DNA from: Escherichia phage vB_EcoS_ESCO40
DNA length: 64,000 nucleotides
Direction: 5' to 3' (one strand)
Sequence record: NC_106514.1
Part shown: one piece after another, positions 1 through 64,000 of the stretch
How the letters are laid out: the number at the start of each line of letters is the position of its first letter
Position numbering within the stretch: the stretch's first letter is position 1
Notes under the pieces: model-generated
What the model was told of the DNA's origin: nothing
What the model saw: only the letters and a program-made list of their open reading frames with translations
Databases searched by the model: none
Made by a program: the position numbers and the translations under genes

Positions 1-834
1 CGTAGATTAATTATTATTAGTGGTGCAGGTTTGAGTGTTGAAAGTGGTGTACGAGCCTTCCGTACTGATACTGCTAGTGGTAAAGCATTGTGGGATGATT
101 ATGATCTAGAAGAGGTGTGTAATATTCATGCCTTTCGTGGTAATTTTTACCATAAAACTCACGCATTTTACAATAAACGTCGTGAAGAGTTAGAAACTGT
201 TGAACCTAATCTTGCACACTTGCGTATTGGTGAATGGTATAAACAATACCCAGGTCAGGTAGTAAACTTGACTACCAACGTTGATGACCTTATTGAGCGT
301 GCTGGTGTTCCGCATAGTGACATTCTGCACATTCACGGATACTTAAAAGAGGTTGTTGTAGCTGATAGCTACAATAGTAGCAATAAACGAATTATTGATG
401 TTGGGTATAGCTCTATTGACCCAGATGATTATAAGTGGGTTAAACCTAATGTAATCTTCTTCGGAGAACATGCTCCAGCATACGCGGAGATGTACAATGT
501 TTTTGATGGTATTACCAGTCAAGATATGATTGTGGTGGTTGGTTGCTCTAACCAAGTAATTAACTTCTACTGGGAATTATTCCCTGTTCTTAATCGGACT
601 GCTGCGAAACTTATGGTAGTTAACTACTACGATAGTGCCTTAGCGGCGGAACCAGGCTATCAAGGTATGACTCGTAGTGATATGTACCAACTGGAAGATC
701 GTGATATTCCTTACTGGAGTAAAGGTGCGGTAGATGCTTTCAGTGACCCTGGTTTTATCGCTCGTGTAGAAGCTCATCTAGAGGGTAGACCTTATATGCC
801 GGAGAGAAGGGGAAACAGATATGTCCATAGTTAA
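1..834 (+). CDS. Sir2-family NAD-dependent protein (sirtuin-like), 5' end outside window
   Basis: Reading frame open to window edge; GAGLSVESGVRAFR glycine-rich NAD motif at codons 8-21, later TTNVDDLIERAG, HIHGYL and PNVIFFGE resemble sirtuin motifs. Confidence 0.7.
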   Translation, partial: RRLIIISGAGLSVESGVRAFRTDTASGKALWDDYDLEEVCNIHAFRGNFYHKTHAFYNKRREELETVEPNLAHLRIGEWYKQYPGQVVNLTTNVDDLIERAGVPHSDILHIHGYLKEVVVADSYNSSNKRIIDVGYSSIDPDDYKWVKPNVIFFGEHAPAYAEMYNVFDGITSQDMIVVVGCSNQVINFYWELFPVLNRTAAKLMVVNYYDSALAAEPGYQGMTRSDMYQLEDRDIPYWSKGAVDAFSDPGFIARVEAHLEGRPYMPERRGNRYVHS

Positions 835-1003
835 ATCTGTATATACACATCCCGATGATATATTTGTATGGGCGGATGGTAGTTGGTGTTATCGTTGTGA
901 GCTATGGGAAATGGACTATAAATCTGATGACTATGGTGTCATATATGTTGATACGGTTGAGTATGATACGTTCTTAGCAAGGGACAAAAATGGAAATAAG
1001 TAA
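821..1003 (+). CDS. hypothetical protein (60 aa)
   Basis: ORF overlapping the upstream stop by 14 nt; purine-rich stretch before ATG; no motif recognised. Confidence 0.35.
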   Translation: MSIVKSVYTHPDDIFVWADGSWCYRCELWEMDYKSDDYGVIYVDTVEYDTFLARDKNGNK

Positions 1004-1496
1004 TACTCCAATTATTTTTCTAGATATTGATGGGGTGCTCAACTCGAGCATCTCTCATCACCATGCACCTGATGATGAAAAGATTTTCTTTGGAAGTGAC
1101 TGGGTTTTTAAACCGCTTCTCAAGGCTTTTCAGGACTTTATTCGTCCTTCTCCAATAATGATTGTTGGGGTATCTTCATGGTTCTCTGTCAGGAATGAGA
1201 TGGAGAACGTTCAGATTATGACCGGATTAGATCTTATCGATCGTTTTCTTGGTACAACGGATTTTACTGGTGGTGGGCTATCTAGGGGTAATTCTGTTCT
1301 TCGCTTCGTTGAAAAGTATAAGCTCAAACATTGGTGTGTGCTGGATGACGCTGGTGCTATGATGTATCAGTATCCAACGGTTATAGTCAATGGTAGAACT
1401 GGAATAAATCTTCAAGATTTAAGAGCTGTTAGCTATATGTTAGAATTTAGTCCAGATCTTGAAATGTGTAAAGCCCTACAACAATTTAAGGTGTAA
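990..1496 (+). CDS. HAD-superfamily phosphatase-like protein
   Basis: FLDIDGVL (HAD motif I, DxDG) near N-terminus and VLDDAG (motif IV-like). Confidence 0.6.
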   Translation: MEISNTPIIFLDIDGVLNSSISHHHAPDDEKIFFGSDWVFKPLLKAFQDFIRPSPIMIVGVSSWFSVRNEMENVQIMTGLDLIDRFLGTTDFTGGGLSRGNSVLRFVEKYKLKHWCVLDDAGAMMYQYPTVIVNGRTGINLQDLRAVSYMLEFSPDLEMCKALQQFKV

Positions 1497-1498
1497 AT

Positions 1499-1927
1499 AT
1501 GTTTAATAATGTATTCTCTAAAGAAGCTAACCCAATATTGGTTAATTTTTGGCGTACTCTTCCAGACAACCTGTACAATGAGGCTATTAATGCCCTGAAA
1601 ATATGGTGTGAGAATAATGAAATCTCCTTTGCTTTTAGAGGTGAGGTTGAAGAATCTCCCTGTATTGGTTTAATTGTGCAGGTAGAGGATGGTTTTGAAG
1701 AGATTGTCGGCTGGAAAGAGTTAGATGAAATGGGCTTGGTTTTTGCATTAAACTATAAGCTGTTTATGCCTAATAAACACCGTATTGTTGTTAACTATAA
1801 AACCAATGAATCTCCTGGTTTTCAAGTTAATGAACATTACGGTTGGTCTTACTCACCGGAAGAGGTAAATGATGGTATCCAGAAACTTCGTCGTTTTGGT
1901 TATCAGATTCCTGGTTTAACTGCCTAA
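1499..1927 (+). CDS. hypothetical protein, paralog of adjacent gene
   Basis: 142-aa ORF; shares SF-F...PC-G...W-EL-MGL-ALN-LF-P...PGL pattern with the 1937-2329 product. Confidence 0.55.
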   Translation: MFNNVFSKEANPILVNFWRTLPDNLYNEAINALKIWCENNEISFAFRGEVEESPCIGLIVQVEDGFEEIVGWKELDEMGLVFALNYKLFMPNKHRIVVNYKTNESPGFQVNEHYGWSYSPEEVNDGIQKLRRFGYQIPGLTA

Positions 1928-1936
1928 GGGGACACA

Positions 1937-2329
1937 ATGGAACAAGTATATTGGCGTCAGATTGATCCTAGTTTGGTGAAGCGTGCGGAGAAGCTGCTAC
2001 AACGTTGGTTGGGGGTAAGACAAGCCTCCTTCACTTTTCCAGAGCAGCAAATAGATGATCCCTGTGTTGGTGTTTTCCTATCAGGCTACGCTAGGGAATG
2101 GGAATTGGATTGGAATGAATTGTCTGCTATGGGTTTAATTGTTGCACTAAATTTCTCTTTGTTCCATCCACGTGGTTTGGCCATATGTCGTGTGCCTGGT
2201 GACGGTTGTTCGCCCCATCTTTTACAGGTGGAAGATGATATTTGGGAGTACACTCCAGGTATTCTCAAAGAAGCTAAAGAACAATTAAATCGTGTTGGAA
2301 TCTATGTTCCGGGACTAAATGATGAATAA
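1937..2329 (+). CDS. hypothetical protein, paralog of adjacent gene
   Basis: 130-aa ORF; tandem duplicate of the 1499-1927 product by shared motif pattern. Confidence 0.55.
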   Translation: MEQVYWRQIDPSLVKRAEKLLQRWLGVRQASFTFPEQQIDDPCVGVFLSGYAREWELDWNELSAMGLIVALNFSLFHPRGLAICRVPGDGCSPHLLQVEDDIWEYTPGILKEAKEQLNRVGIYVPGLNDE

Positions 2330-2513
2330 AGAATATTGGGTATGTTATGGTAAAATTAAAAAGTGGAATAAGGGTCAACTTTCCGCTAAACAAGTAAAAT
2401 TTATGGCGAGATATTTGACTGATCCCACTTTCGATATTAAAAAGTTAAGTAGCTCAAACCGCGCTATTATACTTAAATTTGCTAATACTATTCGTGGTCT
2501 TTTTTATGATTAA
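2319..2513 (+). CDS. hypothetical protein (64 aa)
   Basis: ORF overlapping upstream stop; followed by a hairpin. Confidence 0.4.
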   Translation: MMNKEYWVCYGKIKKWNKGQLSAKQVKFMARYLTDPTFDIKKLSSSNRAIILKFANTIRGLFYD

Positions 2514-2521
2514 TCCGTATA

Positions 2522-2548
2522 ACCGAGTCATTTTGGCTCGGTTTTCTC
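2522..2548 (+). terminator. putative intrinsic terminator
   Basis: Stem AACCGAG/CTCGGTT with 9-nt loop followed by TTCTCT. Confidence 0.4.
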
Positions 2549-2589
2549 TGTACTCAAAGACACTGATAGCACCATCCGGAAAATTTTAC

Positions 2590-2618
2590 TTGCATGATAC
2601 TCAAAATCTTGATATAAT
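2590..2618 (+). promoter_or_regulatory. T5-type early promoter (family member P1)
   Basis: TTGCAT-17 bp-TATAAT followed by conserved initial transcribed sequence ATTTATATTGAATTGAGAGA. Confidence 0.7.
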
Positions 2619-3118
2619 ATTTATATTGAATTGAGAGACATTAGTAAAAATTGGTTTTACTAATTTTTCTTGTTTACAATCCGCGATACGGAACAGTTAG
2701 GCTGCCCCATTAAGGGTTGTTTTAACTGTTACGTGTTAGTTTTTAAACAAATAGTTAATAGAATACTTAGCGATCTGCGTCCCATAGGAACCCTGGTAAG
2801 GCCTCGAAGCAACCTAGTATGAGGTGGTTGTGAAGTGAGATGGGAGGAGTGAAAAACTACCGAGACGTGATTCTGTAAGTTATATTGCATCTAGTATGAG
2901 CTAGTATATGAAGCATTAGGTGAGCAAATCTGGCTTAGCGGCCATCCTCAAGGATTTGTGCGGTATAATGAGGCAGCAGCGCAGCGTGAAAGTGGAAGTT
3001 GCCACCCCACTTCAGTATTTGCGATTAATTTGTTGAGAAATTGACAGTAACAGTTGTTCTATTCTTTCTGAATAGTCCTAAAGAAAACTTATTTCATTTC
3101 CAACACAGGAGTATTGTT

Positions 3119-5908
3119 GTGTTTTCAATCCTACAAGGTCATGCAGGATTTCATCGCGATTTAGCCACAGGCAATTGGCGAGAAGTTAAAGCAGAAGATT
3201 ATCTTTTTGCTAAAAGATTTTCCTCAAAGCATCCTGAAGGTAAACCAGCTTCAATGCCCTTCAAGTTTGATGTAATTGACGAAGTTGATCCTCAAACCCT
3301 AGTAGAAATGCTCCCTCTTATGAGACGTTTAACGTCTGACCCTCATATCGTTGCGGTACGAGGTCGATGTCTTGCACCTAAAAATAATGTGCGGCGTAAG
3401 AAGGGCAACTTTAATGTATCTAATCCAAGTCATATAATCGCAATGGATGTGGATGGTATTGTAGATACAGGAGGTTGTAACAAGTTTGATCTTGTTGGCG
3501 TGGCTCGACATATTATTAGGATGTTAAATAGTATTAGTGAGGATATGTTTCCTCTTGATGCAGGGTTTATCGCTCATGCATCGTCTTCGGCTGGACTAAA
3601 ACCAGGTATCCGAATGCACTTAATACTAGAATCTAATGTTAAAGTTACACAGGGTCAGATCAAGTTCTTATTTACATCTATCAACGAAAGTAGTAGACAA
3701 AAGTATGGCTTTGATATTGCCGACTTAGCTTATTACTCTTCCGTACAGCTCCACTATTTCGCAGATCCTTTATTTATTGATGGTATAGTCGATCCGTTTA
3801 AAGCGGAGGGTGCTTCACGTCTGGTATTTGTTAAAGGCTCAAAAGTAAATTTACCTAATAATCTAGTTGACTATGAAACAACTAGAGGAGAGTTTAAAGA
3901 GGAATTCTACTCTTTACTCGATCAAATTAAAGGTAAAAAAGCTGCCTCTGATAAAGTAGAGGAAACTATCAGTGAGCTAGAAGAGGCTGATGATGGGGTA
4001 TACTTACGTATTATTCCAAAGCTATATCACCGAGCGTTAGAGGATGGGGTAGATTTTGGTTGGCTAGAAAAAGAAATCCGCCCAGCTTTATCAGAATATA
4101 TTGCAACTAAAGATAATAGCCGTAATATTCAGGATTATTTCAATAACGGACGGAAACAGGCATTAAAAGCCTTTGTGAATAACTCTAAGCGTGAGATCCC
4201 TGAAGTATTAAAAGGTATCCCCCTTAAAAAGCTAGAAACTAATTCACTAGAGACTGACAACTTCTTGAAATTAAATACTGTACCACCAGAAGGCTATATG
4301 ACTTTTGTAAAAGCAAGTCTAGGCACAGGTAAAACCACGGCGGTTGTGCGTTGGTTAGATTCAGGGGTTATTAAAGGTAATTTCTTAGCAATTACCAATA
4401 CTAGAGCACTGGTATCTTCAAATGCTAAGAAATTTAGTGCAGGACAATATGATAAGTCTGTAGATATGCTTAATTTTAAGCGTGGTGCTATTGACCGTAT
4501 GTCCACAACTATTCACTCTTTGCATAAATTCAAGAGTTTTATTGGTCAAATTGACGCAATCTTTATCGATGAATGTGATGCAGTAATGAATGACCTATTA
4601 TTCGCTCCGGTTGTTAAGCAACGTCGCGAGTGTATTCAGGTTCTTCGTGATATTCTTGCAACTGCAAAAATAATTATATTATCTGATGGGGATATTAGTG
4701 CAGAAACAATTGAAGCATATGGTTCTTTGATTGAGTTCGATAAACCAGTTGCATTTTACAATCACCACCGTAAAATGCTGTCAAAAGCTCATGCTTATGA
4801 GTTCCCTGATGAATCCAGTATTTGGGTTGCACTTCAGACTTCTCTAGAGATGGGTGAGAAATCTATTCTAGTATCTGATTGTGGCCCGGATGAGCTGAAT
4901 GAGAAAGGTATGGCACTGCGTCGTAATACGGGTGCGTTAGTTAAGGAAATCCATTCAAACTCTACCTCAGATGTGGATATTCGACGTATTCTGGATTACA
5001 CAACTAATGAACTAATTGATCAACAAATTGATTGCTTATTATGTAGTCCATCCGTAACGAGTGGTGTTGACTTTAACTATTTTGATAACGTATTTGTTAT
5101 TACTAGAACTAGTAATCAAGCGCCAAACATGCGTTTTCAAGCAATCAGGCGCGACCGTGGTGCTCAGAATATCTATTATTTTATTGATAAATCCACTAGT
5201 GGGTTCTCTGCTGGTTCTGAACAATATAATATTGATGAAGGTTGGCTGGAGTTAGCACAGCAGTTATATGCGCGTCGCAGGGAGCTAGAATCTAGGAACT
5301 ATACTAGTACTTTACGTTATTACTTGCTTGATCAAGGTGCAACTATTGATATTTTCAGCGAAAGCTGGGGAACTATTGAAGGTGCTGGTAAAGAGTACAC
5401 AGAAGAGCGAATCAAAGCTATTCTGCATTCAACTCCAGATTATTGTGCTCCACGTCATGCGGATGCGTATGAAGCTAAACTACTTCTTGTTCGCTATTAT
5501 CATCTTGAGTCTATTAAAGATGTAACAGTTGAGCATGTTGAACAATATATCAAAGATAAGCCGAATGATCGAGCTGCATTCTTCCATAAGATGCACGAGA
5601 TGTTCTGGGAAGATATTAAGAAGTGTTCAAATGTGACCATTAAACCATTCATAGAAGCTCTGAAAGGTAAGAAGAAGGACTTCTTCCTTAAAACAGGTCA
5701 GAGTGCTAACCCAAAATATGCTAGAATGTATCTTGGTATGATGGGTATTGGTAAAGATATGAACACGGAGAATATCGTAGACTGGTACAGAACCTATTGT
5801 AAAATCGAGTGTATGCCAATTCCTTATAAGTTCATGACTGACGAGGAAAAACATATGCACGATGAAGCAATGTCAGAGCTAGGTGCTAGAAATGACAGTG
5901 AAGAATAA
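3119..5908 (+). CDS. SF2 helicase-domain protein, putative replication initiator / origin-binding-like
   Basis: Walker A GTGKTT and DExD-like IFIDECD in central region; ORF open from 3041 (TTG); GTG at 3119 follows AGGAG by 7 nt; start uncertain. Confidence 0.6.
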   Translation: MFSILQGHAGFHRDLATGNWREVKAEDYLFAKRFSSKHPEGKPASMPFKFDVIDEVDPQTLVEMLPLMRRLTSDPHIVAVRGRCLAPKNNVRRKKGNFNVSNPSHIIAMDVDGIVDTGGCNKFDLVGVARHIIRMLNSISEDMFPLDAGFIAHASSSAGLKPGIRMHLILESNVKVTQGQIKFLFTSINESSRQKYGFDIADLAYYSSVQLHYFADPLFIDGIVDPFKAEGASRLVFVKGSKVNLPNNLVDYETTRGEFKEEFYSLLDQIKGKKAASDKVEETISELEEADDGVYLRIIPKLYHRALEDGVDFGWLEKEIRPALSEYIATKDNSRNIQDYFNNGRKQALKAFVNNSKREIPEVLKGIPLKKLETNSLETDNFLKLNTVPPEGYMTFVKASLGTGKTTAVVRWLDSGVIKGNFLAITNTRALVSSNAKKFSAGQYDKSVDMLNFKRGAIDRMSTTIHSLHKFKSFIGQIDAIFIDECDAVMNDLLFAPVVKQRRECIQVLRDILATAKIIILSDGDISAETIEAYGSLIEFDKPVAFYNHHRKMLSKAHAYEFPDESSIWVALQTSLEMGEKSILVSDCGPDELNEKGMALRRNTGALVKEIHSNSTSDVDIRRILDYTTNELIDQQIDCLLCSPSVTSGVDFNYFDNVFVITRTSNQAPNMRFQAIRRDRGAQNIYYFIDKSTSGFSAGSEQYNIDEGWLELAQQLYARRRELESRNYTSTLRYYLLDQGATIDIFSESWGTIEGAGKEYTEERIKAILHSTPDYCAPRHADAYEAKLLLVRYYHLESIKDVTVEHVEQYIKDKPNDRAAFFHKMHEMFWEDIKKCSNVTIKPFIEALKGKKKDFFLKTGQSANPKYARMYLGMMGIGKDMNTENIVDWYRTYCKIECMPIPYKFMTDEEKHMHDEAMSELGARNDSEE

Positions 5909-6125
5909 AAAATGGGAAACAAGGAAGTTTCCAGTAAAAGAACGTAAGGTTCCTGTTTATGATACTTCGGAAAAGCTATGTAGGGTGGTACCACACAGAT
6001 TAGCTGGTATCCCTAACATATCCGAGTGGTTACTTAAACAACGGAGGACTAGCGTATCCCTCCGCATAGGGTTTGAGTTAGATAAAGTATATGCTGAACT
6101 TTCTTCTTTGCTCAAAGAATCATAA
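5883..6125 (+). CDS. hypothetical protein (80 aa)
   Basis: ORF overlapping the end of the upstream gene; no motif recognised. Confidence 0.35.
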   Translation: MLEMTVKNKKWETRKFPVKERKVPVYDTSEKLCRVVPHRLAGIPNISEWLLKQRRTSVSLRIGFELDKVYAELSSLLKES

Positions 6126-6133
6126 AAAATTAT

Positions 6134-6162
6134 TTGCTTTCAGGAAAAATTTTCTGTATAAT
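6134..6162 (+). promoter_or_regulatory. T5-type early promoter (P2)
   Basis: TTGCTT-17 bp-TATAAT then AGATTCATAAATTTGAGAGAGGAG. Confidence 0.75.
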
Positions 6163-6193
6163 AGATTCATAAATTTGAGAGAGGAGTTTAAAT

Positions 6194-6898
6194 ATGGCTG
6201 GTTCTCGCAGAAAGAAACATATCCATGAAATCCCGGATGAAGTCTTTAAAAAAGTTATAGAGCATCTGGAGAACGGTGGTACTAAGAAAGCAGCATGTGA
6301 AATGCTCGGCGTATCATCCAATCCAACTATGGAAAGGATGATTGAAGAATGGCAAGACCGCCAGATTCAAGTTGCCGAAATGAAGAAAAAGAAACGTGGT
6401 ACACTCATTGAAGGTATTGAGTTGGCCAACGTTATTGAGCAGTATCTATCTGGTGACTCCTTTGAGGAGATTGCCGATCGTAATTATCGTTCTGTAGCAA
6501 TGGTTAAATCTGTTCTGGAACGATATGGTGCTCTACTTCGTTTGAACGATATTGTAGATCCATTGAATCCACCAATTATTCCTGATGATGCTGTAGCAGA
6601 AGAATTTGAGGTAGGCGAGCTTGTTTGGGTTCCTGGATACCAGTGTATCGGTGAAATCAAAAAGGCAATGGATAATCCTGTTGGTTGCTACCGTGTATGG
6701 CTTCTATCAGAAGGCAAACAACAGAACGTTCATTATATGAATTATGAATTAGCTTCTGTAAAGCATTTGGAAAAGTTAGGGGTTGACGTAAAATCTCTGG
6801 GGTACAAGTGGACTCGTGAAGAAGTTATTACGTTGATTAACGAAGCTGTTAAGGCTGCCCTGAAACTTGATAAAGAAAAAGGAAAACGCCGTGAGTAG
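6194..6898 (+). CDS. putative DNA-binding protein
   Basis: GAGAGGAG RBS 7 nt before ATG; N-terminal helix-turn-helix-like segment GGTKKAACEMLGVS. Confidence 0.6.
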   Translation: MAGSRRKKHIHEIPDEVFKKVIEHLENGGTKKAACEMLGVSSNPTMERMIEEWQDRQIQVAEMKKKKRGTLIEGIELANVIEQYLSGDSFEEIADRNYRSVAMVKSVLERYGALLRLNDIVDPLNPPIIPDDAVAEEFEVGELVWVPGYQCIGEIKKAMDNPVGCYRVWLLSEGKQQNVHYMNYELASVKHLEKLGVDVKSLGYKWTREEVITLINEAVKAALKLDKEKGKRRE

Positions 6899-7142
6899 AC
6901 TAACTGATTTACTTAAAGATGGGGAAGTAAAAACACTATATCGCAGAAGCTGGGGTAACGATAATAACGGCTTAGTGTTACTAACTTTAGATGCTGACTC
7001 GGATGTAGCTACCCAGCATACCTGGGTAGCCGGTAACTATCCATATAGCGAGGTCGTTTCATTAACAGTATGCGAAGCTATTGCGGACGATTGGGAGGTT
7101 GCCAGCATTGATGATATGCTCGCTGTTGGCCTGGTGGAGTAA
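6891..7142 (+). CDS. hypothetical protein
   Basis: GTG start preceded by AAGGAAAA, overlapping upstream stop (GTGAGTAG); the ORF track extends to 6867. Confidence 0.4.
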   Translation: MSRLTDLLKDGEVKTLYRRSWGNDNNGLVLLTLDADSDVATQHTWVAGNYPYSEVVSLTVCEAIADDWEVASIDDMLAVGLVE

Positions 7143-7159
7143 CTACTTAAAAATTTCAG

Positions 7160-7188
7160 TTGCTTAATCCTATAATTCTTGATATAAT
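7160..7188 (+). promoter_or_regulatory. T5-type early promoter (P3)
   Basis: TTGCTT-17 bp-TATAAT. Confidence 0.7.
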
Positions 7189-7245
7189 ATTCTCATAGTT
7201 TGAAAGAACTATTCTGTTTAATTCTTAATTAAGGAAATATAAAAT

Positions 7246-7656
7246 ATGACTACTCCAACTCAGTGGACTGATGAACTGTTCGAAAAAATGTCTTCCGAAT
7301 ACGTTGCTCGTATGGAGCAATTCCCAGAGGATGAACGTCCGAGTGTTAGTATGGAAATTGTTAGTGAAATTGCCCAAGAAAATGGTGTAACTCCGAACGG
7401 TTTTCGTATGAAGCTGACTAAAGCAGGTGTGTATATCAAGAAAGCTGCTGGTTCTGCTTCTAAATCTAGCGCATCTACTGGAGAAAAAGCTTCTGGTGGT
7501 TCTCGTACCTCCAAAGCCCAAGCTCATGCCGACCTGCGTTCAGCATTCTCTGATGCTGGCTTAGCACCAGATTTTCTGGATGATGCAATTATCGACAAAC
7601 TGACCGGTAAAGCGGCCGCTCATCTGGCAGAAGCAATCCGAGCTATCACTAAGTAA
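7246..7656 (+). CDS. hypothetical abundant early protein
   Basis: AAGGA RBS; codon usage dominated by host-preferred codons (CTG, CGT, GGT); Ala/Ser-rich. Confidence 0.55.
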   Translation: MTTPTQWTDELFEKMSSEYVARMEQFPEDERPSVSMEIVSEIAQENGVTPNGFRMKLTKAGVYIKKAAGSASKSSASTGEKASGGSRTSKAQAHADLRSAFSDAGLAPDFLDDAIIDKLTGKAAAHLAEAIRAITK

Positions 7657-7693
7657 TATTTAGATAAATCCACCAACAAAAGGAACTACAGTT

Positions 7694-7990
7694 ATGACCA
7701 AAGCTGAAATTATCGCACAGTGTGAAAAATTTGGTGAGTTTTATCTTCATTACGAGAAACTTCGTCAGAAAGGAACCACGTACCTTCAGGGTACAATGGA
7801 ATTTGATCCGGCCCAAGATAAATATCTGGCTGAGCGTATTAAACGTGAACGTATTCGTAAAGCGAAAGATGATGAAATCCTTGTCTTCTCTCGTACTAAT
7901 GATAGCTTCCGTTTTATTCCTGTCGAGAAAGTTCGTCGTGTGACTAGCCTCCAATCAGAGTTAGATCGTGCTTCTCCAGTAGGCCGATAA
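7694..7990 (+). CDS. hypothetical protein (98 aa)
   Basis: AAGGA RBS; followed by a strong intrinsic terminator. Confidence 0.5.
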   Translation: MTKAEIIAQCEKFGEFYLHYEKLRQKGTTYLQGTMEFDPAQDKYLAERIKRERIRKAKDDEILVFSRTNDSFRFIPVEKVRRVTSLQSELDRASPVGR

Positions 7991-8000
7991 GAAAACAATT

Positions 8001-8022
8001 AGCCCCTATATGGGGCTTTTTG
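8001..8022 (+). terminator. intrinsic terminator
   Basis: AGCCCC-TATAT-GGGGCT hairpin followed by TTTTT. Confidence 0.7.
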
Positions 8023-8040
8023 TGTATTTGGGATATGTAA

Positions 8041-8349
8041 ATGAGCGAACAGGTAAATCAAAACTATGAAGGACACGTTGATGACCAGTCCATCATACTT
8101 TGGGAGAAGGAGGGGGAACAAGTAAGATTAACAGTATCTGAATTTCGTGGGAATCTATACATGGGTATTCGTTACTGGCTTCTTGATATTAATGATGAAT
8201 GGTTTCCAACGAAATCTGGCTTCTCTTTTCCTTACACCCTAGAAACAACATCACAGCTTTTCTATGCGTTTACACAGATTCTTAGTGAATCTGAGGTTTT
8301 ACATGAAGTACAGAAACGAGCTGAAGAACTCAAAGCCAAGAATGCCTAG
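8041..8349 (+). CDS. PC4/YdbC-like ssDNA-binding protein
   Basis: LTVSEFRGNLYMGIRYWL...WFPTKSGFSFP resembles the PC4-like fold signature; bracketed by two terminators. Confidence 0.45.
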   Translation: MSEQVNQNYEGHVDDQSIILWEKEGEQVRLTVSEFRGNLYMGIRYWLLDINDEWFPTKSGFSFPYTLETTSQLFYAFTQILSESEVLHEVQKRAEELKAKNA

Positions 8350-8366
8350 TTCTTGGCTTTTTCTTT
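8335..8366 (+). terminator. intrinsic terminator
   Basis: GCCAAGAA/TTCTTGGC stem followed by TTTTTCTTT; overlaps the stop codon. Confidence 0.7.
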
Positions 8367-8376
8367 ATAAATGTAT

Positions 8377-8405
8377 TTGCTTTCAACTCAGTTTTGTTAT
8401 ATAAT
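8377..8405 (+). promoter_or_regulatory. T5-type early promoter (P4)
   Basis: TTGCTT-17 bp-TATAAT then ATTTATATAAATTAATGAGAGG. Confidence 0.75.
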
Positions 8406-8434
8406 ATTTATATAAATTAATGAGAGGATCAATC

Positions 8435-8635
8435 ATGGCAATGACAGTAACACTTCCCAAGATTCAAGCAAAACTTAATCTACTTTCCACAGCACGTATT
8501 AATTATCAAGATAGCATAGGCACAGTAAATCAAAAAGCGTACAAAGATGCGTTTCTGAAAGAATCTGCTGATTTGATGGATATGGTTACACAATATAATA
8601 AAGAACTCAAGATGGAAATCGCCGATGATGAATAA
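8435..8635 (+). CDS. hypothetical protein
   Basis: ATG 8 nt after GAGAGGA; the track ORF from 8420 would start inside the conserved promoter leader. Confidence 0.45.
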   Translation: MAMTVTLPKIQAKLNLLSTARINYQDSIGTVNQKAYKDAFLKESADLMDMVTQYNKELKMEIADDE

Positions 8636-9599
8636 TGTAAAAGGCTTTATTAGGCGTTGTCAAGAAGCATATTATCAAGGCATGTCTTTAATCTCTGATG
8701 AGGAGTATGATTGCCTGGTAAAACGCTTCCCGTTAGAAGAAGAGATCGGGCCTAAAGGTGATATTCCACATCTGTATCGTATGTATTCTTTACAGAAAGT
8801 TTATTATAATCGTGGAGATAAACCCCCATTTAACCCCTTAGGTCAGGTAGAAACTGATAAGTTAGATGGTTGTGCAATTTCTCTGTTATATATTAACGGC
8901 GAATTTGTCCAAGCATTAACCCGTGGTAATGGTATTCTAGGGAATGATGTCACAAGCAACGTAAGATTGCTGAACATTCCTAAAAAGATTTCCCAAAAAG
9001 TACCTACTCAAATCACTGGTGAAGTTCTAATTACAAAAGAAGTAGAAAATAAACGTAACTTTGCCTCTGGTGCTATTAACCTCAAAGATAGTGATGATTT
9101 CGTACAACGCATTGGAGAAGGCGGTTTAATCTTTGTTGCTTACGGTATCCAATGTTCTGCTGAATCTGTAGGTATTACAGAAGCATACTTAAAAGATATG
9201 CTTTGGCTAGAGAATGAGAACTTCTTAACAGTTGTTAATGTGCGTTCCTTCTTTAAATGGATTCCGACGGACGGTAAAGTTGTTCGTATTAATGACAACA
9301 ACAAATTCTTCCGTGAAGGCTGGACTAATAAATTCCCTCGTGGAGCATTCGCTATTAAAGAGGATGAAGAAGGCGAAATTACAACTCTTACTAAAGTTGA
9401 ATGGCAGGTAGGGGCTTCTGGTAAAGTAACTCCAGTTGGTTATTTCGAACCGGTAATTATTGATGATGCTACAATTGTTAAGGCGACTCTTAATAACGTT
9501 GATTATATTAACTCTCTCGATCTAGAGATCGGTTGCCAGATTCGAGTGATTCGTGCTGGTGGTGTAATCCCGTGCATAGTAGAGCGAGTATACGATTAA
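8625..9599 (+). CDS. NAD-dependent DNA ligase, N-terminal fragment (Ia-like, adenylation and OB regions)
   Basis: KLDG adenylation motif (KxDG); SDEEYD Ia-like segment; ends where a Zn-finger would follow in an intact LigA. Confidence 0.8.
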   Translation: MMNNVKGFIRRCQEAYYQGMSLISDEEYDCLVKRFPLEEEIGPKGDIPHLYRMYSLQKVYYNRGDKPPFNPLGQVETDKLDGCAISLLYINGEFVQALTRGNGILGNDVTSNVRLLNIPKKISQKVPTQITGEVLITKEVENKRNFASGAINLKDSDDFVQRIGEGGLIFVAYGIQCSAESVGITEAYLKDMLWLENENFLTVVNVRSFFKWIPTDGKVVRINDNNKFFREGWTNKFPRGAFAIKEDEEGEITTLTKVEWQVGASGKVTPVGYFEPVIIDDATIVKATLNNVDYINSLDLEIGCQIRVIRAGGVIPCIVERVYD

Positions 9600-9649
9600 T
9601 ACATAACCCTTTGCTACCCATCTACCATATCGGAATTATAAAGTGGTTA

Positions 9650-9678
9650 TTGACATTTTCGCCGCTTAGGTATATACT
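9650..9678 (+). promoter_or_regulatory. sigma70 consensus-like promoter in the ligase gap
   Basis: TTGACA-17 bp-TATACT. Confidence 0.6.
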
Positions 9679-9742
9679 ATTATCATTCAGTTGAGGGATA
9701 GAAAGTTATGGCGAGGGTAAGCAAAGTTAGTTAAAATTGTAG

Positions 9743-9771
9743 TTGCTAAATGCTTAAATACTTGCTATAAT
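9743..9771 (+). promoter_or_regulatory. T5-type early promoter (P5)
   Basis: TTGCTA-17 bp-TATAAT then ATTTATATAAATTGATAAGGAAG. Confidence 0.75.
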
Positions 9772-9801
9772 ATTTATATAAATTGATAAGGAAGAAATTT
9801 G

Positions 9802-10581
9802 ATGAAAATCGAAATTCCAACACAATGTCCCTCTTGTGGTTCTAAGCTAGATCTTGTCAACGGACAATTATTCTGTCGTAATAAGTCCAACTGTCCAGCG
9901 CAATCAAGTAAGTTAATTGAGAACTTCTGTACAAAAATGAAGTTAAAGGGCTTTGGCCCGAAAACTATTGAGAAGCTGGAGCTGACGAAGATTTCAGAAC
10001 TATTTTACCTAACCGAAGAAGATTTGGTTAGAGCCGTGGGTAGCAAGGTTGCCGCTAAGTTAATTAGCGAATTAAATACTAAAGTTCGCGGAGACATTGA
10101 CTTTGGTTCAGTTCTCGGTTCTTTAGGAATCCCTCTAATTGGAGAGGTTGCAGCAAAGAAATTGTCCCAAAATTGCACCAGTTTTCAAGATGTGAGAGCT
10201 GATGGCAAAGCTGGAGAAAATTATAAAGCCTGGCTAAATTCCCCACAAGGCAAGGATGTTATCGAATTACCGTGGAAATTCACAACTGGTATTAAAGGTG
10301 CTAAAGCTGGGGTCATCATTACTGATGGTCTAGTAGCCCAGCCAAATGGAATCACGGTGTGTATTACCGGGTCTTTGCAAGATTTTGCAAATAGAACGGA
10401 TGCAACAAATTATTTAGAAGGTCTAGGGTATACTGTTAAAAAATCAGTTACCAAAGACGTTAAATACCTAATCTGTGAGGATGAATCGAAGCGTTCTTCC
10501 TCATCTTATAAGAAAGCCGAAACGAATGGGATAGAAATCCTGTCGATTAAAGAACTATTGGAGAAAAATAATAATGTCTAA
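9802..10581 (+). CDS. NAD-dependent DNA ligase, C-terminal fragment (Zn finger, HhH, BRCT-like)
   Basis: CPSCGS...CRNKSNC zinc finger at N-terminus; ITGSL BRCT-like segment; TAAGGAAG RBS 8 nt upstream. Confidence 0.75.
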   Translation: MKIEIPTQCPSCGSKLDLVNGQLFCRNKSNCPAQSSKLIENFCTKMKLKGFGPKTIEKLELTKISELFYLTEEDLVRAVGSKVAAKLISELNTKVRGDIDFGSVLGSLGIPLIGEVAAKKLSQNCTSFQDVRADGKAGENYKAWLNSPQGKDVIELPWKFTTGIKGAKAGVIITDGLVAQPNGITVCITGSLQDFANRTDATNYLEGLGYTVKKSVTKDVKYLICEDESKRSSSSYKKAETNGIEILSIKELLEKNNNV

Positions 10582-11341
10582 ACTGAACTGGAACGTAGAA
10601 GGTGTAACCGAGTCTCTGAAAGCAAAAGCCACTGCTCTGGGTGTTGATGTAATCTCTCAAGAACAAGTAGCTACTATCGCTGCTGAACTGGCCGCTGAAA
10701 CTGGCAAAGACGTTACCGCTCGCTCTGTTGGCTCTAAGCTGCGTAAAGAAGGTTTCGAAGTACAGAAAGCTAACGAAGTACAGAAATCTCCGTGGACTCC
10801 TGAGCAGGAAGCTGAACTGGTTGATTTCCTGAACGCTCATGCTGGTCAGTATACTTATGCTGAAATCGCTGCTGCTGTAGCTGGTGGTCAATTTGGTGCT
10901 AAGCAGGTACAGGGTAAGATCCTGAGTCTGGAAATGACCGCTTCTGTTAAACCAACTGAAAAAGCTGCTGCTGTTCGTTCCTTCACTCCGGATGAAGAAA
11001 CTGACTTTGTTAATCAGGTTGTTGCTGGTGCTACTATTGAAGCTATCGCTGCTCACTTCGGTCGTAATATCAAGCAGATCCGTGGTAAAGCTCTGAGTCT
11101 GCTGCGTGAAGGTCGTATCGCTGCTATGCCGGTACAGGAAACTTCAAGTGCTAAAACCCGTGAAGATCTGTTAGAAGGTCTGGATCTGGCTAATATGACC
11201 GTTGCTGAGATCGCTGAGAAAACTGGTAAGTCTGAGCGCGGTGTTAAATCTATGCTGTCTCGTCGTGGTCTGGTTGCTAAGGACTATGATGGTGCCGCTA
11301 AGCGTGCTAAACTGGATGCAAAAGCTGCGGCTGCTGAATAA
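10574..11341 (+). CDS. hypothetical abundant protein with internal repeats
   Basis: Three to four internal copies of a TxxE(I/V)AxxxG...SL-R-G module; host-preferred codon usage. Confidence 0.55.
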   Translation: MSKLNWNVEGVTESLKAKATALGVDVISQEQVATIAAELAAETGKDVTARSVGSKLRKEGFEVQKANEVQKSPWTPEQEAELVDFLNAHAGQYTYAEIAAAVAGGQFGAKQVQGKILSLEMTASVKPTEKAAAVRSFTPDEETDFVNQVVAGATIEAIAAHFGRNIKQIRGKALSLLREGRIAAMPVQETSSAKTREDLLEGLDLANMTVAEIAEKTGKSERGVKSMLSRRGLVAKDYDGAAKRAKLDAKAAAAE

Positions 11342-11358
11342 TCTGGTAAATTAAACCT

Positions 11359-11390
11359 AAGGGGAGGGGGCTATGCTCCTTCCCCTTTTT
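11359..11390 (+). terminator. putative intrinsic terminator
   Basis: AAGGGGAGG...CCTTCCCC imperfect hairpin followed by TTTTT. Confidence 0.55.
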
Positions 11391-11423
11391 GCATTTAGAA
11401 GGCACGAAAGCGTGCAAAGGAGA

Positions 11424-12896
11424 ATGACCTTGTTTAACGTGCAAGCTGTAGTGTTGAAGATGCTTCTAGCTTCAGAACAGAAGCAAATAGCATTGGAAAC
11501 ATTCTCAAAACTGCATAAAGATCATTTTAATGACGCTTTCTCCTCAATTTACCAAGCCGTCCAGAATTATTATAAAAAATATAACACAATGCCGTCCATT
11601 GACGCACTGATGCTTGAGGCTAATAGGAACGCCCGCCTTTCTCAAGCTCTAGTCGTTTTAGCTAACACTCAAATTCCAGAAGTTAGCATGGAACAGGCAC
11701 TTGAAGTCTTAGAGGCCGAGTATACACAGGATTTATTCCTGAAGCTTCTAGAAACAGACGTGCTTCAAGATTTAACAATGCTGGATCAGGGAGAAATTCT
11801 TAACCGAGTTGCCTCCCTTCACTTAAAATTAGAAGAGAAAGTAACGAATACTGGAAAAGTATTCAACGCAGATAACATGCGTATTTTCCAGAGAGAAGAA
11901 GATACCAAACTGAACTTAATCGCTCTTGGTATTTGTAATGAGTTCGATGCTCAAATTGGTTTAGCTCGCACAGAAACGTTACTGCTTGGTGGTTGGCGTG
12001 GTACTGGTAAATCCATTATCTGTTCAAACATACAGGTTCAGCAATATTTGAATGGAGATATTGCTCCATACTTCTCAATTGAGATGAAAGAACATGAAGT
12101 ATTTAGACGTAATCTAGCCATGTTAGCTGGTGTATCAGCACTAGCAATGCGTAATAATACTCTAGAAGGTGCAGCTCTGTTGAGATTAGCCAGAACTAGA
12201 GCTAGGATGTTTAATGGTGGTGAGGAGCTTTTCGATAACTTCGTTAAACAGTACACAATGGCTAAGATGAGTGATTTCTACGATATGGAAAGTAAGCTAA
12301 TAGAAGGATATGAGCTACATACTCCTATGATTATTGTTTATGATCCTGAGCTGTCTATTACAACAGTTGACGTAGAATTAAATAAATTAGTTGCTAGATA
12401 TGGGGATAAAGTTACAGTAGCTTTACTGGACTATATTAACCAAACCCGACTTCCAGACTCTAAAACCATTGATATGTATGACTGGAAAGAACAGATGGTT
12501 GTTAGCTCGTCTTTCAAATCTATCTGCCAGAAACATAACGTGGCTGGTGTAGCCCCTTACCAGATTGATCAAGATGGTAGAACACGTATGTCAAAGGGGA
12601 TTCTTGATTCCGCAGACATGGCTGCTAATCTTAATGCTGCTAAAGCTGATAATGGTCAAGGTGCTATTATGTTTGACTTCGTTAAGACCCGTTCTTCTGA
12701 TAGCGTGAAGTTTATGCCTAAAATGAACTGGGAAACCCTGCGAATGGATAACACTACCAACCTAGCAATGGAAGATATATCTCAAATGGAAGCTGAGTTC
12801 GTTATCCCTATTGAGAAGGATAAGCCAGCTCAATCTAAACGTGCTAAGAAAGACAAAGCTGAAAATTCAACAGGTGAACAGGCCAGCGATATATGA
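11424..12896 (+). CDS. DnaB-like replicative helicase
   Basis: Walker A GWRGTGKS and FSIEMKEHEVFRRNLAMLAGVS similar to DnaB motif H1a; start ambiguous (11373, 11424 or 11460). Confidence 0.7.
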   Translation: MTLFNVQAVVLKMLLASEQKQIALETFSKLHKDHFNDAFSSIYQAVQNYYKKYNTMPSIDALMLEANRNARLSQALVVLANTQIPEVSMEQALEVLEAEYTQDLFLKLLETDVLQDLTMLDQGEILNRVASLHLKLEEKVTNTGKVFNADNMRIFQREEDTKLNLIALGICNEFDAQIGLARTETLLLGGWRGTGKSIICSNIQVQQYLNGDIAPYFSIEMKEHEVFRRNLAMLAGVSALAMRNNTLEGAALLRLARTRARMFNGGEELFDNFVKQYTMAKMSDFYDMESKLIEGYELHTPMIIVYDPELSITTVDVELNKLVARYGDKVTVALLDYINQTRLPDSKTIDMYDWKEQMVVSSSFKSICQKHNVAGVAPYQIDQDGRTRMSKGILDSADMAANLNAAKADNGQGAIMFDFVKTRSSDSVKFMPKMNWETLRMDNTTNLAMEDISQMEAEFVIPIEKDKPAQSKRAKKDKAENSTGEQASDI

Positions 12897-13783
12897 GTAG
12901 AATAACAGAACTACTTGATCTGAAAGGCATTGAATATAAAGACACAGGTGGGGACATCCTCATCTGTTGTCTCAATCCAGATCATGACGATAAACACCCA
13001 AGTTTGCGTATTGACCCTGAAACAGGTATTATGCACTGCTTGAGTTGTGGCTTCGGTAAAGGTATACCGAGCATTTACCATTATTTTAATGAGACTCAGT
13101 ACCGACAGTCCCCAAGGCTATCGCAAGTACGTAAAAAGATTTCAGAGATTAGGAATGGATCAACGAATCTTGCAATTCCTGAATCTGCTTACCTTTTCGA
13201 AGGTGATTTCCGGGGTATAAGTTCTAAGACCTTGAAGAAATATTTTGCTTTCCAACACCAAGAGAGCTGGGAAGGCAGAATTGTATTCCCAATCACAGAT
13301 GCTGTTGGACGCAATATCCTATTTTTGGGTCGTTCTATAAACAGTTCTGCCCCTCCTAAATACTTAGTAAAACCAAAACAAGTTTCACCGCCAATTTTTC
13401 CTGTACGATATAATACTCCAGTTCTTATTCTAGTTGAAGGCATCTTTGATATGCTGAACCTAGAGGATAATGGTATAGACTATGCTTCTTGCTGCTTTGG
13501 TACACATCAGTTTACTTCGGATAACATTGCAGATAAGTTCAGTCCTTATATTATTGCTGGGGTAAAAGTTGTTGTTATCTTACTAGATAATGATGCTTCC
13601 GGTAATAAAGCTGCACAAGCACTGGCCAAGCTAATTCGTACAAAAACGCGTTTAACACCTGTAGTTGCTAACTTTCTTCTGCCCGAAGGTAAAGACCCCG
13701 GTGATTTAAATAAAGAAGAGATTGATATGTTAGCAAAACGTATTGAAATTTTAGTTGCTGAATCACTTAAAGATTTGGTATAA
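12893..13783 (+). CDS. DnaG-like DNA primase
   Basis: CHC2-type zinc finger (CCLNPDHDDKHPSL...CLSCGFG); TOPRIM-like LVEGIFD and LLDNDASGNKAA. Confidence 0.8.
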   Translation: MSRITELLDLKGIEYKDTGGDILICCLNPDHDDKHPSLRIDPETGIMHCLSCGFGKGIPSIYHYFNETQYRQSPRLSQVRKKISEIRNGSTNLAIPESAYLFEGDFRGISSKTLKKYFAFQHQESWEGRIVFPITDAVGRNILFLGRSINSSAPPKYLVKPKQVSPPIFPVRYNTPVLILVEGIFDMLNLEDNGIDYASCCFGTHQFTSDNIADKFSPYIIAGVKVVVILLDNDASGNKAAQALAKLIRTKTRLTPVVANFLLPEGKDPGDLNKEEIDMLAKRIEILVAESLKDLV

Positions 13784-13809
13784 TAGTCCTAAATAACTGA
13801 GGAGCTACT

Positions 13810-14139
13810 ATGGAATATGTATATATTTATGAAGATGTTCCAGTATACGATAGTATAACACACGAAGAAGTTAAACTAGAGCTATTTACAGTACTAGAGT
13901 CCCTTAATAAACGAAAGGATTTCCATTTATTTGGTGATCCTAAATTACCTGCATCTTATATTTTCTTTAAAGTAAAAGATACAGGTCAAGAGGTGTATCT
14001 AACTTATGATTGGGCTGTTGTAGAAAATACTGAGCAATCTATGAAAGTGTTAGGTGCTTTTCTGCGTATAGATGAAGAATTTCGGTCACTAGAAAAGCAG
14101 CGCAATGAAATGCGTAAATTACTACATACCTATAAATAG
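13810..14139 (+). CDS. hypothetical protein (109 aa)
   Basis: GAGGAG-type RBS; no motif recognised. Confidence 0.45.
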   Translation: MEYVYIYEDVPVYDSITHEEVKLELFTVLESLNKRKDFHLFGDPKLPASYIFFKVKDTGQEVYLTYDWAVVENTEQSMKVLGAFLRIDEEFRSLEKQRNEMRKLLHTYK

Positions 14140-14142
14140 TAT

Positions 14143-14172
14143 TTGCTATTATCCCAATATTTTTGATACAAT
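14143..14172 (+). promoter_or_regulatory. T5-type early promoter (P6)
   Basis: TTGCTA-18 bp-TACAAT; downstream leader contains the inverted repeat GGTAAGT...ACTTACC. Confidence 0.6.
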
Positions 14173-14233
14173 ATATTGGTAAGTTAGAGAAGAAACACTG
14201 AAGTTATACTTACTTACCAAGAGGAGATTAAAT

Positions 14234-16801
14234 TTGAAAATCGCAGTAGTTGATAAAGCTCTAAATAACACTCGTTATGATAAACATTTCCAGCTATACG
14301 GCGAGGAAGTTGATGTATTCCATATGTGTAACGAGAAGTTGTCCGGTCGTTTGCTCAAAAAGCATATTACTATCGGGACTCCGGAAAACCCATTTGACCC
14401 GAATGATTATGATTTTGTTATACTGGTAGGTGCCGAACCTTTCCTATACTTTGCAGGTAAGAAAGGTATTGGTGATTATACTGGTAAACGTGTAGAGTAT
14501 AATGGATATGCTAACTGGATTGCGAGTATCAGCCCAGCCCAGTTACACTTTAAACCTGAAATGAAACCAGTTTTTGGTGCAACAGTAGAGAATATCCACG
14601 ATATTATCAATGGTCGTGAGAAGATTGCAAAAGCTGGTGATTACCGTCCTATTACTGACCCGGATGAGGCAGAAGAATATATCAAGATGGTGTATAATAT
14701 GGTTATCGGACCTGTCGCATTCGACTCCGAAACCTCAGCACTATACTGTCGAGATGGTTATCTGCTTGGTGTTTCTATGTCTCACCAAGAGTATCAGGGT
14801 GTATATATCGATTCTGATTGTCTCACAGAAGTTGCAGTATATTACCTCCAGAAAATTCTAGATAGTGAAAACCACACTATTGTTTTTCACAACTTGAAGT
14901 TTGATATGCACTTTTATAAGTACCATCTGGGACTTACTTTTGATAAAGCACATAAAGAACGCAGGCTCCATGATACCATGTTGCAGCACTATGTTCTAGA
15001 TGAACGTCGGGGTACTCATGGCTTGAAATCTCTAGCAATGAAGTATACCGATATGGGTGACTATGACTTCGAACTAGATAAGTTCAAAGATGATTACTGC
15101 AAAGCACATAAAATCAAGAAAGAAGATTTCACCTATGATTTAATTCCGTTTGATATTATGTGGCCTTACGCTGCGAAAGATACAGATGCTACCCTACGTT
15201 TACACAACTTCTTCTTACCGAAAATTGAGAAGAATGAAAAACTTTGCAGTCTGTACTATGATGTTTTGATGCCTGGTTGCGTATTCTTGCAACGTGTTGA
15301 GGATCGTGGAGTACCTATCTCTATTGATCGTTTGAAAGAAGCTCAGTATCAATTGACTCATAATTTGAATAAAGCCCGTGAGAAACTGTACACTTATCCA
15401 GAAGTTAAACAGCTAGAACAAGATCAGAATGAAGCATTTAACCCGAACTCTGTTAAGCAACTTCGTGTTCTTCTGTTCGATTATGTTGGTTTGACTCCAA
15501 CTGGTAAGTTAACAGATACTGGTGCAGATTCTACAAACGCAGAAGCTCTGAATGAGTTGGCAACCCAGCATCCGATTGCTAAAACTCTTCTAGAGATTCG
15601 TAAGCTGACTAAGCTGATCTCTACTTATGTTGAGAAGATTCTACTGAGTATTGATGCAGATGGTTGCATTCGTACTGGTTTCCATGAACATATGACTACT
15701 TCTGGTCGTCTGAGTTCTTCTGGTAAACTGAACCTGCAACAGTTACCTCGTGATGAATCTATCATTAAGGGTTGTGTAGTTGCACCACCTGGATACCGTG
15801 TAATCGCATGGGACTTAACAACTGCGGAAGTTTATTATGCTGCTGTTCTATCTGGTGATAGAAATATGCAACAAGTATTTATCAACATGAGAAATGAACC
15901 TGATAAATACCCTGACTTCCACTCTAACATCGCCCACATGGTATTTAAATTGCAATGTGAACCTCGTGATGTTAAGAAGTTGTTCCCAGCTCTACGTCAG
16001 GCAGCTAAGGCAATTACCTTTGGTATTTTGTATGGTTCTGGCCCGGCTAAAGTAGCACATTCTGTTAATGAAGCATTGCTAGAACAAGCAGCCAAAACTG
16101 GTGAACCGTTTGTTGAATGTACTGTTGCAGATGCTAAAGAGTATATTGAGACTTACTTTAGTCAATTCCCACAGCTTAAGCGTTGGATTGATAAGTGCCA
16201 CGATCAGATCAAGAATCATGGATTTATCTATAGTCACTTTGGTCGTAAACGTCGTCTACATAATATCCACTCCGAAGACCGTGGCGTTCAGGGTGAAGAA
16301 ATTCGTTCTGGATTTAACGCAATCATTCAGTCTGCTTCTTCTGATAGTCTCCTTTTAGGTGCTGTAGATGCAGATAATGAGATCATTTCTCTTGGCTTAG
16401 AACAAGAGATGAAGATTGTTATGCTGGTTCATGACTCCGTAGTTGCTATTGTTCGTGAGGATTTGATCGACCAATACAATGAACTTCTGATTCGTAATAT
16501 TCAGAAAGACCGTGGTATCAGTATTCCTGGTTGTCCTATTGGTATTGATTCAGATTCTGAAGCTGGAGGTTCTCGTGACTATTCTTGTGGTAAGATGAAG
16601 AAACAGCACCCATCAATCGCTTGTATTGATGATGATGAGTATACTCGTTATGTCAAGGGTGTATTACTTGATGCAGATTTCGAGTATAAGAAATTAGCTG
16701 CAATGGATAAAGAGCATCCAGACCACAGCAAGTACAAGGATGATAAGTTTATTGCTGTATGTAAAGATCTGGATAACGTGAAAAGGATTCTCGGTGCTTA
16801 A
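14234..16801 (+). CDS. DNA polymerase, family A, with 3'-5' exonuclease domain
   Basis: DSETSALY (Exo I), FHNLKFDMHF (Exo II), RQAAKAITFGILYGSG (motif B), LVHDSVV (motif C); 855 aa; TTG start 8 nt after AGAGGAG. Confidence 0.9.
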   Translation: MKIAVVDKALNNTRYDKHFQLYGEEVDVFHMCNEKLSGRLLKKHITIGTPENPFDPNDYDFVILVGAEPFLYFAGKKGIGDYTGKRVEYNGYANWIASISPAQLHFKPEMKPVFGATVENIHDIINGREKIAKAGDYRPITDPDEAEEYIKMVYNMVIGPVAFDSETSALYCRDGYLLGVSMSHQEYQGVYIDSDCLTEVAVYYLQKILDSENHTIVFHNLKFDMHFYKYHLGLTFDKAHKERRLHDTMLQHYVLDERRGTHGLKSLAMKYTDMGDYDFELDKFKDDYCKAHKIKKEDFTYDLIPFDIMWPYAAKDTDATLRLHNFFLPKIEKNEKLCSLYYDVLMPGCVFLQRVEDRGVPISIDRLKEAQYQLTHNLNKAREKLYTYPEVKQLEQDQNEAFNPNSVKQLRVLLFDYVGLTPTGKLTDTGADSTNAEALNELATQHPIAKTLLEIRKLTKLISTYVEKILLSIDADGCIRTGFHEHMTTSGRLSSSGKLNLQQLPRDESIIKGCVVAPPGYRVIAWDLTTAEVYYAAVLSGDRNMQQVFINMRNEPDKYPDFHSNIAHMVFKLQCEPRDVKKLFPALRQAAKAITFGILYGSGPAKVAHSVNEALLEQAAKTGEPFVECTVADAKEYIETYFSQFPQLKRWIDKCHDQIKNHGFIYSHFGRKRRLHNIHSEDRGVQGEEIRSGFNAIIQSASSDSLLLGAVDADNEIISLGLEQEMKIVMLVHDSVVAIVREDLIDQYNELLIRNIQKDRGISIPGCPIGIDSDSEAGGSRDYSCGKMKKQHPSIACIDDDEYTRYVKGVLLDADFEYKKLAAMDKEHPDHSKYKDDKFIAVCKDLDNVKRILGA

Positions 16802-17291
16802 TTTCAAATTGCCCGTCTATGCGTTACGGGCGTTTGTATCAATTGAGCAAGAAGGTGATTATTCCGTAATTACAACAAGATATAATAAATATGTGCTAGA
16901 TAACAGGAAGTTGCCTGGCACGTTTTCTCAACGTAGGCTTATTCTATTTGAGAAACGGAAAGAATTACCATACAAGCTTTATCCTATTAGGGGTAGAATA
17001 TCAATGTTGTCTCAATTAGTTGGGTCAAAGCGTGACCAATTTATAGATTCTGATGGAAATCTTATTAATTGGAAGAAAACTACGTTCTATGATGTTGTCA
17101 CCTCTAAAGTTTTGCATTCAGCTAGAATTTATAATGGAAAATACCAATGCTATGTGGCTAAAGTCCCTTATCCATTTGTACTATCCTATGTTCCAGCTTA
17201 TATAAGCTATATTCTGGTAAATAATAGCCCTGTTATTTATCAAGCCCATCAAGAGGAGCCTGAAATTCCTAGACTTAGAATAAAATTATGA
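16794..17291 (+). CDS. hypothetical protein (165 aa)
   Basis: ORF overlapping polymerase stop; no motif recognised. Confidence 0.45.
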   Translation: MLNFKLPVYALRAFVSIEQEGDYSVITTRYNKYVLDNRKLPGTFSQRRLILFEKRKELPYKLYPIRGRISMLSQLVGSKRDQFIDSDGNLINWKKTTFYDVVTSKVLHSARIYNGKYQCYVAKVPYPFVLSYVPAYISYILVNNSPVIYQAHQEEPEIPRLRIKL

Positions 17292-18640
17292 AGGTTGTTA
17301 TATCTAATAAAGCCTATTTCAAGCCCGATGATGAACTTTGGGATTATTGTAGTAAGCAAACCACTTATCACATAGAGACAATGACTAGTAAATACCCTAT
17401 TATGTATAAGAATAGTGGTGTTGTTGCCAAAGAGATTAAGTGGATTCCTATTACGCGTCTGGACTTACTAGATGCTAAAGGAGTAAAATACGAATTAGTC
17501 GATAAACGCACATTAGCTCCGGTAGATATACCAAAACCTAAGTTCAAACTGCGTGAAGAAGATCAGCTTCCAATATACGAAGAATGCGATGATACCTGTA
17601 TTATTAATGGTAAGCCTGGATTTGGTAAAACTATCCTAGCCCTTGCACTTGCGTATAAATTTGGCCAGAAAACTTTGGTAATCTGTACGAATACATCCAT
17701 TCGTGAAATGTGGGCGGCAGAAGTTCGTAAATGGTTTGGGTTTGAACCAGGCATCATAGGTTCTGGGAAATACAATATTGATCCACCAATTGTAGTTAGT
17801 AATATTCAAACAGTGAATAAACATGCGAATAATCTTTCTAAAGTATTCGGTACTGTTATAGTTGATGAAGTTCACCATTGTGTAGCTACAACTTTCACTA
17901 ACTTCCTAGAAATATCATGTGCTCGCTATAAAATTGGACTATCCGGTACACTAAAACGAAAAGATGGTTTGCAAGTTATGTTCAAAGATTTCTTTGGATA
18001 TAAAATCTTTAGTCCTCCAGTTAATAATACTGTTGCTCCTACAATCCACAGGTACTCCGTACCAGTTGAATTGTCTGGAAACCAAAACGTACCGTGGGCA
18101 TTACGTGCTAACGATGTGTATAATCATCCTGAATATCGAGAGACCATTATAAACCTAGCACATTTATATGTGAATATGGGACATAAAGTACTCATTGTAA
18201 GTGATAGAACAGAGTTAATCCAAACAGTACTAGAAGCACTATCTCAGAGAGGAGTCACAACCTATGAGATTATTGGCGCAACCCACTTAGATGACCGATT
18301 AAAAATTCAGGAAGATATAGCAAAAGGTGGGTCTTGTGTACTTGCAGCAGCTCAAAGTATCTTCTCTGAAGGTATTTCCCTTAACGAGCTGTCTTGTTTA
18401 ATAATGGGAAGCCTCATTAATAATGAATCTCTCATCGAACAGCTTGCAGGCCGTGTTCAACGTATTGTCGATGGTAAACTCGACCCTATTGTTGTAGATC
18501 TAATTATGAAAGGTGGCACTGGGTTAAGGCAGGCTTCTGGACGTATGGCAGTATATCGTAACAACGGGTGGAAAACTATTACTATGACTCCGGAGAAAGC
18601 AGTTCAATTAGCTAAAATTGCATTTGGCAACAGCTCATAA
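17288..18640 (+). CDS. SF2 DNA helicase (DEVH-box)
   Basis: Walker A GKPGFGKT, Walker B VIVDEVHH, C-terminal helicase motifs (QLAGRVQR). Confidence 0.75.
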   Translation: MKVVISNKAYFKPDDELWDYCSKQTTYHIETMTSKYPIMYKNSGVVAKEIKWIPITRLDLLDAKGVKYELVDKRTLAPVDIPKPKFKLREEDQLPIYEECDDTCIINGKPGFGKTILALALAYKFGQKTLVICTNTSIREMWAAEVRKWFGFEPGIIGSGKYNIDPPIVVSNIQTVNKHANNLSKVFGTVIVDEVHHCVATTFTNFLEISCARYKIGLSGTLKRKDGLQVMFKDFFGYKIFSPPVNNTVAPTIHRYSVPVELSGNQNVPWALRANDVYNHPEYRETIINLAHLYVNMGHKVLIVSDRTELIQTVLEALSQRGVTTYEIIGATHLDDRLKIQEDIAKGGSCVLAAAQSIFSEGISLNELSCLIMGSLINNESLIEQLAGRVQRIVDGKLDPIVVDLIMKGGTGLRQASGRMAVYRNNGWKTITMTPEKAVQLAKIAFGNSS

Positions 18641-18652
18641 ATGATGTATAAT
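18624..18652 (+). promoter_or_regulatory. T5-type early promoter (P7)
   Basis: TTGGCA-17 bp-TATAAT then ATATACATAAATTTGAGAGAGAAAG; overlaps the helicase gene end. Confidence 0.65.
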
Positions 18653-18723
18653 ATATACATAAATTTGAGAGAGAAAGTTTCGGATTGATAAGAAAGTCCG
18701 AAGCAGAAAAATAAAAATTTTAG

Positions 18724-18753
18724 TTGCTAAATTCTCTCGAAATCTAGTATAAT
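18724..18753 (+). promoter_or_regulatory. T5-type early promoter (P8)
   Basis: TTGCTA-18 bp-TATAAT then ATATACATAAATTCGAGGAGAAAAC. Confidence 0.7.
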
Positions 18754-18860
18754 ATATACATAAATTCGAGGAGAAAACAAAAATTAAATTCTTCGATTAT
18801 GAAAAGCTATACTTACTAGCTAGAGGAAATTCTGACCTAATTATTAAGCTATTCAAAAGA

Positions 18861-19145
18861 ATGCTTACAGAGCCTGATGCTCACCAATTATTGGTCGGTT
18901 CCTCATTTATTTTGAATGAATCAACAATAGTTGATAATCCAAATAAATTGTCTAATAGACAACTGGCAGAATATCTAGGAATTTTAAGTCTACGAAATTA
19001 TGCCGAATACAAGTTTACAAACGATCCTAGTTTGGACATACAATATGTTCCAGTATGGATACCACGTTTAGTAATCGACACTAACCCACTAATCGCAATT
19101 AACAAATCGAAATTAATCTTTAAAGAGGAAATAAAATATGGCTAA
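18861..19145 (+). CDS. hypothetical protein (94 aa)
   Basis: ORF with weak RBS; ends at the start of the next gene. Confidence 0.35.
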   Translation: MLTEPDAHQLLVGSSFILNESTIVDNPNKLSNRQLAEYLGILSLRNYAEYKFTNDPSLDIQYVPVWIPRLVIDTNPLIAINKSKLIFKEEIKYG

Positions 19146-19911
19146 GTCTTGGGGCGAAACTACTGGCGGTTCTAACGATAAAATCGAATTCCTGAAGTTC
19201 AACAACGGTATCACTCGTGTTCGTATCGTTTCTGGTGTTCTTCCACGTTATGTCTATTGGCTGACTAATAAAGAGGGTAGCGTAGCTCCTTTCGAATGTC
19301 TCCGTTTTAACCGCGACAAAGAGAGCTTTGTTCGTGGTAAAGCTGATCCGGTTCATGAGATGGGTTTCTTTGAGAAAGAGCTGGATAAAGATGGTAATCG
19401 CGTTCCGCTGAAACCGAAGAAAAACTATATCGCTTTTGTTATCGACCGTTCTGATAACAAACTGAAAGTAATGGAAGTCAAGGCTACTATTCTGAAAGGC
19501 ATCCAGTCTATCATGAAGCAGTTGAATCTGGCGACTCCGTTTGATATTGATATTTCTATTGAGAAGAAGGGTAAAGGTTTCGATACCGAGTATGATGTAC
19601 AGCAGATTGCTGCTATGCAGTTCCAAATTAAGCTGCAAGATCCTAACAGCGCAGAATCTAAGCAATATGCTGCGGATGTAGATCTGATCGGTGAAGCTAT
19701 GTGTGATGAAGATGGCGACATCATCAAGTTCGAAAAAGTTCCTTCTCTGGAACAAACATATCCGGTTCCTACCTATGAAGAGCAGAAAGAAGCAATTCAA
19801 GCCTTCATGGAAGGTCGTGAGAATAAAGATGATGATGCCAAATCTGGTAACAGCAATGCTGGTTCCCAGAAAGGTATTGACCAAGAAGCTGCAAGCGATC
19901 TGGACGACTAA
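19138..19911 (+). CDS. putative ssDNA-binding protein (abundant early protein)
   Basis: AAGAGGAAA RBS; host-preferred codons; acidic C-terminal tail EAASDLDD typical of SSB-type proteins; not confirmed by motif. Confidence 0.4.
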   Translation: MAKSWGETTGGSNDKIEFLKFNNGITRVRIVSGVLPRYVYWLTNKEGSVAPFECLRFNRDKESFVRGKADPVHEMGFFEKELDKDGNRVPLKPKKNYIAFVIDRSDNKLKVMEVKATILKGIQSIMKQLNLATPFDIDISIEKKGKGFDTEYDVQQIAAMQFQIKLQDPNSAESKQYAADVDLIGEAMCDEDGDIIKFEKVPSLEQTYPVPTYEEQKEAIQAFMEGRENKDDDAKSGNSNAGSQKGIDQEAASDLDD

Positions 19912-19918
19912 TAAATAG

Positions 19919-19942
19919 AGGGGCTTCGGCCCCTTTCTTTTT
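19919..19942 (+). terminator. intrinsic terminator
   Basis: GGGGC-TTCG-GCCCC hairpin followed by TTTCTTTTT. Confidence 0.75.
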
Positions 19943-19947
19943 AACTT

Positions 19948-20478
19948 ATGAGAAATAAGCTATATTCCTTATTTTTGGAAGACCCTAAAAAATTCATTTT
20001 ATTAGTAAATAAATTCAGAGAAAGATTTTCTTATGATCCTGAGTCCGGCCTACTCTCTAGGAAAGTAGGAACGGGTGGTCAGTTAGCAGGATCTATAGTA
20101 GGCACGGATAATGGAAAAGGGTATTTAAGAACCTCATTTAATAATGAGCAGTATCTTGTACATTTAATTATTTATGCCATGCAGACTAATGAAATGGCAG
20201 AAGTAGTAGACCACAAAGACTTAGATAAGAAGAATAATAGATGGAATAATCTAAGACCAACTAATAAATCAGGTAATGAAAGAAACACAAGCGTAAGATC
20301 TAATAGTACCACAGGTGTTAAAAACGTATATTGGATACCTGGGAGACATAAGTATAGGGTTCAGTTTAAAATCCACGGAGAAACAAAATACTTTGGATAT
20401 TATGATACTATTCAAGAAGCAGAAGTAGTAGCTGATAGGGAACGTAGGCGACTACACGGAGAATTTGCCAGATCATGA
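19948..20478 (+). CDS. HNH homing endonuclease with AP2-like DNA-binding domain
   Basis: VDHKDLDKKNNRWNNLR HNH motif; C-terminal GVKNVYW...YRVQFKIHGETKYFGYY AP2-like segment. Confidence 0.8.
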   Translation: MRNKLYSLFLEDPKKFILLVNKFRERFSYDPESGLLSRKVGTGGQLAGSIVGTDNGKGYLRTSFNNEQYLVHLIIYAMQTNEMAEVVDHKDLDKKNNRWNNLRPTNKSGNERNTSVRSNSTTGVKNVYWIPGRHKYRVQFKIHGETKYFGYYDTIQEAEVVADRERRRLHGEFARS

Positions 20479-21452
20479 AAATACTCTTTAGTGCTGATCA
20501 CCATATAAAACTTGGGCAAGATAAAATTCCCAAAGAATGGCAGAAGAAAAGATTCTTAATGCTGGGAGACCGTCTAAATGATATATTCCATAATCATAAC
20601 TGTGATTTGCATATTATTGGTGGTGATTTATTTGATCATTCCGACCCGTCGTCGGAAGAAGTAGAACTTCTAGAAAAATTTATGTCTAGGCTAGATCATA
20701 TAGGAATGGTATTTACAGGTAATCATGAATTAATAACTAAAACCATTTCGTGCCTATATCATTATGCGGGGGTTATTAACAAAGTAACTAGTGGGAAGTG
20801 GGAAGTAATTACCAAACCATATCGTTCCCCTGAATTTGATATTGTTCCGTATGATGAGATCCATAAATCTAAGTGGAAACCTCCTGTATCAAAACTATGT
20901 TTCACGCATGTTCGTGGTGAAATCCCTCCGCATGTAAAACCAGAAATTGATCTAACTAAGTACAACTGTTATGATACTGTAATTGCTGGCGATTTACATT
21001 CTTATACTAATAGCCAGACTATCGGATCTACTAGACTTCTCTACCCAGGCTCTCCATTAACTACATCGTTCCATAGAGAACGCACAAAAGGTACAAATGG
21101 TTGCTTTATCATTGATACCGACACATTAAAAGTAGAATGGATTGAACTAGGTGATTTACCACAACTGATTCGTAAAACAATCGGAGCAGGTGAAGAGATG
21201 GAACCTAGTGATTATGATCGTGTAGTCTACGAAGTTACTGGTGACGTTGTTCAATTAAAGTCTATTAAAGACTCTGATTTATTAGATAAGAAGATTAACC
21301 ATCGAGTTACTAAAGATGCTAAGTTAAATCTTGTTGATCTTGATATGTTGGGCGAACTTGAACTTTACTTCCGTGAAGTCGAGAAGCTATCTCAAGGCGA
21401 CATTGATAGAATCTTGGCTAGAGCTGCGAAATATGTCAAAGATTACAATTAA
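20475..21452 (+). CDS. SbcD/Mre11-like nuclease
   Basis: Calcineurin-like phosphoesterase motifs SADHHI, GGDLFDH, TGNHE. Confidence 0.8.
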   Translation: MKILFSADHHIKLGQDKIPKEWQKKRFLMLGDRLNDIFHNHNCDLHIIGGDLFDHSDPSSEEVELLEKFMSRLDHIGMVFTGNHELITKTISCLYHYAGVINKVTSGKWEVITKPYRSPEFDIVPYDEIHKSKWKPPVSKLCFTHVRGEIPPHVKPEIDLTKYNCYDTVIAGDLHSYTNSQTIGSTRLLYPGSPLTTSFHRERTKGTNGCFIIDTDTLKVEWIELGDLPQLIRKTIGAGEEMEPSDYDRVVYEVTGDVVQLKSIKDSDLLDKKINHRVTKDAKLNLVDLDMLGELELYFREVEKLSQGDIDRILARAAKYVKDYN

Positions 21453-23271
21453 GACACTAAAATTTAGTAACGTTATGTCTTACGGTAAGGACATCGTAAT
21501 TCATTTCGATAAGAATCCAGTTACTCAACTAATTGGTGGCAATGGGCTAGGGAAATCCACCATCGCTACGGTTATCGAGGAATTGTTTTATAACAAGAAC
21601 TCTCGAGGTATCAAGAAGGATGCTCTATTCTCCTGGGCTTCTCCGAAGAAAGAATACGATATGCACGCTTACTTTTCAAAAGATGATGATGAGTATGAGC
21701 TGCATAAAGTTGTCAAGTCAACTGCTAAAGTAACGTTGATTAAGAATGGGGAAGATATTAGTGGGCACACGGCAACCCAAACATACAAGATGATTGAAGA
21801 GATTATGGGTGGTGACTTTCAAACATTCACCAAACTGATTTATCAATCAGTGGGTTCTAATCTAGATTTTCTAAAAGCAACAGATGCAACACGTAAGGCT
21901 TTTCTTGTTAACTTGTTCAATCAGGAACAATACAAAGAAATGTCGGAAACTATTAAGGCCGACCGTAAAGAAATAGCAAATACCTTAAATAATTTGCAGG
22001 GCCAAATGGCTGTAATTACGAAAATCCTTAATGGAAAAAATAATCTAGGAACTTTGCAGGAACCTGTAGAGGTGCCGGAGTTTGATGAAGAGCCATTAGC
22101 GCAAGAACTTACTGAATCGAAAATTAAGGCGGCATTAGCCAAGTCTCAAGAGGCTAATATTACTAAGTTGCGTAATTTGGACAAAGCTGTACAAGTTGCC
22201 GAACAATCTTTCGAACCTTTCAAAAATTTGCCCGCGCCCACCGACCAAAATGAAGAGATCTCGAGTGTTACGCGTGACCTAACGATTGTGACCTCACGTG
22301 CGAGCGAAGTTAAGAAACGTTATCAGAAGTTCAAGCAAGAGGCTTCGAATACTGAATGCCCTACTTGCGGTACTCATCTAGATACAACTGCTGCTCAAAA
22401 AGCAATGGATATGGCTAGAGTAGAATATGATCCTCTGTTCAAAGAGAAGCAATCTCTTGAAGCTAAGCTAGAACAGTTGAAGAAAGAACAACTTGAGTAC
22501 GTTGCGTATACTAGAGCAAAAGATGCTCTTGATAAAGCGGTGGTAGCTAGAGACGAGTTCAAAAATTCAATGAGTGATGCTTCTTTTGAAGAACTCAATG
22601 TGCAAATCCTACAGGTGCAAATCCGACAATTAGAACAGGCAATCGCTGATGGACGTTCTAAGGTTGCAATTGCCAAAGAGCATAATGCAAATGTAGAATT
22701 AGCCAATGCAAAATATAAAGCAAAGTTAGAACAGATTGAGAAAGCAGAAGCAGAAATGACTGAGATTACTTCCAAACTGAATGGAGTAGCCGAAGCTGTA
22801 GCTGATCTTGATATTCTAATTGCTGCTTTGAAAAATCTGGTGGGGTATAAACTAGAGCATAGTGTGAAAGTATTTGAAGAACTAATTAATAAATACCTTT
22901 CCATTATGACTGGAGGTAAATTCGCACTTGGATTTGAACTGGATGAAACGAAGTTACAAGTAGTAATCTTCAATGATGGAAACCGTACCAGTATGGAGAA
23001 CTGCTCTACTGGTCAGCAAAGTCGAATTAATCTAGCAACCCTGTTAGCTATTCGGATGCTGTTAACATCTATTAGTAAAGTTAATATTAATCTTCTATTC
23101 CTTGATGAAGTAATTAGCTTTATTGATACGAAAGGACTTGATACTCTCGTTGAACTATTAAATGAGGAAGAAAGTCTAAATTCTATCATTGTTTCTCATG
23201 GGCATACGCATCCATTAGCTCATAAGATTACTGTCAAAAAAGATGCAGAAGGATTTTCCTACTTAGAATAA
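21433..23271 (+). CDS. SbcC/Rad50-like ATPase
   Basis: N-terminal Walker A GGNGLGKST, central coiled coil with CPTCG zinc hook, C-terminal LLFLDEVISFID Walker B/D-loop; start taken at ATG 21433 (MSKITIK). Confidence 0.8.
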   Translation: MSKITIKTLKFSNVMSYGKDIVIHFDKNPVTQLIGGNGLGKSTIATVIEELFYNKNSRGIKKDALFSWASPKKEYDMHAYFSKDDDEYELHKVVKSTAKVTLIKNGEDISGHTATQTYKMIEEIMGGDFQTFTKLIYQSVGSNLDFLKATDATRKAFLVNLFNQEQYKEMSETIKADRKEIANTLNNLQGQMAVITKILNGKNNLGTLQEPVEVPEFDEEPLAQELTESKIKAALAKSQEANITKLRNLDKAVQVAEQSFEPFKNLPAPTDQNEEISSVTRDLTIVTSRASEVKKRYQKFKQEASNTECPTCGTHLDTTAAQKAMDMARVEYDPLFKEKQSLEAKLEQLKKEQLEYVAYTRAKDALDKAVVARDEFKNSMSDASFEELNVQILQVQIRQLEQAIADGRSKVAIAKEHNANVELANAKYKAKLEQIEKAEAEMTEITSKLNGVAEAVADLDILIAALKNLVGYKLEHSVKVFEELINKYLSIMTGGKFALGFELDETKLQVVIFNDGNRTSMENCSTGQQSRINLATLLAIRMLLTSISKVNINLLFLDEVISFIDTKGLDTLVELLNEEESLNSIIVSHGHTHPLAHKITVKKDAEGFSYLE

Positions 23272-23274
23272 AAC

Positions 23275-23757
23275 ATGGCTGTAGATAGTAGAGAGAAAGG
23301 TAAACGTGGTGAATATCAGGTAAGAGATATTTTACGTGAGCGTACAGGTCTTGAGTGGGAACGTGTTCCTGGCTCTGGTGCTTTTGGCCAGAGCCACGGA
23401 CTGAAAGGTGACATCTACCTTCCACCACAAAGCGGACACATTAGTAAATACTGCTTCGAAGTTAAGTGGTATAAAGATGATAATATATCAAGTAATTTAT
23501 TTAATGTTGGTGAATCCACTCTAGAGAAGTGGTGGCAGCAGTGTTCACGTGAAGGTGAGCAGATGAACTCCAAACCTGCATTAATATTCAAAAAAGACAG
23601 AGGACAGTGGTTAATAGCTTTGGATAGCTCAGACCCGATGGTTGACAACTTAATGAGTCGTACCCATATGGTCTTAAATAAGAAAGGCATGGAAATCGTA
23701 ATCGGTTTATTTGAGCCGTGGCTACATAATGCATCTGTTGAGGACTTAATTAAATAA
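23275..23757 (+). CDS. putative PD-(D/E)xK nuclease (Hjc/VRR-NUC-like)
   Basis: GEYQVRDIL ... GDIYL ... FEVKW spacing consistent with E...D...EVK catalytic pattern. Confidence 0.4.
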   Translation: MAVDSREKGKRGEYQVRDILRERTGLEWERVPGSGAFGQSHGLKGDIYLPPQSGHISKYCFEVKWYKDDNISSNLFNVGESTLEKWWQQCSREGEQMNSKPALIFKKDRGQWLIALDSSDPMVDNLMSRTHMVLNKKGMEIVIGLFEPWLHNASVEDLIK

Positions 23758-24632
23758 TGAGTAAATCCTGGGGAAAATTTATTGAAGAAGAGGAAGCTGA
23801 AATGGCTTCCCGTCGTAACCTAATGATTGTCGATGGAACTAACTTAGGCTTTCGCTTCAAACATAACAACAGTAAAAAACCATTTGCCTCAAGTTATGTT
23901 TCAACTATTCAATCTCTGGCAAAATCCTACTCTGCAAGAACCACGATTGTTTTAGGCGATAAAGGGAAGTCTGCATTTCGCCTAGAGCATCTTCCGGAGT
24001 ATAAAGGGAATCGAGACGAGAAATACTCTCAGCGTACGGAAGAGGAGAAAGCGTTAGATGAGCAGTTCTTCGAGTATTTGAAAGATGCTTTCGAACTATG
24101 TGAAACTACATTCCCAACCTTCACTATTCGTGGCGTAGAAGCAGATGATATGGCAGCTTATATTGTTAAGCTCATCGGGCATCTATATGATCACGTTTGG
24201 TTGATTTCTACTGACGGTGACTGGGATACCTTATTAACTGATAAAGTTTCTCGCTTCTCTTTCACAACACGTCGTGAATATCATCTTCGTGATATGTACG
24301 AGCATCATAATGTTGACGATGTAGAGCAGTTTATCTCTCTGAAAGCAATTATGGGTGATTTAGGGGATAATATCCGAGGTGTTGAAGGTATCGGGGCAAA
24401 ACGCGGGTATAACATTATTCGTGAATTCGGTAACGTTCTGGATATTATTGATCAGCTTCCATTGCCTGGAAAACAGAAATATATACAGAATTTAAATGCT
24501 TCGGAAGAGTTGCTTTATCGAAACCTAATTCTGGTTGATTTACCTACCTACTGCGTGGATGCTATTGCTGCTGTAGGTCAAGATGTATTAGATAAGTTCA
24601 CAAAAGATATTTTGGAGATTGCAGAACAATGA
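23757..24632 (+). CDS. D15: flap endonuclease / 5'-3' exonuclease
   Basis: 291 aa; N-terminal MIVDGTNLGFRF and central GVEADDMAAY motifs of FEN/5' nuclease family; matches the T5 D15 exonuclease as recalled. Confidence 0.9.
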   Translation: MSKSWGKFIEEEEAEMASRRNLMIVDGTNLGFRFKHNNSKKPFASSYVSTIQSLAKSYSARTTIVLGDKGKSAFRLEHLPEYKGNRDEKYSQRTEEEKALDEQFFEYLKDAFELCETTFPTFTIRGVEADDMAAYIVKLIGHLYDHVWLISTDGDWDTLLTDKVSRFSFTTRREYHLRDMYEHHNVDDVEQFISLKAIMGDLGDNIRGVEGIGAKRGYNIIREFGNVLDIIDQLPLPGKQKYIQNLNASEELLYRNLILVDLPTYCVDAIAAVGQDVLDKFTKDILEIAEQ

Positions 24633-25075
24633 TTAAAATTAAATTAACTCACCCAGATTGTATGCCTAAGATTGGTTCCGAAGATGCCGCAGGTATGGAT
24701 CTGCGAGCATTCTTTGGTACAAACCCTGCCGCAGATTTACGTGCTATTGCGCCAGGCAAATCCCTAATGATTGACACCGGTGTCGCGGTAGAAATTCCGC
24801 GAGGTTGGTTCGGTTTGGTGGTTCCTCGCAGCTCTTTAGGTAAGCGCCATTTGATGATTGCAAACACCGCTGGAGTGATCGACTCAGACTATCGTGGTAC
24901 TATTAAGATGAACCTTTATAACTACGGTTCTGAAATTCAAACTCTGGAGAATTTTGAAAGACTTTGCCAGTTAGTGGTACTACCGCATTACTCAACCCAT
25001 AATTTTAAAATCGTTGATGAACTAGGGGAGACTGATCGTGGAGAGGGTGGATTTGGAAGTTCAGGAAGCAAATAA
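24629..25075 (+). CDS. dut: dUTPase
   Basis: AAGMDL, VVPRSSLG and GVIDSDYRG dUTPase motifs. Confidence 0.85.
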   Translation: MIKIKLTHPDCMPKIGSEDAAGMDLRAFFGTNPAADLRAIAPGKSLMIDTGVAVEIPRGWFGLVVPRSSLGKRHLMIANTAGVIDSDYRGTIKMNLYNYGSEIQTLENFERLCQLVVLPHYSTHNFKIVDELGETDRGEGGFGSSGSK

Positions 25076-25301
25076 TTTTACTGATCCTAATATGGTAGGT
25101 ATTGATACTAATGTGTCAACTTATCAGACTAAAACTACAGAACCGGAAAGATTTGTACTAAAAACAGACAAAGAAGGTAATGTTACTTTCTGGGATCCTG
25201 AAGGTTTTGTAGAGCTTTGTACTAATACAGATAATGAGCAGTTAAAATTACTATTAACTATTTATAATCTTGGTATTATAGAAGGTTGTAGAAGAGAATA
25301 G
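25038..25301 (+). CDS. hypothetical protein (87 aa)
   Basis: ORF overlapping the dUTPase 3' end; weak start signals. Confidence 0.3.
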   Translation: MERVDLEVQEANNFTDPNMVGIDTNVSTYQTKTTEPERFVLKTDKEGNVTFWDPEGFVELCTNTDNEQLKLLLTIYNLGIIEGCRRE

Positions 25302-25307
25302 TAGAGA

Positions 25308-25338
25308 AAACCCCAGTGGACAAAATCCGCTGGGGTTT
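25308..25338. terminator. bidirectional terminator between convergent early and late units
   Basis: AAACCCCAG/CTGGGGTTT stem with 13-nt loop; T-rich flank on both strands. Confidence 0.6.
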
Positions 25339-25686
25339 CTTATTATGATATTAGCTTATTAGCTAATATTTTTAGTTTGTCCCTATTTGAGTGGGTTATT
25401 TAGATGTTTTTAGTGCCACTATCCCTGCCCCCAAATCCTACGTTTGTTTACTTAGATACTAGACAAATCCTAGTAGACCACAAGGGTTGGGGCCTACTAA
25501 AGGCCTATCTCTATCCTACCAGTATCACGAGTGTCCTTTTAAGCTCCATTGCTATATTTGGTATATTAAGATGCTATACCCTCCCGTTGGCAATAACACC
25601 GAAGTTGGTAGGACTATGTACGCACAACATCAGAATAGGGTAGAAAATTCTACATCTGCAGAATTTTTAGAGGAATCCAGGTGGCG

Positions 25687-27366
25687 TTACTTCTGTACCA
25701 TTAGATTGACCAGTTCTCTGAGTTCAGCCAATTCAGCTTTCATCTCAGCCAACTCCCTATCCTGCTCCTGTACCACTGCCACGATATCTGCTAGTATCGC
25801 ACGATCGTTCAGGTTGAGCATTCCAGACATGCTACCGGAAAACGCGTAAATCTCATCCGCTTCTTTAGCTTCCTGAGCAACAAATCCGCGATCTTTGCGC
25901 CCATCTGATAGCCATTCAAACTCACGCGCAACAAGGCGGTTAATACGGTCACGTGGGGTGTTGCCTTCCGTATTGGTGGTGTCTGTGATCTTGTCTTTGA
26001 GGCGACGATCTGAACCGCCAGGTTGGATAAGGCCTAAATTAGTGTCGATACATGAATTTTCCCATTTAAACGCCCAATATTTATTACCTCCTACGGCTCT
26101 ATTAATATTTAGTTGTACGGCTCTAAATTGTGTATTACCTTCACGTATGCCACCAAATTCCCACCTATCGTCATACCAATGACCACGAATAATATTTACA
26201 TAGGTATTACCTTCGCTACTAGGAGTAACATTGAAAAACTCGATGGCATTGGGTTCTCCTGTATTACCTACGAAAAAACCACCTCTCCCTGGTACTGTTA
26301 CCACACCAATTGAGTTAACAGACATTACCTCCCGCAACGTACCTTCTTGTCCTTTTACTTCTAGTGCAGAATAAAAATCTGTCCCAAAAAGAATCTTGGT
26401 ACGCAATTGTGAGACATATGCTTCCGCGCCAGCAATATTGTATACAGATCGCACAGCACCGCCATAGGCCATTACGCCGTTAGATGGACTTGTCGCATCA
26501 CCATTAATAACACTCCACGAGGTATTCGCAGCCACGAACCCCCCAGAAGCACGGATTACCCAGACGCCGACAAAGTTTCGTGTAAGGATTTCGTCCCTTG
26601 ATGCCCCGTAGATAGGGCTTGAGCGTGAGGCGTCAAAATTTAATGTATTATAGCGCCCAGCTACTGCAATATTTCCTGTACTTGGAATTGCATCCCCATC
26701 CCCATTAGGAAAAATCGCATTATCAACAAAGAAAGCACCGCTAGCAGCAGAACCAAATACCTGAGCGTAACTACCCCCTGAGTAACTAGGAACAGCAGCA
26801 GTAATATTAGGCGCAGCGGATTCAAATAGCTGGCCATTTGCACCACTATTCCCACCATCACCACGACCGTAGAGAGCACGTATTGATCCTTGTTGCACAC
26901 CGTTCCTATCTGGCACACGGAAAGTAGTTGTACCGTCACCCAATGAGTATCTGCCACGCTGAAATTTATCTGCTAACCAAACTGAATCATCTATAGCCCC
27001 AACCATTTGTGCATACGCCCAAAGTTCAGGCCAGTCAGCCCTATTAAGAAGCTGTCCGTCAGAAACGACTTCGTATGGTTGAATATACGCACGACTATCT
27101 CGAAGGTGGAAATCACCAACACCGTAATTCATAACACCATTCATAGTGGGACCGACTGTACCGGTGTTAATCTTATTCTCTACCCAACGTTTAGTTGCGG
27201 CATCATAGTCCCCAACAGGATCCCCCGCAAGAGGGGTGGACCCAATAGGACGCACATTTAACCATGCTGCTGCACGGTCTGCAAGATCGGATAAATTGTT
27301 GTTTTTATCCATCTTTTCGTCTTTAAGTTTTGTAATATCCTGGGGGATATTAGTATAAGTAGTCAT
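25687..27366 (-). CDS. L-shaped tail fibre protein, distal part, with C-terminal intramolecular chaperone domain
   Basis: Gly/Ser/Asn-rich fibre-like sequence; C-terminal GGSDRRLKDKI...AELAELRELV resembles the autocleaving S74-type chaperone domain. Confidence 0.7.
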   Translation of the reverse strand: MTTYTNIPQDITKLKDEKMDKNNNLSDLADRAAAWLNVRPIGSTPLAGDPVGDYDAATKRWVENKINTGTVGPTMNGVMNYGVGDFHLRDSRAYIQPYEVVSDGQLLNRADWPELWAYAQMVGAIDDSVWLADKFQRGRYSLGDGTTTFRVPDRNGVQQGSIRALYGRGDGGNSGANGQLFESAAPNITAAVPSYSGGSYAQVFGSAASGAFFVDNAIFPNGDGDAIPSTGNIAVAGRYNTLNFDASRSSPIYGASRDEILTRNFVGVWVIRASGGFVAANTSWSVINGDATSPSNGVMAYGGAVRSVYNIAGAEAYVSQLRTKILFGTDFYSALEVKGQEGTLREVMSVNSIGVVTVPGRGGFFVGNTGEPNAIEFFNVTPSSEGNTYVNIIRGHWYDDRWEFGGIREGNTQFRAVQLNINRAVGGNKYWAFKWENSCIDTNLGLIQPGGSDRRLKDKITDTTNTEGNTPRDRINRLVAREFEWLSDGRKDRGFVAQEAKEADEIYAFSGSMSGMLNLNDRAILADIVAVVQEQDRELAEMKAELAELRELVNLMVQK

Positions 27367-27376
27367 TGATCACCTC

Positions 27377-27643
27377 TTATGCCCATTTGCGTACATCAGG
27401 ATTCTTAATAATGAATTGTTCGATGTCTGACAAGTCTATATTATCTCCTACTATCCTTATATTTATGTAATAACCTTCTTTACCAATAATAGCAGGGGTT
27501 TTACTTTTAGGGTCGTCTACCACAGGGATAAAACCAATTTCATCTATAAACACGTTACCGTAGTTTGTCTTAAGCCACCCACTATCAACGACAACATCCA
27601 GATAATGTTTTTCATCCTTGAATTGTAAATTAATATCTTTCAC
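27377..27643 (-). CDS. hypothetical protein (88 aa) between fibre genes
   Basis: Tightly packed between the two fibre ORFs. Confidence 0.45.
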   Translation of the reverse strand: MKDINLQFKDEKHYLDVVVDSGWLKTNYGNVFIDEIGFIPVVDDPKSKTPAIIGKEGYYINIRIVGDNIDLSDIEQFIIKNPDVRKWA

Positions 27644-30091
27644 TTAAACTTTCTCCCGCATTTGACTATCTGTTAATACTCTATTCCATATTCTAAGGTT
27701 ACGAATATGACCATACAATTTAGTTGAATCTGAAAGTCTACCGCCTATTTCTACTAGTGCGTCCGCGTCCGTTCCTTTCCATGTAAAACCGTGTGAGGTC
27801 TCACCCCTATTACCATTAACAAACGAGGTGACCTCTACATCGCCACGGAGAATAAAACCAAATACATGTGGAGAAAATTGTTTTTCAAATGAATAACCTC
27901 TGGACAGTATAGTTGATCCATCCTCAGTTACCACATACGTGTAAGGTGTAACGGAGGTTCTGTCAAATTCCGCAACAAATGCTTTTCCTCTTACGAAGTA
28001 GTGGTTGTTATCCACTATCATTGGGTATATATTATCTAAGTGAAAGCTATCCCAGTTAACACTTACCTCAGCAAGTAATGAAATATTTGTCCCGAAGAAA
28101 TTATTCCTTGCTGGTATAGTAACATAGTCTAGAGCCCTTGTTGCAGGCGTGCTTCCCGTAATAATGAAGGAGGATGCACAAAAACCCTTTTCAAATTGCG
28201 GGTTACAAAATGATATTTCATCCCCAACTTGTAAAGGCTGACCATCCACCCGACAATAATTCACCGAACCAATAGAATTTCCGCCAATCTCCACAAATTT
28301 ACACATAGCTTCAACTTTCAACCATCCGTTGTCTTCTCTATATATTCTATGTGCTATAGTCCCGCTCCCTTCTACTACAGAAGAAATTTCGCCGGTTCCG
28401 CAACTTATGACAGATCTAGCGCCGAGAATAAGTCCTCCGTCCTCACCTACTAAATAAAATTGAGGGGTAATATAGATATCCTGGCCTGCTTTTACTCGTA
28501 TGGATAAAGAGACATATTCATTTTTCTGACAGTTAATCGCATTTGCTGTTTCACAATAAAATAGGTTTGGCGTATCACCTTGACCATTTTGGTTTACAGT
28601 TGCCGTTGTGTATGTAAAACCATACTTATCAACACCATATGTAACATCGATACGATGTCTATCCGTATTTAAAGAAGCCGGGTCGTTACTGAAAGTAATG
28701 TGATTTGTCCTCTGCCCTTCAATCAAGAGTCCTTGCTTTTCAAATCTAGGCTCATCGATATTGGCAATACAAAACTCACCGTGTTTGTTTATATATGTTG
28801 CATTTGATGCGCGGGAGAAACTGACAACCTTATCCGAGGGCATTGTAATAACATCTTCACCAACTGTTATTTTCTTGTATCCTGGCGAGTAACCTGCAAG
28901 CATATCAAGCGAGTCATTAAAGGGAATCCATACGTCAGGGAATGGTTGAAGATCCGGAGCCCTGTTAGCTGCAATTTCCGCACGGTCTGCTTCTGCTTTT
29001 GCACGGTCTGCCTCTACTTTAGAGCTATTTGCACTACCAGCAGCATTGCTAGCTTGTTGCCCGGCCTCAACAGCACTATTACCTGCTTGTGTAGCAGAAG
29101 CAGCAGCTTGGTTTTTTAAAGTTGTTGTCTCAGATACCGCGCTATCCTTAATACCTTGTGTATCTGTTTTTAATTGCTCAACCTCTGCTTTTAAAGCTGT
29201 TGTCTCTGTTACAGCACTATTTTTAATGGCCTGGGTATCAGATTTTAACTGTTCGACATCCGCTTTTAAAGCTGTTGTCTCTGTTATAGCACTATTTTTA
29301 ATGGCCTGGGTATCAGATTTTAATTGTTCAACATCTGATTTAAGTCCTTGAATAGTAGTTACAGATTGGTTGGCGGAGGCTGCAGACCCTGCCGCATTAG
29401 TTTCGCTAGCCTTAGCTTTTGTTTCCGAGGTTTTTGCATTGGTTTCAGAGATTTTTGCCGCAGATGCCGATGCAGCAGCTTGCCCAGAAAATATTTCCGC
29501 CTCATTCCTAAAACCGCTAGAATCAGCTGCTGATTGAGCTGCATTAGTCTCACTGACCTTTGCATTACCCTCGCTAAGTTTTGCATCAGTAGCTGATTGA
29601 GCTGCATTAGTCTCACTTGCCTTTGCATTAGTCTCACTAATTTTTGCAGCAGCAGCTGATGCGTCAGCATTAGTTTCACTAGTCTTCGCATTAGTTTCAC
29701 TAGTCTTCGCATTAGTTTCACTAGTCTTCGCATTAGTCTCGGATATTTTAGCTGCGGCAGCGGACTCTGCAGACTTATTGGCTGACGCTGCGGACTGAGT
29801 AGCAGAGGTAGCAGACTGAGTAGCAGAAGCTTCTGAAGCTCCAGCAGAAATAGCAGCTTCCTGTTCAGAGTTCTTAGCATTAAGCTCTGAAGTCTTAGCT
29901 GCTATTTCAGAATCTTTTGCAGCCGCAGCAGACTTAGCAGCGGCCTCTATAGAGGATACTAACTCATTAGCAGTAATAGAGCTAATAGAATTTCCAAGAG
30001 TTACTGTGTATCTAGGAAATTTACTAGCAGTAGCTTTAGTATCATCAATATTTAATATTTGTTGTACAATAATCTTAGTAGTTATTGCCAT
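27644..30091 (-). CDS. L-shaped tail fibre protein, proximal part (repeat-rich shaft)
   Basis: N-terminal MAITTKII... then SETNAK heptad repeats and 24-aa DVEQLKSDTQAIKNSA repeats. Confidence 0.7.
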   Translation of the reverse strand: MAITTKIIVQQILNIDDTKATASKFPRYTVTLGNSISSITANELVSSIEAAAKSAAAAKDSEIAAKTSELNAKNSEQEAAISAGASEASATQSATSATQSAASANKSAESAAAAKISETNAKTSETNAKTSETNAKTSETNADASAAAAKISETNAKASETNAAQSATDAKLSEGNAKVSETNAAQSAADSSGFRNEAEIFSGQAAASASAAKISETNAKTSETKAKASETNAAGSAASANQSVTTIQGLKSDVEQLKSDTQAIKNSAITETTALKADVEQLKSDTQAIKNSAVTETTALKAEVEQLKTDTQGIKDSAVSETTTLKNQAAASATQAGNSAVEAGQQASNAAGSANSSKVEADRAKAEADRAEIAANRAPDLQPFPDVWIPFNDSLDMLAGYSPGYKKITVGEDVITMPSDKVVSFSRASNATYINKHGEFCIANIDEPRFEKQGLLIEGQRTNHITFSNDPASLNTDRHRIDVTYGVDKYGFTYTTATVNQNGQGDTPNLFYCETANAINCQKNEYVSLSIRVKAGQDIYITPQFYLVGEDGGLILGARSVISCGTGEISSVVEGSGTIAHRIYREDNGWLKVEAMCKFVEIGGNSIGSVNYCRVDGQPLQVGDEISFCNPQFEKGFCASSFIITGSTPATRALDYVTIPARNNFFGTNISLLAEVSVNWDSFHLDNIYPMIVDNNHYFVRGKAFVAEFDRTSVTPYTYVVTEDGSTILSRGYSFEKQFSPHVFGFILRGDVEVTSFVNGNRGETSHGFTWKGTDADALVEIGGRLSDSTKLYGHIRNLRIWNRVLTDSQMREKV
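29115..29335. repeat. 72-bp tandem repeat (about 3 copies) inside the fibre gene
   Basis: Near-identical units CTTTTAAAGCTGTTGTCTCTGTTA...CAGATTTTAA read directly. Confidence 0.8.
29667..29742. repeat. 21-bp tandem repeat (3.5 copies) inside the fibre gene
   Basis: GCATTAGTTTCACTAGTCTTC repeated head to tail, encoding TSETNAK heptads. Confidence 0.85.
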
Positions 30092-30513
30092 TATCTAGTT
30101 ACCCCATCACTGATAAATACTTTACCCTCCATTATACGAAAAGAGCTAATAGCTGATCCTATGACATCTCGTGTCATAATTATATCATAGTATCCTGCAA
30201 AACGTTGGCGAGGGTTATACTTATCTCTCTCTTTGGTAGCTTTTTCACCAATATTATCTACCGCCTCTACAGGTAAACTTATAGCTATGGCACCCTGAGC
30301 AGCATCAATAATTTTAGTAGTAAAAGATGCCAAAGTTTCCGCATTCTCATCAAGCCCGGCCTTTATAGTACCCCTTAGGGAATACCCTGTTAAGTTAACA
30401 GGGGTATTTGTAGGTGGATAAGTACTATCATCAACATCTAAGAATTGCATCATTAGACCATAAGGTACTTTCTCATCTATCACTAAGTCTATAACTCTAT
30501 TTTCAGTACTCAT
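30091..30513 (-). CDS. tail collar / fibre-attachment protein (p132-like)
   Basis: 140-aa ORF between the pb4-like and fibre genes; assignment by position and size only. Confidence 0.4.
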
Positions 30514-30519
30514 TATTTA

Positions 30520-32592
30520 TTACCTTATATGGATATACCCACTATTTAGGTCTATCTTCATCTTGTAGTATGCCTCAGGGTTTCCTGATAACGCAGCGTT
30601 CCTATCATAAATGATGTTAACACCGATCTGAGATAAGAAAGCATTTCCTGCTACAATTTTATCTGCCGTCACCGTTCCGTTAACAATCATGTTTCCATGG
30701 AGAACCATTGCAGGGTTAACCCAACCAGACCCATTCCATTGCCTTGTAAATGCTGATTGTGGGGCATTACTATTAAATTCAGTTAATACATCGTATTTAA
30801 CTGGTGGAGAACCGAAGTTACTTTGAAAGAAGGAATTAGCTTGTCCATCATCCCAACCACCTAAACCTGCTATACCTACAGAATACATCCCAGGACCACG
30901 TTGTCCATCATGCCCTATAGTACCTTCAGTACCACTCCACTGAACTACATCCGACCAGCTAGTACCCTCTAATAACCTATTAGTAACTGGATCAAGCGTA
31001 CCTGTAGTGGCATAGATATTTTGTGTCATATCTGTACGGTTAGGTGGAGTTTTTGACCAACCAGGAGGTGGATAATCTTGTTCTAGTGGTTTAGCCGGTA
31101 GAGATGTTGCTAACTTATAAACAAATACTGTCTGTTTACCTTGTAAACCAGTTTCAATATCTACGTCACCATTTGGTGTTCCAATTACTACACCACTAGA
31201 GATACGCAAAGTAGTACCATCATAACGTATCCATTGTGTAGCATTACCAATGTCTAATTTAGCTTTGGCAGAGGTATTATCCATACCCATCCAAATACCG
31301 GAGTTATTATCCCCCCAAGATTTACCTTGAGTGTAAATTGCTGGGTTATCCTTACCAGATAAGTTAGTCATGATAAAGTTCGCAGCATTAATATCCCTAG
31401 TAATTACTTTACCATCAACGTTAACAACACGGTTTATAGGATCAAAAGAAATAGGTGCTTTTCCTTCTTCATCTAGCAGACCAATGTTAATAGCACCAGT
31501 AGCTGCGTCGATTAAGAATGTCTGTCTCCAGATTTCTCCATCTTTCATGCTGCCCTTAATAAAGGCATAATTAACATCAATACCCGTCTCATTGACAAAG
31601 CTGTTGTCTAGAGGAGTATCTTCATTCAATATAAATGTTACAGGAGCTGATTCTGTTATATCTTGCTTATTTGGTCCCCAGGCAATTGATGATACCTTAA
31701 AAGTATGCTCAACTTTCCATGGGAATGATATAATCGTTGCAGCTCTAGCAGCCCCAACGTTTATCTTTTGAGCTTTAGCCCAACCAGTCTTAGCGTATTC
31801 TTCAGAGTTTATATAAGTAACCAGAAATTCACGGACATTAGCACCCGCACCACGTTCCCAGTCCCACTCTATTCTAACATCATATCGTTCCTTACCATCT
31901 GCGATTCGTGCAGCTTTAAAGGCAATGTTAGTAGGTGCAGTAGGTGGTACGAAATTATAAGCTACAGTGAAAATGCTAGGATATTCATAATAGCCAGATG
32001 AGTCAACTGTAACACCATCTGGCATAGTAACTTGACCAGATATTCTGATCTTATAGTTGCCAACAGGAACACCACCAAATTTGATAGTAGGTCCCAGCGC
32101 GCCTATATAATATTTAACCCATTCACTATCTTCTGATGCAGTACTTTTTAATTCAATAGTGCAGTAACTAGCTTCACCAGCAGTCTCTACAACAACTATT
32201 GGAGCACCAACACCAACATCAACGGGTTCTGATTCAGATCTTGCTGCAGTAATTATTGGCTTTTCCTTTGTTCTAAAGTTAGTTTCATTAGAGAGGTTGA
32301 TACCAATTTTTGCATTTAAAAGCTCTGAGTCGATAATTGAGTCATAGAAAGCCCCCTGAATCTCATAGGAGGTAGAGGGGGTTAGATTATTAATCATTAC
32401 GAAGAAAGTATCTATACCGGTGTAATCACGTCTATCTATACTTTCTCCTATTTTTAACCAAAAAGATCTACCAATAACATCATAATCAGTATAAATGGAG
32501 TGCTGGACATAAGCCAAAGTATATCCAGTCATTATACTATTTAAGACCATTTTGGCTGGTGCATTATTTGAAATCATTAAATGGATGCCCAC
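30520..32592 (-). CDS. baseplate / central fibre protein (pb4-like)
   Basis: 690 aa; position downstream of the hub gene. Confidence 0.6.
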   Translation of the reverse strand: MGIHLMISNNAPAKMVLNSIMTGYTLAYVQHSIYTDYDVIGRSFWLKIGESIDRRDYTGIDTFFVMINNLTPSTSYEIQGAFYDSIIDSELLNAKIGINLSNETNFRTKEKPIITAARSESEPVDVGVGAPIVVVETAGEASYCTIELKSTASEDSEWVKYYIGALGPTIKFGGVPVGNYKIRISGQVTMPDGVTVDSSGYYEYPSIFTVAYNFVPPTAPTNIAFKAARIADGKERYDVRIEWDWERGAGANVREFLVTYINSEEYAKTGWAKAQKINVGAARAATIISFPWKVEHTFKVSSIAWGPNKQDITESAPVTFILNEDTPLDNSFVNETGIDVNYAFIKGSMKDGEIWRQTFLIDAATGAINIGLLDEEGKAPISFDPINRVVNVDGKVITRDINAANFIMTNLSGKDNPAIYTQGKSWGDNNSGIWMGMDNTSAKAKLDIGNATQWIRYDGTTLRISSGVVIGTPNGDVDIETGLQGKQTVFVYKLATSLPAKPLEQDYPPPGWSKTPPNRTDMTQNIYATTGTLDPVTNRLLEGTSWSDVVQWSGTEGTIGHDGQRGPGMYSVGIAGLGGWDDGQANSFFQSNFGSPPVKYDVLTEFNSNAPQSAFTRQWNGSGWVNPAMVLHGNMIVNGTVTADKIVAGNAFLSQIGVNIIYDRNAALSGNPEAYYKMKIDLNSGYIHIR

Positions 32593-35426
32593 TCCACAGA
32601 CTGTTCTCCATCATCCCCTTCAGCTCTAATACGAAAATACAATTTTCTATTTATACCTAGAGCACCGCTGTTTTGGAGAGCAAAATCTGCCTTATTATAC
32701 GTTAATAAATAGTCATAAGTATACTGATTTTCAATACGTACACTTCTTAACATCCTATTTTGTGAATCGTGTATTTCAAGTGTATAAAATATACTCTCTA
32801 TTATATCTTCTTCAGGTATTCTATCCCAGGCTAGTTTCACATCTGGGCCAACAAACTCAGTTACATCTCCAGAAGCCGTATTAGTTACTCTAAAATTAGA
32901 TACTACACTAAGGTTTTTAGCAGAGTTAAGCTCTATGGACAGAGTCACCGGGGAACTTCTTCTACCATTAATATCTACTGCCCTTATCTCAAATATAGCC
33001 AGACCTGCTGGTTCCCCAATTATTTCTTGGATCATACGTTCATTAGGGTTGGTCTCTAACTGTTGTACTATGTAAGGTTCGGCATGGCCTGAGTGCACAA
33101 TAGAGTAATAAACTACATTATTGGTTAGACTCGGAAGCCAAGATAACTCACCATTTTTACCTATAGAGCCTACTAAACCGCCAGGAGTAGGGGTATACTT
33201 AAAGTCTCTAGGAGGAAGGACATTATTACTAATATCGGGAATATCATTACCGCTATTATCAACCTGCTCAGAGTTGATGAATACATCTTCTCCATACTCC
33301 TGTAGAGTAACATTTATCTTTCCTTCCCTAGAGTTTTCCACTTCGTCTACTAGGAAGTACTTCTTATCCCATCCGTAACGGTCATACGTGAATGCAATAG
33401 CATCATTGGGTTCAATCCCTATGAACTGGTATGGTAATGAGAAAGAAAGTGTTCTTGAGTATCTGGATTTCTTAAGTTCCCTATCAGCAAAACTTCTTGC
33501 AGTATAGTAATTAGTAATATTAGCAAAAGATAGTTGTAATTTTTTATCTAGGTTCTTGTCCTGTTCCTTATACTTGGAATTATAGAATGTAATAGAATTA
33601 GTTTTCCAGCTAAGGGCGGGATCTACGATAGATGCTTGAACTGAGTTGAATTTATTTCTACCAGTAGTATCTGATAGCTCCAAATCACCGTAAGTATCTA
33701 GAAAATTAATCTCTAAGGGAGTATTAGAGTATTTTTCTACAGTAACCCTATACTGGCCAGATAAATTGTTAATAGCCCCACCATAGGACTCTAACAAACC
33801 TTGCACATTTTTAAATACTGATTCAGATGTATCCAGAATAGTATTCATTTGTACTATTTGTCTATTTTCTGCTAGTGGATCAGTCCACCCAACGTATCTC
33901 CAATATGGCTGCCAAGATACCTGATAGGATTCATCTATAATATCTAAAATAGCTGCCTCCTGTATTAATTGCTGAAGAGGAAACTGATCAATGGTAATAT
34001 TAGCGCCATATCTATCAGAGGTTAAGTAATCAAGTGTTTGCCAAATACCATTTAAACTAGTACTATTAGCAGTTACTCTACCATCAGAATGATAGACTTT
34101 TACTTTTTTACCTTGAATTTCAGCACTAACTTCTGGAATCTCAGTCCTATTTTCATTAATAGTGAAGCGCACCACTGCGTATGCAGTATCTAGTAGCTTA
34201 TATCTAGCATCCCAGTACTCCGGCCCATTGCCATTCATATTCTGAAGGTAGAATCCACGTTCTTTAGCTATATCTACTAGTACTTCAGAGGCTGTTTGAT
34301 CAGATTTTCCGTGATAAGTCCAAATCCTTATGTCACCATTTCCATCATTATACTTATACTCTTGACCATGGACGGATGGACTACTAGAAGAGGTTCCAGA
34401 TGCTATCCTCTGCATTGTATCTCCTGCTATTTTTTTAGTACCAAAGCAGGTTCTAGCGGAGCTGTCATTAGCATCTACGCAGATCATAGGGTTATCACCA
34501 AAGGAGAAATCAAGAAAACCATCAATCTCCCCCTCAGCAAAGGCGTATACGACATAAACTATGTTGGGATTGTGTAGTTCTGTATCAGCAAAAATGGGTA
34601 TTCCAGGAATTTTTTGAACTCCATAAACCACCGGTATGTATTTAGCAGCAAGGTTAAAATCTATATCCACTTCCTTAGTGACAGTTTCATAGTATTTTTT
34701 AAGGCTGTAGCTTCTAGATAAACCAAATAATTTTTTCTTTGATTTTAGCTTGTATCTTTCTTCTTGAACCTGATATTTTGCTAGGATAGAGATACTTTTA
34801 TTAGAGTGGAAGAACCCATAGTCTTCTTGGTACTCAGGTCTTTTAGCCCCGTTAGATGGAACTAATTGTCCTGCTACAACTTCAAGCCCTCTATGGGAGG
34901 CGTCATCAGTATATCTACCGTTAACTCTATCAAAGTCATAGAATTGGTTAGAACAATTCCAGGTAATTGTAGAGGTTCCTACCCCAGAGGTACTAATATT
35001 ATCTTTAATGCCCCCTCCAGTAATCCTCCCCCTAAAGTATAGTAAAGGACCATTTGTATCTGGGTCTACTGGTAGAATAGAACCATCTTCGGTAATAATT
35101 GCTTGATGAATTGATACGGTTCTATCTAAGAAGGATACACCATTTTGCACTAGTTTTAGTACTTCATCCTGTGCTGTACCAGTAATAGTAAAAGATAGAC
35201 TACCAATAGATAAATCTCTATTTTGTTTGTGTGAGCTAATAGACTTAACTTTACCTGCCTGGTATAAGATGCCATTATATAGTACATCCCTAAAATAATC
35301 AGTTAAATAAATAAAAGCAGTACTAGTACCAGTAGAGCCAGGTAACTCTAGAGAAATTAGACTAGCAGTTTTTATTCTGCTATTATTTTTTAAGTAGTTT
35401 CTAGCACTATCTAGTATTTTTTTCAT
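32577..35426 (-). CDS. baseplate hub protein (pb3-like)
   Basis: 949 aa; position between distal tail protein and pb4-like genes. Confidence 0.65.
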   Translation of the reverse strand: MKKILDSARNYLKNNSRIKTASLISLELPGSTGTSTAFIYLTDYFRDVLYNGILYQAGKVKSISSHKQNRDLSIGSLSFTITGTAQDEVLKLVQNGVSFLDRTVSIHQAIITEDGSILPVDPDTNGPLLYFRGRITGGGIKDNISTSGVGTSTITWNCSNQFYDFDRVNGRYTDDASHRGLEVVAGQLVPSNGAKRPEYQEDYGFFHSNKSISILAKYQVQEERYKLKSKKKLFGLSRSYSLKKYYETVTKEVDIDFNLAAKYIPVVYGVQKIPGIPIFADTELHNPNIVYVVYAFAEGEIDGFLDFSFGDNPMICVDANDSSARTCFGTKKIAGDTMQRIASGTSSSSPSVHGQEYKYNDGNGDIRIWTYHGKSDQTASEVLVDIAKERGFYLQNMNGNGPEYWDARYKLLDTAYAVVRFTINENRTEIPEVSAEIQGKKVKVYHSDGRVTANSTSLNGIWQTLDYLTSDRYGANITIDQFPLQQLIQEAAILDIIDESYQVSWQPYWRYVGWTDPLAENRQIVQMNTILDTSESVFKNVQGLLESYGGAINNLSGQYRVTVEKYSNTPLEINFLDTYGDLELSDTTGRNKFNSVQASIVDPALSWKTNSITFYNSKYKEQDKNLDKKLQLSFANITNYYTARSFADRELKKSRYSRTLSFSLPYQFIGIEPNDAIAFTYDRYGWDKKYFLVDEVENSREGKINVTLQEYGEDVFINSEQVDNSGNDIPDISNNVLPPRDFKYTPTPGGLVGSIGKNGELSWLPSLTNNVVYYSIVHSGHAEPYIVQQLETNPNERMIQEIIGEPAGLAIFEIRAVDINGRRSSPVTLSIELNSAKNLSVVSNFRVTNTASGDVTEFVGPDVKLAWDRIPEEDIIESIFYTLEIHDSQNRMLRSVRIENQYTYDYLLTYNKADFALQNSGALGINRKLYFRIRAEGDDGEQSVEWASI

Positions 35427-36037
35427 AAACTTTCCCGTAAATTTAATGAGATGCCGGAATATGTTCCGTTATTGTTTAATGTAGATCCGAAAGCATCACC
35501 ATTCATGAGTTTTGTTCTAAACAGTATCCCATTAAATACTGGTTTTTCAGCTCCAGTAGTCGTTACAAATAAATCAGGGTATAGATTTATAGACCATGTA
35601 TTGCCTGATTTGTTAAATGATGTTATTTTGTAAACTTTTGGGTGATTGGATAATTTAAATAAATCACCTGGTTTAGGGATACCGGTAAGAACACCTTTTG
35701 TATCCATAGTAATATTGGAACCTTTTTGTCCTGCTGGTATATTTACTAAGTTAGTATTACCCCTAACCCTAAAAGCCTCATACTGAGGTAATATAACATC
35801 AATGTAGCCTCCTGTCCTCTTATACTCTAGAATAAAGGAATCTAGAACACTATATTCATCAGGAAACAATTCTGGGTAAGAAATATTTATACCCCAGTAC
35901 TGAGCAGATACCTTAACTTCGTTAACTTTACCATTAGGTAACTCATCACGAATTACTGGGTCATTATCAATCAGGTTAACACTTTCGAATCCTAATCCTG
36001 AAAGTTCTGGATTCGTGTATGGGTCTGGTAATCTCAT
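35423..36037 (-). CDS. distal tail protein (pb9-like)
   Basis: 204 aa; immediately downstream of the tape measure gene; AAGAGGAG RBS. Confidence 0.6.
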   Translation of the reverse strand: MRLPDPYTNPELSGLGFESVNLIDNDPVIRDELPNGKVNEVKVSAQYWGINISYPELFPDEYSVLDSFILEYKRTGGYIDVILPQYEAFRVRGNTNLVNIPAGQKGSNITMDTKGVLTGIPKPGDLFKLSNHPKVYKITSFNKSGNTWSINLYPDLFVTTTGAEKPVFNGILFRTKLMNGDAFGSTLNNNGTYSGISLNLRESL

Positions 36038-36064
36038 AGTTAATTTCTCCTCTTAGATACAATT

Positions 36065-36093
36065 ATTATAATAGTATTAGAAAATTTTATCAA
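36065..36093 (-). promoter_or_regulatory. sigma70-like promoter for the distal-tail/baseplate operon
   Basis: On the minus strand TTGATA-17 bp-TATAAT about 25 nt upstream of the RBS. Confidence 0.55.
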
Positions 36094-36111
36094 GAAATTT
36101 TTATTTTTCCA

Positions 36112-36139
36112 TAAAGAAAAGGAGGACTCAAAGTCCTCC
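36112..36139 (-). terminator. intrinsic terminator after the tape measure gene
   Basis: GGAGGACT-CAA-AGTCCTCC hairpin followed on the minus strand by TTTTCTTT. Confidence 0.6.
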
Positions 36140-36146
36140 TCCAGTT

Positions 36147-39100
36147 TTAAGAATTTCCTAGTGTTTTTAGGCTAGCACCATTCTCATTCAGAGCTAATTC
36201 TACTGCATCCCTCAGAGCACCGCTATTACTAGAGGCGAACTCTCTAAAACTAGCAGCATCCATAGCACTAATATTCAGGATGATAGGTCTTCCTGAGGTT
36301 GAATTAGAGGAATTTTTTAACTCATCATTAGGTGTAGCTTTCATAGGAATCATAGGTGTAATTACTTCTGTACCATGTTCTCCCATCTGGTAGCTAACCC
36401 CTGGGTACATATTACCACCTTCGGCACGAGGCACAAATGAATTAGCATTACCAATACCTTGATCACCACGTACATAGGATAGTTCCCCAGCATTAGCAGA
36501 CATAGATACATCAATGTTCTTCTGACGCTCCCCAAGAGTTAAATAACTAGTAGTATCCGCTCCAGAATCTGCAATACTTGACATACTAGAGGCAGAGGAT
36601 GCCTGCGCTAATGCCAGAGCACCTGCTAATCCTGCCGCTACCATTAGAGGGATAGAGAACGGGTATGGTACAGCTGTTGCTGCCTGCATAACTGCTACTG
36701 CAGTTTGGATGATAATCTGCTTCTTAGCTGCATCTTGTTGAATCTTCAGCTTTTCAGCTTCTAGCTTCTTCAATTTAGCTTTAGATGCCTCAGATTTACC
36801 ATCACGTTTCTGTTCGGCGGCGATAGCCTGATCAATGGCACTAACCTGCTGACTAGTACTATATTGAATCATGGAAGCCACAGTCTGCATACCAACTGCA
36901 ATAGTAGAAGTGGTATCTAGAGATCCCTGGGAGAACTGAATCATAGCATTGGCTAAGTTACCCATACTTTGTGCTACCGCAGTTGCTTCGGAGTTTAGCT
37001 CGGACAGCTTAGAGATTGCTTGGTCATAAGAAGCCAATTGATTTCCCATATCTGCAAATTTCTTATCTTCTCCAGATAACCCAGTAGTAGGGGTGTATAC
37101 AGCACCTAAAGAAGATCCAACAGAAGCTTGCATTTGAGCATTACGTTGCGCTGTTAAAGCAGACATTTGAGCCCTTGTCTTAGCTATTTCAGCATTCCAG
37201 CGCATCTGCTCATTAGCATTACCTTTAGTAAGTTCCTTCATCTGAGTATAAAAATCTAGCTGCATTTCCATTTTCTGCATTTCCCCAGCCAGAGGGAACA
37301 TGGAAGTTAGTGTATTTTCAAAGGCTTCTTGCCTTTTGCGGGTCATTTCAGCTTGCTGATCTTGGCGGAATTTCCAGATTTCACGCTCTATCTGTGCTTG
37401 AGCACGCCTAGATTGTTCAGCCTCTTTTTGTTTATCTGCCTGTTTTGTGTACCACTCATACTTTTCCTTTTCAATAGTCAGCTCTAGATTTAACTGCGCC
37501 AGACGATACTGAGTATCAGTCATAGTACGGTTATTCAAGAGAGCAATCTCACGATCTACACCAAGAATTTTATCTGTGTAATCCTTGACCTTCTTCTGAG
37601 CTTCCATACCCTGATTGGTAAGTTTAAGTTTCTCCAGCTGAATTTTTTCAATTTCTTTCTCAACAGCTTTATTCCCCTGGTTTGTTTTAAGAACACGGCG
37701 TAAAGCAGCTTCTTGCTCTTCTAACTGTTGCAACTCTAAACGTCTACCAGCTTCCTGAGCCTTTTCCTTATCCTTAGTTTGATTATACACATCAGCTATT
37801 TTCTGTTGAACTGCTAACTGATTTTTAGTTTCATTACCAGTTAGTTTAACATACTCAGATAGAGCCTGAGATGCAGTTTTCATTTCAGACAGGGTGTTAT
37901 AGCCCAGGTTAAGGTTTTTAACATATTCATCGGCACTCTTACCAGTGCCTAAGGATAGAGATTCTATGTTTTTTATAGCATCTGCTAAAGTAGCACTAGT
38001 TTTAGCAGCAGTATCTGTATTCTGAGCAACGTTCTGTATATCATTAGCTAAGTCACTAGCAGTTTTCTTAGTTTGATTATATGCTTTCTGTTGTTCAGTT
38101 AGCCCTTTTAATACTGTGGAGTTAAAGTCATATACAGCACCAGGATCAGTAGTATCCCTCTGTAGATTAATCTGTTTTTGGAATTCTGGATTAGCTTTTG
38201 CAGCAGCAGCACCCGCAGCTTGATAGGCTGACTTCCAAGCATTAAGGTTTTCAGTAGAATCTTCTACCTCCTTACCTAGTCTGGTTACTTGTAGACCCAT
38301 AGCTGCAGTTTCTTCTACGAACTTTTTATTAGCTTCGGAAGCACCAGCAGCAGCAAGACCAACAGGAATACCTTCACCAACTTGACGTATGGCTAATCTT
38401 GTATAGAAATCCGCTTGCTCCATTCGTTTATCGAATTCGGATTTTAGCTTATTACGCTTATCAAGAGATTCCTTATACATATCTAGAGCTTTATTATAGC
38501 CTTCTTCAGAAGCGGCCAAACTTAAAGCAACAGCACCAACGTTGGTAGGATCTATCTGTCTATTAGTTTTTTCTTGAGCTCTAGCTGCTTCAGCAGATAC
38601 AGAAGCCTGAGAAGTATAAAATACTGTGTTGATAGCATCAATTACTGGTCCTAAGTACTTAGCAGCAGCTTGTTGTATTGTTCTTAATGCAGCATCAGCA
38701 TTAGCAGCAAACTGCTCCCATGGAGTAGCACGCAGAACTTCATCTAGATACCCGAATTGTTTAGTAGATTCTGCTATAGCAGCCTTAGCGTATGCCTGCT
38801 GTTTCTGGAAAGTAGTAAGACTATTAATGTTATAAGTTATACCCGTGTTAGCAGCATTTAGCTGTTTAACATAGTCAGCATAAGCATCGTTAAGACGAAT
38901 AGTAATACCAAGTTCATCCATAAGTTCGATTTCTTGTTTAGATATACCCTTAATTACACGGTTAAGTGCATCAGTCATATCAACACCAAGAACAGCAGCC
39001 GCACGACGTGCTATCAAACCAAACTGCTCCAGTTGTTCAGCATCAAATCCGTACGCAGAAGCAGAGGATGCTTGTCTCATTGCTTCTTCAAAGGAGATAG

Positions 39101-39830
39101 CATATCCGGCAGCTTCTTGTAGTGATCTAGCAAGAGACTGAACAGGAGTACCTGTCTGAGTACCTACTATAACACCAAATTTTTCTAGACGATTTAGCTG
39201 GTCACCTAGTTTAAGTTGTTCGAATGCAGATTGCAAAACGAAGATGTTGGAAGCAAGAGCTGCGTACATAATAGGTAAACTACCACCTATCTTAGCCATT
39301 GCTGCAAAATCACGAGTTGCACCGCGTGCTGAACCAGAAGTATTACCAATAGCTCTAGAAGCCCTACCAGCAGCACCAGTAGTATCATTAAAGCCTTTAG
39401 TTGTACCACCTAAAGCTCTATTAGTATCGTATAACCTATCTTGAACTTTCTCTGTTGCAGATGCAACATCATTACCCATTGCTTTAACAGATCTAGAAAC
39501 CCCATCGAATCCAATTTCTAGCTTATCTGTTACTTCAATAAGTTGAATAGCCAGGTAATCTAGCTTATCACCAATACCCTCAATGGATTTAGTGATACCA
39601 GCCATACCCCTACTAGCTTGCATTTTAGTAAGACTTTTTGCTGCCCTGTCTGCTGCCCTCTCAATGGAGTATAGAGTTTTGGGCATTTTACCTAACTGTT
39701 CATTTGTCAGTTCGGAAGCAGCAGCAGCATTTTCTAATGCATCAGATACGTTTTCAATAGACTTCGCAGTACGGGTTGCCCCTTTCTGTTTAACGTCTAT
39801 TAGTAATTCTCGTATTAGCTTATCAGTCAT
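36147..39830 (-). CDS. tail tape measure protein (pb2-like)
   Basis: 1227 aa, largely coiled-coil/Ala-Gln-rich with Gly-rich C-terminal region; position between tail tube and distal tail genes. Confidence 0.8.
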   Translation of the reverse strand: MTDKLIRELLIDVKQKGATRTAKSIENVSDALENAAAASELTNEQLGKMPKTLYSIERAADRAAKSLTKMQASRGMAGITKSIEGIGDKLDYLAIQLIEVTDKLEIGFDGVSRSVKAMGNDVASATEKVQDRLYDTNRALGGTTKGFNDTTGAAGRASRAIGNTSGSARGATRDFAAMAKIGGSLPIMYAALASNIFVLQSAFEQLKLGDQLNRLEKFGVIVGTQTGTPVQSLARSLQEAAGYAISFEEAMRQASSASAYGFDAEQLEQFGLIARRAAAVLGVDMTDALNRVIKGISKQEIELMDELGITIRLNDAYADYVKQLNAANTGITYNINSLTTFQKQQAYAKAAIAESTKQFGYLDEVLRATPWEQFAANADAALRTIQQAAAKYLGPVIDAINTVFYTSQASVSAEAARAQEKTNRQIDPTNVGAVALSLAASEEGYNKALDMYKESLDKRNKLKSEFDKRMEQADFYTRLAIRQVGEGIPVGLAAAGASEANKKFVEETAAMGLQVTRLGKEVEDSTENLNAWKSAYQAAGAAAAKANPEFQKQINLQRDTTDPGAVYDFNSTVLKGLTEQQKAYNQTKKTASDLANDIQNVAQNTDTAAKTSATLADAIKNIESLSLGTGKSADEYVKNLNLGYNTLSEMKTASQALSEYVKLTGNETKNQLAVQQKIADVYNQTKDKEKAQEAGRRLELQQLEEQEAALRRVLKTNQGNKAVEKEIEKIQLEKLKLTNQGMEAQKKVKDYTDKILGVDREIALLNNRTMTDTQYRLAQLNLELTIEKEKYEWYTKQADKQKEAEQSRRAQAQIEREIWKFRQDQQAEMTRKRQEAFENTLTSMFPLAGEMQKMEMQLDFYTQMKELTKGNANEQMRWNAEIAKTRAQMSALTAQRNAQMQASVGSSLGAVYTPTTGLSGEDKKFADMGNQLASYDQAISKLSELNSEATAVAQSMGNLANAMIQFSQGSLDTTSTIAVGMQTVASMIQYSTSQQVSAIDQAIAAEQKRDGKSEASKAKLKKLEAEKLKIQQDAAKKQIIIQTAVAVMQAATAVPYPFSIPLMVAAGLAGALALAQASSASSMSSIADSGADTTSYLTLGERQKNIDVSMSANAGELSYVRGDQGIGNANSFVPRAEGGNMYPGVSYQMGEHGTEVITPMIPMKATPNDELKNSSNSTSGRPIILNISAMDAASFREFASSNSGALRDAVELALNENGASLKTLGNS

Positions 39831-39847
39831 AATTTATTTTTCCCAAT

Positions 39848-39878
39848 AAAAAAGGCTCTGGGCAAATCACCCAGAGCC
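39848..39878 (-). terminator. intrinsic terminator / hairpin module
   Basis: GGCTCTGGG/CCCAGAGCC stem followed on the minus strand by TTTTTTATTGGGAAAAATAAAT and then the tape measure ATG. Confidence 0.65.
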
Positions 39879-39912
39879 AAGCCTCATCGTGGAACGCCCA
39901 TTGGAGGAAACC

Positions 39913-40281
39913 TTACCGTGCTCGAGATTTGGCATGTGGCTTAACGTTAGGTATTCTACCGTTTTGCGGCTTATGCTTCTCAGCACGTTTACGTGCAGCG
40001 TCTACAGCTTTAGCATCAAATATATTGATAATGTGTAGAACAAATTCTTTTTCTATAGGATCAGTAATCCCATAAATATCAAATAAAACACCTAAAGCAG
40101 CTTTGTCTTTACCTATAAAGATAGGGAAGTCACCAGGTATGAAACAGTCAACTAGACTATTATAAATATTCATACTAATAGCTACAATAGGTGGAAAGTC
40201 TTCAAGTTCAACAGGCATAGCCTTAGGATCAGGTTCTATACCCATTGACTCACAAAGTATTAGATATTGTTGTTTAGTCAT
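39913..40281 (-). CDS. hypothetical tail assembly protein (122 aa)
   Basis: Position immediately upstream of the tape measure gene. Confidence 0.4.
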   Translation of the reverse strand: MTKQQYLILCESMGIEPDPKAMPVELEDFPPIVAISMNIYNSLVDCFIPGDFPIFIGKDKAALGVLFDIYGITDPIEKEFVLHIINIFDAKAVDAARKRAEKHKPQNGRIPNVKPHAKSRAR

Positions 40282-40342
40282 TTTAGATGCTGAGCTTTTA
40301 ATACACTTATCTGCAAAATCAGCAACAGCATCTAGTAATTCT

Positions 40343-40762
40343 TTACGCTTTTGAGCTACGAAAAGTATCTAAGTGGAACACTGTCTGGTTGATCCAAGAA
40401 TCAAACGCAGCAGAGTTCTGCATAAGCATTACAGCATTATCACGACTAAATGGAACTTCAGTAGCAGGATCAGCATCTGTTTCAATCAGCATCAGTTTTT
40501 CAACGTCACCTACAGTCAAACCAGTCCAACCTTTAATTGCAGCATCAACGAAAGCTTCGATAAACTTATCGTCATCCTGTACTTGAATTAGAGTACCATT
40601 AACCCACTCATCGCGTTTGGCAGAAGAGACAACACGTTTAGAAGTAGCACGAGACATGTAGTTAAGCTCTAGCTTAAAGTTTGGCATACCTGGGTATGAA
40701 AGAGTAATAGTACGGGTATCAAGAGTAATATCTTTTAAATTAATCATTTTTAATTTCTCCAA
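40343..40762 (-). CDS. hypothetical tail protein (139 aa)
   Basis: Position between tail tube and tape measure genes. Confidence 0.4.
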   Translation of the reverse strand: MEKLKMINLKDITLDTRTITLSYPGMPNFKLELNYMSRATSKRVVSSAKRDEWVNGTLIQVQDDDKFIEAFVDAAIKGWTGLTVGDVEKLMLIETDADPATEVPFSRDNAVMLMQNSAAFDSWINQTVFHLDTFRSSKA

Positions 40763-41642
40763 AGAAATCTATTCTCACTGGGTCTGAAGAAGCAGTAGGT
40801 ATAATATCCCACTCAACTTTATACACATCTGAGAAATCTAGGCGTTTTGTAATACGTGCTAAAGGAAAATCTATAGAAATATTATTATTTCTTATATTTA
40901 AAGGTACATCGGTTTCTGGTTCAATATTGTAAACCATATCTCCAGCAAAACGTTTTAAGTAATATAGAGAAATGGTTGCTGAAGCATTCATTTCATTTAC
41001 ATAGGCTCTTTTATTATTATAGATTTTATTTATATCAAAAACACTCTTATCTTCTCTCCAAGAGCATTGCTGTTGAAAAGATAAAGAAGCGGAAATAAGG
41101 CCAGGTAAGATGCTACCGTTAGTAGAAACTATTACCGGGCTATAAGACATTGCTTCACCTTGTATAATAGAAGCTGCTTCTCTATATGTAGATACCTCGG
41201 AAAATTTCCCTGATTCAATACCAACGTTAAGAATTGGTATATTCTTATCTAAAGAAAAATCTACAGTAGATACATAGCAGTTCTCAAAGTATACACAGTT
41301 ATTATCTTTATTTACTATATAGATATTAAACATAATAGGTTCAATATTGTTACTATATAGTGGTAGTAAGAAAGTATTACCTTTTCTATCAAAACCTAGC
41401 CATTCGAAAAAATTAGCTTCAGTAAGCGTATTACTAAAATTTACTGCTAGAGAGATAGAAGAAGGAGTTTGAGCATTTATAATAGAGTCTGCATAGTTAG
41501 TTCTACGATGAATAGTCCTACGAAGGGTCTTAAATTCTTCGTAGGAGGTTTGTACATCATAGTTTGATAGGGCATCAAAATGAAATGCCCTACCATCATA
41601 CTCAACTATAACTTTTGACTCTCGCATTAGAGAGTAGTACAT
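40740..41642 (-). CDS. hypothetical tail protein (300 aa)
   Basis: ORF directly downstream of the tail tube gene. Confidence 0.45.
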   Translation of the reverse strand: MYYSLMRESKVIVEYDGRAFHFDALSNYDVQTSYEEFKTLRRTIHRRTNYADSIINAQTPSSISLAVNFSNTLTEANFFEWLGFDRKGNTFLLPLYSNNIEPIMFNIYIVNKDNNCVYFENCYVSTVDFSLDKNIPILNVGIESGKFSEVSTYREAASIIQGEAMSYSPVIVSTNGSILPGLISASLSFQQQCSWREDKSVFDINKIYNNKRAYVNEMNASATISLYYLKRFAGDMVYNIEPETDVPLNIRNNNISIDFPLARITKRLDFSDVYKVEWDIIPTASSDPVRIDFFGEIKND

Positions 41643-41646
41643 TTAT

Positions 41647-43053
41647 TTATTCACCAGCACTAACTGTGATAGTTTTAGTACCTTTTACGCCAGAACCGTC
41701 TTTAGCTACAGCCTTCACAATAACTTCGCCCGTTTTAGAAACATCAGCAGTTAATAGTCCAGATTCGGCATCAATCGTAGCGGCATCACCACTAGAAATA
41801 GACCAAGTCACAGCCTTATTAGTAGCTTCTGGAGGGGTTACCTCAACAGACATCTGTAAAGTATTACTATTTGTTACAGAAGTAGCATCAGCAGCAGATT
41901 TAACTGTGATTGATTCGACCAGTTTTGGTGGAGTTTTAGCACCATCCCCCGTAGCAATCAGATTAGCCACAGTAGTTTTTGTATACTTGTTAGAAAATCC
42001 AAGATAACCTTCGTCACCAGTATCCAAATCTGTAGGAATAGCCTTAAACTCTACTGAAGTACCAAGTACATCATCAGTCTCAATAGTAGGAATGTTAACG
42101 TGCGCCTGTTTAGCAACTAACACAGCTGCCGGACGTTCATCATCATATTCACCACCAAGGATAAGTGCAATCTCAAACCTGTTAACTACCTTAAGAGTTT
42201 TAATTAGATCTTTATATAATTCCATAGATCCTAGAGCTTTATCGTTAAGGTATGCTGTTAGAGAACCAGTTAATTCAAATGCACCCGTAAATGAGCCGAT
42301 TGGAATATTTACACGTGACATAATATTCGGGGTTAGATACGTGATGTTGTTATTAATGGTAAAAGTACCACCAGTAATAGGAATATCATATGCCTTATCA
42401 GAATCCATATCCTTAATTTTTAGGATAGTTAACTTGTTCTTAATGTAAGAACTCTGAATAGTCATGTAGGTTTCATCATCAATACCTAATGCATCTGGAT
42501 CAAATGGTTGGCTATCTAACGGAATGAGCTGATTACCATTACCAGACCAAGTTACACGACCAATATCTTCAATATCAACGTTAACTTCTGCCTGGTTGAT
42601 CTGGCAAGAGTCAATATAGCTCCATGCTTTGTCAGTAAGAATGTAGATGTGCAGCATAGCCAACTCATGATAAGAGTTATCTTTAAAGTTAACCATGAAG
42701 TTAGCTTCATTATTATGCGCACCTGTGTCTCCCTCAAGGTTTAACGCTTTACCACTAGAAAGAGCATGCCATAACATGTAGTCGGGAACAATCTGTTTAT
42801 TAGAGGTTTTATCCTTGTATGGCAGGATATAAGTAGAAAAACTCCACTCAGCCGCATTCAAGGAATCGTTAAAACGTTTAGAACCACGAGTAGGACGCGG
42901 ACCAGCTTCGTTAACAGTAATATCTGTTGAGTTGCTGTCCTGACCCCAAGAAATATCATCCTGAACTAGAATCTCTTGCGTGTTGGTCTTATTGTGACCA
43001 GTCTTAACCGTAGACACGAAGATTCGAGTATTACGTAATAGTTGTAAAGACAT
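41647..43053 (-). CDS. major tail tube protein (pb6-like) with C-terminal Ig-like domain
   Basis: 468 aa; C-terminal TVKSAADATSVTN...VTWSISSGDAATID...GEVIVKAVAKDGSG BIG2-like segment. Confidence 0.75.
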   Translation of the reverse strand: MSLQLLRNTRIFVSTVKTGHNKTNTQEILVQDDISWGQDSNSTDITVNEAGPRPTRGSKRFNDSLNAAEWSFSTYILPYKDKTSNKQIVPDYMLWHALSSGKALNLEGDTGAHNNEANFMVNFKDNSYHELAMLHIYILTDKAWSYIDSCQINQAEVNVDIEDIGRVTWSGNGNQLIPLDSQPFDPDALGIDDETYMTIQSSYIKNKLTILKIKDMDSDKAYDIPITGGTFTINNNITYLTPNIMSRVNIPIGSFTGAFELTGSLTAYLNDKALGSMELYKDLIKTLKVVNRFEIALILGGEYDDERPAAVLVAKQAHVNIPTIETDDVLGTSVEFKAIPTDLDTGDEGYLGFSNKYTKTTVANLIATGDGAKTPPKLVESITVKSAADATSVTNSNTLQMSVEVTPPEATNKAVTWSISSGDAATIDAESGLLTADVSKTGEVIVKAVAKDGSGVKGTKTITVSAGE

Positions 43054-43079
43054 TTAATTATTTTCTCCTAATCTGTAAC

Positions 43080-43565
43080 TTATCTGCGAAGTGACCTACG
43101 TGGAGGCTGATACCTCACTGTTACATTTATTTCTGCTAAACCATATGGGGCCAGTAGACCCTCATCTGTACTAACTGATGTAATGCTCATATCAGTCGCC
43201 TCACATGGGAAGGTCGATCCATTAGGTTTACTAACAGTATATTCTAAATTTCCACCTGTGTCAATAACGGTTTTTATATCCGCTACGAGTTTTTCAAGTT
43301 GCTCTTGAATGTCTGTTTTCTCTTTATCGTACACCAGGATTGGAAGTTCTAAAAACATCCACTGTTGGCCTGAAGGAAGATACTGCCCAGTTTCAGTTCC
43401 GATATGAACTGCAACATAAGGAAACTCTCGTATCTCCTCAAACTTATAAGTTTGACGTGAGACGTTTCCATACAAGTTATTAAAATATTCATCTGGTTGA
43501 GAGCCATCCATTTGTTTGGCTATTCGGTCAACCAGAGCTTGTGCTATACTTGTTCTGTGATCCAT
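43080..43565 (-). CDS. tail completion protein
   Basis: 161 aa; position between neck and tail tube genes. Confidence 0.45.
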   Translation of the reverse strand: MDHRTSIAQALVDRIAKQMDGSQPDEYFNNLYGNVSRQTYKFEEIREFPYVAVHIGTETGQYLPSGQQWMFLELPILVYDKEKTDIQEQLEKLVADIKTVIDTGGNLEYTVSKPNGSTFPCEATDMSITSVSTDEGLLAPYGLAEINVTVRYQPPRRSLRR

Positions 43566-43568
43566 TTA

Positions 43569-44336
43569 TTAGGTTCCTTGATTAACCTTAATTTTGTATC
43601 TGGAGTGAATTAAGTCTCTTGCAGCTTTAGCTATCGCCTCTCCAATTAGTCTTTGAGGATTTCTAGCACCTGGGTAGGGTCGTAATGACAATCTTCGATA
43701 TGTAGATACTGCAGGATTAAATACTGAATATGGACGTACCATATAATTATATGTAACATTTAATTCAGGAGCACCTTTGCTAGTTCCAGCATCTCTAAGC
43801 ATAACATCTTTAACTTTTAGAGAATTTGCAAAACGACCTGTTCTAAATTTAAGTGGAGCTCCTGCTTTTTTCATATCCTTTATTAAGTATTCTTTAGCAA
43901 CCAACTCCAGAATAACCTTCATATTACTATTTGACACAAAACGACCAGAAGCACCGGTTACTGCACCAGAATATCCGTCTTCTACATCTCTAGGATCCCC
44001 AAAGTTTACCTCTACTCTACCAGTAGAGCGTTTTTTACCTACAGAAGATTTCTTGCCTGCGGTTGATTGAATAAGGCTTTCTAAAGCCCCTAGATCTCCT
44101 GTTAGGTCTAAGCTAGAAGAAACTGCTTTTAGAATAGAGGCTGTCCTAACACTAAGGAGATCCTGTGATACCGGTTTTGAGAATTTAAAAGATACTTGAG
44201 CAACAGTACCATCTCTAGTGGGATCTTTTAATCCTGTTTCAACAGAATATACAACAGTATTCTTATTGTTCTCGGAACGTCCAACATTATCTAGCTGCTC
44301 CTTAATAATTTGTGTAGCTAAATCAGAAAGAGACAT
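43569..44336 (-). CDS. neck / tail terminator protein
   Basis: 255 aa; position in the head-tail joining cluster. Confidence 0.4.
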   Translation of the reverse strand: MSLSDLATQIIKEQLDNVGRSENNKNTVVYSVETGLKDPTRDGTVAQVSFKFSKPVSQDLLSVRTASILKAVSSSLDLTGDLGALESLIQSTAGKKSSVGKKRSTGRVEVNFGDPRDVEDGYSGAVTGASGRFVSNSNMKVILELVAKEYLIKDMKKAGAPLKFRTGRFANSLKVKDVMLRDAGTSKGAPELNVTYNYMVRPYSVFNPAVSTYRRLSLRPYPGARNPQRLIGEAIAKAARDLIHSRYKIKVNQGT

Positions 44337-44848
44337 TATACTCTCCTGTAAACTTCAATAATAGTACGAATATGCTCTGGAATACCAGACTTAGTATTAT
44401 TAAAGGTAACTGTTTCTCCGCCAATTGTTTTAGCTTGACGGTAATCCTGTTTATGCCAATGATCTACTAGCATACATGCTGCAAGTTTGAGATCTTCAGG
44501 AATTGGGTTAAATCCACCTTGTGTGTATTCTACATCCATATAACCTTCCGGAGGATTAAATTTAAGAAGTATAACCCCATCAGAATACAACTTATACTGT
44601 TTGGGATCTATCTCCTTATCATTAATAGTCATTTTAGTTACTGAAGTAGCCGAGGGAGAACTTAAGAAGTATTTTTTACGAGTAGGTTTTGTATTGATTA
44701 ACTGGTCTACCGCATCAGCATCATCCATACCTAAGAGGCTAGTAATCAGCGCGTTGGCAGCAGTAATCATCATCTCTACTCCAGATTCTAGTTCCGGTCG
44801 TTTTAACCCGCCGTATAGTCTATAGTCTTCAGCTGTGATTATTTGCAT
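44336..44848 (-). CDS. head completion protein
   Basis: 170 aa; first gene after the capsid terminator module. Confidence 0.4.
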   Translation of the reverse strand: MQIITAEDYRLYGGLKRPELESGVEMMITAANALITSLLGMDDADAVDQLINTKPTRKKYFLSSPSATSVTKMTINDKEIDPKQYKLYSDGVILLKFNPPEGYMDVEYTQGGFNPIPEDLKLAACMLVDHWHKQDYRQAKTIGGETVTFNNTKSGIPEHIRTIIEVYRRV

Positions 44849-44862
44849 TTATTTTTCCCAAT

Positions 44863-44889
44863 AAAAAAGGAGAGCCGAAGCTCTCCTTA
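44863..44889 (-). terminator. intrinsic terminator / hairpin module after the capsid gene
   Basis: GGAGAGC-CGAA-GCTCTCC hairpin followed on the minus strand by TTTTTTATTGGGAAAAATAAAT and then ATG. Confidence 0.7.
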
Positions 44890-44907
44890 TCGGCTGAAAA
44901 GCCTGTA

Positions 44908-46284
44908 TTAAGATGCAGCGTAAGTACCAGATACAACGCCATTATTAAAGTAACGTTGCAGGTTAACACGCTGAGTAACGTAGTATGCATCACGCTGTTT
45001 ACCAGCTTGGCGCTCACGTTCAACAGTAACAGCACGCTGACGCGGCATTACGAAGTTATCTTTATAAACAATAACTGCGAACTCTGCTGAGTTAGCTTTA
45101 GCTGGGAAGAATTCAGAAACTACAACCGGCAGACCGTAAATACGACCAACTTGACCTTGCAGTTTAACAGCATCGTTACCAACCTGTGCAACATCCTGCC
45201 ATTCTTCATCTTCCAGCAGATCGTAGTAAGCATCCATAGATACGATCAGTACCAGCTTGCTTAGTTTCAGACCATGACGGCCCAGTTTACGACGCAGTTT
45301 AGAGATAGTCTTAGCGGTTACCTTTACGGAACCGTCAGCTTTAGCTTCTGTGACAACCTTAGCACTATCTTCACTAGCAAGGGTCAACAGACCTTTCGGC
45401 TTACCAGAACCATCACCAGTCATAAATGCTTCTTCGATAGAAACAGCGTGTGCTTCAATCAGACGTTTACGCAGCAGCGGTAGCAGAGAGAAGATTGCAT
45501 CTTCTTCAGTTTCATCAGTAATAAAGGACTTAGCAGCCAGTTTGTAGGTTTTAAAACTAATTTCAGTTAATGTACCTTTAACTTCGTTACCAGTAGTATT
45601 GTCAGTACCATAAGCGGAAGCATCTACCCAAGTAGCTTTACCAGCTTCTGGTTCAACCAGCATAGTAAGAATCTTACTAGACATCGGCAGTTCTTCGAAC
45701 AGTGCGCCAACTACCAGTTCTTTCTGCAGGTCACGAATGATACGGGTAGAGAAAATAGTTTCGTAGTTTTCGCTAGAAACCTGAACTGAGGAAGAAGAGT
45801 TTACAGCTTTAAGGTGATTCTGACCATGTTCAGTTTCGAATACGCCTTTTTCCATTACATAAGATAACAGAACCAGTTTTTCAACTTCATCTTCAAAGGC
45901 TTCCTGAGTACCGTACAGTGCTTTAGCAACACTATCACCAACGAAGGAACGACCTTCACGAGCTGTCAGCAGGGATTTGATTTCGTCCTGAAGACCAACA
46001 ATAGTTTCCTGCTGTTTTTCTACAGTTTGTGCAAACAGTTCTGCGCTCTTCTTAGATTTTTCATCCAGGGATTTAACCAGTTCCAGAGCTTCTTCCAGAC
46101 GCTTACGGTCTTCGCCAACTGCTTTAGAAACCAGGTCATTCATACGAGCCAGTTCTTTTTCTTCCTGCTCTTTACGCATACGTTCAGCTTCCTGAGCTTT
46201 CTGAGCAGCGGTCAGACCTTCCAGAGATTTAGCCAGATCACCCAGACCAAGTTCTTCTTTCAGCTTATTAATATCAATAGTCAT
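44908..46284 (-). CDS. major capsid protein precursor (pb8-like)
   Basis: 458 aa; N-terminal coiled-coil scaffold-like domain then HK97-fold-like body; host-preferred codon usage. Confidence 0.85.
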   Translation of the reverse strand: MTIDINKLKEELGLGDLAKSLEGLTAAQKAQEAERMRKEQEEKELARMNDLVSKAVGEDRKRLEEALELVKSLDEKSKKSAELFAQTVEKQQETIVGLQDEIKSLLTAREGRSFVGDSVAKALYGTQEAFEDEVEKLVLLSYVMEKGVFETEHGQNHLKAVNSSSSVQVSSENYETIFSTRIIRDLQKELVVGALFEELPMSSKILTMLVEPEAGKATWVDASAYGTDNTTGNEVKGTLTEISFKTYKLAAKSFITDETEEDAIFSLLPLLRKRLIEAHAVSIEEAFMTGDGSGKPKGLLTLASEDSAKVVTEAKADGSVKVTAKTISKLRRKLGRHGLKLSKLVLIVSMDAYYDLLEDEEWQDVAQVGNDAVKLQGQVGRIYGLPVVVSEFFPAKANSAEFAVIVYKDNFVMPRQRAVTVERERQAGKQRDAYYVTQRVNLQRYFNNGVVSGTYAAS

Positions 46285-46301
46285 TTTTAAATAATTCTCC
46301 G

Positions 46302-46934
46302 TTATTCTTTAACGTAGCCTAAAGCTATCGCAAGTTTTTCTAGTTCAGAAAGATTACGTTCTTGAGCTGGGACAGCTTTAGAACTTATTGCAGTAAAAGA
46401 TTTACGCCATTCAGTATAATCATGACCATTCATGCTCTTAGCGAGATTGAACGTTGAGTCCTGATTACAAGGTACAGAAACTACCGAAACTTCGTATAGT
46501 TCTAAATCTTTAATAATAAATATATCAGTAGCTTCATCCCACTCTGCATCTAGGCAGCGGAATCCGATACTAAAAGTTTTCAGTACACCGTTTTTAATTA
46601 GTGAAAAGATAGCCGGGTCAGAACTTTCATAGATCTCGCATTCGATTTCGAGACCCATTTCAGTAGGGTTAAGATCAATACACTTGCCGATTGGACGACG
46701 ATGATCGTGTCCGAAAAGAATAATCGGGTTTTTCATGTAGTTAGCAAGTGCATTAGATGTTTTCCACGCAGAAGCAGGAATTACATCACCAGCGCGATCT
46801 TTACTAATTGTGTTAGCGAATCCACGGATTTTTACAACACCTTCTTTGGATTCGCTATCAATAGATTTAATATAAGCATCTAAATGAACGGGTGCTGATT
46901 TTAACTTGTTATAGTCAATAGCAGCTTGTGTCAT
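46302..46934 (-). CDS. prohead protease
   Basis: 210 aa; ILFGHDH segment; position between decoration/portal and capsid genes. Confidence 0.7.
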   Translation of the reverse strand: MTQAAIDYNKLKSAPVHLDAYIKSIDSESKEGVVKIRGFANTISKDRAGDVIPASAWKTSNALANYMKNPIILFGHDHRRPIGKCIDLNPTEMGLEIECEIYESSDPAIFSLIKNGVLKTFSIGFRCLDAEWDEATDIFIIKDLELYEVSVVSVPCNQDSTFNLAKSMNGHDYTEWRKSFTAISSKAVPAQERNLSELEKLAIALGYVKE

Positions 46935-46937
46935 TTA

Positions 46938-47432
46938 TTAGCCTCCAGGAACAGTAGGATTAACTGTCACAGCACATGTAGTAGAGTCCTTGCTTACTTG
47001 CTTACTATCTGTTACAGTTACTTTATAGGCTCCAGAATCCTCCGTAGCTGCTGCAGGCTTAGTATAGGTAGCTCCTGAAGCATCCGGAATAGGAGAACCA
47101 TCTTTAGTCCATGCATAAGTATATGGACCAGTACCACCAGTTGCAGTAACAGAAAGTGTTAATGCTGTTCCCTCTTCAACGGACATGCTAGCAGTTAAAT
47201 CTTTAGAAAGAGTTAACGGTGGGGCCGGTGGAGCAGGAGGAACTGCTTTACCATAAGCCTCTACAAATTTCTTCCATACTTTACGGTTAGTATGCGCAGA
47301 TGAAAGTCCTAGTTCTCTACGCAGAAAAGCATAGCTAGGAACATATTTATGCGCAGCAACCGTAGCAAAGAAGATATGAGATTCTGGCAGTTTTTCACCA
47401 AAAATGGTCTTTAGACCATTATAATCAATCAT
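46938..47432 (-). CDS. capsid decoration protein with Ig-like domain (pb10-like)
   Basis: 164 aa; C-terminal LTLSVTATGGTGPYTYAWTKDG...YKVTVTD Ig-like (BIG2) signature. Confidence 0.6.
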   Translation of the reverse strand: MIDYNGLKTIFGEKLPESHIFFATVAAHKYVPSYAFLRRELGLSSAHTNRKVWKKFVEAYGKAVPPAPPAPPLTLSKDLTASMSVEEGTALTLSVTATGGTGPYTYAWTKDGSPIPDASGATYTKPAAATEDSGAYKVTVTDSKQVSKDSTTCAVTVNPTVPGG

Positions 47433-48646
47433 TCTTTATCTCCCTCGGTGGAACCTTGAGGTCTACCACCTTCTTGACCAGATACACCTGTTGCAGAACC
47501 AGCAACGTTAGCAGGAATACGAATCTTATCCATCTGCTCATCATCTAAAGGTTCAAGGTTCAGCTCTAAACGAGCTTCGTTACCAGTCATAATACCATTA
47601 TTAACCAATGAGGTTAAATGTTTAGCCTCAGCTTCTTTATCTGGGGTTAATGCAGCTACCTCCTTAGTATTAGGGGTAATCTTATAACCAAAAAAGAAAG
47701 TAAGAGAACTAGTCAGTTTGTTCAGCATAGGAATGATAGTCATATAATAGAACAATTCGATGTTTGGTCGAATATTCGCATTATTACCACCATCAAGCAG
47801 TACTTGCGGAACACCAAAGGCTAGACAGATAGATTTATTAAATCCTTCGATGTCTTCCTTAAAGTCTAGATCTTTAAAAGAGGATATTTGGGAGTACGGT
47901 TTAGCTTTCATACCACCATCTAGAATCAGGACAGAAGACTGACCCGTACTAGGATTATAATCGAGTTGTAATTCTTCTTGTTTACGCTCACGCAATTTCT
48001 TGTTCAGGATTTCATCCGTCTCAAGAATAAGACCAATCACGGTACCGTTATCGAGGAATTTCTCTTTAAAGTTAAGCATTTTAGAACGCTTCTCGAGAGA
48101 ATCAATAACAGTAGCAACACGAGATTGTCCAGAAATTTGAGAATTTGTGCCACACACGTAACTGTTATCCTTTATAAAGATAATCTCATCTACGCGATAG
48201 TCTATCTGATTATTAAATATAAATTTTTTGATAAACTTATTGGCATCTGCCTCGACCTGCATAAGAGCGGCCGGGACATGGTAAAGCGATGTGCCATCCC
48301 AATAGATGTATGCACAACCTTCAAAAAGTAGGTCAGTGACTACAAGTCTACGGAATGTGCTTATATCCATGAATGGATTAGGTCGTACATTTAAGAGAGT
48401 GTCTAGAGTCTTTGTCTTGATGCCATTGGCATACGTGACAATATTATATTTATCTCCGACAGTATAAGAACACTCCGCCGCACTATCTATAACCATATTG
48501 GCAGTTCGATTGAGAATCTCAATCTTGCTATAGGCTTGTCCAGTGGTAAAAGGCTTACGGTTAGTGCGATGACTAACTGGTTCCATGTCTCTTATAATAC
48601 GTTGACCCGGATTTAACTTTTCAGTAATCCAGCTTTTTAAACCCAT
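47429..48646 (-). CDS. portal protein
   Basis: 405 aa; position between terminase and protease; acidic Gly-rich C-terminus. Confidence 0.75.
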   Translation of the reverse strand: MGLKSWITEKLNPGQRIIRDMEPVSHRTNRKPFTTGQAYSKIEILNRTANMVIDSAAECSYTVGDKYNIVTYANGIKTKTLDTLLNVRPNPFMDISTFRRLVVTDLLFEGCAYIYWDGTSLYHVPAALMQVEADANKFIKKFIFNNQIDYRVDEIIFIKDNSYVCGTNSQISGQSRVATVIDSLEKRSKMLNFKEKFLDNGTVIGLILETDEILNKKLRERKQEELQLDYNPSTGQSSVLILDGGMKAKPYSQISSFKDLDFKEDIEGFNKSICLAFGVPQVLLDGGNNANIRPNIELFYYMTIIPMLNKLTSSLTFFFGYKITPNTKEVAALTPDKEAEAKHLTSLVNNGIMTGNEARLELNLEPLDDEQMDKIRIPANVAGSATGVSGQEGGRPQGSTEGDKE

Positions 48647-49083
48647 TATAAGAACCTTGCGAATCCTGATTTTATTTCAGTCTTGACTTGTGTCTTTTCT
48701 TGAGGATTCTGTAATTTGTCTTTCTGCTTTTGAACCCACACTTTTTGCTTATTAGCAGAAAATAAAGGAGGTTCTTTTGTGTAAACCTTATGTAATAGTT
48801 GGTGATGGTGTACACAAAGGGTAACAGTGTCTTCTACCAGCTCATGCCTATATCGATCATAGAATGCCGTCCTATTTGAAAGGACTGTTTCTTCGTCAGT
48901 GAAATCCAATTGGAGTTCTTTAGCAAATTTTTTAACTAGTAGAGACACCGTATGGTAATGATGAAGCTCTAATTCTTCAGCACAACCGCAGATAGCACAT
49001 TGAGAGTCTTTTTTATATTGACTTTTTATTCCGTCTCTCATAAGGGATATAGCATCGCGTTTATATTTTATATTGCTTGCCAT
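48646..49083 (-). CDS. HNH-type endonuclease-like zinc-finger protein
   Basis: CAICGC...HHYH...CVHHHQLLH Cys/His cluster; start taken at ATG preceded by GAGGAG (track ORF extends to 49170). Confidence 0.5.
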   Translation of the reverse strand: MASNIKYKRDAISLMRDGIKSQYKKDSQCAICGCAEELELHHYHTVSLLVKKFAKELQLDFTDEETVLSNRTAFYDRYRHELVEDTVTLCVHHHQLLHKVYTKEPPLFSANKQKVWVQKQKDKLQNPQEKTQVKTEIKSGFARFL

Positions 49084-49197
49084 AGTGTTCTCCTCAACTG
49101 TATGAATATAGTATACATAATCGTATCGAATTTGTAAAGGGGATTTTAAAATACAGGAATGGGATACCAACTGAGTAGTATCCCATCCTATACTTAT

Positions 49198-50514
49198 TTA
49201 TTTACCACGGGAAATAGAGTAAATTCCATAGCGGAGCGCATCACAAAGGTGAGAGTTAGCATCATGACGTGGTTTTTCACGTGATAATTTCTCTTCACCT
49301 TCTTGGAAATCCCACTTATAGTTCTGCAGTGCATGGATTAATGAGGAACATGAAGCATCTACAATAATCTTACCCTGTTGGAATAGTGCCTGCAGACATG
49401 CTAGGCCATCTAGGACAGATTTTTTAGCTGGAGCCGATGCGATTTCATGCTCATAAGCTAAGTCCTGTCGGAACTGAGCTGCTGCAGAGTCAACAAAAAT
49501 ACGATCAACTTTATAACGATCTATACAGTGCTGAATATAAGCAGCATGCTGAGCTGTAGTTTTCTCCGCCTGCTGGTACTCTTCTAATACATAGTAAGTA
49601 TCCGTATCGTAATGATATTTAATAGTAAGAACTGCTGTAGGATCACGATAACCAACGTCAATACCAAGCAACGTTTCGAATGCTTCATCATCTTTAAAGA
49701 AGTGACGCATACCTTTGAGGTCTTTAACATGATCGATAGCATTAAAGGTATCAAAGATCTGGCCCTCGAATACAGAGAAGTCAGCCTCGTATTCTTGGCG
49801 GAAGTAGTTTTTACTAACTGTACGGCGTGCTTCCTCAATATCATTCAAGTCAGCACGTGGGTTATCACGATATGTACCATGAATAGATACCCAGTTAGGC
49901 AACGTATCATCAAATCCGTAGGCGTAAAACTCTTTAAACCAGTTACCTCCACGAGGGGTGGAAATAAATAGAGCCTTAGAATTAGGTTTATCCAGAGTAG
50001 GACGCAGCTGAACCCTGAAAGCATCACCACCCACGTCGGAAATTGCCGCTTCGTCAAAGATGATAAAATCATATGAACGTCCAACTGCGGAGTCAGCCTG
50101 CGCCGCAGAAGCTAGTTTGAAGAGCGAGCCGTTTGCCAGCTCAATCTCTTTATCTTTGGCGTTTTCACGTTCGGTTTGTAGGCCATACTTCTTGATAAGA
50201 CCACGAATCTGTGACCAACCAATGTTAGCCAGTGAGTAGTTAGGGGCAACTACTAGTACCTTCACATTAGGTTCCAGCAATTTTAGGAACCCAAGTGTGT
50301 ATGCTATAAAGGACTTGCCTACACGGCGTGATACACACGCCGTTACAAAACGATGTCTAGGGTCTTCTAGGGCATTGATAATTGCTATTTGAGGGCCATT
50401 AGGCGTGATACCCTCTTGTGCTAGTATTCCGGAAACAGGTAAACGAAAGAAACGCTTATCTATTCCGAAATCAATAACATCTACTGTGTTAACATAGGGT
50501 CTTGATACTTCCAT
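49198..50514 (-). CDS. terminase large subunit
   Basis: 438 aa; Walker A-like VSRRVGKS, Walker B FIIFDEAA, C-terminal nuclease-like IDVGYRD. Confidence 0.85.
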   Translation of the reverse strand: MEVSRPYVNTVDVIDFGIDKRFFRLPVSGILAQEGITPNGPQIAIINALEDPRHRFVTACVSRRVGKSFIAYTLGFLKLLEPNVKVLVVAPNYSLANIGWSQIRGLIKKYGLQTERENAKDKEIELANGSLFKLASAAQADSAVGRSYDFIIFDEAAISDVGGDAFRVQLRPTLDKPNSKALFISTPRGGNWFKEFYAYGFDDTLPNWVSIHGTYRDNPRADLNDIEEARRTVSKNYFRQEYEADFSVFEGQIFDTFNAIDHVKDLKGMRHFFKDDEAFETLLGIDVGYRDPTAVLTIKYHYDTDTYYVLEEYQQAEKTTAQHAAYIQHCIDRYKVDRIFVDSAAAQFRQDLAYEHEIASAPAKKSVLDGLACLQALFQQGKIIVDASCSSLIHALQNYKWDFQEGEEKLSREKPRHDANSHLCDALRYGIYSISRGK

Positions 50515-50996
50515 TACTTTTTACCTCCAGTAGCTAGGGAAGTAATTAAGTCCATGTAGTTTTGGTCCCCAGCTCCAGCAATAATGTTATTCTGGATATT
50601 GGTCTGATTAGCAGGAGCACGGACAGCAGCTTTAGCTTTCTCTAACTCTACCATCATCTTCATTTCTTCCATCTTCATTTTGTGTGCCTTCCAGAGAATA
50701 TCCATAATATCTTGGTCAGAACCCATGCCAGTTTCTTCTAGCTCTTCTAGCTTACGCTTAATAACCTCATCTAGAACACCAAATAAACGATCCCTATTAC
50801 GGAATCCACTCTCCATAAAAATATCGTTTAAGTAGTTCTTAACTTCACTACGATTCATAATATCTCGAAAAGCAATTTCGGACATTCCAAGGCTACGTGC
50901 GGCAGAAGGCACATCGCTACCACACTGTAAATAAGCTTCAATCACATCCATCCCTTCAGGGGACATAAGATCTGGTACTAATACATCATTTGCCAT
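50514..50996 (-). CDS. putative terminase small subunit / DNA-binding protein
   Basis: 160 aa immediately upstream of terminase large subunit; HTH-like [16 protein letters not shown]. Confidence 0.4.
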
Positions 50997-51006
50997 ATTT
51001 CCTCCT

Positions 51007-52764
51007 TTAGGTAAGGCGCTGAACTGTTACTCTTAATCTAGGTAGGAAAACTGCGCTACCCAAACTCACGTGCATAACTACTCCTAACTCTACATTTCCA
51101 TTTCCTAAATTTTTAACAGTGTATATAAAACTGTTCCTACTTAGAGCATTGTTAGGTGTATATCTAAAAGCAGATGTAGTATGAAAAGGTACTAGATAAC
51201 CCACAGGTAGCGTTAAAATCTGGTGGAATATTGCATCTCCATTACTATAACTATGCGCTTTTCTTCCTTGTACTTGAAACACACCATTATTCCATGTATT
51301 AGCTGGAACACCCGCACAATTAAGATTACCTGATATAACTTCAGTAGTAAGAATTACTGTAGCATTTCCGCCTGGTATACCTAGCCCAATAGTTGATAAA
51401 CCAACGTATCTGTCCCCAGTTCCTGGATAGTGGGGTGTAATATCATCTCCCATATAAGAACTACCTACATTTCCACTAAAAAGTCGAAGTGGAACTGCTG
51501 ATGGTCCCCAAACAACCCCATGTTCATTACCAATAGTATTATTATTTGAGTTTACGTACCATTGTTTACCGGCCCCAAATTTATAAATGCTAATCTGTGA
51601 TTTAGCTCCCCCATAATCTACAGGAGACCACAACCCTCCGTTACTAGATCCTACAAGTTCACACCTTGCAGTGGTGTCCCCAAAAACCCCAGTATACGCT
51701 GCGTTATTCCCTATATACTCCATATCAGGACGATAACCTAGGTTACCAAAGGCATTCTGATTTATAAATTTATATCCGGTATTAGGGAGACTTACCCCTT
51801 TAATTATGAAATTAGAAGGAGATATAAGAATATCAGAACCAGTAAAGGGATTGCCGGAAATACTCATTCCACCATTAGAGTACCTTAAATTAAGAACATA
51901 CCAAATAACCTTAGTAGGAGTTATATTATACCAGTCCTGTAGTATTGTAGAGTCACCCGACTGGTTGGCCAGATTAGTAGTAGATCCCCTACAAACAAAT
52001 CTGTTCCCGCCGTCGTGGTACATAGTATTTACACTACCTGGGAGCCCTTGCCTAACCCCACCATACCCACGTATATTAGAATTACAAACATAAAACCAAT
52101 CATGCCCTCTATGCGCTGCCCCTAGGGGTGACATCCATCCAGGATCCCAATAGTACTGGTTATTCCCATCTACAGGTACTGTGCTACTATTAGTAGGAAA
52201 ACCTAATTGTGCAAAGGCTTCTGCAACAGTAACACCTACAGGAGCTCCCGCACCGGGCCTAACTATACCATGGTATGTACTATGTAACGTAGTACCCCCT
52301 GTGCCACTCCTAGAGATAGATTCTTCGTGCCCTATCGAGGGATTATAATTATAAGTTCCAGATGCTAGACTATTACCGAAGGCAAATCCACTGGTTTGAG
52401 AAACACTAGCAAAAGATCTAAAGGGATCTGCCTGGGTGGCAACTATAGTTTGACCAACTTTACTCTGAGTACCATTAAGAAAAGCTCTGTGAGTACCATT
52501 AATTTCAATAGCAGTTAGTATAACTCTACCAGGATCGTTAGATTTAATATTTACTATATCAGAAGGCATTTGACATACAAAAAACCCATTCCCGGCATTG
52601 CCTAATCCTGCCTCATAAGTACCATCAACTAGAACAAATGGCATATCACTATGAAAAATACTATTATTGTTTGGACTATAGTGACGATTAATGTCACCAC
52701 CAGATTCAGTATTTAAAGATAGTACGGTCTTACCATCGCTATATTTTCCAGCGAAAAAACCCAT
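51007..52764 (-). CDS. receptor-binding tail protein (pb5-like)
   Basis: 585 aa, Gly/Asn/Ser-rich; N-terminus MGFFAGK and C-terminus VQRLT resemble T5 pb5 as recalled; divergent from the lipoprotein gene. Confidence 0.7.
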
Positions 52765-52789
52765 ATAATCTCCTATTATAAAAATGTAT

Positions 52790-52818
52790 TTGCTTTCATC
52801 CCTCTATTTTGCTATAAT
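52790..52818 (+). promoter_or_regulatory. T5-type early promoter (P9)
   Basis: TTGCTT-17 bp-TATAAT then AGACTCATAAATTAGAAATGGAGAG. Confidence 0.75.
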
Positions 52819-52849
52819 AGACTCATAAATTAGAAATGGAGAGATAAAT

Positions 52850-53116
52850 ATGAAAAAGTTTGTAATTGCACTAGTTGCCACAGTTATGTTATCTGGTTGT
52901 GCACCTGCTCCCAAACCATTTTGTACGGGATTTGTAAAATCTTTTGGCGGTGCGGGAGAAGAACATTACGGTCTCAAGGTTCAAAAAGTTCGTATTAAGG
53001 GAGATCGCTTTCCAGTAGTACAGCTCCGTACTAAATTTGGGTGGTGGGATCTCAGTCAGTTTGACCTTAAATATGGTGATTGTAAATTTAAACTAGAGCA
53101 ATCTAATTACCTGTAA
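52850..53116 (+). CDS. llp: lipoprotein, Llp-like (receptor-blocking superinfection exclusion)
   Basis: Signal peptide with lipobox MLSGC; divergent arrangement next to the receptor-binding protein gene. Confidence 0.7.
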   Translation: MKKFVIALVATVMLSGCAPAPKPFCTGFVKSFGGAGEEHYGLKVQKVRIKGDRFPVVQLRTKFGWWDLSQFDLKYGDCKFKLEQSNYL

Positions 53117-53291
53117 TTAGTATAAAGCAAAAATACATCCAAGTAAACTAAATTTTTTATTTCTTGGATGGTATACTGGCAGAAAACACTATATAAAAAA
53201 GTAGAAGTCCTTCTAGGAGTTCACAGGCACGGTCGGTTATGCACAAATTGTAGAATATTTTAAATACCACACTTATAGGAGCATGAAAGAT

Positions 53292-53420
53292 ATGTCAAAC
53301 AAAAGAAAGAGCAGGCGTGGAGAAGTGTATGAAAGTTGGATAAATAGTTTTGGGTTCGGAACTATCCTATTCTTTATTTTCGTAGGTTTTTGGTTGGCAG
53401 CTATGGCGGGGTGGATTTAA
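53292..53420 (+). CDS. small membrane protein (42 aa)
   Basis: ATG 10 nt after AGGAG; basic N-terminus then one hydrophobic helix (FGTILFFIFVGFWLAAMAGW); not in the ORF track because it is under 60 aa. Confidence 0.45.
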   Translation: MSNKRKSRRGEVYESWINSFGFGTILFFIFVGFWLAAMAGWI

Positions 53421-53527
53421 TGGAATGGGTAATTATTGCACTGCTAGGGGTTGTTATTATCGGACAATGTATTTTAGATAATCACTTAGCTAGAATTGAA
53501 ACTTTACTAACGGAGAAACGTAAATGA
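53420..53527 (+). CDS. small membrane protein (35 aa)
   Basis: Start overlaps upstream stop (TAATG); hydrophobic helix WVIIALLGVVIIGQCIL. Confidence 0.4.
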   Translation: MEWVIIALLGVVIIGQCILDNHLARIETLLTEKRK

Positions 53528-53718
53528 TGGAAGTAGTAGCTACACTAATAGTAATACTAGTCTGGGCAACTTTCATTGTTTCTTATAACGCGTATGTTCG
53601 CCTAAAAACTCTAGAGGCTCAAGTAAAACAGCAACAATTTGCTATAGAAAAATTAGTAGAACTCCAACGTTGTGATAGTACCCGTATTCTGCAAATTGAG
53701 AGGGAATTAGATGTTTAG
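53524..53718 (+). CDS. small membrane protein (64 aa)
   Basis: Start overlaps upstream stop (ATGA); hydrophobic helix VVATLIVILVWATFIV then charged coiled-coil-like tail. Confidence 0.5.
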   Translation: MMEVVATLIVILVWATFIVSYNAYVRLKTLEAQVKQQQFAIEKLVELQRCDSTRILQIERELDV

Positions 53719-53950
53719 TATTATAGTTGCTTTTATTATCGGGATAATCGCGGGAGTTTTCGGAATGACTGCGGCTATTAACAAGCATCGTAAGTATACT
53801 GCGGAAGTATCGCGGGAGATTGCGGAAAGAGAGCGAAAGTTTGACGAGAAACGTGCGGAGTTTGACGAGAAACGTGCGGAGTTTGAGCGGGAGTGGAATG
53901 ATGGTTCAAGAAGTTCTCGGAGGAGATTCAAGATAAATGGCAAATCATAA
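53711..53950 (+). CDS. small membrane protein (79 aa)
   Basis: Hydrophobic helix IIVAFIIGIIAGVFGMTAAI then charged tail with duplicated FDEKRAE. Confidence 0.5.
   Translation: MFSIIVAFIIGIIAGVFGMTAAINKHRKYTAEVSREIAERERKFDEKRAEFDEKRAEFEREWNDGSRSSRRRFKINGKS
53838..53879. repeat. 21-bp direct duplication inside the small membrane-protein gene
   Basis: GTTTGACGAGAAACGTGCGGA occurs twice in tandem. Confidence 0.8.
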
Positions 53951-54434
53951 ACCTCTTCTATCATTAGAAGAATATAAGAAAAAATATGACTATGATCCAG
54001 AGGCAGGTATATTTACTTGGAGTTCAGGGAGTCGTAAAGGTAAACCAGCAGGTAGTAGAAATAGTTCAGGAATATCCCTATCAATGGGTAGTAATGGGTT
54101 GTATAAGGCTCATCGGGTAGCGTATCTATACATGACAGGAGAAGACCCGGGTGAGTTTCTCATTGACCACAAAGATCAAGACCCCTTTAACAATAGATGG
54201 AATAACTTACGTAAAGCAACAAATGCAGAGAATGGAAAAAACTCTTCGGGATGGAAGAATGAGTCTACAGGGGTTAAGGGAGTATATAAACGCGGAGAGG
54301 GAAAGTTCGAAGCAAAACTACGTGTAAATGGTAATAGAATTACCATAGGAACTTTTAAAACTCTTGAGCAGGCTGAAAAAGAACTTAGAAAAGCCAGGGA
54401 GCATTACCACGGTGAGTTTGCAAACCATAATTAA
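53937..54434 (+). CDS. HNH homing endonuclease with AP2-like domain
   Basis: IDHKDQDPFNNRWNNLR HNH motif; GVKGVYKRGEGKFEAKLRVNGNRITIGTF AP2-like segment; paralog of the 19948-20478 product. Confidence 0.8.
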   Translation: MANHKPLLSLEEYKKKYDYDPEAGIFTWSSGSRKGKPAGSRNSSGISLSMGSNGLYKAHRVAYLYMTGEDPGEFLIDHKDQDPFNNRWNNLRKATNAENGKNSSGWKNESTGVKGVYKRGEGKFEAKLRVNGNRITIGTFKTLEQAEKELRKAREHYHGEFANHN

Positions 54435-54554
54435 TTAGCACTAAAATGACTTTTGCCAAATTTCATAAGATTACACATGGAGGTGTGCTCACTGCCTCCG
54501 GCGAAAATACTTAGTCTCCTAACCGCCACCCCCGTTACTATTACTCTGCTAACT

Positions 54555-54591
54555 GTTTCACCCTGCAACCATTTTAATTGCAAGGTGAAAC
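54555..54591. terminator. long hairpin between convergent genes
   Basis: 14-bp stem GTTTCACCCTGCAA/TTGCAAGGTGAAAC (one mismatch) with 9-nt loop; no clear U-tract. Confidence 0.35.
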
Positions 54592-54608
54592 AATTTCAAC
54601 TTTAATTG

Positions 54609-55343
54609 TTAGGCAACTTTTAATTTCTCGATGTACTGTTGCGGGCTGCAACTATATTCTGCGCGTTCTTCCTCGGTCATACTTTCCCAGCATAATTTTA
54701 AACGGTCGGCTAGAAATTGATAATCATTATCATCCTCAAGAGATTCATCAATAAAGGTTTCACCTATCAATGTGACACCGATTGATAGAATATCGTTAAT
54801 AGCTTGCGCGTCCAGCGTTTTAAATCCGTATGATGCCGCCGCTGATAGCACGCCTTTATGATCATCAATCATAGTAAAATCAGCGTTCGGATAAAGCTGT
54901 TTAAATAACTCAAAGTAATGGCTTTTATATATAGCGTCTTTACTGTGGTATATTTCGCTAACTTTATCAGCTTCAAAATATTTGTGCAGTGTATCGCGGG
55001 AAAATACGCGGATATTACTATCCCCACGCCCTCGCAGTCCTTGCTTGCGTAGGTAATAATAATCGGACTTGCTCATCAGTCGAGCGGTGCAGATAATGTT
55101 TAACGTGTTAACGTCATTCATACATTGGCGCATATATGTAACAAGCGGCAAGAGTGTATCTTGCATTATTAAATCGTGTTTACATGCTTCATTCTTGTAC
55201 TTATTTAGATCTAGATTGCCGTCGCTATCAAAGCAAGGCGCTACGCGATGGAATGAATTAACGATAGTGCCATCTAGATCCCAAATCATGACGCGGGAAA
55301 TATGCGGGAAATTACGGGTAATATTCGTTTTAACTTGATTCAT
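54609..55343 (-). CDS. dmp: HAD-family deoxyribonucleoside 5'-monophosphatase-like protein
   Basis: 244 aa; MIWDLDGTI HAD motif I; position next to A2-like and A1-like genes. Confidence 0.6.
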   Translation of the reverse strand: MNQVKTNITRNFPHISRVMIWDLDGTIVNSFHRVAPCFDSDGNLDLNKYKNEACKHDLIMQDTLLPLVTYMRQCMNDVNTLNIICTARLMSKSDYYYLRKQGLRGRGDSNIRVFSRDTLHKYFEADKVSEIYHSKDAIYKSHYFELFKQLYPNADFTMIDDHKGVLSAAASYGFKTLDAQAINDILSIGVTLIGETFIDESLEDDNDYQFLADRLKLCWESMTEEERAEYSCSPQQYIEKLKVA

Positions 55344-55417
55344 TTTGTTACGTTCTCCTTTTAAGGGATTAAATTAAATTAATCCAGCCCACTGGATGGG
55401 CTGGACTATTCCAGCTA

Positions 55418-55813
55418 TCAAAGACCATAAGCCAACGCATCGGCGATGACGGTAATATCCTCGCCCGATACATCGGAACGAATGCCCGCGCATGTAAATA
55501 CCTTCGCACTCATTAGCTGATCATCCAGACAAGCGGGGCAAGGCGCGACAACTGCGAAAGCTAAACCTGATTTTACGGCGTCGATGATAGTCGTTTCCTG
55601 CTTCACTGTGTCAATATAAACGCCTTTCGCCTTGATGCGGCTGGATAGTTTGCCCGTGGTATAGGCGAAAGTCGTGATCTGTAGCGCCTCGTTAAACTCG
55701 ATTAAATCATCGACAACGTGACCGGCCTCAACGTGATACCGCTCACCATTTGAATAAACTAGGACGATGGAAGAACGAGCGCGATCGAATGGAATACGGT
55801 TAGAAATAGCCAT
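55418..55813 (-). CDS. pre-early protein, A2-like
   Basis: 131 aa; assignment by size and position between dmp-like and A1-like genes. Confidence 0.4.
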   Translation of the reverse strand: MAISNRIPFDRARSSIVLVYSNGERYHVEAGHVVDDLIEFNEALQITTFAYTTGKLSSRIKAKGVYIDTVKQETTIIDAVKSGLAFAVVAPCPACLDDQLMSAKVFTCAGIRSDVSGEDITVIADALAYGL

Positions 55814-55885
55814 GTTTATAGCTCCAATTAATTTAATAAACTTTTATAGCGGCTATATTTCAAGCCGCCAACCTGATTTATTGGC

Positions 55886-57559
55886 TTACTGTACAAAAAA
55901 TTTGCCGTTCTTAAAGTCGATCAAAGTGCGCTGGCCGTTCGCATAGGTAATAACATGCGTTTGCGTCCAGCTCGACGCGCCAACGTTATAGCCCATGTCC
56001 AGACTACCAGATACGCCAGCGGTATAAACGCCGCCGTAAATGCTGGCGGTGTGAGTGTGCCCCGTGTTTAATTTGCCCAATTTCTTAAATTGCTTCGGAT
56101 TGCCACGGCTCCCGTTAATGCCATTGTGACCGTGTACACCGCACTCAATGCCTGCAATCTTGAAAGATTGATCAGTGGTCAGGAAAATAGCGTTAAATTC
56201 ACAACCTGCAACCTTGCGCAGCGCATAATCCAGCACGTTGAAAGTATCGTCTTTTTCTGCAATAGCTCCGTAAATCGCAGCATTAAGGCGGTGATATAGT
56301 TCCGCGTTGGCTGGATCGTCTTTAATGTTAGCATTACGATCATCAAGCCAACGGGATAACGCCAGATCATGGTTAGATTCAACAATGATCGTTTGAGCAA
56401 AATCGCGCTCCATTGATTCCAGTACGCGCCCGGTATCGATAAGGTCATCCAGAACTTTATCACGTCCGGCGGCGTATTGTTTTGCTAGGAATACACCAGA
56501 AGCGCGGTTGTGATGATTGCGCGATGTAAAATCATGCACGTCATGCACGAATTGATATTTTGGTTTAAGAATATCAACAAGCCCGTAGGTATCACCATGC
56601 CCCCACGACGCAGCGGCGCACTCCTCATCCAATTTTTCGGCGTGTATGTCGCCATATTGCAAGCCTAAAACATGATCGGACGTTTCAAAGCATCCGGCGG
56701 GAGTGGCGCAAATATTCAAATCGTAAAACATGCCGCTTTCGTCCATCGTTTCAAGCTGGCGAACAAAAAATTCACCGTCCTCGTCAAACTCAACAATCAG
56801 CGCACCAAAATTATGTAGCGCCTCGGCCTTTTGCCCTGCCTTTTGCTGAATGTAGTTTTTGAGCGTTGCCGTTCCGGTCGAGTACATACGGCGCACTACT
56901 TCACCTTTTAAAGCTGGGACGCTTTCGGCGGTGATTTTAGCCGCTCCAATTGCCAGACCTTCCAGATTAAGCGCGGTTGCAGTTTCAGCGAATCCAGAAA
57001 GCGGATAATCTGCAGTTGGTAACACGTTAATCTCAGCCATGAAAGCAAAACGGCGATTATTCAAAAACACGTTTTTATTGCAGATATATTTATCAAACGC
57101 AGAATCATATTTGATTCCGTCCGCGCCCTCACCATTTTGAAAACCGTTTTTATTATAAATATACTTGCTAACCAGCAAATCAGCGCCAATAAATTGGGCA
57201 TATTGTTCAAGCGAGGATAAAAAGTTTTTATGCGGGAAAGTATTATTCTGAATCGATGTAATAATAAAGCGTTTACCTTGTTTTACTTCCCAGCTTTCCA
57301 CCGTGCTAGAAATAACTCCAGCGGCTTCAGGGCGGTCATCGTTTTTAATAGCTTTTACAGTTTTTGCCGCTTTTGGTTTCGCTGGTTTATTTGCTTCCAG
57401 CCAATCACAAATAGCGGTGGAATGCTTTGGAGTATCGTAAACCATTTTAGAAATATCGTCACATACTTCCAATTTAGTGGCGCGCAGACGTTTACCATAG
57501 AAATTAAAGTCAGCGGCCATTTTCAGGATAACGGTTTGTTTTTCTGCGGAAATAATCAT
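55886..57559 (-). CDS. A1: pre-early protein A1-like (metallophosphoesterase-type)
   Basis: 557 aa; calcineurin-like motifs GDIHAE, GHGD, NHD, GHTH in the C-terminal half; position and size match T5 A1. Confidence 0.6.
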   Translation of the reverse strand: MIISAEKQTVILKMAADFNFYGKRLRATKLEVCDDISKMVYDTPKHSTAICDWLEANKPAKPKAAKTVKAIKNDDRPEAAGVISSTVESWEVKQGKRFIITSIQNNTFPHKNFLSSLEQYAQFIGADLLVSKYIYNKNGFQNGEGADGIKYDSAFDKYICNKNVFLNNRRFAFMAEINVLPTADYPLSGFAETATALNLEGLAIGAAKITAESVPALKGEVVRRMYSTGTATLKNYIQQKAGQKAEALHNFGALIVEFDEDGEFFVRQLETMDESGMFYDLNICATPAGCFETSDHVLGLQYGDIHAEKLDEECAAASWGHGDTYGLVDILKPKYQFVHDVHDFTSRNHHNRASGVFLAKQYAAGRDKVLDDLIDTGRVLESMERDFAQTIIVESNHDLALSRWLDDRNANIKDDPANAELYHRLNAAIYGAIAEKDDTFNVLDYALRKVAGCEFNAIFLTTDQSFKIAGIECGVHGHNGINGSRGNPKQFKKLGKLNTGHTHTASIYGGVYTAGVSGSLDMGYNVGASSWTQTHVITYANGQRTLIDFKNGKFFVQ

Positions 57560-57655
57560 AGTAATAAAACTCCATTAAAGGGATTAAAAACGTTTGTTAT
57601 TGGCAATATTGCCAGATATAACGCCGCAAATGAGTGGCGTTATAATTTGCAACAT

Positions 57656-57853
57656 TTAACTAATAGGCATTAGGCTGGCACTAACCCCACAAGCAACGGC
57701 GGCGATTAAGCAAAGTAAACCCAACCGCCTTGCTAAATTAGCCTTGCGTTTAAAATAATATGAATCCAGATCATTTTGAAAATAAGCAAACAATAATGAG
57801 GCGGCCATAATAAATAAGCCTAGAATGAGGGATTCAGTAGGGTAAAAGATCAT
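57656..57853 (-). CDS. small membrane protein (65 aa)
   Basis: Two hydrophobic segments (LILGLFIMAASLLFAYF and LGLLCLIAAVACGVSASLM). Confidence 0.5.
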   Translation of the reverse strand: MIFYPTESLILGLFIMAASLLFAYFQNDLDSYYFKRKANLARRLGLLCLIAAVACGVSASLMPIS

Positions 57854-57909
57854 TTTAAAACTCCAGTCAAAGGGAAATTATAGTGGGGAATAATCCCCAC
57901 TAATTAAAT

Positions 57910-58326
57910 TTATTCGCCAGCGGCTTGTTTTACTTCATCGGCAACGCCTAACAGTTGCGCCACGGCGTCCAGCGTTTCCAATTTTGCACTTTCCAGCGAG
58001 GCCAGATCATCGGCGTCTTTGATAATACCGGAATCGATCGCATGTTTTGCAATAACGCGCACATAATGCGCTTTACGAATGGAACTACCGCCGCCAACCT
58101 TGCGAGGTTTATCGCTTTTCTGATACGCTTTCGCGCTGGTCAATTTTGAGCGAACAGACACGGGAGAAGTCGCGCCAACTGTTTTAGCAATCTCTTTCAG
58201 GCCGTCGCTGTTGGCGAACTCTAATCCATTTTCATTGATTAGCTGTTGATACATAGTAACAGCCTGTTGGGTGTTTTCTTCATTCCATGCGAATTTTGCA
58301 GATTTTTCGGTTTTAACGTTAGCCAT
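57910..58326 (-). CDS. hypothetical protein (138 aa)
   Basis: ORF in the leftward pre-early operon; no motif recognised. Confidence 0.5.
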   Translation of the reverse strand: MANVKTEKSAKFAWNEENTQQAVTMYQQLINENGLEFANSDGLKEIAKTVGATSPVSVRSKLTSAKAYQKSDKPRKVGGGSSIRKAHYVRVIAKHAIDSGIIKDADDLASLESAKLETLDAVAQLLGVADEVKQAAGE

Positions 58327-58422
58327 GATTATAACTCCTATTGAATTAATTTAAGGGATAAGATTAACATAATGTTAATCGTTATATCCCCCGAACTACT
58401 GGGGGATATAAAAGTAACACTA

Positions 58423-58674
58423 TTACGCTACAGCTTCAAATTTTTCGTTCCGCTGGACAACCTTTACAACGTCGCCGGATTTAACCCGAACGTTATAAAT
58501 AGTTTTCCCGTTGTTACTCCGTTCCGTTTCAGCATATACCGCATCAATCACATCGAACGGCATAAGCGCCGCGCCTTTGATGCGTTCGGCCTTTCCAGTT
58601 GCCTCATCCGTTTTAGTAACGAAAGGAATAAAAACGGATTGACCAATTTTAGGCGCGGTAATAACGTTTTTCAT
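58423..58674 (-). CDS. hypothetical protein (83 aa)
   Basis: ORF in the leftward pre-early operon. Confidence 0.45.
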   Translation of the reverse strand: MKNVITAPKIGQSVFIPFVTKTDEATGKAERIKGAALMPFDVIDAVYAETERSNNGKTIYNVRVKSGDVVKVVQRNEKFEAVA

Positions 58675-58901
58675 AGTATAAACTCCTAGTTATTTGGGGA
58701 TTGTTCCGCATTACCTGCTAGAAAGTAGCAGGTAATAAGAAAAAATCCGCTCGCCAATATAATCAATTTAAAGAACTCCACTCAGGCCGCTATATCCCAG
58801 TTAGGGGGCGGGACACATTATGGTAAGTGCCGACCGTCAAATTGTATCAAGTTATCGCTCTTATCGAACTGGGTACATCTTAAAGCCTATCGGCTAGGGT
58901 G

Positions 58902-59105
58902 TCAAACAATTTTTTGCAGTTTTTTATGATTTTCTTTCAGGTCAATCATAATATTTCGCCAGATCATTTCCAGACCTTGCTGGCGGCCTTTCTTGTACTG
59001 CGTGAATCTATATCTTACGGATTGTTGAGCTATTGTCAACAATTTTTTAGTATTGCCATCCAATTTTTTGGCTGGTTTACCAGTTATCAAAAGCGTTTGT
59101 TTCAT
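58902..59105 (-). CDS. hypothetical basic protein (67 aa)
   Basis: Lys/Arg-rich ORF; AAGGA RBS 9 nt upstream on the minus strand. Confidence 0.45.
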   Translation of the reverse strand: MKQTLLITGKPAKKLDGNTKKLLTIAQQSVRYRFTQYKKGRQQGLEMIWRNIMIDLKENHKKLQKIV

Positions 59106-59725
59106 ATCTGCGATTCCTTATATAATTGATAAGTTTACCGCCGATAGACTTTAAGATATACCCAATTTTTAAAGAGCGCGGCGGTAAACTTCCCGCCGTT
59201 GTAGTCCGTTGCCGTCCTACGAGATAAATAATAGCAAATACCAAAAATGGCGCAACCTTATTTTTGTAAAGAAACGTAAAGAAAGCAACACGTCCGGCGT
59301 TCACCTAAGTTTAAAGGAAACGGGCGCGCGAATACCACAAAACACAGCAGATAGGCAAGTAATTTTTTCATTTATATTTGCCTTGCCCTACTTGACAAAA
59401 CTTAAAAAGCTCAAGGCGACGATAAACGGCTTATCCCTTTATGATGGCATACCTGAAAATTTTACCGCTTTCTAGGACGTTTTAGGCGGCTTATTTTCGA
59501 CTTAACAAATATTTAACAAAAGCAAAATTGAAAAATAGTTTGAAAAGATATTGACTTTTTAAAATCAAGATTAAACGAGTTATTTTATAAAATTAATTAA
59601 TTGACTTTTATTTGACGTTGTGTATTAGAAAGATAGCAGACTAATAATTGCTAGGATGATAATCATGCTGGTGGATTGTAACAGCCTGAACTATTAGCAG
59701 ACTATTAATCACGGAAAATCTCATT

Positions 59726-59754
59726 AGCCAACTAACTATTTCCTGAGTTATAAT
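59726..59754 (+). promoter_or_regulatory. promoter-like element with T5-type downstream leader (P10)
   Basis: TATAAT followed by ATAAGCATAAATTAATGAGAT matching the conserved leader of the early promoters; weak -35 (AGCCAA). Confidence 0.45.
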
Positions 59755-59805
59755 ATAAGCATAAATTAATGAGATAATAATAATTATAAGAAATCGTAAC
59801 CAATA

Positions 59806-59897
59806 GAAATAATAACTATAAAAATAATAACTATAAAAATAATAACTATAAAAATAATAACTATAAAAATAATAACTATAAAAATAATAACTATAAG
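59806..59897. repeat. 15-bp tandem repeat, about 6 copies
   Basis: AATAACTATAAAAAT repeated head to tail. Confidence 0.9.
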
Positions 59898-59934
59898 AAA
59901 CTATCGGCCTAAGTGAGAACCACTATCATTTAAG

Positions 59935-59943
59935 TTATCCACA
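59935..59943 (+). promoter_or_regulatory. DnaA box (perfect 9-mer)
   Basis: TTATCCACA. Confidence 0.5.
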
Positions 59944-59994
59944 AGTTTATTAACAGCACTTTTTGACTTGACACGATAGGCGGCGATATAAGGG

Positions 59995-60044
59995 CTTATC
60001 CACAGACTTATCCACAGGTTATCCTACTGTATAAATATACAGGG
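59995..60044 (+). promoter_or_regulatory. composite element A: two tandem DnaA boxes plus a LexA-box-like palindrome
   Basis: TTATCCACA at 59996-60004 and 60008-60016, then TACTGTATAAATATACAGGG (CTGT-N8-ACAG) at 60025-60044. Confidence 0.55.
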
Positions 60045-60308
60045 TAGAAAGGTAGTGTTAACAACTGCAATCAATTTTAAGCGGCCTAAATCGCTTTCTA
60101 ACGAGCTAAATGCAGTGGGGTAATATTAAAGTAAAGCCTTCACCCGCCGCCCTGGTGGCTTCGCCGTGTTTTGCTCTTTACTATACCGCTGCGCGGTTAG
60201 CATAAAACTAGGCGTTAGGCAAGGAAAATAAAAAGGTAAAATAATATTTGCCCCTAGAAAGAAAATACCCTTATCATTCACTCACCGATTAACGAGGGAG
60301 TCCAACAA

Positions 60309-61286
60309 ATGAGGCTGTATAAACCAGATAATGCCACCGTCTTAAAAGGTGCGCTGCGCAACCTGCTGGACGGTAGCAGAACAACCAGCATTAAGCACTT
60401 TGTTAACAAGGCCGAAGATATTCACCAAAATTTTTTTGATGATTTCGATGCCTATGATATGAGTAGTTTTTTGCAATTGTATAAGCAAGGGGCAACGCTT
60501 GTTTTGTATAATCGAGATAATCACCTGCTTACTAGTAGGGGGCCGGATACTGATTTTATAATTGTAAAAGGTAGCACAGTAAAAGCCTATGACACTGGGG
60601 CGGGCTTAGAAGTTTTTTCAATAGAAAACTATGAAGCCAACCCCAATGATCTTTATGACGTTGAAAACTTTCTTGATTCATTTTGGCGTTATTTATCAGT
60701 TGGCTGGAATCGGTCAATTGGTGACGGTTATCGTCTGGCGGCTGTAATGGCTTTTGATGATGATGGCAATTTTTTGCTACCGTCGGAAATATACCCTTAC
60801 GTATATGATGGGGATATAGAAAGCGCGGGCTTTTCTTTCTGGAAGGAGGAAGATCAGCCTATTGACAATATAGAAAAACATGCGGTAAATTCTAACGCTC
60901 AAACCATTGAAAACAAAGGAAAAAATACCATGACCAAGATCGCTAATATCGTTGCCGCTAATAAGTCTGCCGTTGTAAATGCTGCAAAATTGGAAGCGGG
61001 TAAAATTGCACTGACTCAAATCACGAAAGTAGCGGCTAAAAAAGCGCCGTTTATGATTAAAGGCTATATTGATACGCCTATCGGTCGGGTAGTGATTGCT
61101 AACCTGCTTAGCGTGGTGGTTGACCAGTATGCCCCTAGCAACCAGAAAGCGAAAGCGGTAGCGGGTGCAGCTATGGAAGCGGCTATGTTAGAAATGGTGC
61201 AAAGTTTTAACATTGCTGAAATGATTGACGAAATGGTGAAAGGTATTGATATTTCTACTTTTACCGTTAACACCGAAAACGAGTAA
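60309..61286 (+). CDS. hypothetical protein (325 aa)
   Basis: GAGGGAG RBS 9 nt upstream; no motif recognised; first gene of the rightward cassette. Confidence 0.6.
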   Translation: MRLYKPDNATVLKGALRNLLDGSRTTSIKHFVNKAEDIHQNFFDDFDAYDMSSFLQLYKQGATLVLYNRDNHLLTSRGPDTDFIIVKGSTVKAYDTGAGLEVFSIENYEANPNDLYDVENFLDSFWRYLSVGWNRSIGDGYRLAAVMAFDDDGNFLLPSEIYPYVYDGDIESAGFSFWKEEDQPIDNIEKHAVNSNAQTIENKGKNTMTKIANIVAANKSAVVNAAKLEAGKIALTQITKVAAKKAPFMIKGYIDTPIGRVVIANLLSVVVDQYAPSNQKAKAVAGAAMEAAMLEMVQSFNIAEMIDEMVKGIDISTFTVNTENE

Positions 61287-61313
61287 TAGTTAACCTAGTG
61301 TAAAGTTTTGTAA

Positions 61314-61340
61314 AGGTCGCCATAATCGGCGGCCTTTTTT
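61314..61340 (+). terminator. intrinsic terminator
   Basis: GGTCGCC/GGCGGCC hairpin (one G-U pair) followed by TTTTTT. Confidence 0.6.
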
Positions 61341-61348
61341 GTTATAAT
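61340..61348 (+). promoter_or_regulatory. extended -10 promoter element
   Basis: TGTTATAAT (TGn-TATAAT) directly after the terminator T-tract. Confidence 0.4.
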
Positions 61349-61405
61349 GCCTTTACACCAAAACGGTGGATTGAAAATTTTCCCAAAAAATTTTGGAGGC
61401 TTAAA

Positions 61406-61636
61406 ATGGTTGCTTACTCTTCTTCTGACGCTCTTTTCACTGGAAAAGGCTGGGTATCAAATCGCTGGATCATTCAAGAAATGGTGCAAGAATATGGCAT
61501 TGCTAAAACTTACACTACCATTCAGGCGCTTTATGATAATGATCAAATCGATCAGCAAACGGCGGGCTTTTTGCTGGATACCCTAAAAGCGGAACATTGT
61601 ACTAAAAAACAAGCCGCAAAAATTATTTTAATGTAA
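61406..61636 (+). CDS. hypothetical protein (76 aa)
   Basis: GGAGG RBS 7 nt before ATG. Confidence 0.55.
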   Translation: MVAYSSSDALFTGKGWVSNRWIIQEMVQEYGIAKTYTTIQALYDNDQIDQQTAGFLLDTLKAEHCTKKQAAKIILM

Positions 61637-61682
61637 TTAATAACGGGGCGTTATTTTCGCCCCGCTAACTAGGAGAATGAAA

Positions 61683-61832
61683 ATGGTTATTTTTCGAGCT
61701 ATTCTGGCGGGTATCTTGGGCGCTATTTTATCACTTTTTGCCATAGCTTTCGGCGTTCACGCGGTTATTGTTGGCGCGGGTATCGCTGTATTTTCTTATC
61801 TGCTGGGCTGCATGACTAGTAAAGGAGAATAA
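61683..61832 (+). CDS. small membrane protein (49 aa)
   Basis: AGGAG 7 nt upstream; almost entirely hydrophobic (two predicted helices); not in the ORF track because it is under 60 aa. Confidence 0.45.
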   Translation: MVIFRAILAGILGAILSLFAIAFGVHAVIVGAGIAVFSYLLGCMTSKGE

Positions 61833-61834
61833 AA

Positions 61835-62047
61835 ATGATTCGTAACGTTTCCCTTGCTCGTTCAAAGGGTTTTAGGCTGGTGGACGTTAACACGTTCGAG
61901 CGGGAAGACTGTAAAATCGAATATGTAGCACGGAATAAAAACGCCTTCCGTGTTACAGAAAAGAAATTCGATAAGCGCGGCAACGTGATCGCTGAAACGG
62001 TTAAATATTTTGCCACCTTTTACGCTGCGTTTCGTGGGGTACTATGA
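61835..62047 (+). CDS. hypothetical protein (70 aa)
   Basis: AAGGAGAA RBS; Lys/Arg-rich. Confidence 0.55.
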   Translation: MIRNVSLARSKGFRLVDVNTFEREDCKIEYVARNKNAFRVTEKKFDKRGNVIAETVKYFATFYAAFRGVL

Positions 62048-62178
62048 AAAACGTTATTATTATTATTATCCTTGCAATGGTTGGCGGTTTTACCGCCACC
62101 TTGTTTAAGAATGACCCCCTTTTACTGGGGGTTTTTATGCTTTTATCAGGCTATCTGATCGGGAGGATATGCAAATGA
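62044..62178 (+). CDS. small membrane protein (44 aa)
   Basis: Start overlaps upstream stop (ATGA); hydrophobic VIIIIILAMVGGFTATLF and LLLGVFMLLSGYLIG; under 60 aa. Confidence 0.4.
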   Translation: MKNVIIIIILAMVGGFTATLFKNDPLLLGVFMLLSGYLIGRICK

Positions 62179-62519
62179 TCATTTACGAGGGCAATCGTTT
62201 TGTTACTAATTGCCGCCCAGCATTATTAGCAAACTATTTAAACCAGCTTTCGCCAGCTTATAAGGGCGTTATTAATATTTATGAAGGCAAGGCGCACTAT
62301 AAAATCAATGCGGTCGTTGCCCGTGAACTAGCGTTTCAATTTTTGACCTTTGCATCTTGCGACGTTCAGGTTATGGGTGAGGCATTAATCGCAGAAAATG
62401 AAGATGATTTTATTAATATTTTCCGTAAGGTGTGCACCGAGCGCCTGATAATGAAAGGCGCATATATTCAATCCACGGCTGATAGTATTGAAACAGCGTT
62501 TCGAAAGGTGGCGCAATGA
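62169..62519 (+). CDS. hypothetical protein (116 aa)
   Basis: GGGAGG RBS upstream; no motif recognised. Confidence 0.55.
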   Translation: MQMIIYEGNRFVTNCRPALLANYLNQLSPAYKGVINIYEGKAHYKINAVVARELAFQFLTFASCDVQVMGEALIAENEDDFINIFRKVCTERLIMKGAYIQSTADSIETAFRKVAQ

Positions 62520-62611
62520 GATTATATATTTTCGCGGGCAATGTTGAGGCTGCAAATGATTCCGCTGGTGGCGATAACGTTCGCCACTACTGGCAAAAAT
62601 ATATTTACTAG
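62516..62611 (+). CDS. hypothetical small protein (31 aa)
   Basis: Start overlaps upstream stop (ATGA), fills an otherwise empty 100-bp gap. Confidence 0.3.
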   Translation: MRLYIFAGNVEAANDSAGGDNVRHYWQKYIY

Positions 62612-62619
62612 GGGTTACT

Positions 62620-62814
62620 ATGAGCAATAAAATTATTGTGACCAAAACCACCACAACGGTTGACGTTTTTTATGTGCCCGATACGCCGGAAAACCGGCAA
62701 GCGGTCGAACGTGGTGAATATGATAGCGTAATTTATGACGCTGATGGTTATTATCAGCATTTGGTCGATTCCTATGGGGAAGAGGAGAAGATCACGCATC
62801 AATTACCAGACTGA
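62620..62814 (+). CDS. small acidic protein (64 aa)
   Basis: About 14 Asp/Glu against about 5 Lys/Arg; last gene before a terminator. Confidence 0.55.
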   Translation: MSNKIIVTKTTTTVDVFYVPDTPENRQAVERGEYDSVIYDADGYYQHLVDSYGEEEKITHQLPD

Positions 62815-62820
62815 CAACAA

Positions 62821-62844
62821 ACGGGGAGCAGATCCCCGTTTTTC
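62821..62844 (+). terminator. intrinsic terminator
   Basis: ACGGGGA-GCAGA-TCCCCGT hairpin followed by TTTTCAC. Confidence 0.7.
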
Positions 62845-62954
62845 ACACCTGCAACCAGATAACCCCTTGTTTTAGTATCCCCGCCAAAATTAAACGCGTT
62901 AGAATGCGATCTAGGACGTTTTAAGCCTATATTAGAATTATTCACTGCATAGGA

Positions 62955-63064
62955 ATACTGTATAAATATACAGTAGAATAACCTGGGGATAAGTCTGTGG
63001 ATAACGCTTCAAAATGGCTAGGATTCTGTCAAGGCAAATCGTGCTGTTGATAAGTCTGTGGATA
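62955..63064 (-). promoter_or_regulatory. composite element B: LexA-box-like palindrome plus two DnaA boxes, inverted relative to element A
   Basis: TACTGTATAAATATACAGTA at 62955-62974 (one mismatch to the SOS-box consensus as recalled); TGTGGATAA at 62995-63003 and 63056-63064. Confidence 0.55.
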
Positions 63065-63093
63065 ACCTAAATAACAGTGTTTCTCACTTCCAT

Positions 63094-63290
63094 TCTTAAA
63101 TGAGAATCATTATCATTCGCATTCCACTATCTAACCGATAATCATTTCCTTTCTTAAATGAGAATCATTTCACTTTTTGAATAGTTCTCATTCTCTTTCT
63201 TAAATGAGAATCAATCTCATTTCATTTTCTAAATGCGAATTATTATCATTCTCATTCCGCTTTTTAAATGATAATGATTCTCATTATCAT
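63094..63290. repeat. array of about 5 AT-rich direct repeats (TCTTAAATGAGAATCAT-type)
   Basis: Copies at about 63094, 63153, 63198, 63227 and 63262; the last contains GATAATGATTCTCATTATC, 17 of 19 matches to the Fur-box consensus as recalled. Confidence 0.7.
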
Positions 63291-63328
63291 TCGCATTCAG
63301 GCGAGCAGGGCAATTGCCCTGCGCTTTT

Positions 63329-63929
63329 GTGCAAATCCGACAATTGCTCCAAGGGTTACGTGCTGGCGTGTATGTGCAAATCCGACAATTTTTGGTAGTG
63401 TGCAAATCCGACCCGAAAAATTTTTATAGTGTGCGAATCCGACAATGAATTTTCCTAAAAACTCCAGCAATCACGAACTGCGTTCGAATCCTGTGGGATA
63501 TGTGCAAATCCGACACGGTTTTTCTAGGATTAAGATGTGCGAATCCGATGAAGTTTTTGTGAGTTCGATTGGAAGGTGTGTGATTGTATGGGTTTGTGGA
63601 GAAGGTGAGAGAGCGAGAGAAATTTGGTGGGCTAGAAGGATGTGGTCGCAGGATTGGTGTGGAGCACCTGGTTTGCGGGGATTTTGGGGAAGAGTTGAGA
63701 TAATTTGGGGAAATTTGAGATAGGTGCAGAAAAAGTAAAATTTTATTAGCAAAATGGGGCAAAATAGCTTGACAAGTGAAAATTCTTGTGGCTCTAAAAA
63801 CTCAGGCAATCATGGGCCTTCGGCCCGAAATAATGCTGCTATTTTCAGGAGAGTAAGAGTTCCTAAAAACTTAGGCGTTTGTGCAAATCCGACCATAAAT
63901 TTCTAGAAACACAATGTGCGAATCCGACA
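63329..63929 (+). repeat. eight dispersed direct copies of a 14-bp motif GTGC(A/G)AATCCGA(C/T)
   Basis: Copies at 63329, 63374, 63400, 63431, 63502, 63537, 63881 and 63916, all in the same orientation, each followed within 12 nt by a T-run. Confidence 0.85.
63575..63730 (+). other. G+T-rich strand-asymmetric tract
   Basis: About 150 nt almost devoid of C on the plus strand (GGTGTGTGATTGTATGGGTTTGTGGAGAAGGTGAGAGAGCGAGAG...). Confidence 0.7.
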
Positions 63930-63970
63930 GTAATTTCTGGAAATGTGTTTTCAAAAAATGTCTTCTAGAA

Positions 63971-64000
63971 ATAACCGCCCTCCCTATAACCGCCCTCCCT
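63971..64000 (+). repeat. 15-bp direct repeat, 2 copies, at window edge
   Basis: ATAACCGCCCTCCCT twice in tandem. Confidence 0.8.

Follow-up and report, generated by a model that had tools for sequence, protein, structure and literature searches.

The best-characterised counterpart of the locus described here is the pair formed by the receptor-binding protein (RBP) pb5 and the lipoprotein Llp of phage T5 (PDB 8A8C/8B14, 8A60, 7QJF), which act on the receptor FhuA. In the FhuA-pb5 structure, the pb5 loops L1 (tip Gln115), L2 (tip Phe170), L3 and L4 (570–590) insert into FhuA, and jamming of the receptor plug from the periplasmic side by a lipoprotein has been demonstrated only for the T5 Llp–FhuA pair (PMC9586334). 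A different receptor, BtuB, is used by several relatives of T5, as established experimentally for BF23 (PMC10644984), DT57C and DT571/2 (PMC4728585), and phiR2-01 (PMC8624392). Blocking of BtuB by the BF23 Llp goes back to Mondigler et al. 2006, as cited in PMC4728585 and PMC10644984. DT57C and DT571/2 share one and the same llp gene, and when the DT57C copy is expressed, DT57C, DT571/2 and BF23 plate more than 100-fold less efficiently, with T5 unaffected (PMC4728585); the BF23-type and T5-type Llp have been called non-homologous (PMC4728585, PMC10644984). Among Markadamsvirinae, the RBPs form three clusters that are predictive of BtuB, FepA or FhuA specificity, and phage IrisVonRoten, whose RBP sits in the BtuB cluster, in which all RBPs of known receptor use BtuB (Maffei et al., PMC8594841), has been called a BtuB-dependent phage (PMC10373560).

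The window, by which we mean the whole stretch of 64,000 nucleotides that was analysed, carries two divergent open reading frames (ORFs) 85 bp apart, in agreement with the preliminary description of this DNA. The features of the locus and of its neighbourhood are as follows:

49198–50514, minus strand: terL, large terminase subunit.
50514–50996, minus strand: terS, small terminase subunit.
51007–52764, minus strand: RBP gene (oad/hrs; pb5 family; predicted BtuB type, IrisVonRoten allele), 585 aa, identified from the ORF list, phrog_4815 and homology to pb5.
52765–52849: intergenic control region of 85 bp from which the RBP gene and llp diverge, kept in IrisVonRoten, BF23 and DT571/2.
52790–52818, plus strand: putative promoter of llp, T5 early type, with TTGCTT (−35), a 17-nt spacer ending in TGC, and TATAAT (−10).
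52850–53116, plus strand: llp, precursor of a BF23-type receptor-blocking (superinfection-exclusion) lipoprotein, 88 aa, identified by its identity to a published Llp and by phrog_1119.
52850–52900, plus strand: signal peptide (residues 1–16) and lipobox LSGC (residues 14–17), Pfam LPAM_1.

Neither ORF is a chance one: the 585-aa product, which starts with MGFFAGK and ends with QRLT, matches phrog_4815 (‘receptor binding tail protein’) over residues 1–585 with an E-value of 1e-273, and the lipoprotein matches phrog_1119 with an E-value of 1e-25. Pfam and NCBIfam contained no model for the RBP or the lipoprotein except for the lipobox motif. An AGGAG Shine-Dalgarno sequence lies 5 nt 5′ of the RBP ATG, and a GGAG Shine-Dalgarno sequence precedes llp at 52838–52841. 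The RBP gene is the first of a same-strand run RBP-terS-terL, an order that matches T5, BF23 and DT571/2, and it is found directly upstream of terS-terL on the margin of the late region beside the terminal repeat, where pb5/Hrs genes are located.

The lipoprotein precursor begins with MKKFVIALVATVMLSG followed by CAPA, with cleavage before Cys17. Its lipobox L-S-G-C, which the preliminary description had already picked out together with the signal peptide, scores 24.1 bits against Pfam LPAM_1 (cut-off 20) and lies in a signal peptidase II signal of the typical kind; the Llp family shows no variation at G16 and C17, nor at C25 and C78. The mature protein is predicted to begin at Cys17 and to be lipidated there. 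The +2 sorting rule for lipoproteins is established, and the Ala at mature position +2 predicts that Llp is sorted to the outer membrane. The Cys25 and Cys78 residues parallel the Cys pair of T5 Llp, which forms a disulfide (PMC9586334).

All 88 residues of this precursor are identical to those of the Llp of DT571/2 and IrisVonRoten, and 87 of the 88 to those of the BF23 Llp. As the sole difference from BF23 (T11A) is located in the signal peptide, the mature proteins are identical. The published cloning primers BF23Llp42-F and BF23Llp-R (PMC4728585) also match the window exactly, at about 52838–52878 and 53279–53299. Judged by its sequence, the lipoprotein is certainly a BF23-type Llp. Because it is identical to the Llp of DT57C/DT571/2, a receptor-blocking function is established for an identical protein, and the receptor-masking logic that had been suggested for this gene would apply here, since, according to published work, expression of the identical Llp excludes BF23 and DT57C, whereas T5 is not excluded (PMC4728585).

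The sequence preceding llp reads AAAAATGTAT-TTGCTT-17 nt-TATAAT-AGACTCATAAATT, with a TG at −15/−14. The upstream A-tract and the downstream ATAAATT are shared with same-strand sites at 6134, 7160, 8377 and 9743, which precede genes of the replication/early class: one encodes a helicase, another a DNA-binding protein, and two more encode the NAD-ligase subunits, with a D5-like regulator just after them. A T5-type pattern allowing at most one mismatch has 10 matches versus an expectation of 3.8 ± 1.9, a count that none of 100 shuffles reached. The element is kept in T5, BF23, DT571/2, IrisVonRoten and IrmaTschudi, and its position coincides with that of back-to-back putative promoters in the annotated records of T5 and BF23. 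A generic sigma-70 scan of the window did not pick up this promoter because its −35 hexamer TTGCTT fits TTGACA at only three of six positions. Membership of the llp promoter in the early family, as proposed in the preliminary description, is thus supported at the level of sequence, with the timing of its activity taken from the T5 literature.

How far the BF23-type Llp resembles the T5-type Llp is a separate question, and the designation ‘Llp-like’ that had been given to the lipoprotein needs to be divided accordingly: it holds for function, position and architecture but not for sequence, as the mature part displays no direct similarity to T5 Llp. An hhalign comparison of the full precursors gave a probability of 92%, which dropped to 0.3% (E 0.18) for the mature parts; the former value was rejected as a signal-peptide artefact because it disappeared when the signal peptides were trimmed. 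A phmmer search of Llp against the PDB retrieved no Llp at E ≤ 10. A search of 1.84 billion representatives with a profile built from the Llp alignment returned the protein’s own family, a repetitive 541-aa artefact (P0016) and a borderline 86-aa lipoprotein (P0017, E 5.5e-4), but neither a T5-type Llp nor a bridge to one. The mature window Llp matches phrog_1119 with an E-value of 2.6e-16, and mature T5 Llp does so with one of 1.4e-11; this profile may mix both subfamilies. The AF2 model of Llp (mean pLDDT 82.7) had no Foldseek match in the PDB, 8A60 and 7QJF included; in BFVD, it matched the phiR2-01 homologue (E 2e-8) and, more weakly, a protein of phage CEC_Kaz_2018 that carries the annotated name ‘super-infection exclusion protein’ (E 8e-3). 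What the two types have in common is an architecture consisting of a lipobox, about 60–70 mature residues and one Cys near each mature end. The window Llp is a functional analogue and a possible remote homologue of T5 Llp.

These data bear on how the window Llp would inactivate its receptor. One alternative is that it blocks BtuB in a manner unlike that of T5 Llp on FhuA, for instance by occluding the RBP site at the cell surface or by interfering with BtuB assembly. The lack of profile-profile similarity between the mature proteins, the absence of any Llp among the PDB matches of phmmer and of 8A60 and 7QJF among those of Foldseek, and the description of the two types as non-homologous in the literature are all compatible with such a mechanism. 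Their shared architecture and the match of both mature proteins to phrog_1119 point the other way, as does the argument of Van den Berg et al. that jamming should extend to other TonB-dependent transporters (PMC9586334), and we regard a different mechanism as unlikely, although it deserves to be taken seriously. By analogy with T5, the window Llp most likely jams the plug of BtuB from the periplasmic side. The stronger proposition, that both Llp types belong to one fold family of small lipidated β-barrels closed by a disulfide that links Cys residues close to the two ends, with BtuB jammed periplasmically like FhuA, is put forward tentatively and with slightly less than even confidence. If it is true, the window Llp would be a test case for a general class of transporter-jamming lipoproteins whose specificity is swapped together with that of the RBP.

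The window RBP is a full-length homologue of T5 pb5, with an E-value of 5e-49 to the PDB chains 8a8c_B/8b14_B. Its membership in the pb5/Hrs (Oad) tail-tip family (PHROG 4815) is evident from the sequence. It had been described as shorter than pb5 and different through most of its length, and the alignment bears this out: the protein is 55 residues shorter than the 640-aa pb5, and the identity of the two over the full length is 29.5% (BLASTP), far from near-identity. The HMMER alignment to pb5 spans residues 1–141 and 270–532 of the window RBP. Computed block by block, the identity is highest in residues 1–30 (53%), 301–330 (53%), 391–420 (50%) and 511–540 (47%), and the last four residues, QRLT, are common to both proteins. 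The terminal segments of pb5 are therefore retained, as the preliminary description stated, but the likeness is not restricted to the termini because internal blocks are conserved to a similar degree.

The lowest similarity to pb5 is found in residues 91–210 (13–23% identity), and it is to this stretch that the T5 loops L1 and L2 align, while the segment of the window RBP aligned with L4 falls 18 residues short. The FhuA-contact loops of pb5 are thus not kept, and the loop-aligned patches are also the most variable ones among BtuB-type RBPs. This pattern fits a protein in which a conserved part, responsible for the scaffold and for attachment to the fibre, is combined with exchanged receptor-contact loops.

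Among its relatives, the window RBP is closest to that of IrisVonRoten (Bas32, MZ501075; RBP QXV80353, superinfection exclusion protein QXV80352), with 576 of 585 residues identical (98.5%), followed by those of DT571/2 (= DT57C; 74%, 586 aa), IrmaTschudi (70%), BF23 (Hrs, 595 aa; 68%) and phiR2-01 (56%). The IrisVonRoten locus has the same gene order, 85-bp intergenic region and promoter, and its Llp is the identical protein mentioned above. At the nucleotide level, its RBP gene is 92–96% identical to that of the window. The BF23 genome (OR083247) shows the same divergent hrs (oad)/llp layout upstream of terS-terL. Relative to the window protein, the BF23 RBP is strongly diverged at 91–270 and 451–570, and it has extra residues where T5 L4 aligns; in DT571/2, the RBP gene is only 66–77% identical at the nucleotide level and represents a different RBP allele.

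The window RBP very likely recognises an outer-membrane receptor other than that of T5, namely the vitamin B12 transporter BtuB, since it belongs to a branch of proteins that bind BtuB. A different receptor had been anticipated from the divergence from pb5, and this assignment gives it a probable name. Both the BtuB dependence and the receptor blocking are carried over from the literature on identical or near-identical proteins. The allele in the window differs from that of IrisVonRoten at nine residues (N33A, V71I, Q203P, S244N, A398V, S430G, K502R, H504Y and N508G), and BtuB is assigned to it by its relatives. Its divergence from the proven BtuB binders of DT57C and BF23 is greatest in the presumed receptor-contact patches.

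Could the RBP instead dock on a TonB-dependent transporter with a shifted specificity, either another transporter or certain variants of BtuB, such that Llp protects the cell only partly? Its identity to the DT571/2 and BF23 proteins falls to 33–57% in blocks within residues 151–270 and 361–390, a 6-residue indel is present where T5 loop L4 aligns, and recombination between hrs and llp is known to occur within the module (Golomidova et al., PMC4728585), all of which would be in line with such a shift. However, (i) the RBPs of DT57C and BF23 are just as different from each other, and yet both use BtuB and both are blocked by one Llp (PMC4728585), (ii) every RBP of the cluster with a known receptor uses BtuB (PMC8594841), and (iii) IrisVonRoten is reported to be BtuB-dependent (PMC10373560), which makes a shifted specificity improbable.

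The least credible alternative, that the clade formed by the RBPs of IrisVonRoten, Citrobacter phage Cit2 and the window has FhuA as its receptor, as T5 does, so that a BF23-type Llp would be mismatched to it, derives from the statement that the Cit2 RBP, whose identity to that of the window is 97.3%, shares 96.9% identity with T5 pb5 (NC_005859), from which FhuA was inferred as its receptor (PMC12980165); we rejected it because the identity of these two proteins recomputed with BLASTP is 29.9%, so that the published figure was not reproduced, although the values given in the same source for DT57C (73.2%) and BF23 (66.7%) agree with the recomputed ones, and because it is at odds with the reported BtuB dependence of IrisVonRoten (PMC10373560) and with the pairing of this RBP gene with a BtuB-blocking type of Llp in more than 100 genomes. 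A phage named ‘T5_ev219’ possesses this kind of RBP, at 96.9% identity to that of the window, and a mix-up of names is a plausible cause of the 96.9% figure. The published FhuA assignment for the Cit2 RBP is probably wrong, and we do not count it against BtuB.

With BtuB retained as the predicted receptor, the locus would operate as follows. The RBP would be a monomeric receptor-binding protein that the central straight tail fibre bears at its tip, where it would bind BtuB irreversibly and thereby lead to DNA ejection. The conserved N-terminal, central and C-terminal blocks would correspond to the pb5 scaffold and to the parts that attach it to the fibre, and the segments that align to the FhuA-inserting loops, being replaced or shortened, would be the seat of receptor specificity. 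In the infected cell, llp would be transcribed divergently from its early-type promoter, and its product would be exported, lipidated at Cys17 and delivered to the outer membrane's inner leaflet. At this site, Llp would inactivate BtuB as a phage receptor, so that superinfection is excluded and the progeny are spared adsorption to debris. If the analogy with T5 Llp and FhuA holds, the blocking would take place from the periplasmic side, with the plug jammed and the extracellular loops refolded. We hold this account as a whole, a BtuB-type RBP joined in one cassette with a BtuB-blocking Llp, with high confidence, and, taken jointly with it, we consider it highly probable that the window derives from a T5-like phage (Tequintavirus, Demerecviridae) and that the region is a host-recognition cassette of the BF23/DT57C type.

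The module itself is already known: its BF23 version, which defined both the recognition and the blocking of BtuB, was described by Mondigler et al. 2006, the RBP allele has been sequenced, and the identical Llp has been tested (PMC4728585). The significance of the locus beyond its correct annotation is small. Mild novelty attaches only to the weak structural link that connects the T5-type with the BF23-type Llp, and this link could merit structural work on BtuB-Llp. The practical consequences follow from the predicted use of BtuB as the terminal receptor: resistance would be expected to arise by loss of btuB, with cross-resistance to BF23 and to E colicins, and infected cells would be expected to exclude other BtuB-dependent T5-like phages. 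Such a receptor prediction is useful in the design of phage cocktails.

The nucleotide identity of the region to related genomes, calculated in 250-nt sliding windows, shows that the cassette is a mosaic in which the flanks and llp are conserved and the RBP gene is swapped:

terL/terS flank: T5 91–100%; BF23 and DT571/2 90–100%; Cit2 88–100% (the IrisVonRoten locus as retrieved stops short of this flank).
RBP gene: T5 no match; BF23 and DT571/2 66–80%; IrisVonRoten and Cit2 90–96%.
llp: T5 no match save for a stretch of about 100 nt (72%) at the end next to the promoter; BF23 and DT571/2 96–98%; IrisVonRoten and Cit2 96–98%.
ORFs downstream of llp: T5 92–95%; BF23 and DT571/2 91–96%; IrisVonRoten and Cit2 84–97%.

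Nucleotide homology to T5 is thus absent across the RBP gene, although the terL segment 49500–50249 is 100% identical to that of T5. One breakpoint lies at the terS/RBP junction, near 51000, and the other in the intergenic region of RBP and llp, near 52750; the second of these is the point within the module at which hrs and llp recombine, as reported by Golomidova et al. (PMC4728585), and DT57C/DT571/2 have it in the same place. Over 24.5 kb, the closest genome in the database is that of vB_EcoS_VAH1 with an identity of 91.7%, which makes the phage a somewhat new Tequintavirus. For the cassette, the allele is a common one: 99 phage records contain an RBP that is 95–99% identical to that of the window. 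Further downstream, the window contains a gene for an HNH endonuclease, which IrisVonRoten lacks.

In the paper describing the Citrobacter phage Cit2, an amino acid identity of 96.9% between the Cit2 receptor-binding protein and T5 pb5 is given, and FhuA is inferred as the receptor of Cit2 (PMC12980165). On recomputation against the T5 record (NC_005859), we obtained an identity of 29.9% for this pair. The Cit2 protein is 97.3% identical to the receptor-binding protein encoded in the window, and the Llp lipoprotein of Cit2 is of the BF23 type. The published figure of 96.9% possibly stems from a mix-up with the phage 'T5_ev219'.

The comparison of the BF23-type and T5-type Llp family alignments shows that a signal peptide and a lipobox suffice to produce an hhalign probability of 92% between small lipoproteins that are otherwise unlike each other. 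Signal peptides may thus be part of what holds together families of small lipoproteins assembled by remote homology, for example phrog_1119 ('Cor superinfection exclusion protein'). The sole distant match of the BF23-type Llp profile in the representative library was P0017 (E = 5.5e-4), an 86-residue lipoprotein with the lipobox LAGC, in which the two cysteines are spaced as in BF23-type Llp. This protein may represent a bridge to the Cor-like exclusion lipoproteins of other phages.

Two features lie 3′ of the llp gene:

53136-53170, + strand: 8-bp inverted repeat CATCCAAG ... CTTGGATG, directly 3′ of llp, read by eye
53937-54434, + strand: gene of a 165-residue HNH homing endonuclease (phrog_99, E = 9e-57)

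The arms of the repeat enclose an AT-rich loop of 19 nucleotides, and inspection by eye found no T-run following the repeat. The site that it overlaps is annotated in the BF23 record as a promoter 'absent in T5'. The HNH gene is flanked by the dmp gene and by the small membrane-protein ORFs that follow llp. At the equivalent site in BF23, unique DNA meets the right terminal repeat. T5, BF23, DT571/2, IrisVonRoten and Cit2 lack this gene; phiAPCEc03, VAH1, Shivani and SSP1 carry it at the same position.

Within the large terminase gene terL, the stretch 49500-50249 is 100% identical in nucleotide sequence to T5st0. In the adjoining blocks the identity is 91-96%, and elsewhere the window reaches about 92% against the database sequence that matches it best. 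This pattern suggests that recombination with a T5-like genome took place recently. Downstream of terL lies a further ORF:

48646-49170, − strand: 174-residue ORF matching phrog_3497 (unknown function), E = 6e-69

This ORF also displays a weak match to HNH endonucleases. At its position, T5 and BF23 carry different endonuclease or nicking-endonuclease genes.

Follow-up and report, generated by a model that had tools for sequence, protein, structure and literature searches.

A conserved cluster of four genes for small, predicted single-pass membrane proteins beside llp in the T5-like Escherichia phage vB_EcoS_ESCO40

The window analysed here, the whole stretch of 64,000 nucleotides from Escherichia phage vB_EcoS_ESCO40 (NC_106514.1), is T5-like phage DNA (Tequintavirus). 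Downstream of the gene llp and co-oriented with it lie four consecutive open reading frames of 42, 35, 64 and 79 amino acids, here called o1 to o4, which had been listed in a preliminary description and are all present on the plus strand. The features of the locus are:

52850 to 53116, plus strand: llp, encoding an 88-amino acid, BF23-type Cor-like receptor-blocking lipoprotein (phrog_1119, E 9.9e-26; lipobox LPAM_1)
53247 to 53291, plus strand: leader of the cluster, conserved in an alignment of 14 loci
53251 to 53256, plus strand: -10-like TAGAAT followed by ATT, inside the leader; a putative promoter element
53277 to 53281, plus strand: AGGAG ribosome-binding site, inside the leader
53292 to 53420, plus strand: o1, 42 amino acids, orthologue of T5.159 and BF23 Orf1 (phrog_8596, E 3.9e-32)
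53420 to 53527, plus strand: o2, 35 amino acids, orthologue of T5.160 and BF23 Orf2 (phrog_6369, E 1.4e-26)
53524 to 53718, plus strand: o3, 64 amino acids, orthologue of T5.161 and BF23 Orf3 (phrog_5851, E 2.3e-35)
53711 to 53950, plus strand: o4, 79 amino acids, orthologue of T5.162 and BF23 Orf4 (phrog_6447, E 9.1e-40)
53838 to 53886, plus strand: tandem duplication within o4 (TRF: period 21, 2.3 copies, 100% match)
53937 to 54434, plus strand: HNH homing endonuclease gene (PF13392, E 1.7e-13; phrog_99)

We show by sequence comparison that the cluster at 53292-53950 is the orthologue of T5.159-T5.162 and of BF23 Orf1-4, with 95% identity between o1 and T5.159 and 100% between o2 and T5.160. 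The observation of these four genes is correct but not new, as the T5, BF23 and ESCO40 records already carry the annotations: the T5 record (NC_005859) labels T5.159-T5.162 'contains single transmembrane domain', the BF23 record (DQ097178) lists the same four genes as Orf1-Orf4, and the 79-amino acid product of o4 is identical to UPW39111.1, an annotated protein of vB_EcoS_ESCO40. Synteny of the cluster was seen in 27 loci; T5, BF23, phiAPCEc03, SSP1 and at least 20 others have an identical gene order, co-oriented with llp and located between llp and the terminal repeat (dmp). The PHROG matches of all four products cover the whole profile, and all of these PHROGs are labelled 'unknown function'. 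This identity, and the anatomy of the genes set out below, we hold with high confidence.

The start of the first gene had to be corrected. It had been placed at 53283, where an in-frame ATG would give a 45-amino acid product; this ATG stands 1 nt past GGAG, and relatives do not share it (CATTAAAG, CACGAAAG, CATAAAAG). The start at 53292 is conserved, has proper spacing to AGGAG and yields 42 amino acids. The overlaps between stop and start codons that had been pointed out, TAATG for o1/o2 and ATGA for o2/o3, are found as described, and the third junction, o3/o4, is an 8-nt overlap, ATGTTTAG. These junctions are kept in related loci (24 of 26 for o1/o2, 20 of 25 for o2/o3 and 24 of 25 for o3/o4), and a Shine-Dalgarno-like motif is conserved before each of the four starts. 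Because both the overlaps and the Shine-Dalgarno motifs are conserved, translational coupling of o1 to o4 is supported.

In comparisons within Tequintavirus, the annotated frames have a pN/pS of 0.14 for o1, 0.14 for o2, 0.33 for o3 and 0.37-0.38 for o4, compared with 0.47-2.5 in the two shifted frames, and third codon positions hold most of the variable sites. By this measure all four frames are shown to be under purifying selection. Short frames, and hydrophobic ones in particular, arise easily in AT-rich genomes, but that these four are chance, untranslated frames in AT-rich DNA can in practice be set aside, given that the selection is frame-specific, that starts, overlaps and ribosome-binding sites are conserved, and that conservation extends over two genera, in which nucleotide identity falls to about 70%. 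An 85-amino acid antisense frame at 53707-53964 was taken as a by-product of the coding frames, as were the shadow frames on the plus strand, where the shifted frames are without constraint.

The duplicated FDEKRAE heptad that had been seen in the last gene is real, FDEKRAE-FDEKRAE in the product being encoded by a perfect 21-nt tandem repeat, and it is particular to this phage. FDEKRAE is single-copy in 17 of 17 aligned o4 homologues, and also in T5 and BF23, and on this alignment the doubling is a recent strain-specific duplication, not a family feature. The o4 tail is itself variable, falling into several classes that depend on the downstream DNA. In ESCO40 the HNH gene has been inserted downstream of o4, ahead of the terminal repeat. 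It shares 14 nt with o4, whose C-terminal tail it has replaced, and it is missing at this site in T5 and many relatives.

Each of the four frames contains one 19-residue window with a mean Kyte-Doolittle hydropathy of 2.1-2.6, in agreement with the single hydrophobic helix first ascribed to each. In o1 a basic N-terminus, MSNKRKSRRG, precedes a C-terminal transmembrane helix. In o2, o3 and o4 the helix occupies the very N-terminus, and the sequence after it is K/R-rich or helical. In o2 this is a short, amphipathic C-terminal tail and in o3 a heptad-patterned (coiled-coil-like) helix; o4, whose transmembrane helix is glycine-rich, continues with a long helix rich in E, R and K and ends in a basic tail. 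Structure prediction, which had been proposed as a check, was run on o4, and AlphaFold2 gives one long helix (residues 2-76, pLDDT 74). Between genera, o3 is only about 40% identical, with an invariant C-terminus, ERELDV. By the positive-inside rule, o1 would be tail-anchored with its N-terminus inside and o2, o3 and o4 would be N-out/C-in, with at most 3 predicted periplasmic residues for o2 to o4 and none for o1, so that on these predicted topologies all soluble parts would face the cytoplasm. They would comprise the basic peptide of o1, the short amphipathic helix of o2, the coiled coil of o3 with its heptads, and the E/R/K-rich helix of o4. Small-residue helix faces of the GxxxG/A type are present in o1 and o4 and, together with coupled translation, suggest synthesis in fixed proportions and packing into one inner-membrane complex. 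Overall, hydropathy, pN/pS and the conserved junctions bear out the initial picture, in which small single-pass membrane proteins are encoded by translationally coupled genes adjoining llp.

The same description had found none of the four identifiable by motif, and this holds: searches of Pfam, NCBIfam, PADLOC and Rfam gave no match to the cluster at curated thresholds. Below threshold, o4 matched LapA_dom (E 4.6e-4, 20.5 bits compared with a cut-off of 28), ZapG-like (E 2.7e-3, 18.2 compared with 33.5) and FtsL_COG5462 (FtsL; E 0.03, 14 bits compared with 50), and o3 matched DivIC (E 0.044, 14 bits compared with 28.9). With these scores under the cut-offs, membership of the LapA_dom, ZapG-like, DivIC and FtsL families was rejected and the matches were ascribed to shared architecture or composition. 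Solved structures searched by sequence gave nothing significant, the best match for o3 being HIV-1 Vpu at E 0.14. No functional study of o1 to o4 came up in literature searches that covered the locus tags, the neighbours of llp, T5 transcriptomics, small proteins and counter-defence; the only data are the calls of a CRISPRi-ART screen.

Among phage records, o1 and o4 are each found in 446, which compares with 440 records with dmp at 80% identity or above, and o3 in 313; o1 and o4 are thus present in nearly every Tequintavirus and Epseptimavirus, and neither turned up beyond these phages. An 18-sequence profile of o4 searched against 1.84 billion representative proteins found no relatives outside the T5-like phages (5 clusters, all T5-like), and an o3 profile searched against 5.8 billion clusters gave 271 matches, the best 120 of which are all of Tequintavirus type. 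The gene content does vary: o2 is truncated or missing in some Epseptimavirus, a 51-amino acid paralogue of o2 stands in tandem with it in some phages, and o3 is missing from phages 1-23 and TrudiGerster. Individually, o1 and o4 are shown to be dispensable. In the CRISPRi-ART screen all four genes were called 'Not Fit' (PMC11879866, supplementary file 16), although the screen is insensitive, the portal protein being likewise 'Not Fit' (PMC11879866, supplementary file 16). On the natural losses and truncations together with these calls from an insensitive screen, the cluster is accessory.

The neighbour of the cluster, Llp, is identical to BF23 Llp at 87 of 88 residues, and llp alone has the marks of a Cor/Llp lipoprotein (a signal peptide with lipobox and a Cor family match), which none of the four frames has. 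Early expression of llp has been described (Decker et al., 1994, as cited in PMC9586334). In the T5 and BF23 records a promoter is annotated only in front of llp. Neither the window nor T5 has a terminator-like site between llp and o1, and the folding of this interval gives no indication of structured RNA (z-score -1.07). It is probable that llp and the cluster form one early transcription unit, and o1 to o4 are probably transcribed early, with llp or just after it. The T5 equivalent of the leader scores as TTTACA-17-TAGAGT with an upstream TG. The cluster is found unchanged beside non-homologous Llp/receptor-binding protein (RBP) cassettes, with homology resuming only about 45 nt upstream of o1, and as judged from these alignments it is inherited separately from the receptor-binding/Llp cassette. 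Because the cluster stays constant next to non-homologous cassettes, a receptor-specific partnership with Llp is disfavoured.

One possibility, which we put forward tentatively and with some doubt, is that o1 to o4 assemble into an accessory complex of the inner membrane that provides protection or exclusion irrespective of the receptor. Such a complex would protect the infected cell at the cytoplasmic membrane and act as a second, receptor-independent layer of exclusion against incoming T5-like DNA or tape-measure channels, complementing the swappable, receptor-specific Llp. The more specific proposal that all four make one hetero-oligomer, which keeps any incoming T5-like phage from forming its channel or passing its DNA or, alternatively, gates the T-type holin, is a speculative one that we think unlikely to hold as stated; it would account for an Llp cassette that is freely swapped next to an o1-o4 cluster that is fixed. 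Consistent with exclusion are the co-orientation of the cluster with early-expressed llp, an interval from llp to o1 that is free of terminator-like sites, the T5 and BF23 records, where a promoter is annotated before llp and nowhere else at this locus, and lysis functions that are accounted for elsewhere in T5; the presence of the same cluster next to non-homologous Llp/RBP cassettes speaks for receptor independence. However, neither experiment nor homology connects any of the four with exclusion, and no Pfam or PHROG match to described exclusion proteins (Imm/Sp-type) was found. With so little periplasmic exposure, the proteins could act on an incoming channel only by helix-helix contacts within the membrane, and four proteins exceed the needs of known Imm-type exclusion. 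Moreover, a pN/pS of 0.14 for o1 and o2 is no less compatible with a conserved host target than with a phage-phage arms race, and the CRISPRi data are uninformative on exclusion and insensitive overall. Taken as a whole, this is the best explanation that we can offer, plausible but held at clearly less than even confidence.

The conservation of o1 and o2 leads to another reading, in which the micro-proteins would bind conserved inner-membrane proteins of the host and modulate them, much as bacterial small membrane proteins or SPO1 gp56 do. Targets would be the divisome FtsQLB, envelope control by YhcB/ZapG-LapA-FtsH, or transporters. We consider such host takeover rather unlikely, although o1 and o2 are very highly conserved over E. 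coli and Salmonella phages, the sub-threshold LapA_dom, ZapG-like and FtsL_COG5462 matches of o4 and the DivIC match of o3 are matches of architecture, and Sugarlandvirus has non-homologous proteins of N-terminal transmembrane segment plus helix at the equivalent position. Every one of these family matches is under its curated cut-off and of a kind expected from composition (a transmembrane segment and a charged helix), and o3 is predicted C-in, the opposite of the orientation of FtsB and FtsL.

A role in lysis timing is a less probable candidate and one that we doubt, in which one or more of the proteins, especially o3 and o4, would be antiholin-like on the T-type holin of T5, or o4 would be an auxiliary one-helix holin or viroporin. 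The predicted cytoplasmic helices of o3 and o4 might contact the holin at its transmembrane segment or in its N-terminal cytoplasmic part. In T4 the small proteins RI and RIII regulate the T holin, and T5, whose holin T5.041 belongs to Phage_holin_T (E 4.6e-119), is without an annotated RI or RIII equivalent. In addition, o4 looks like a generic holin: it is small, its single transmembrane helix is glycine-rich and its C-terminal domain is highly charged. The general description of holins, small proteins with a charged C-terminal domain and one or more transmembrane helices, applies to o3 as well, but it is a weak criterion. Against this, holin and antiholin families were not matched: Pfam gave no holin family for o1 to o4 at E up to 1, the PHROG matches are without lysis annotation, and no RI or RIII match was found in Pfam, NCBIfam or PHROGs. 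As predicted from flanking charges, the topologies lack an RI-style periplasmic domain. The lysis cassette of T5 (T5.040-T5.045: T-type holin, endolysin and Rz-like spanins) is complete and about 90 kb away (cluster at T5 110826-111490, cassette at 19931-23245), so o1 to o4 are not beside the endolysin; the cluster is instead co-oriented with an early gene, and lysis inhibition is, to our knowledge, not a described trait of T5. Because the lysis cassette is complete elsewhere and no holin family is matched, a holin role for o1 to o4 is disfavoured on these comparisons. A spanin function was also rejected, with no lipobox in any of the four sequences, helical parts predicted to be cytoplasmic and Rz-like spanins already annotated in T5.

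It is improbable that the proteins serve in counter-defence, inhibiting a membrane-bound host or plasmid defence system. Accessory status, variable gene content and the tandem o2 paralogue are typical of conflict genes, and o1 to o4 are dispensable in a laboratory K-12 host; yet o1 and o4 are near-universal and slowly evolving, not patchy, there is no match to a PADLOC model or a described inhibitor, and no literature link was found. Finally, a number of GenBank and UniRef records name o2, o3 and o4, which are encoded not far from the receptor-binding protein gene, as tail assembly or tail fibre proteins. These names look like propagated annotation and are very improbable as functions, since the products are of 35-80 amino acids and mostly membrane helix, match no tail assembly or fibre family in Pfam or PHROGs (where they are 'unknown function'), and are encoded on the strand opposite to the late tail and terminase genes, in the orientation of early llp.

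T5 is a classical model phage, and these are four near-universal genes that were annotated around 2005 and have been without an assigned function since; as things stand, they are a commonplace case of conserved phage micro-proteins. To this our analysis adds a firm coding case for all four genes, including those of 35 and 42 amino acids, a corrected start for the first gene, a topology model with all soluble parts cytoplasmic, and evidence of the cluster as a module separate from the receptor/Llp and lysis cassettes, which in combination narrow down the experiments that are worthwhile. If the cluster were a receptor-independent exclusion device or a holin regulator, this would fill a gap in T5 biology and be relevant to the design of T5-like phage cocktails.

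Among known systems, YhcB/ZapG, LapA, FtsB/FtsL/DivIC, SPO1 gp56 and HIV-1 Vpu resemble the ESCO40 proteins in that a charged or coiled-coil helix comes after an N-terminal membrane helix, and the likeness to such small bitopic regulators and viroporins is in form only. In the Sugarlandvirus Klebsiella phage GlastoCabaret, proteins of 74 and 153 amino acids are encoded between the RBP gene and dmp, the genomic position of o1 to o4, and they have a similar layout of N-terminal membrane helix plus helix; there are, however, two genes rather than four, no llp, and no significant homology to the ESCO40 proteins (hhalign probability 16% and 1%). With respect to the T4 holin T and its regulators RI and RIII, T5 has a true T-family holin, the cluster proteins are antiholin-like in size and o4 is holin-like in layout, but the proteins are not homologous to RI or RIII, are encoded outside the lysis cassette and are predicted to have no periplasmic domain of the kind on which RI relies. 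T4 Imm and Sp, HK97 gp15 and P22 SieA are phage inner-membrane superinfection-exclusion proteins, and like o1 to o4 they are small, non-essential phage membrane proteins, with early synthesis as a further, probable likeness; the ESCO40 set, which adjoins a known exclusion gene, differs in having no sequence similarity to them, four coupled genes, almost no periplasmic exposure and an exclusion activity that is only proposed. The closest systems are the clusters of T5 and BF23. ESCO40 o4 differs from its counterparts there by the extra 7-residue duplication and by the tail replaced through insertion of the HNH gene, and ESCO40 llp is of the BF23 and not the T5 type, but the four ESCO40 proteins are 84-100% identical to those of T5 (o4 lowest, at about 84%) and near-identical to those of BF23, with gene order, overlaps, location between llp and the right terminal repeat and a predicted single transmembrane helix all the same in the three phages.

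We show that four small ORFs downstream of llp, the gene for a receptor-blocking lipoprotein, form a conserved, coupled four-gene micro-protein operon, whose members are here termed o1 to o4.

Features of the operon (the cluster) and its neighbourhood.
upstream: terminase genes
upstream, strand opposite to the cluster: receptor-binding protein (RBP), 585 aa
52850-53116, +: llp, Llp lipoprotein, 88 aa, 87/88 identical to BF23 Llp
53292-53420, +: o1, 42 aa; C-terminal helix preceded by the basic peptide MSNKRKSRRG
53420-53527, +: o2, 35 aa; helix from residue 1-3, then K/R-rich sequence
53524-53718, +: o3, 64 aa; helix from residue 1-3, then K/R-rich sequence
53711-53950, +: o4, 79 aa; helix from residue 1-3, then K/R-rich sequence
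53937-54434, +: gene for an HNH homing endonuclease (PF13392), an insertion separating o4 from the terminal repeat
54609-55343, -: dmp, a T5 terminal-repeat gene
55886-57559, -: A1, a T5 terminal-repeat gene

The preliminary description had proposed four consecutive ORFs of 42, 35, 64 and 79 codons, each with one hydrophobic helix, and had taken their products to be small membrane proteins. This is confirmed: all four are present on the + strand at 53292-53950, and each contains a single 19-residue hydrophobic window with a mean Kyte-Doolittle hydropathy of 2.1-2.6. Two minor amendments are needed. Specifically, the proposed start at 53283 is an upstream ATG without conservation, the true start of the 42-aa gene being 53292; and of the overlapping starts, TAATG (o1/o2) and ATGA (o2/o3) are as described, whereas the o3/o4 junction is longer than claimed, an 8-nt overlap (ATGTTTAG). 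Nei-Gojobori proportions were calculated for the four ORFs taken from 26 related loci and the window. Within Tequintavirus pN/pS is 0.14 for both o1 and o2, 0.33 for o3 and 0.37-0.38 for o4 (pS 0.23-0.35), as against 0.47-2.5 in the two shifted frames of the same alignments, and variation falls preferentially on third codon positions. The junctions are conserved among related loci (TAATG 24/26, ATGA 20/25, ATGTTTAG 24/25), and a conserved purine-rich motif lies 5' of each start. Given frame-specific pN/pS, conserved overlaps and these motifs, all four are coding genes and most likely translationally coupled.

The cluster has been recorded before, as hypothetical genes in the annotation of the model phage T5 (NC_005859), where T5.159 (42 aa), T5.160 (35 aa), T5.161 (64 aa) and T5.162 (81 aa) each bear the note 'contains single transmembrane domain', with llp (T5.158) on one side of the set and the right terminal repeat on the other. 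Likewise, in the BF23 record (DQ097178) Orf1-Orf4 correspond to o1-o4 and precede the 'right terminal redundant region'. The DNA of the region is 94% identical to Escherichia phage phiAPCEc03, with matches in hundreds of T5-like phages, and o4 is exactly UPW39111.1, 'putative membrane protein' of Escherichia phage vB_EcoS_ESCO40. The four genes belong to PHROGs 8596, 6369, 5851 and 6447 respectively, none with a known function. Downstream, dmp and A1 mark the start of the terminal repeat; in the window they (54609-57559, -) adjoin the right-end unique genes directly, and thus the long terminal repeat has been collapsed or permuted in the source assembly.

Searching 50,697 phage records with tblastn gave matches to o1 and o4 in 446 records each, to o3 in 313 and to o2 in 189, the last count being limited by the short query. 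Since 440 records have dmp at 80% identity or more, practically every member of Tequintavirus and Epseptimavirus carries o1 and o4. No credible match to either was found in other phage groups in this search, and an o4 profile against 1.84 billion representative proteins reached only five clusters, all T5-like. Distant Demerecviridae of Klebsiella, Proteus and Vibrio possess dmp at no more than 62% identity. Between the two genera the o3 protein shares only ~40% identity; o3 is absent from phage 1-23, TrudiGerster lacks o2 and o3, o2 is truncated in Ob_P, and o3 or o4 is truncated in isolated phages. Taken together, o1 and o4 are the conserved core and o2 and o3 are optional. A published CRISPRi-ART screen of T5 scored each of the four genes as 'Not Fit', with mean guide fitness of -3.6 to -4.1 and p of 0.24-0.91; however, this is weak evidence on dispensability because the portal gene was likewise 'Not Fit' (PMC11879866, supplementary file 16). 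None of the four appears to be essential in the laboratory. Gene content also varies by addition: two Tequintavirus phages carry a 51-aa o2 paralogue (phrog_6369, E 1.6e-16) between o1 and o2, joined by the same TAATG-type overlaps (about 2242-2397, local coordinates, in loci L016 and L020); Epseptimavirus has an acidic ORF of ~92-104 aa (phrog_16810, function unknown) between llp and o1, overlapping the o1 start in another frame (L022 2254-2568, L026 2209-2487); and Sw2 has a 71-aa ORF (phrog_20937) 3' of o4.

The T5-type Llp/pb5 cassette is non-homologous to the BF23-type cassette, and phages of the two types show no similarity 3' of llp up to a point ~45 nt 5' of the o1 start, beyond which the sequence is conserved. 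On this basis the cluster is a separate module, independent of receptor type. In the conserved leader lie a -10-like TAGAAT, with ATT after it, and an AGGAG ribosome-binding site; in T5 the same site scores as TTTACA-17-TAGAGT. No terminator-like site was found between llp and o1 in the window or T5, and both the T5 and the BF23 record place a promoter 5' of llp only. The cluster is probably expressed early, via llp read-through or its own putative promoter. Just 3' of llp (53136-53170) is an 8-bp inverted repeat (CATCCAAG ... CTTGGATG) followed by TGGTATACT, which is not a canonical terminator and is kept in phages with BF23-type llp. Within 51007-53116, Llp is near-identical to that of BF23 (87/88) but the RBP matches BF23 Hrs at only 398/595 residues, with divergence concentrated at residues about 100-300 and 450-595, and thus the 'receptor-binding/receptor-blocking module' is itself mosaic.

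From flanking charges and the positive-inside rule, o1 is predicted to be N-in and tail-anchored, and o2, o3 and o4 to be N-out/C-in with at most three periplasmic residues. The heptad a/d positions of the putative cytoplasmic part of o3 are hydrophobic in both genera. An AlphaFold2 model of o4 is a continuous single helix (residues 2-76, pLDDT 74), and A14, G15, G18, A21 and A22 of its membrane helix are invariant in the homologue alignment. The FDEKRAE repeat noted previously is a perfect 21-nt tandem duplication (53838-53886); homologues show recurrent in-frame 7-residue (21-nt) insertions or deletions at differing positions, one within the membrane helix, and the duplication is one more such event. 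The C-terminal tails of o4 sort into several classes according to downstream content, and in the window the tail is replaced by the HNH gene, with which o4 shares a 14-nt overlap. T5 and many relatives lack this HNH gene, and others have a different one at the o4 3' site or upstream of o1 (e.g. polluks).

We tentatively favour, as a candidate role, accessory protection of the infected cell at the cytoplasmic membrane, a receptor-independent exclusion complementing Llp. The products would be made early and in fixed ratio, and may form an inner-membrane complex by packing of their membrane and cytoplasmic helices. This proposal is based on the cluster being co-oriented and probably co-transcribed with a known exclusion gene, dispensable and independent of receptor type, and on T5 lysis functions being accounted for elsewhere, at T5.040-T5.045 (holin, endolysin and two Rz-like spanins). 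A less likely possibility is that the four proteins modulate conserved inner-membrane proteins of the host. Slightly less likely again is antiholin-like or auxiliary-holin action on the T-type holin, T5.041 (L029 2842-3498), which clearly belongs to the T4 'T' family (PF11031, E 4.6e-119); the T5 record annotates no antiholin resembling RI or RIII. A counter-defence role seems improbable. Searches of Pfam, NCBIfam, PHROG and PADLOC gave no holin, antiholin, spanin, exclusion, defence or tail family match for o1-o4. Tail assembly is very improbable: Pfam and PHROG searches found no homology behind the label 'tail assembly protein' or 'tail fiber protein' that o2-o4 bear in several GenBank records and UniRef clusters, and these names appear to be propagated mis-annotation. 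That the ORFs are non-coding can practically be dismissed given their in-frame pN/pS and conserved overlaps. The cluster would be of greater interest if it proved a general exclusion or holin-control device.

Sub-threshold matches of o4 to LapA_dom (E 4.6e-4), ZapG-like (E 2.7e-3) and FtsL (E 0.03), and of o3 to DivIC (E 0.044) and HIV-1 Vpu (E 0.14), are treated as a resemblance of form, that of a transmembrane helix plus a charged helix. Klebsiella phages of Sugarlandvirus have two non-homologous proteins at the genomic position of the cluster, each consisting of an N-terminal membrane helix and a helical domain. In GlastoCabaret these are 74 and 153 aa long (L027 5341-6030) and lie between the RBP gene and dmp, where llp is absent; homology to o3 or o4 was not detected.

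Follow-up and report, generated by a model that had tools for sequence, protein, structure and literature searches.

Known pre-early genes of a T5-like Escherichia phage in a terminal-repeat segment: a corrected place for A2 and a raised third-position GC content

The question raised by positions 54609-57559 of Escherichia phage vB_EcoS_ESCO40 (sequence record NC_106514.1) is which pre-early genes they hold, what their base composition reflects, and whether the repeat in which they appear to lie marks an end of the genome. Experiments on the phages T5 and BF23 have shown that their DNA is transferred in two steps and that this requires A1 and A2 (Davison 2020; PMC10644984; Annor et al. 2026, bioRxiv 10.64898/2026.04.02.716235), and a first-pass annotation of the stretch analysed here, a window of 64,000 nt, had read the interval as a minus-strand dmp, A2 and A1 module of higher GC content, located after the late genes and running into a terminal repeat copy.

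The nearest records share about 91-92% DNA identity with the window, which points to a T5-like phage (Tequintavirus). A 4.5-kb query around the interval matches 473 phage records, nearly all of them from T5-like phages of Salmonella, Escherichia and Klebsiella, with the best matches (vB_EcoS_VAH1, BF23 and HdH2) at ~91% identity, and a longer query, of 22 kb, agrees with this at a best identity of ~92%. The DNA is collinear with the left repeat of T5 (reference NC_005859) and with the right repeat of BF23 (reference OR083247), at 86-93% identity. The interval almost certainly holds the promoter-distal genes of a leftward pre-early operon, from a T5-like phage that belongs to Tequintavirus or is closely related to it, and lies inside a terminal-repeat segment of ~9.3 kb. 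This module is already known: these are the textbook pre-early genes of T5, in their usual place and with 96% protein identity, and the window adds a new isolate to a phage group known to carry them. The locus has low weight as a discovery, and its practical outcomes concern the annotation, the repeat boundaries, the assembly, a statement on GC content at third positions (GC3) and the structure of A1. The features of the segment are the following:

54486..63794, no strand: terminal-repeat (first-step-transfer) equivalent, 9309 bp, with boundaries placed by homology to T5 and BF23
54609..55343, minus strand: dmp, 5'-deoxyribonucleotidase of 244 aa, HAD fold; 96% identical to T5 Dmp; PHROG 415, E=2e-56
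55380..55408, minus strand: terminator-like hairpin between the 131-aa ORF and dmp, a 13-bp stem followed by a T-rich tail; consensus match only
55418..55813, minus strand: T5.002 homologue of 131 aa, not A2; 83% identical to T5.002 (E=1e-86); PHROG 4576
55886..57559, minus strand: A1, 557 aa, with a predicted layout of N-terminal helical domain, linker, beta-rich middle and C-terminal metallophosphoesterase domain
55889..56671, minus strand: A1 residues about 297-557, predicted calcineurin-like metallophosphoesterase domain with GDxH, HDxxD, SNHD, GxH and GHxH motifs
57656..57853, minus strand: T5.005 homologue, small membrane protein of 65 aa; PHROG 4820, E=3e-32; syntenic with T5.005 and BF23_00179
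57910..58326, minus strand: A2, DNA-binding pre-early protein of 138 aa; 93% identical to T5 A2; PHROG 1725 'DNA binding protein', E=3e-51
58423..58674, minus strand: T5.007 homologue of 83 aa, DUF7177; Pfam PF23801, E=2e-41; PHROG 3747
58902..59105, minus strand: T5.008 (hdi) homologue of 67 aa; 96% identical to T5.008; overlaps the promoter region of the leftward operon

All three ORFs proposed for the interval are present with exactly the limits given to them (54609-55343, 55418-55813 and 55886-57559), and their overall reading as first-step-transfer genes of T5 was right, since alignment with T5 A1 and dmp gives 96% identity for each. The naming of the module as dmp, A2 and A1 stands for the two orthologues at its ends and falls for the gene between them. 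That this 131-aa ORF is the A2 homologue, so that the interval would hold dmp, A2 and A1, could be argued from its size, close to that of T5 A2 (135 aa), and from its position adjoining A1; against it, the ORF has no similarity to T5 A2 (BLASTP E=29), belongs to PHROG 4576 and not to 1725, and is 83% identical to T5.002, a hypothetical protein in the T5 annotation. Moreover, A2 has a 93% identical counterpart in another ORF, at 57910-58326, and the BF23 and T5 annotations put A2 beyond A1, which leaves the A2 reading of the 131-aa ORF with practically no probability. The true A2, of 138 aa here, lies outside 54609-57559, on the other side of A1 and in the same leftward operon, whereas the 131-aa ORF is, as judged from its sequence, the homologue of T5.002, which is dispensable in T5 (Annor et al. 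2026). In the corrected annotation, therefore, the 131-aa ORF is T5.002-like and A2 is located at 57910-58326; the order dmp-A2-A1 given earlier is likewise replaced, the order in T5 being dmp-002-(003)-A1-005-A2-007.

Leftwards from the promoters near 58.9-59.0 kb the genes follow one another as hdi/008, 007, A2, 005, A1, 002 and dmp, and this order (dmp-002-A1-005-A2-007-008 along the window) agrees with the T5 and BF23 annotations. Upstream of the operon, sigma-70-like sites, consensus matches only, are found on the minus strand at 59039-59012 and 58905-58877, and the former falls where the T5 promoter P-H22 maps by alignment of the window with T5. Between the 131-aa ORF and dmp, a BF23 terminator is annotated at the place homologous to the hairpin at 55380-55408. 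Following the T5 literature, the pre-early genes would sit on the segment that enters the cell first and, after first-step transfer, would be transcribed by the host sigma-70 RNA polymerase; A1 would then degrade the host chromosome and shut off pre-early transcription, and Dmp would dephosphorylate the released dNMPs to nucleosides, which would be excreted.

A1 is 96% identical to T5 A1 over 555 aa (BLASTP) and falls in PHROG 1745 'DNA transfer protein' (E=4e-243). The GDxH, NHD and GHTH motifs noticed in the 557-aa protein are readable in the translation at residues 303-306, 396-398 and 500-503 (G303-D304-I-H306, S395-N396-H397-D398 and G500-H501-T-H503) and are invariant in the aligned homologues, down to ~42% identity. 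Searching 5.8 billion proteins gave 805 homologues of A1, and in 45 of these that were aligned (42-90% identity), D304, H306, H339, D340, D343, N396, H397, H476, H501 and H503 are invariant. All five metal-binding motifs are found, namely DxH (D304/H306), the GDxxD type (H339-D340-x-x-D343), the GNH[DE] type (S395-N396-H397-D398), H (H476) and GHxH (H501/H503), and at the level of sequence the invariant residues give A1 the five-motif signature by which calcineurin-like metallophosphoesterases are recognized.

The AlphaFold model of A1 is confident (pLDDT 89, pTM 0.81). In it, three helices form an N-terminal unit, followed by a disordered linker (residues 63-82) and by middle domains rich in beta structure; the C-terminal domain starts at ~297 and in the predicted structure has the characteristic beta-sandwich phosphoesterase fold. 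The closest structural relatives of this C-terminal domain are the DNA exonucleases PolD DP1 and SbcD/Mre11; with the full-length model, Foldseek gave no match at E<=0.001. A1 has no Pfam match even at E<=10, no NCBIfam match and no relevant match among PDB sequences, either as a single sequence or as a profile, and for this reason its C-terminal domain is predicted to be a calcineurin-like metallophosphoesterase on the basis of the motifs and the modelled structure. A match to 3-dehydroquinate dehydratase in the PDB profile search (E=0.0016, over the SNH segment) is local and spurious, disagrees with the fold results and was attributed to chance.

In T5, A1 is necessary and sufficient for the rapid degradation of the host chromosome in vivo (Annor et al. 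2026), with which the earlier statement that A1-type proteins drive host DNA degradation agrees. The same authors predict A1 to be a metallophosphatase similar to nucleases of repair and proofreading, and report it in all of the 227 Demerecviridae that they analysed, as a hallmark of the family (Annor et al. 2026). Our structural comparison independently agrees with this recent proposal of A1 as a DP1/Mre11-like metallonuclease, and the protein itself may be a metal-dependent DNase.

In the 244-aa Dmp, the HAD motif recognized in the first reading is indeed legible as DLDGT at residues 22-26 (D22-L-D24-G-T26) and corresponds to HAD motif I. The complete set of motifs I (DxDxT), II (S/T), III (K) and IV (DD) is present, with D22, D24, T26, T86, K140, D160 and D161 invariant in 29 homologues. 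The AF2 model has a pLDDT of 82, with a poorly predicted C-terminal helical extension of ~55 aa (pLDDT 50-67), and the top 50 matches obtained with it by Foldseek in the PDB are all HAD enzymes (best E=2e-4, probability 1.0, TM 0.3-0.5), including the T4 PNK phosphatase and a human deoxyribonucleotidase. By sequence, Pfam HAD_2 matches Dmp with E=0.14 and 12.7 bits (cutoff 23.8), over motif I only, PDB HAD chains match the Dmp profile with E 0.06-0.17, and the homologues of Dmp carry PF26880. The levoglucosan kinase match in the PDB profile search (E=0.005) is again a spurious local one, at odds with the fold results, and was set aside as a chance event.

The higher GC content ascribed to the module was found by the sliding-window check for the interval as a whole, with 0.437 against 0.3935 for the whole window (z=2.5; 1.65% of the sliding windows of the same length are as high), but not for dmp, which at 0.397 is not elevated. 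The excess is unevenly distributed: A1 has 0.448, the 131-aa ORF has 0.492, the highest value among the 53 ORFs of >=100 aa in the window, and among all 1674-nt stretches of the window the one that begins at 55381 has the highest GC (0.477). The mean GC3 of the 11 ORFs of the repeat, on both strands, is 0.42, compared with 0.30 for the 46 other ORFs (Mann-Whitney p=9e-7), and codons rare in E. coli make up 4.1% in the former and 7.0% in the latter. T5 behaves likewise, with GC3 of 0.39 vs 0.32 (p=0.006; A1 0.434, A2 0.449). The excess is better described as a raised third-position GC common to all the pre-early ORFs, and in this form an impression of GC richness becomes a testable statement on the third-position composition of the pre-early class.

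A high GC content might instead mark a recently acquired foreign island, or mere amino-acid composition, with no tie to the pre-early class, and it is true that A1, A2 and the 131-aa ORF have a high GC at first positions as well (GC1 0.53-0.57) and that the whole repeat has a total GC of just 0.409 vs 0.391 in the rest of the window. We regard this explanation as distinctly unlikely: the excess is strongest at the third positions and is common to the ORFs of both strands, and, because the signal is kept in T5 and A1 occurs throughout the family, it would be an old property of the lineage, not one imported recently, and horizontal acquisition is an unlikely cause of it. The reading of the GC excess as a class-wide codon signature, with third positions that are richer in GC and resemble those of the host, and with fewer codons rare in E. 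coli, in which two-step injection would have shaped codon usage by temporal class, is put forward tentatively and with somewhat less than even confidence. The pre-early genes would have to be translated with the host tRNA pool alone, as the phage tRNA genes would arrive minutes later on the second-step DNA; in T5 the tRNA genes (about 25 annotated) are at 28-41 kb, in second-step DNA, and in the 64-kb window no tRNA genes were found. Translation with host tRNAs only is a plausible cause of the GC3 shift of the pre-early genes, of whose codon bias a literature search found no explicit report.

With regard to the repeat, the alignment places position 54486 of the window on nucleotide 1 of T5 and on the base where the right repeat of BF23 is annotated to start, at 123 nt from the dmp stop codon, the same distance as in T5, and position 63794 on the end of the T5 left repeat (10219) and on the last base of the BF23 record. 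The boundaries agree to the base with both phages, and the termini of BF23 were determined experimentally with PhageTerm (PMC10644984). To the left of the repeat, the late region ends with a receptor-binding protein, a receptor-blocking lipoprotein, small ORFs and an HNH endonuclease. The coding part is followed on its right by a non-coding injection-stop region, in which DnaA boxes are clustered and inverted repeats occur: positions 59935-60016 and 62996-63065 contain all five exact TTATCCACA DnaA boxes of the window, within an inverted repeat of 132 nt, and this region aligns with T5 9264-10219, including most of the annotated iss. The earlier suggestion that the window runs into a terminal repeat copy is correct in that the interval follows the late genes and lies in the repeat; however, the window crosses the whole repeat-equivalent and exits on the other side.

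Beyond 63794 there are 206 nt more, which match T5 10220-10421 almost perfectly, a sequence that is unique in T5 and follows its left repeat. Since the one copy stands between the context of a right end and that of a left end, it probably reflects, as far as the sequence indicates, a collapsed or circularly permuted assembly (or a concatemer junction) and not a genome end. The alternative is that a linear record physically ends here in a genuine right terminal repeat, which would extend on the right at least 206 nt beyond those of T5 and BF23, and that the assembly is neither collapsed nor permuted. Repeat ends do vary among relatives, as in the chee24-type records with annotated right repeats, which end at about window position 63586, ~208 nt before the T5/BF23 position, and TGTGCRAATCCGAC repeats continue on both sides of 63794. 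This alternative is nevertheless rather unlikely, as the ends of T5 and BF23 coincide exactly at one homologous base, the sequence past this base is the unique T5 sequence just described, and several relatives of 104-113 kb, such as phiAPCEc03 (103.7 kb), SSP1 and phiLLS, deposited as collapsed records, align straight through the same point. Given a probable single collapsed repeat copy in the source sequence, the genome would truly be ~9.3 kb longer than assembled.

When compared with known enzymes, the predicted nuclease domain of A1 has ~13-16% sequence identity to PolD DP1, the archaeal proofreading exonuclease, and to SbcD/Mre11, with no similarity at the HMM level, and unlike them A1 carries N-terminal helical and middle domains of its own. 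In addition, in contrast to SbcD/Mre11, no Rad50/SbcC partner is encoded near A1, whose nuclease role is a predicted one. The T4 PNK phosphatase domain and the human cytosolic deoxyribonucleotidase have in common with Dmp the HAD motifs I-IV and, as seen in the model, the HAD fold, although with 10-19% identity and modest TM-scores (0.33-0.46).

The left repeat of T5 (dmp T5.001, T5.002, A1 T5.004, T5.005, A2 T5.006, T5.007 and hdi T5.008; NC_005859) has the same genes in the same order and orientation as the window, with protein identities of 83-96%, and the same architecture of DnaA boxes and inverted repeats further right. A1 is 557 aa long here and 556 aa in T5. In contrast, T5 carries T5.003 and the homing endonuclease hegG (T5.010), both absent in the window, and its repeat measures 10219 bp vs 9309 bp; a further difference from T5 is the HNH endonuclease ORF at 53937-54434, just outside the start of the repeat. 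This ORF is also missing in BF23, which has no match to window positions 53866-54450. The right repeat of BF23 (9743 bp) is collinear with that of the window at 90-93% DNA identity, likewise lacks T5.003, and starts and ends at the same homologous bases as 54486 and 63794, but the BF23 record stops at the repeat end whereas the window continues beyond it. The receptor-binding protein of BF23 is of ~595 aa, from its coordinates, and that of the window is of 585 aa, and in both phages the receptor-blocking lipoprotein adjoins it.

The 11 ORFs lying within the terminal-repeat equivalent (54486-63794, with ends inferred by homology to T5 and BF23) are distinguished by their codon composition: the GC content at third codon positions is 0.42 for the whole set vs 0.30 in the 46 other ORFs of the window (p=9e-7), and codons rare in E. 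coli are scarcer among them. T5 shows the same trend. The tRNA genes of that phage are located on second-step DNA, and no tRNA genes were found within the 64-kb window. The features that mark the repeat and its surroundings are listed below.

51007-53116, region containing the receptor-binding protein gene (585 aa) and the adjoining lipoprotein ORF
53937-54434, plus strand, HNH endonuclease ORF of 165 aa (Pfam HNH_3, E=2e-13; PHROG 99)
59788-59907, tandem array of about 6-7 copies of the 15-nt AT-rich unit ATAAAAATAATAACT
59911-60042 and 62958-63089, arms of a 132-nt inverted repeat, 78% complementary
59935, 59996 and 60008, plus strand, DnaA boxes TTATCCACA
62996 and 63057, minus strand, DnaA boxes TTATCCACA
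63321-63934, at least nine irregularly spaced copies of TGTGCRAATCCGAC

At the right edge, the sequence past the inferred repeat end (63795-64000) aligns with T5 10220-10421, which is the unique DNA that follows the left repeat of T5; this match indicates that the source assembly is probably circularly permuted and contains a single, collapsed copy of the repeat. The copies of TGTGCRAATCCGAC straddle the inferred end. At the left edge, the HNH ORF terminates 52 nt short of the inferred repeat start; it is missing in BF23 and carried by VAH1, NBSal003, SSP1 and others, and is therefore likely to encode a homing endonuclease that inserted where unique sequence meets the repeat. In the receptor-binding region, the receptor-blocking protein is an 88-aa lipoprotein with a lipobox, whose gene adjoins that of the receptor-binding protein and is divergently transcribed. 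The receptor-binding protein is close in length to that of BF23 (about 595 aa from coordinates), and the DNA alignment with this phage covers just part of its gene, from 52450 onwards.

Among the pre-early proteins, Dmp had no Pfam match because of the date of the library rather than the protein itself: the Pfam copy searched was a release lacking PF26880, a family present, as a precomputed match, in all 42 of 42 Dmp homologues. In A1, residues 1-60 (57380-57559) are confidently predicted to form a three-helix unit, after which comes a disordered linker, and some distant homologues have precomputed Pfam helix-turn-helix matches (PF13384, PF13936, PF04218, PF02796). This unit could be related to the reported interactions of A1 with DNA or RNA polymerase.

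The two divergent pre-early operons are separated by a non-coding gap in which the ATAAAAATAATAACT array sits, and here the GC content per kilobase reaches its minimum in the window (0.318). The rightward operon is flanked by both arms of the inverted repeat, inside which fall all five exact DnaA boxes of the window. This DnaA-box inverted repeat is the counterpart of repeat regions 2 and 3, or injection-stop region, described in T5-like phages (Davison, bioRxiv 10.1101/866236).

Follow-up and report, generated by a model that had tools for sequence, protein, structure and literature searches.

The segment at positions 57656-59105 is very probably the promoter-proximal half of a T5-like leftward pre-early operon, with four named products and with intergenic hairpins that are conserved structures of the mRNA. 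It lies in the window, the whole stretch of 64,000 nucleotides from Escherichia phage vB_EcoS_ESCO40 that was analysed. All four ORFs are, on sequence comparison, orthologues of the numbered T5 genes hdi, 007, A2 and 005. The genes are already known: two have established functions (Hdi and A2), and for the other two neither deletion nor over-expression in T5 gave a phenotype. Host sigma-70 RNA polymerase would transcribe the region as soon as the first 8% of the genome is inside the cell, starting at one upstream promoter and at two strong internal ones (P_H22 and P_D/E20-like). The only points of residual value are the covarying intercistronic hairpins and the functionally blank gp005 and gp007.

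The window evidently belongs to a T5-like phage (Tequintavirus, Demerecviridae) and includes its first-step-transfer (FST) region. Positions 57400-59700 find matches in 410 T5-like phage records, mostly from Salmonella and Escherichia phages of Tequintavirus and Epseptimavirus, at DNA identities of up to 91.5%, and in relatives with annotated ends they lie inside the terminal repeat. The layout matches the annotations of T5 (NC_005859) and BF23, with a leftward pre-early operon that runs ...009, 008, 007, A2 (006), 005, A1 (004), (003), 002, dmp (001) within the FST DNA. The gene order hdi-007-A2-005-A1 is kept in 35 of 35 distinct T5-like loci, a set that includes phages with A2 at only 55-64% identity. 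The four small genes described in the earlier note were all recovered at exactly the coordinates it gave, on the minus strand and upstream of the 557-aa A1 gene, and a 244-aa ORF of the window is 96.3% identical to T5 dmp (BLASTP against the T5 RefSeq proteins). The ORFs are not chance ones, since they match families over their full length, keep their synteny and have been studied experimentally in T5. Several landmarks of FST DNA are also present (Table 1), and hdi is bracketed by a 39-nt inverted repeat that may be the repeat named IRA/IRA'. The 'Repeat Region 1' described by Davison in T5 contains this 39-nt repeat (bioRxiv 10.1101/866236).

Table 1. Features of the pre-early segment and its surroundings, in window coordinates.
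Feature	Position	Strand	Details
hdi, T5.008 orthologue	58902..59105	-	67 aa; 95.5% identity over 67/67 aa (BLASTP)
007 orthologue	58423..58674	-	83 aa; 91.6% identity to T5.007 (BLASTP)
A2, T5.006 orthologue	57910..58326	-	138 aa, 14.8 kDa; 92.8% identity to T5 A2 (BLASTP)
005 orthologue	57656..57853	-	65 aa; 87.7% identity to T5.005 (BLASTP)
A1, next gene downstream, same operon	55886..57559	-	557 aa; 96.4% identity to T5 A1; phrog_1745 E=4e-243
P_H22-like sigma-70 promoter inside hdi (predicted)	59012..59039	-	TTGACA, 16-nt spacer, TAAGAT; scan score 10/12
P_D/E20-like sigma-70 promoter (predicted)	58877..58905	-	TTGACA, 17-nt spacer, TAAGAT; scan score 10/12
Leader stem-loop, ~25 nt upstream of the 007 start codon	58698..58748	-	inverted repeat, 23-nt arms
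007/A2 stem-loop	58369..58423	-	~22 bp in total; inner 10-11 bp stem at 58382-58411
A2/005 stem-loop	57881..57902	-	9 bp, 4-nt loop; dG -17.6 kcal/mol, z -2.7; 2/200 shuffles
005/A1 stem-loop	57605..57656	-	~20 bp, small internal loops; dG -22.8 kcal/mol, z -4.4
A1/002 gap stem-loop			dG -16.6, z -1.7; weakly stable
002/dmp gap stem-loop			dG -24.4, z -3.6; clearly stable
Inverted repeat bracketing hdi, 39 nt	arms 58856..58894 and 59140-59178		82% complementary; 245 nt between arms
FST landmark: 15-bp tandem array	59776-59896		eight copies
FST landmark: 132-nt inverted repeat	59911-60042 and 62958-63089		
FST landmark: duplicated DnaA-box-like CTTATCCACAGA	59995-60017		
FST landmark: TGTGCAAATCCGAC repeat family, injection-stop region	63.3-63.9 kb		

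The first of the four products is the 67-aa protein, which matches Pfam DUF7416 (PF24188) over residues 1-66 at E=5e-36 and phrog_4718 at E=1e-38. It is basic, as had been claimed, with a pI of 10.5 and 16 lysine and arginine residues against four aspartate and glutamate residues. Its T5 counterpart, T5.008, was renamed Hdi and is toxic; resistance maps to ftsZ, and the toxicity is relieved by the FtsZ mutation F268V or by mutations at G191 (PMC10714956). In vivo, and also in the course of infection, T5 Hdi makes Z rings dissolve, and T5 gains a competitive advantage from it (PMC10714956). A T5 hdi deletion mutant exists. By orthology with T5, the window protein is taken to be a host division inhibitor that destabilises FtsZ rings.

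The 138-aa protein matches phrog_1725, 'DNA binding protein', at E=3e-51, and all of its homologues carry PF26822. Its model consists of two predicted helical domains (pLDDT 83) that are joined by an invariant basic, glycine-rich linker, KVGG...RK.H, the most conserved segment of the family (...PRKVGGGSS.RKAHYVR...). A Foldseek search of the fold against the PDB gave no match below E 0.9, and a PDB profile search came back empty. The N-terminal domain gave weak local Foldseek matches to Myb and transposase-type helix-turn-helix domains at E ~1; these matches to a modelled structure are compatible with DNA binding by A2 and prove nothing. In T5, A2 is an essential DNA-binding protein that is needed for second-step DNA transfer (bioRxiv 10.64898/2026.04.02.716235; PMC11879866), and it binds double-stranded DNA as a dimer (bioRxiv 10.64898/2026.04.02.716235; bioRxiv 10.1101/866236). 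Conditional-lethal A2 mutants are known, and A2 is the trigger of the ColIb abortive-infection system (PMC10644984). Orthology assigns the same role, that of a DNA-binding protein essential for second-step transfer, to the A2 of the window.

The 83-aa protein matches Pfam DUF7177 (PF23801) over residues 1-83 at E=2e-41, with 140.4 bits against a cut-off of 27, and is modelled as a small all-beta, SH3-like barrel. A search of 1.84 billion representative proteins with the DUF7177 profile returned 14 clusters, 13 of which are small phage proteins of 46-100 aa; the fourteenth, a repetitive protein of 1397 aa, was set aside as a false positive. All the T5-like loci that were compared encode the 83-aa protein, 529 phage records contain it, and gp007 appears to occur only in T5-like phages. 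Its identity in Epseptimavirus phages is 81-83%.

The 65-aa protein, predicted in the earlier note to be a two-helix membrane protein, does have two stretches of hydrophobic residues, about 7-25 and 44-62 (19-residue windows with a mean Kyte-Doolittle value >1.9), and it matches phrog_4820, 'membrane protein', at E=3e-32. As a two-helix inner-membrane protein, gp005 would work at the membrane beside A1 and A2, a role proposed solely from hydrophobicity and from synteny, given that 005 is always directly upstream of A1 in the T5-like loci compared.

Mutant data on the block come from T5. Both 005 and 007 can be deleted and their products are not toxic (bioRxiv 10.64898/2026.04.02.716235; PMC8201957). 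A 2026 preprint that uses NC_005859 numbering describes the cloning of all 17 pre-early genes, among which 005, A2 and 007 were non-toxic, reports that clean deletions of 002, 005 and 007 are viable, and shows that a T5 mutant in which only 009, hdi, A2 and A1 were kept still grew (bioRxiv 10.64898/2026.04.02.716235).

The genes downstream of hdi are predicted to be fed by strong promoters that lie in or next to hdi itself. The annotated P-H22 of T5 (4799-4873) maps to window positions 58986-59052 at 89.6% identity. The second site has its -35 box over the hdi stop codon, and the 2026 preprint places P_D/E20 in partial overlap with hdi (bioRxiv 10.64898/2026.04.02.716235). The P-D/E20 range in NC_005859 (4338-4664) maps to window positions 58535-58851, just downstream of the hexamers at 58877..58905; because that range excludes the hexamers, the name P_D/E20 is used tentatively, whereas the promoter-like site itself is clear. 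Genes 007, A2, 005 and A1 would be served by at least these two predicted promoters. From the P_D/E20-like site to A1, neither T5 nor BF23 has an annotated promoter, and the scan gives only weak 9/12 matches.

Given that the P_H22-like site is internal to hdi and the P_D/E20-like site falls at the 3' end of the gene, transcription of hdi needs a promoter further upstream. Since hegG is absent from the window, so is any equivalent of the promoter that precedes this gene in T5 (5938-6012), and the best candidate for a promoter of hdi is TTAACA, a 16-nt spacer and TATATT at 60061..60034. A conserved T5.009-like stretch and a phrog_17446 mini-ORF also lie upstream of hdi. The genes had been described as heading the operon; they are promoter-proximal, as that implies, although hdi depends on the upstream promoter and is preceded by the T5.009-like stretch and the mini-ORF.

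All four gaps between hdi and A1 contain a stem-loop, as do both gaps further down the operon. Three of the four, those of 007/A2, A2/005 and 005/A1, fold more stably than shuffled sequence, and the leader stem-loop of 007 is supported by its inverted repeat and by comparison with distant phages. These intergenic hairpins are unannotated in the T5 reference. Two of them had been reported before; both exist and exceed chance, although their coordinates were off by 2 nt and by about 10 nt. The TATATCCCCC/GGGGGATATA stem lies at 58383-58410 rather than 58381-58408 and forms the top of the larger 58369-58423 structure. The 7-bp GTGGGGA/TCCCCAC stem lies at 57883-57900 rather than 57873-57891, within the hairpin at 57881-57902. 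The full 007/A2 stem-loop has a dG of -25 kcal/mol and a z of -6.2, and none of 200 shuffles was as stable. An Rfam scan of the hairpins and the leader returned no family and a single sub-threshold DapZ match, which lies outside the region.

Comparison among relatives points to selection for pairing in the intergenic stem-loops on the mRNA strand. In the 007/A2 structure, 96.9% of cells are paired across 13 distinct relatives and five pairs have changed on both sides, with one position that shows C-G, A-U, G-C and U-A. In the 005/A1 structure, 94% of cells are paired and seven pairs have changed on both sides across 11 sequences that include the most distant phages. The observed values for 007/A2 and the covariation score for 005/A1 were each reached by none of 500 shuffles, which ignore kinship. 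Because the shuffles ignore shared ancestry, more weight is placed on the slid-partner control and on the replacement of whole hairpins. When the partner columns of 007/A2 are slid, pairing falls to 41-55%. The leader hairpin of 007 has its stem sequence replaced and its architecture retained in the distant phages L035, L040 and L043. The short A2/005 hairpin shows a compensatory T-to-C plus A-to-G change in L036-L038, and in L005, L015, L017 and others a non-homologous hairpin of ~20 bp replaces it in the same place.

The same data bear on the suggestion that the palindromes act as DNA, for instance by binding A2 or host proteins or, once injected, as places where recombination occurs or cruciforms form. 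Conserved repeats and palindromes abound in the FST DNA of T5-like phages, where they have been proposed to work as DNA, for instance as an injection stop signal or as DnaA boxes, and A2 is itself a binder of double-stranded DNA (bioRxiv 10.1101/866236). Yet it is the pairing that is conserved and not the sequence of the stems, with four different base pairs at one position and whole hairpins exchanged, which disfavours sequence-specific binding by a protein. The wobble pairs also have a strand: sense-strand G.U occurs in 26 cells, versus eight cells with A.C, the wobbles of the other strand, which suggests that the molecule under selection is RNA of the coding sense and neither antisense RNA nor the DNA itself. 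A role for the palindromes at the DNA level is therefore regarded as extremely unlikely.

As conserved mRNA structures, the hairpins are most likely processing or stability elements or leaky attenuators of the polycistronic message. They would act either on the processing and stability of the RNA or as leaky terminators within it. The early operon of phage T7 has RNase III processing hairpins between its early genes. By analogy with those RNase III sites, the hairpins studied here would set a different expression level for each cistron. A smaller possibility is that they are RNase III-type sites that set the ratios of the pre-early proteins, a mechanism undescribed for T5; no literature was found on RNase III processing or transcript ends of T5 pre-early RNA. 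Processing sites of the T7-early type have ~20 bp or more of double-stranded RNA, often with an internal loop; the predicted helices in the 007/A2 and 005/A1 gaps are ~20-22 bp long with small internal loops, and the stem at 57881-57902 has only 9 bp.

Ordinary intrinsic terminators, in which a GC-rich stem leads directly into a U tract, would be another account of the hairpins, which would then split the region into separate transcription units. Terminator-like sites were flagged in a consensus scan at 57881-57902 and at 55380-55408, on the plus and minus strand respectively, and ARNold-predicted terminators are annotated in BF23 at the equivalent 005/A1 and 002/dmp gaps. The most distant phages, L043 and L044, have terminator-like hairpins with T runs at the A2/005 position. 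However, the scan flags 57881-57902 on the plus strand only. The tail after this hairpin, UAUAAUUUCCCUUU, is U-rich only in part, and the hairpins at 58369-58423 and 57605-57656 lack a U tract altogether. Stems of ~20-22 bp with internal loops are also more like double-stranded-RNA processing sites than terminators. Since the hairpins precede the essential genes A2 and A1, U tracts are mostly missing and no promoter is annotated between the P_D/E20-like site and A1, efficient termination at these sites is not expected, and a division into separate units by intrinsic terminators is rather unlikely. Processing or stability elements, or leaky attenuators, remain the preferred roles, and hairpins of this kind could explain how the phage balances its output of toxic and essential pre-early proteins.

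The earlier note had proposed that genes expressed first after DNA entry would serve anti-restriction or other host-takeover functions. The data from T5 bear out the pre-early timing and the general idea of host takeover, given that Hdi blocks division and A2 is needed for second-step transfer. The specific suggestion of anti-restriction fared less well. A remote homology search and structure prediction, both of which had been recommended, were run and led to four T5 orthologues and to no anti-restriction family; among the four proteins there is no Pfam, NCBIfam or PADLOC anti-restriction or defence match at E <= 1. DNA-mimic anti-restriction proteins are strongly acidic, whereas the pI values of the four window proteins run from 7.9 to 10.5, so that they are neutral to basic and include no acidic mimic. 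Nor are the genes the unknowns for which they were taken. It had been stated that none matches a known motif, but three match Pfam or PHROG families at E <= 1e-32 and the homologues of A2 carry PF26822, and all four are numbered in T5 and were cloned and tested for toxicity there.

The question of restriction is nevertheless a real one in these phages. Provided that the sites or targets are outside the FST DNA, T5-like phages withstand restriction of types I, II and III and also CRISPR (PMC10644984; bioRxiv 10.1101/866236). T5p007 was already proposed by Davison for the restriction insensitivity of T5, on the ground that all T5-like phages have it, as they do dmp, A1 and A2 (bioRxiv 10.1101/866236, section 3.2.1); Davison's T5p007 is taken here, from the gene order, to be T5.007. 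The occurrence of the 83-aa protein throughout the T5-like loci fits this proposal. The published deletions of 005 and 007 were examined on standard laboratory hosts only, and a restriction assay is absent from the preprint (bioRxiv 10.64898/2026.04.02.716235). The FST DNA of the window has no sites for EcoRI, EcoRV, HindIII, BamHI, KpnI, EcoKI or EcoBI, and EcoP1, EcoP15 and CCWGG sites are about fourfold rarer in the FST segment than in the rest of the window. Such avoidance of sites is expected if protection must first be made from the FST DNA.

Against a role of one or more of the four genes, most plausibly those for gp007 or gp005, in making the second-step DNA insensitive to restriction or CRISPR stand the other proven roles of Hdi and A2 in T5, the lack of a family match and the absence of acidic mimics. 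Neither 005 nor 007 is toxic or needed for growth in laboratory hosts, and gp007 is well conserved in Epseptimavirus, a genus reported to be without general insensitivity (PMC10644984). That one or more of the four genes has this function is thus thought to be quite improbable. A slender chance is given to the reading in which the factor for second-step insensitivity is encoded in this block as gp007, as gp005 or as A2 that coats the incoming DNA. Even so, the restriction insensitivity of T5 is unexplained more than 45 years after its description, deletion mutants of these genes exist, and gp007 and gp005 are functionally blank, family-wide proteins encoded in the sole segment that must neutralise host nucleases.

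The closest comparisons are with T5 and BF23 themselves. Hdi of the window shares with T5 Hdi its length of 67 aa, 95.5% identity, its place between the T5.009 region and 007, and a gene that holds P_H22 and overlaps the next promoter; the window protein differs by three substitutions. The A2 protein is 92.8% identical to that of T5 and 99% identical to that of BF23, and shares size class, position and linker with both. It differs from T5 A2 by a 3-residue N-terminal indel, such that the T5 protein has 135 aa and those of the window, BF23 and Epseptimavirus have 138. For T5.007 and T5.005, the likeness extends to a full-length family match, identities of 91.6% and 87.7%, respectively, and the same synteny, with no notable difference. 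The four genes resemble those for Ocr, ArdA, ArdB/KlcA and Arn in being expressed first after DNA entry, but their products have no match to these families at E <= 1 and are basic or neutral. With the early operon of phage T7 there is no sequence relationship and the analogy is one of function only: each would be the first operon read by host RNA polymerase, with several strong promoters and with a conserved stem-loop of ~20 bp with internal loops in each intergenic gap.

At the position where T5.009 starts in T5, the window has no ATG, despite the close DNA identity between the two sequences (Table), and the homologous stretch can be read solely inside a 75-aa ORF with a GTG start. The stretch also contains a perfect 13-nt inverted repeat. 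Given the missing ATG, the reading confined to a GTG-initiated ORF and the perfect repeat, T5.009 is perhaps not a gene but a structured non-coding element.

A longer inverted repeat, with arms of 39 nt, brackets hdi, the orthologue of T5.008, and is possibly the IRA/IRA' of Davison. One arm lies in the T5.009-like stretch, and the P_D/E20-like promoter, a sigma-70 promoter to which that name is given tentatively, overlaps the other arm with its -10 box. If the transcript starts further upstream, the whole hdi cistron could be held within the long-range stem formed by this repeat. In T5, the 39-nt repeat is taken in by the "Repeat Region 1" described by Davison (bioRxiv 10.1101/866236). Stem-loops are also present in both of the remaining downstream gaps of the operon, A1 to 002 and 002 to dmp. 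The tandem array, the DnaA-box-like duplication, the 132-nt inverted repeats and the injection-stop repeats of the first-step-transfer (FST) region can be compared with those in Davison 2020 (bioRxiv 10.1101/866236).

Features of the FST region and its surroundings (window coordinates; dG in kcal/mol; z, folding stability relative to shuffled sequence)
Feature	Position	Strand	Remarks
HNH/AP2-like ORF	53937-54434		just past dmp
002-dmp stem-loop	55380-55408	minus	13-bp stem, then AU-rich tail; dG -24.4, z -3.6
A1-002 stem-loop	55830-55870	minus	GC-rich 8-bp stem; dG -16.6, z -1.7
39-nt inverted repeat	58856-58894 + 59140-59178		arms 82% complementary; flanks hdi and its internal promoter
T5.009-like stretch	59077-59304, notably 59129-59199	minus	97% DNA identity to T5.009
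13-nt inverted repeat	59131-59143 / 59179-59191		perfect
15-bp AT-rich tandem unit	59776-59896		eight copies; known FST landmark
132-nt inverted repeat pair	59911-60042 + 62958-63089		known FST landmark
DnaA-box-like CTTATCCACAGA	59995-60017		duplicated; known FST landmark
Repeat containing TGTGCAAATCCGAC	63321-63897		five copies; injection-stop region; known FST landmark

Restriction sites in the FST segment (54500-63950) were compared with those in the remainder of the window (1-54500). No EcoRI, EcoRV, HindIII, BamHI, KpnI, EcoKI or EcoBI site occurs in the FST segment, and EcoP1, EcoP15 and CCWGG sites are about fourfold rarer there as plain frequencies; GATC is not depleted relative to the remainder. 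This pattern fits the classical view that FST DNA alone is exposed to restriction.

Doubtful product names are found in four public records: BF23 OR083247 (BF23_00004), JLBYU40 OK272480, HMD-P5 PV016700 and Klebsiella phage vB_Kpn_3 MZ079855. Among them, a homologue of gene 005 is labelled "A1 precursor protein", and homologues of gene 007 are labelled "baseplate wedge protein" or "RecT family recombinase"; these names look like misannotations.

Gene content was compared between window regions 55814-55885 and 59400-60300 and T5 regions 1371-1649 and 5411-5929. T5 has the HNH endonuclease gene hegG inserted upstream of its operon; the window lacks this gene and consequently has no equivalent of the T5 promoter at 5938-6012. 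T5 also carries T5.003, whereas the window lacks it, as does BF23.
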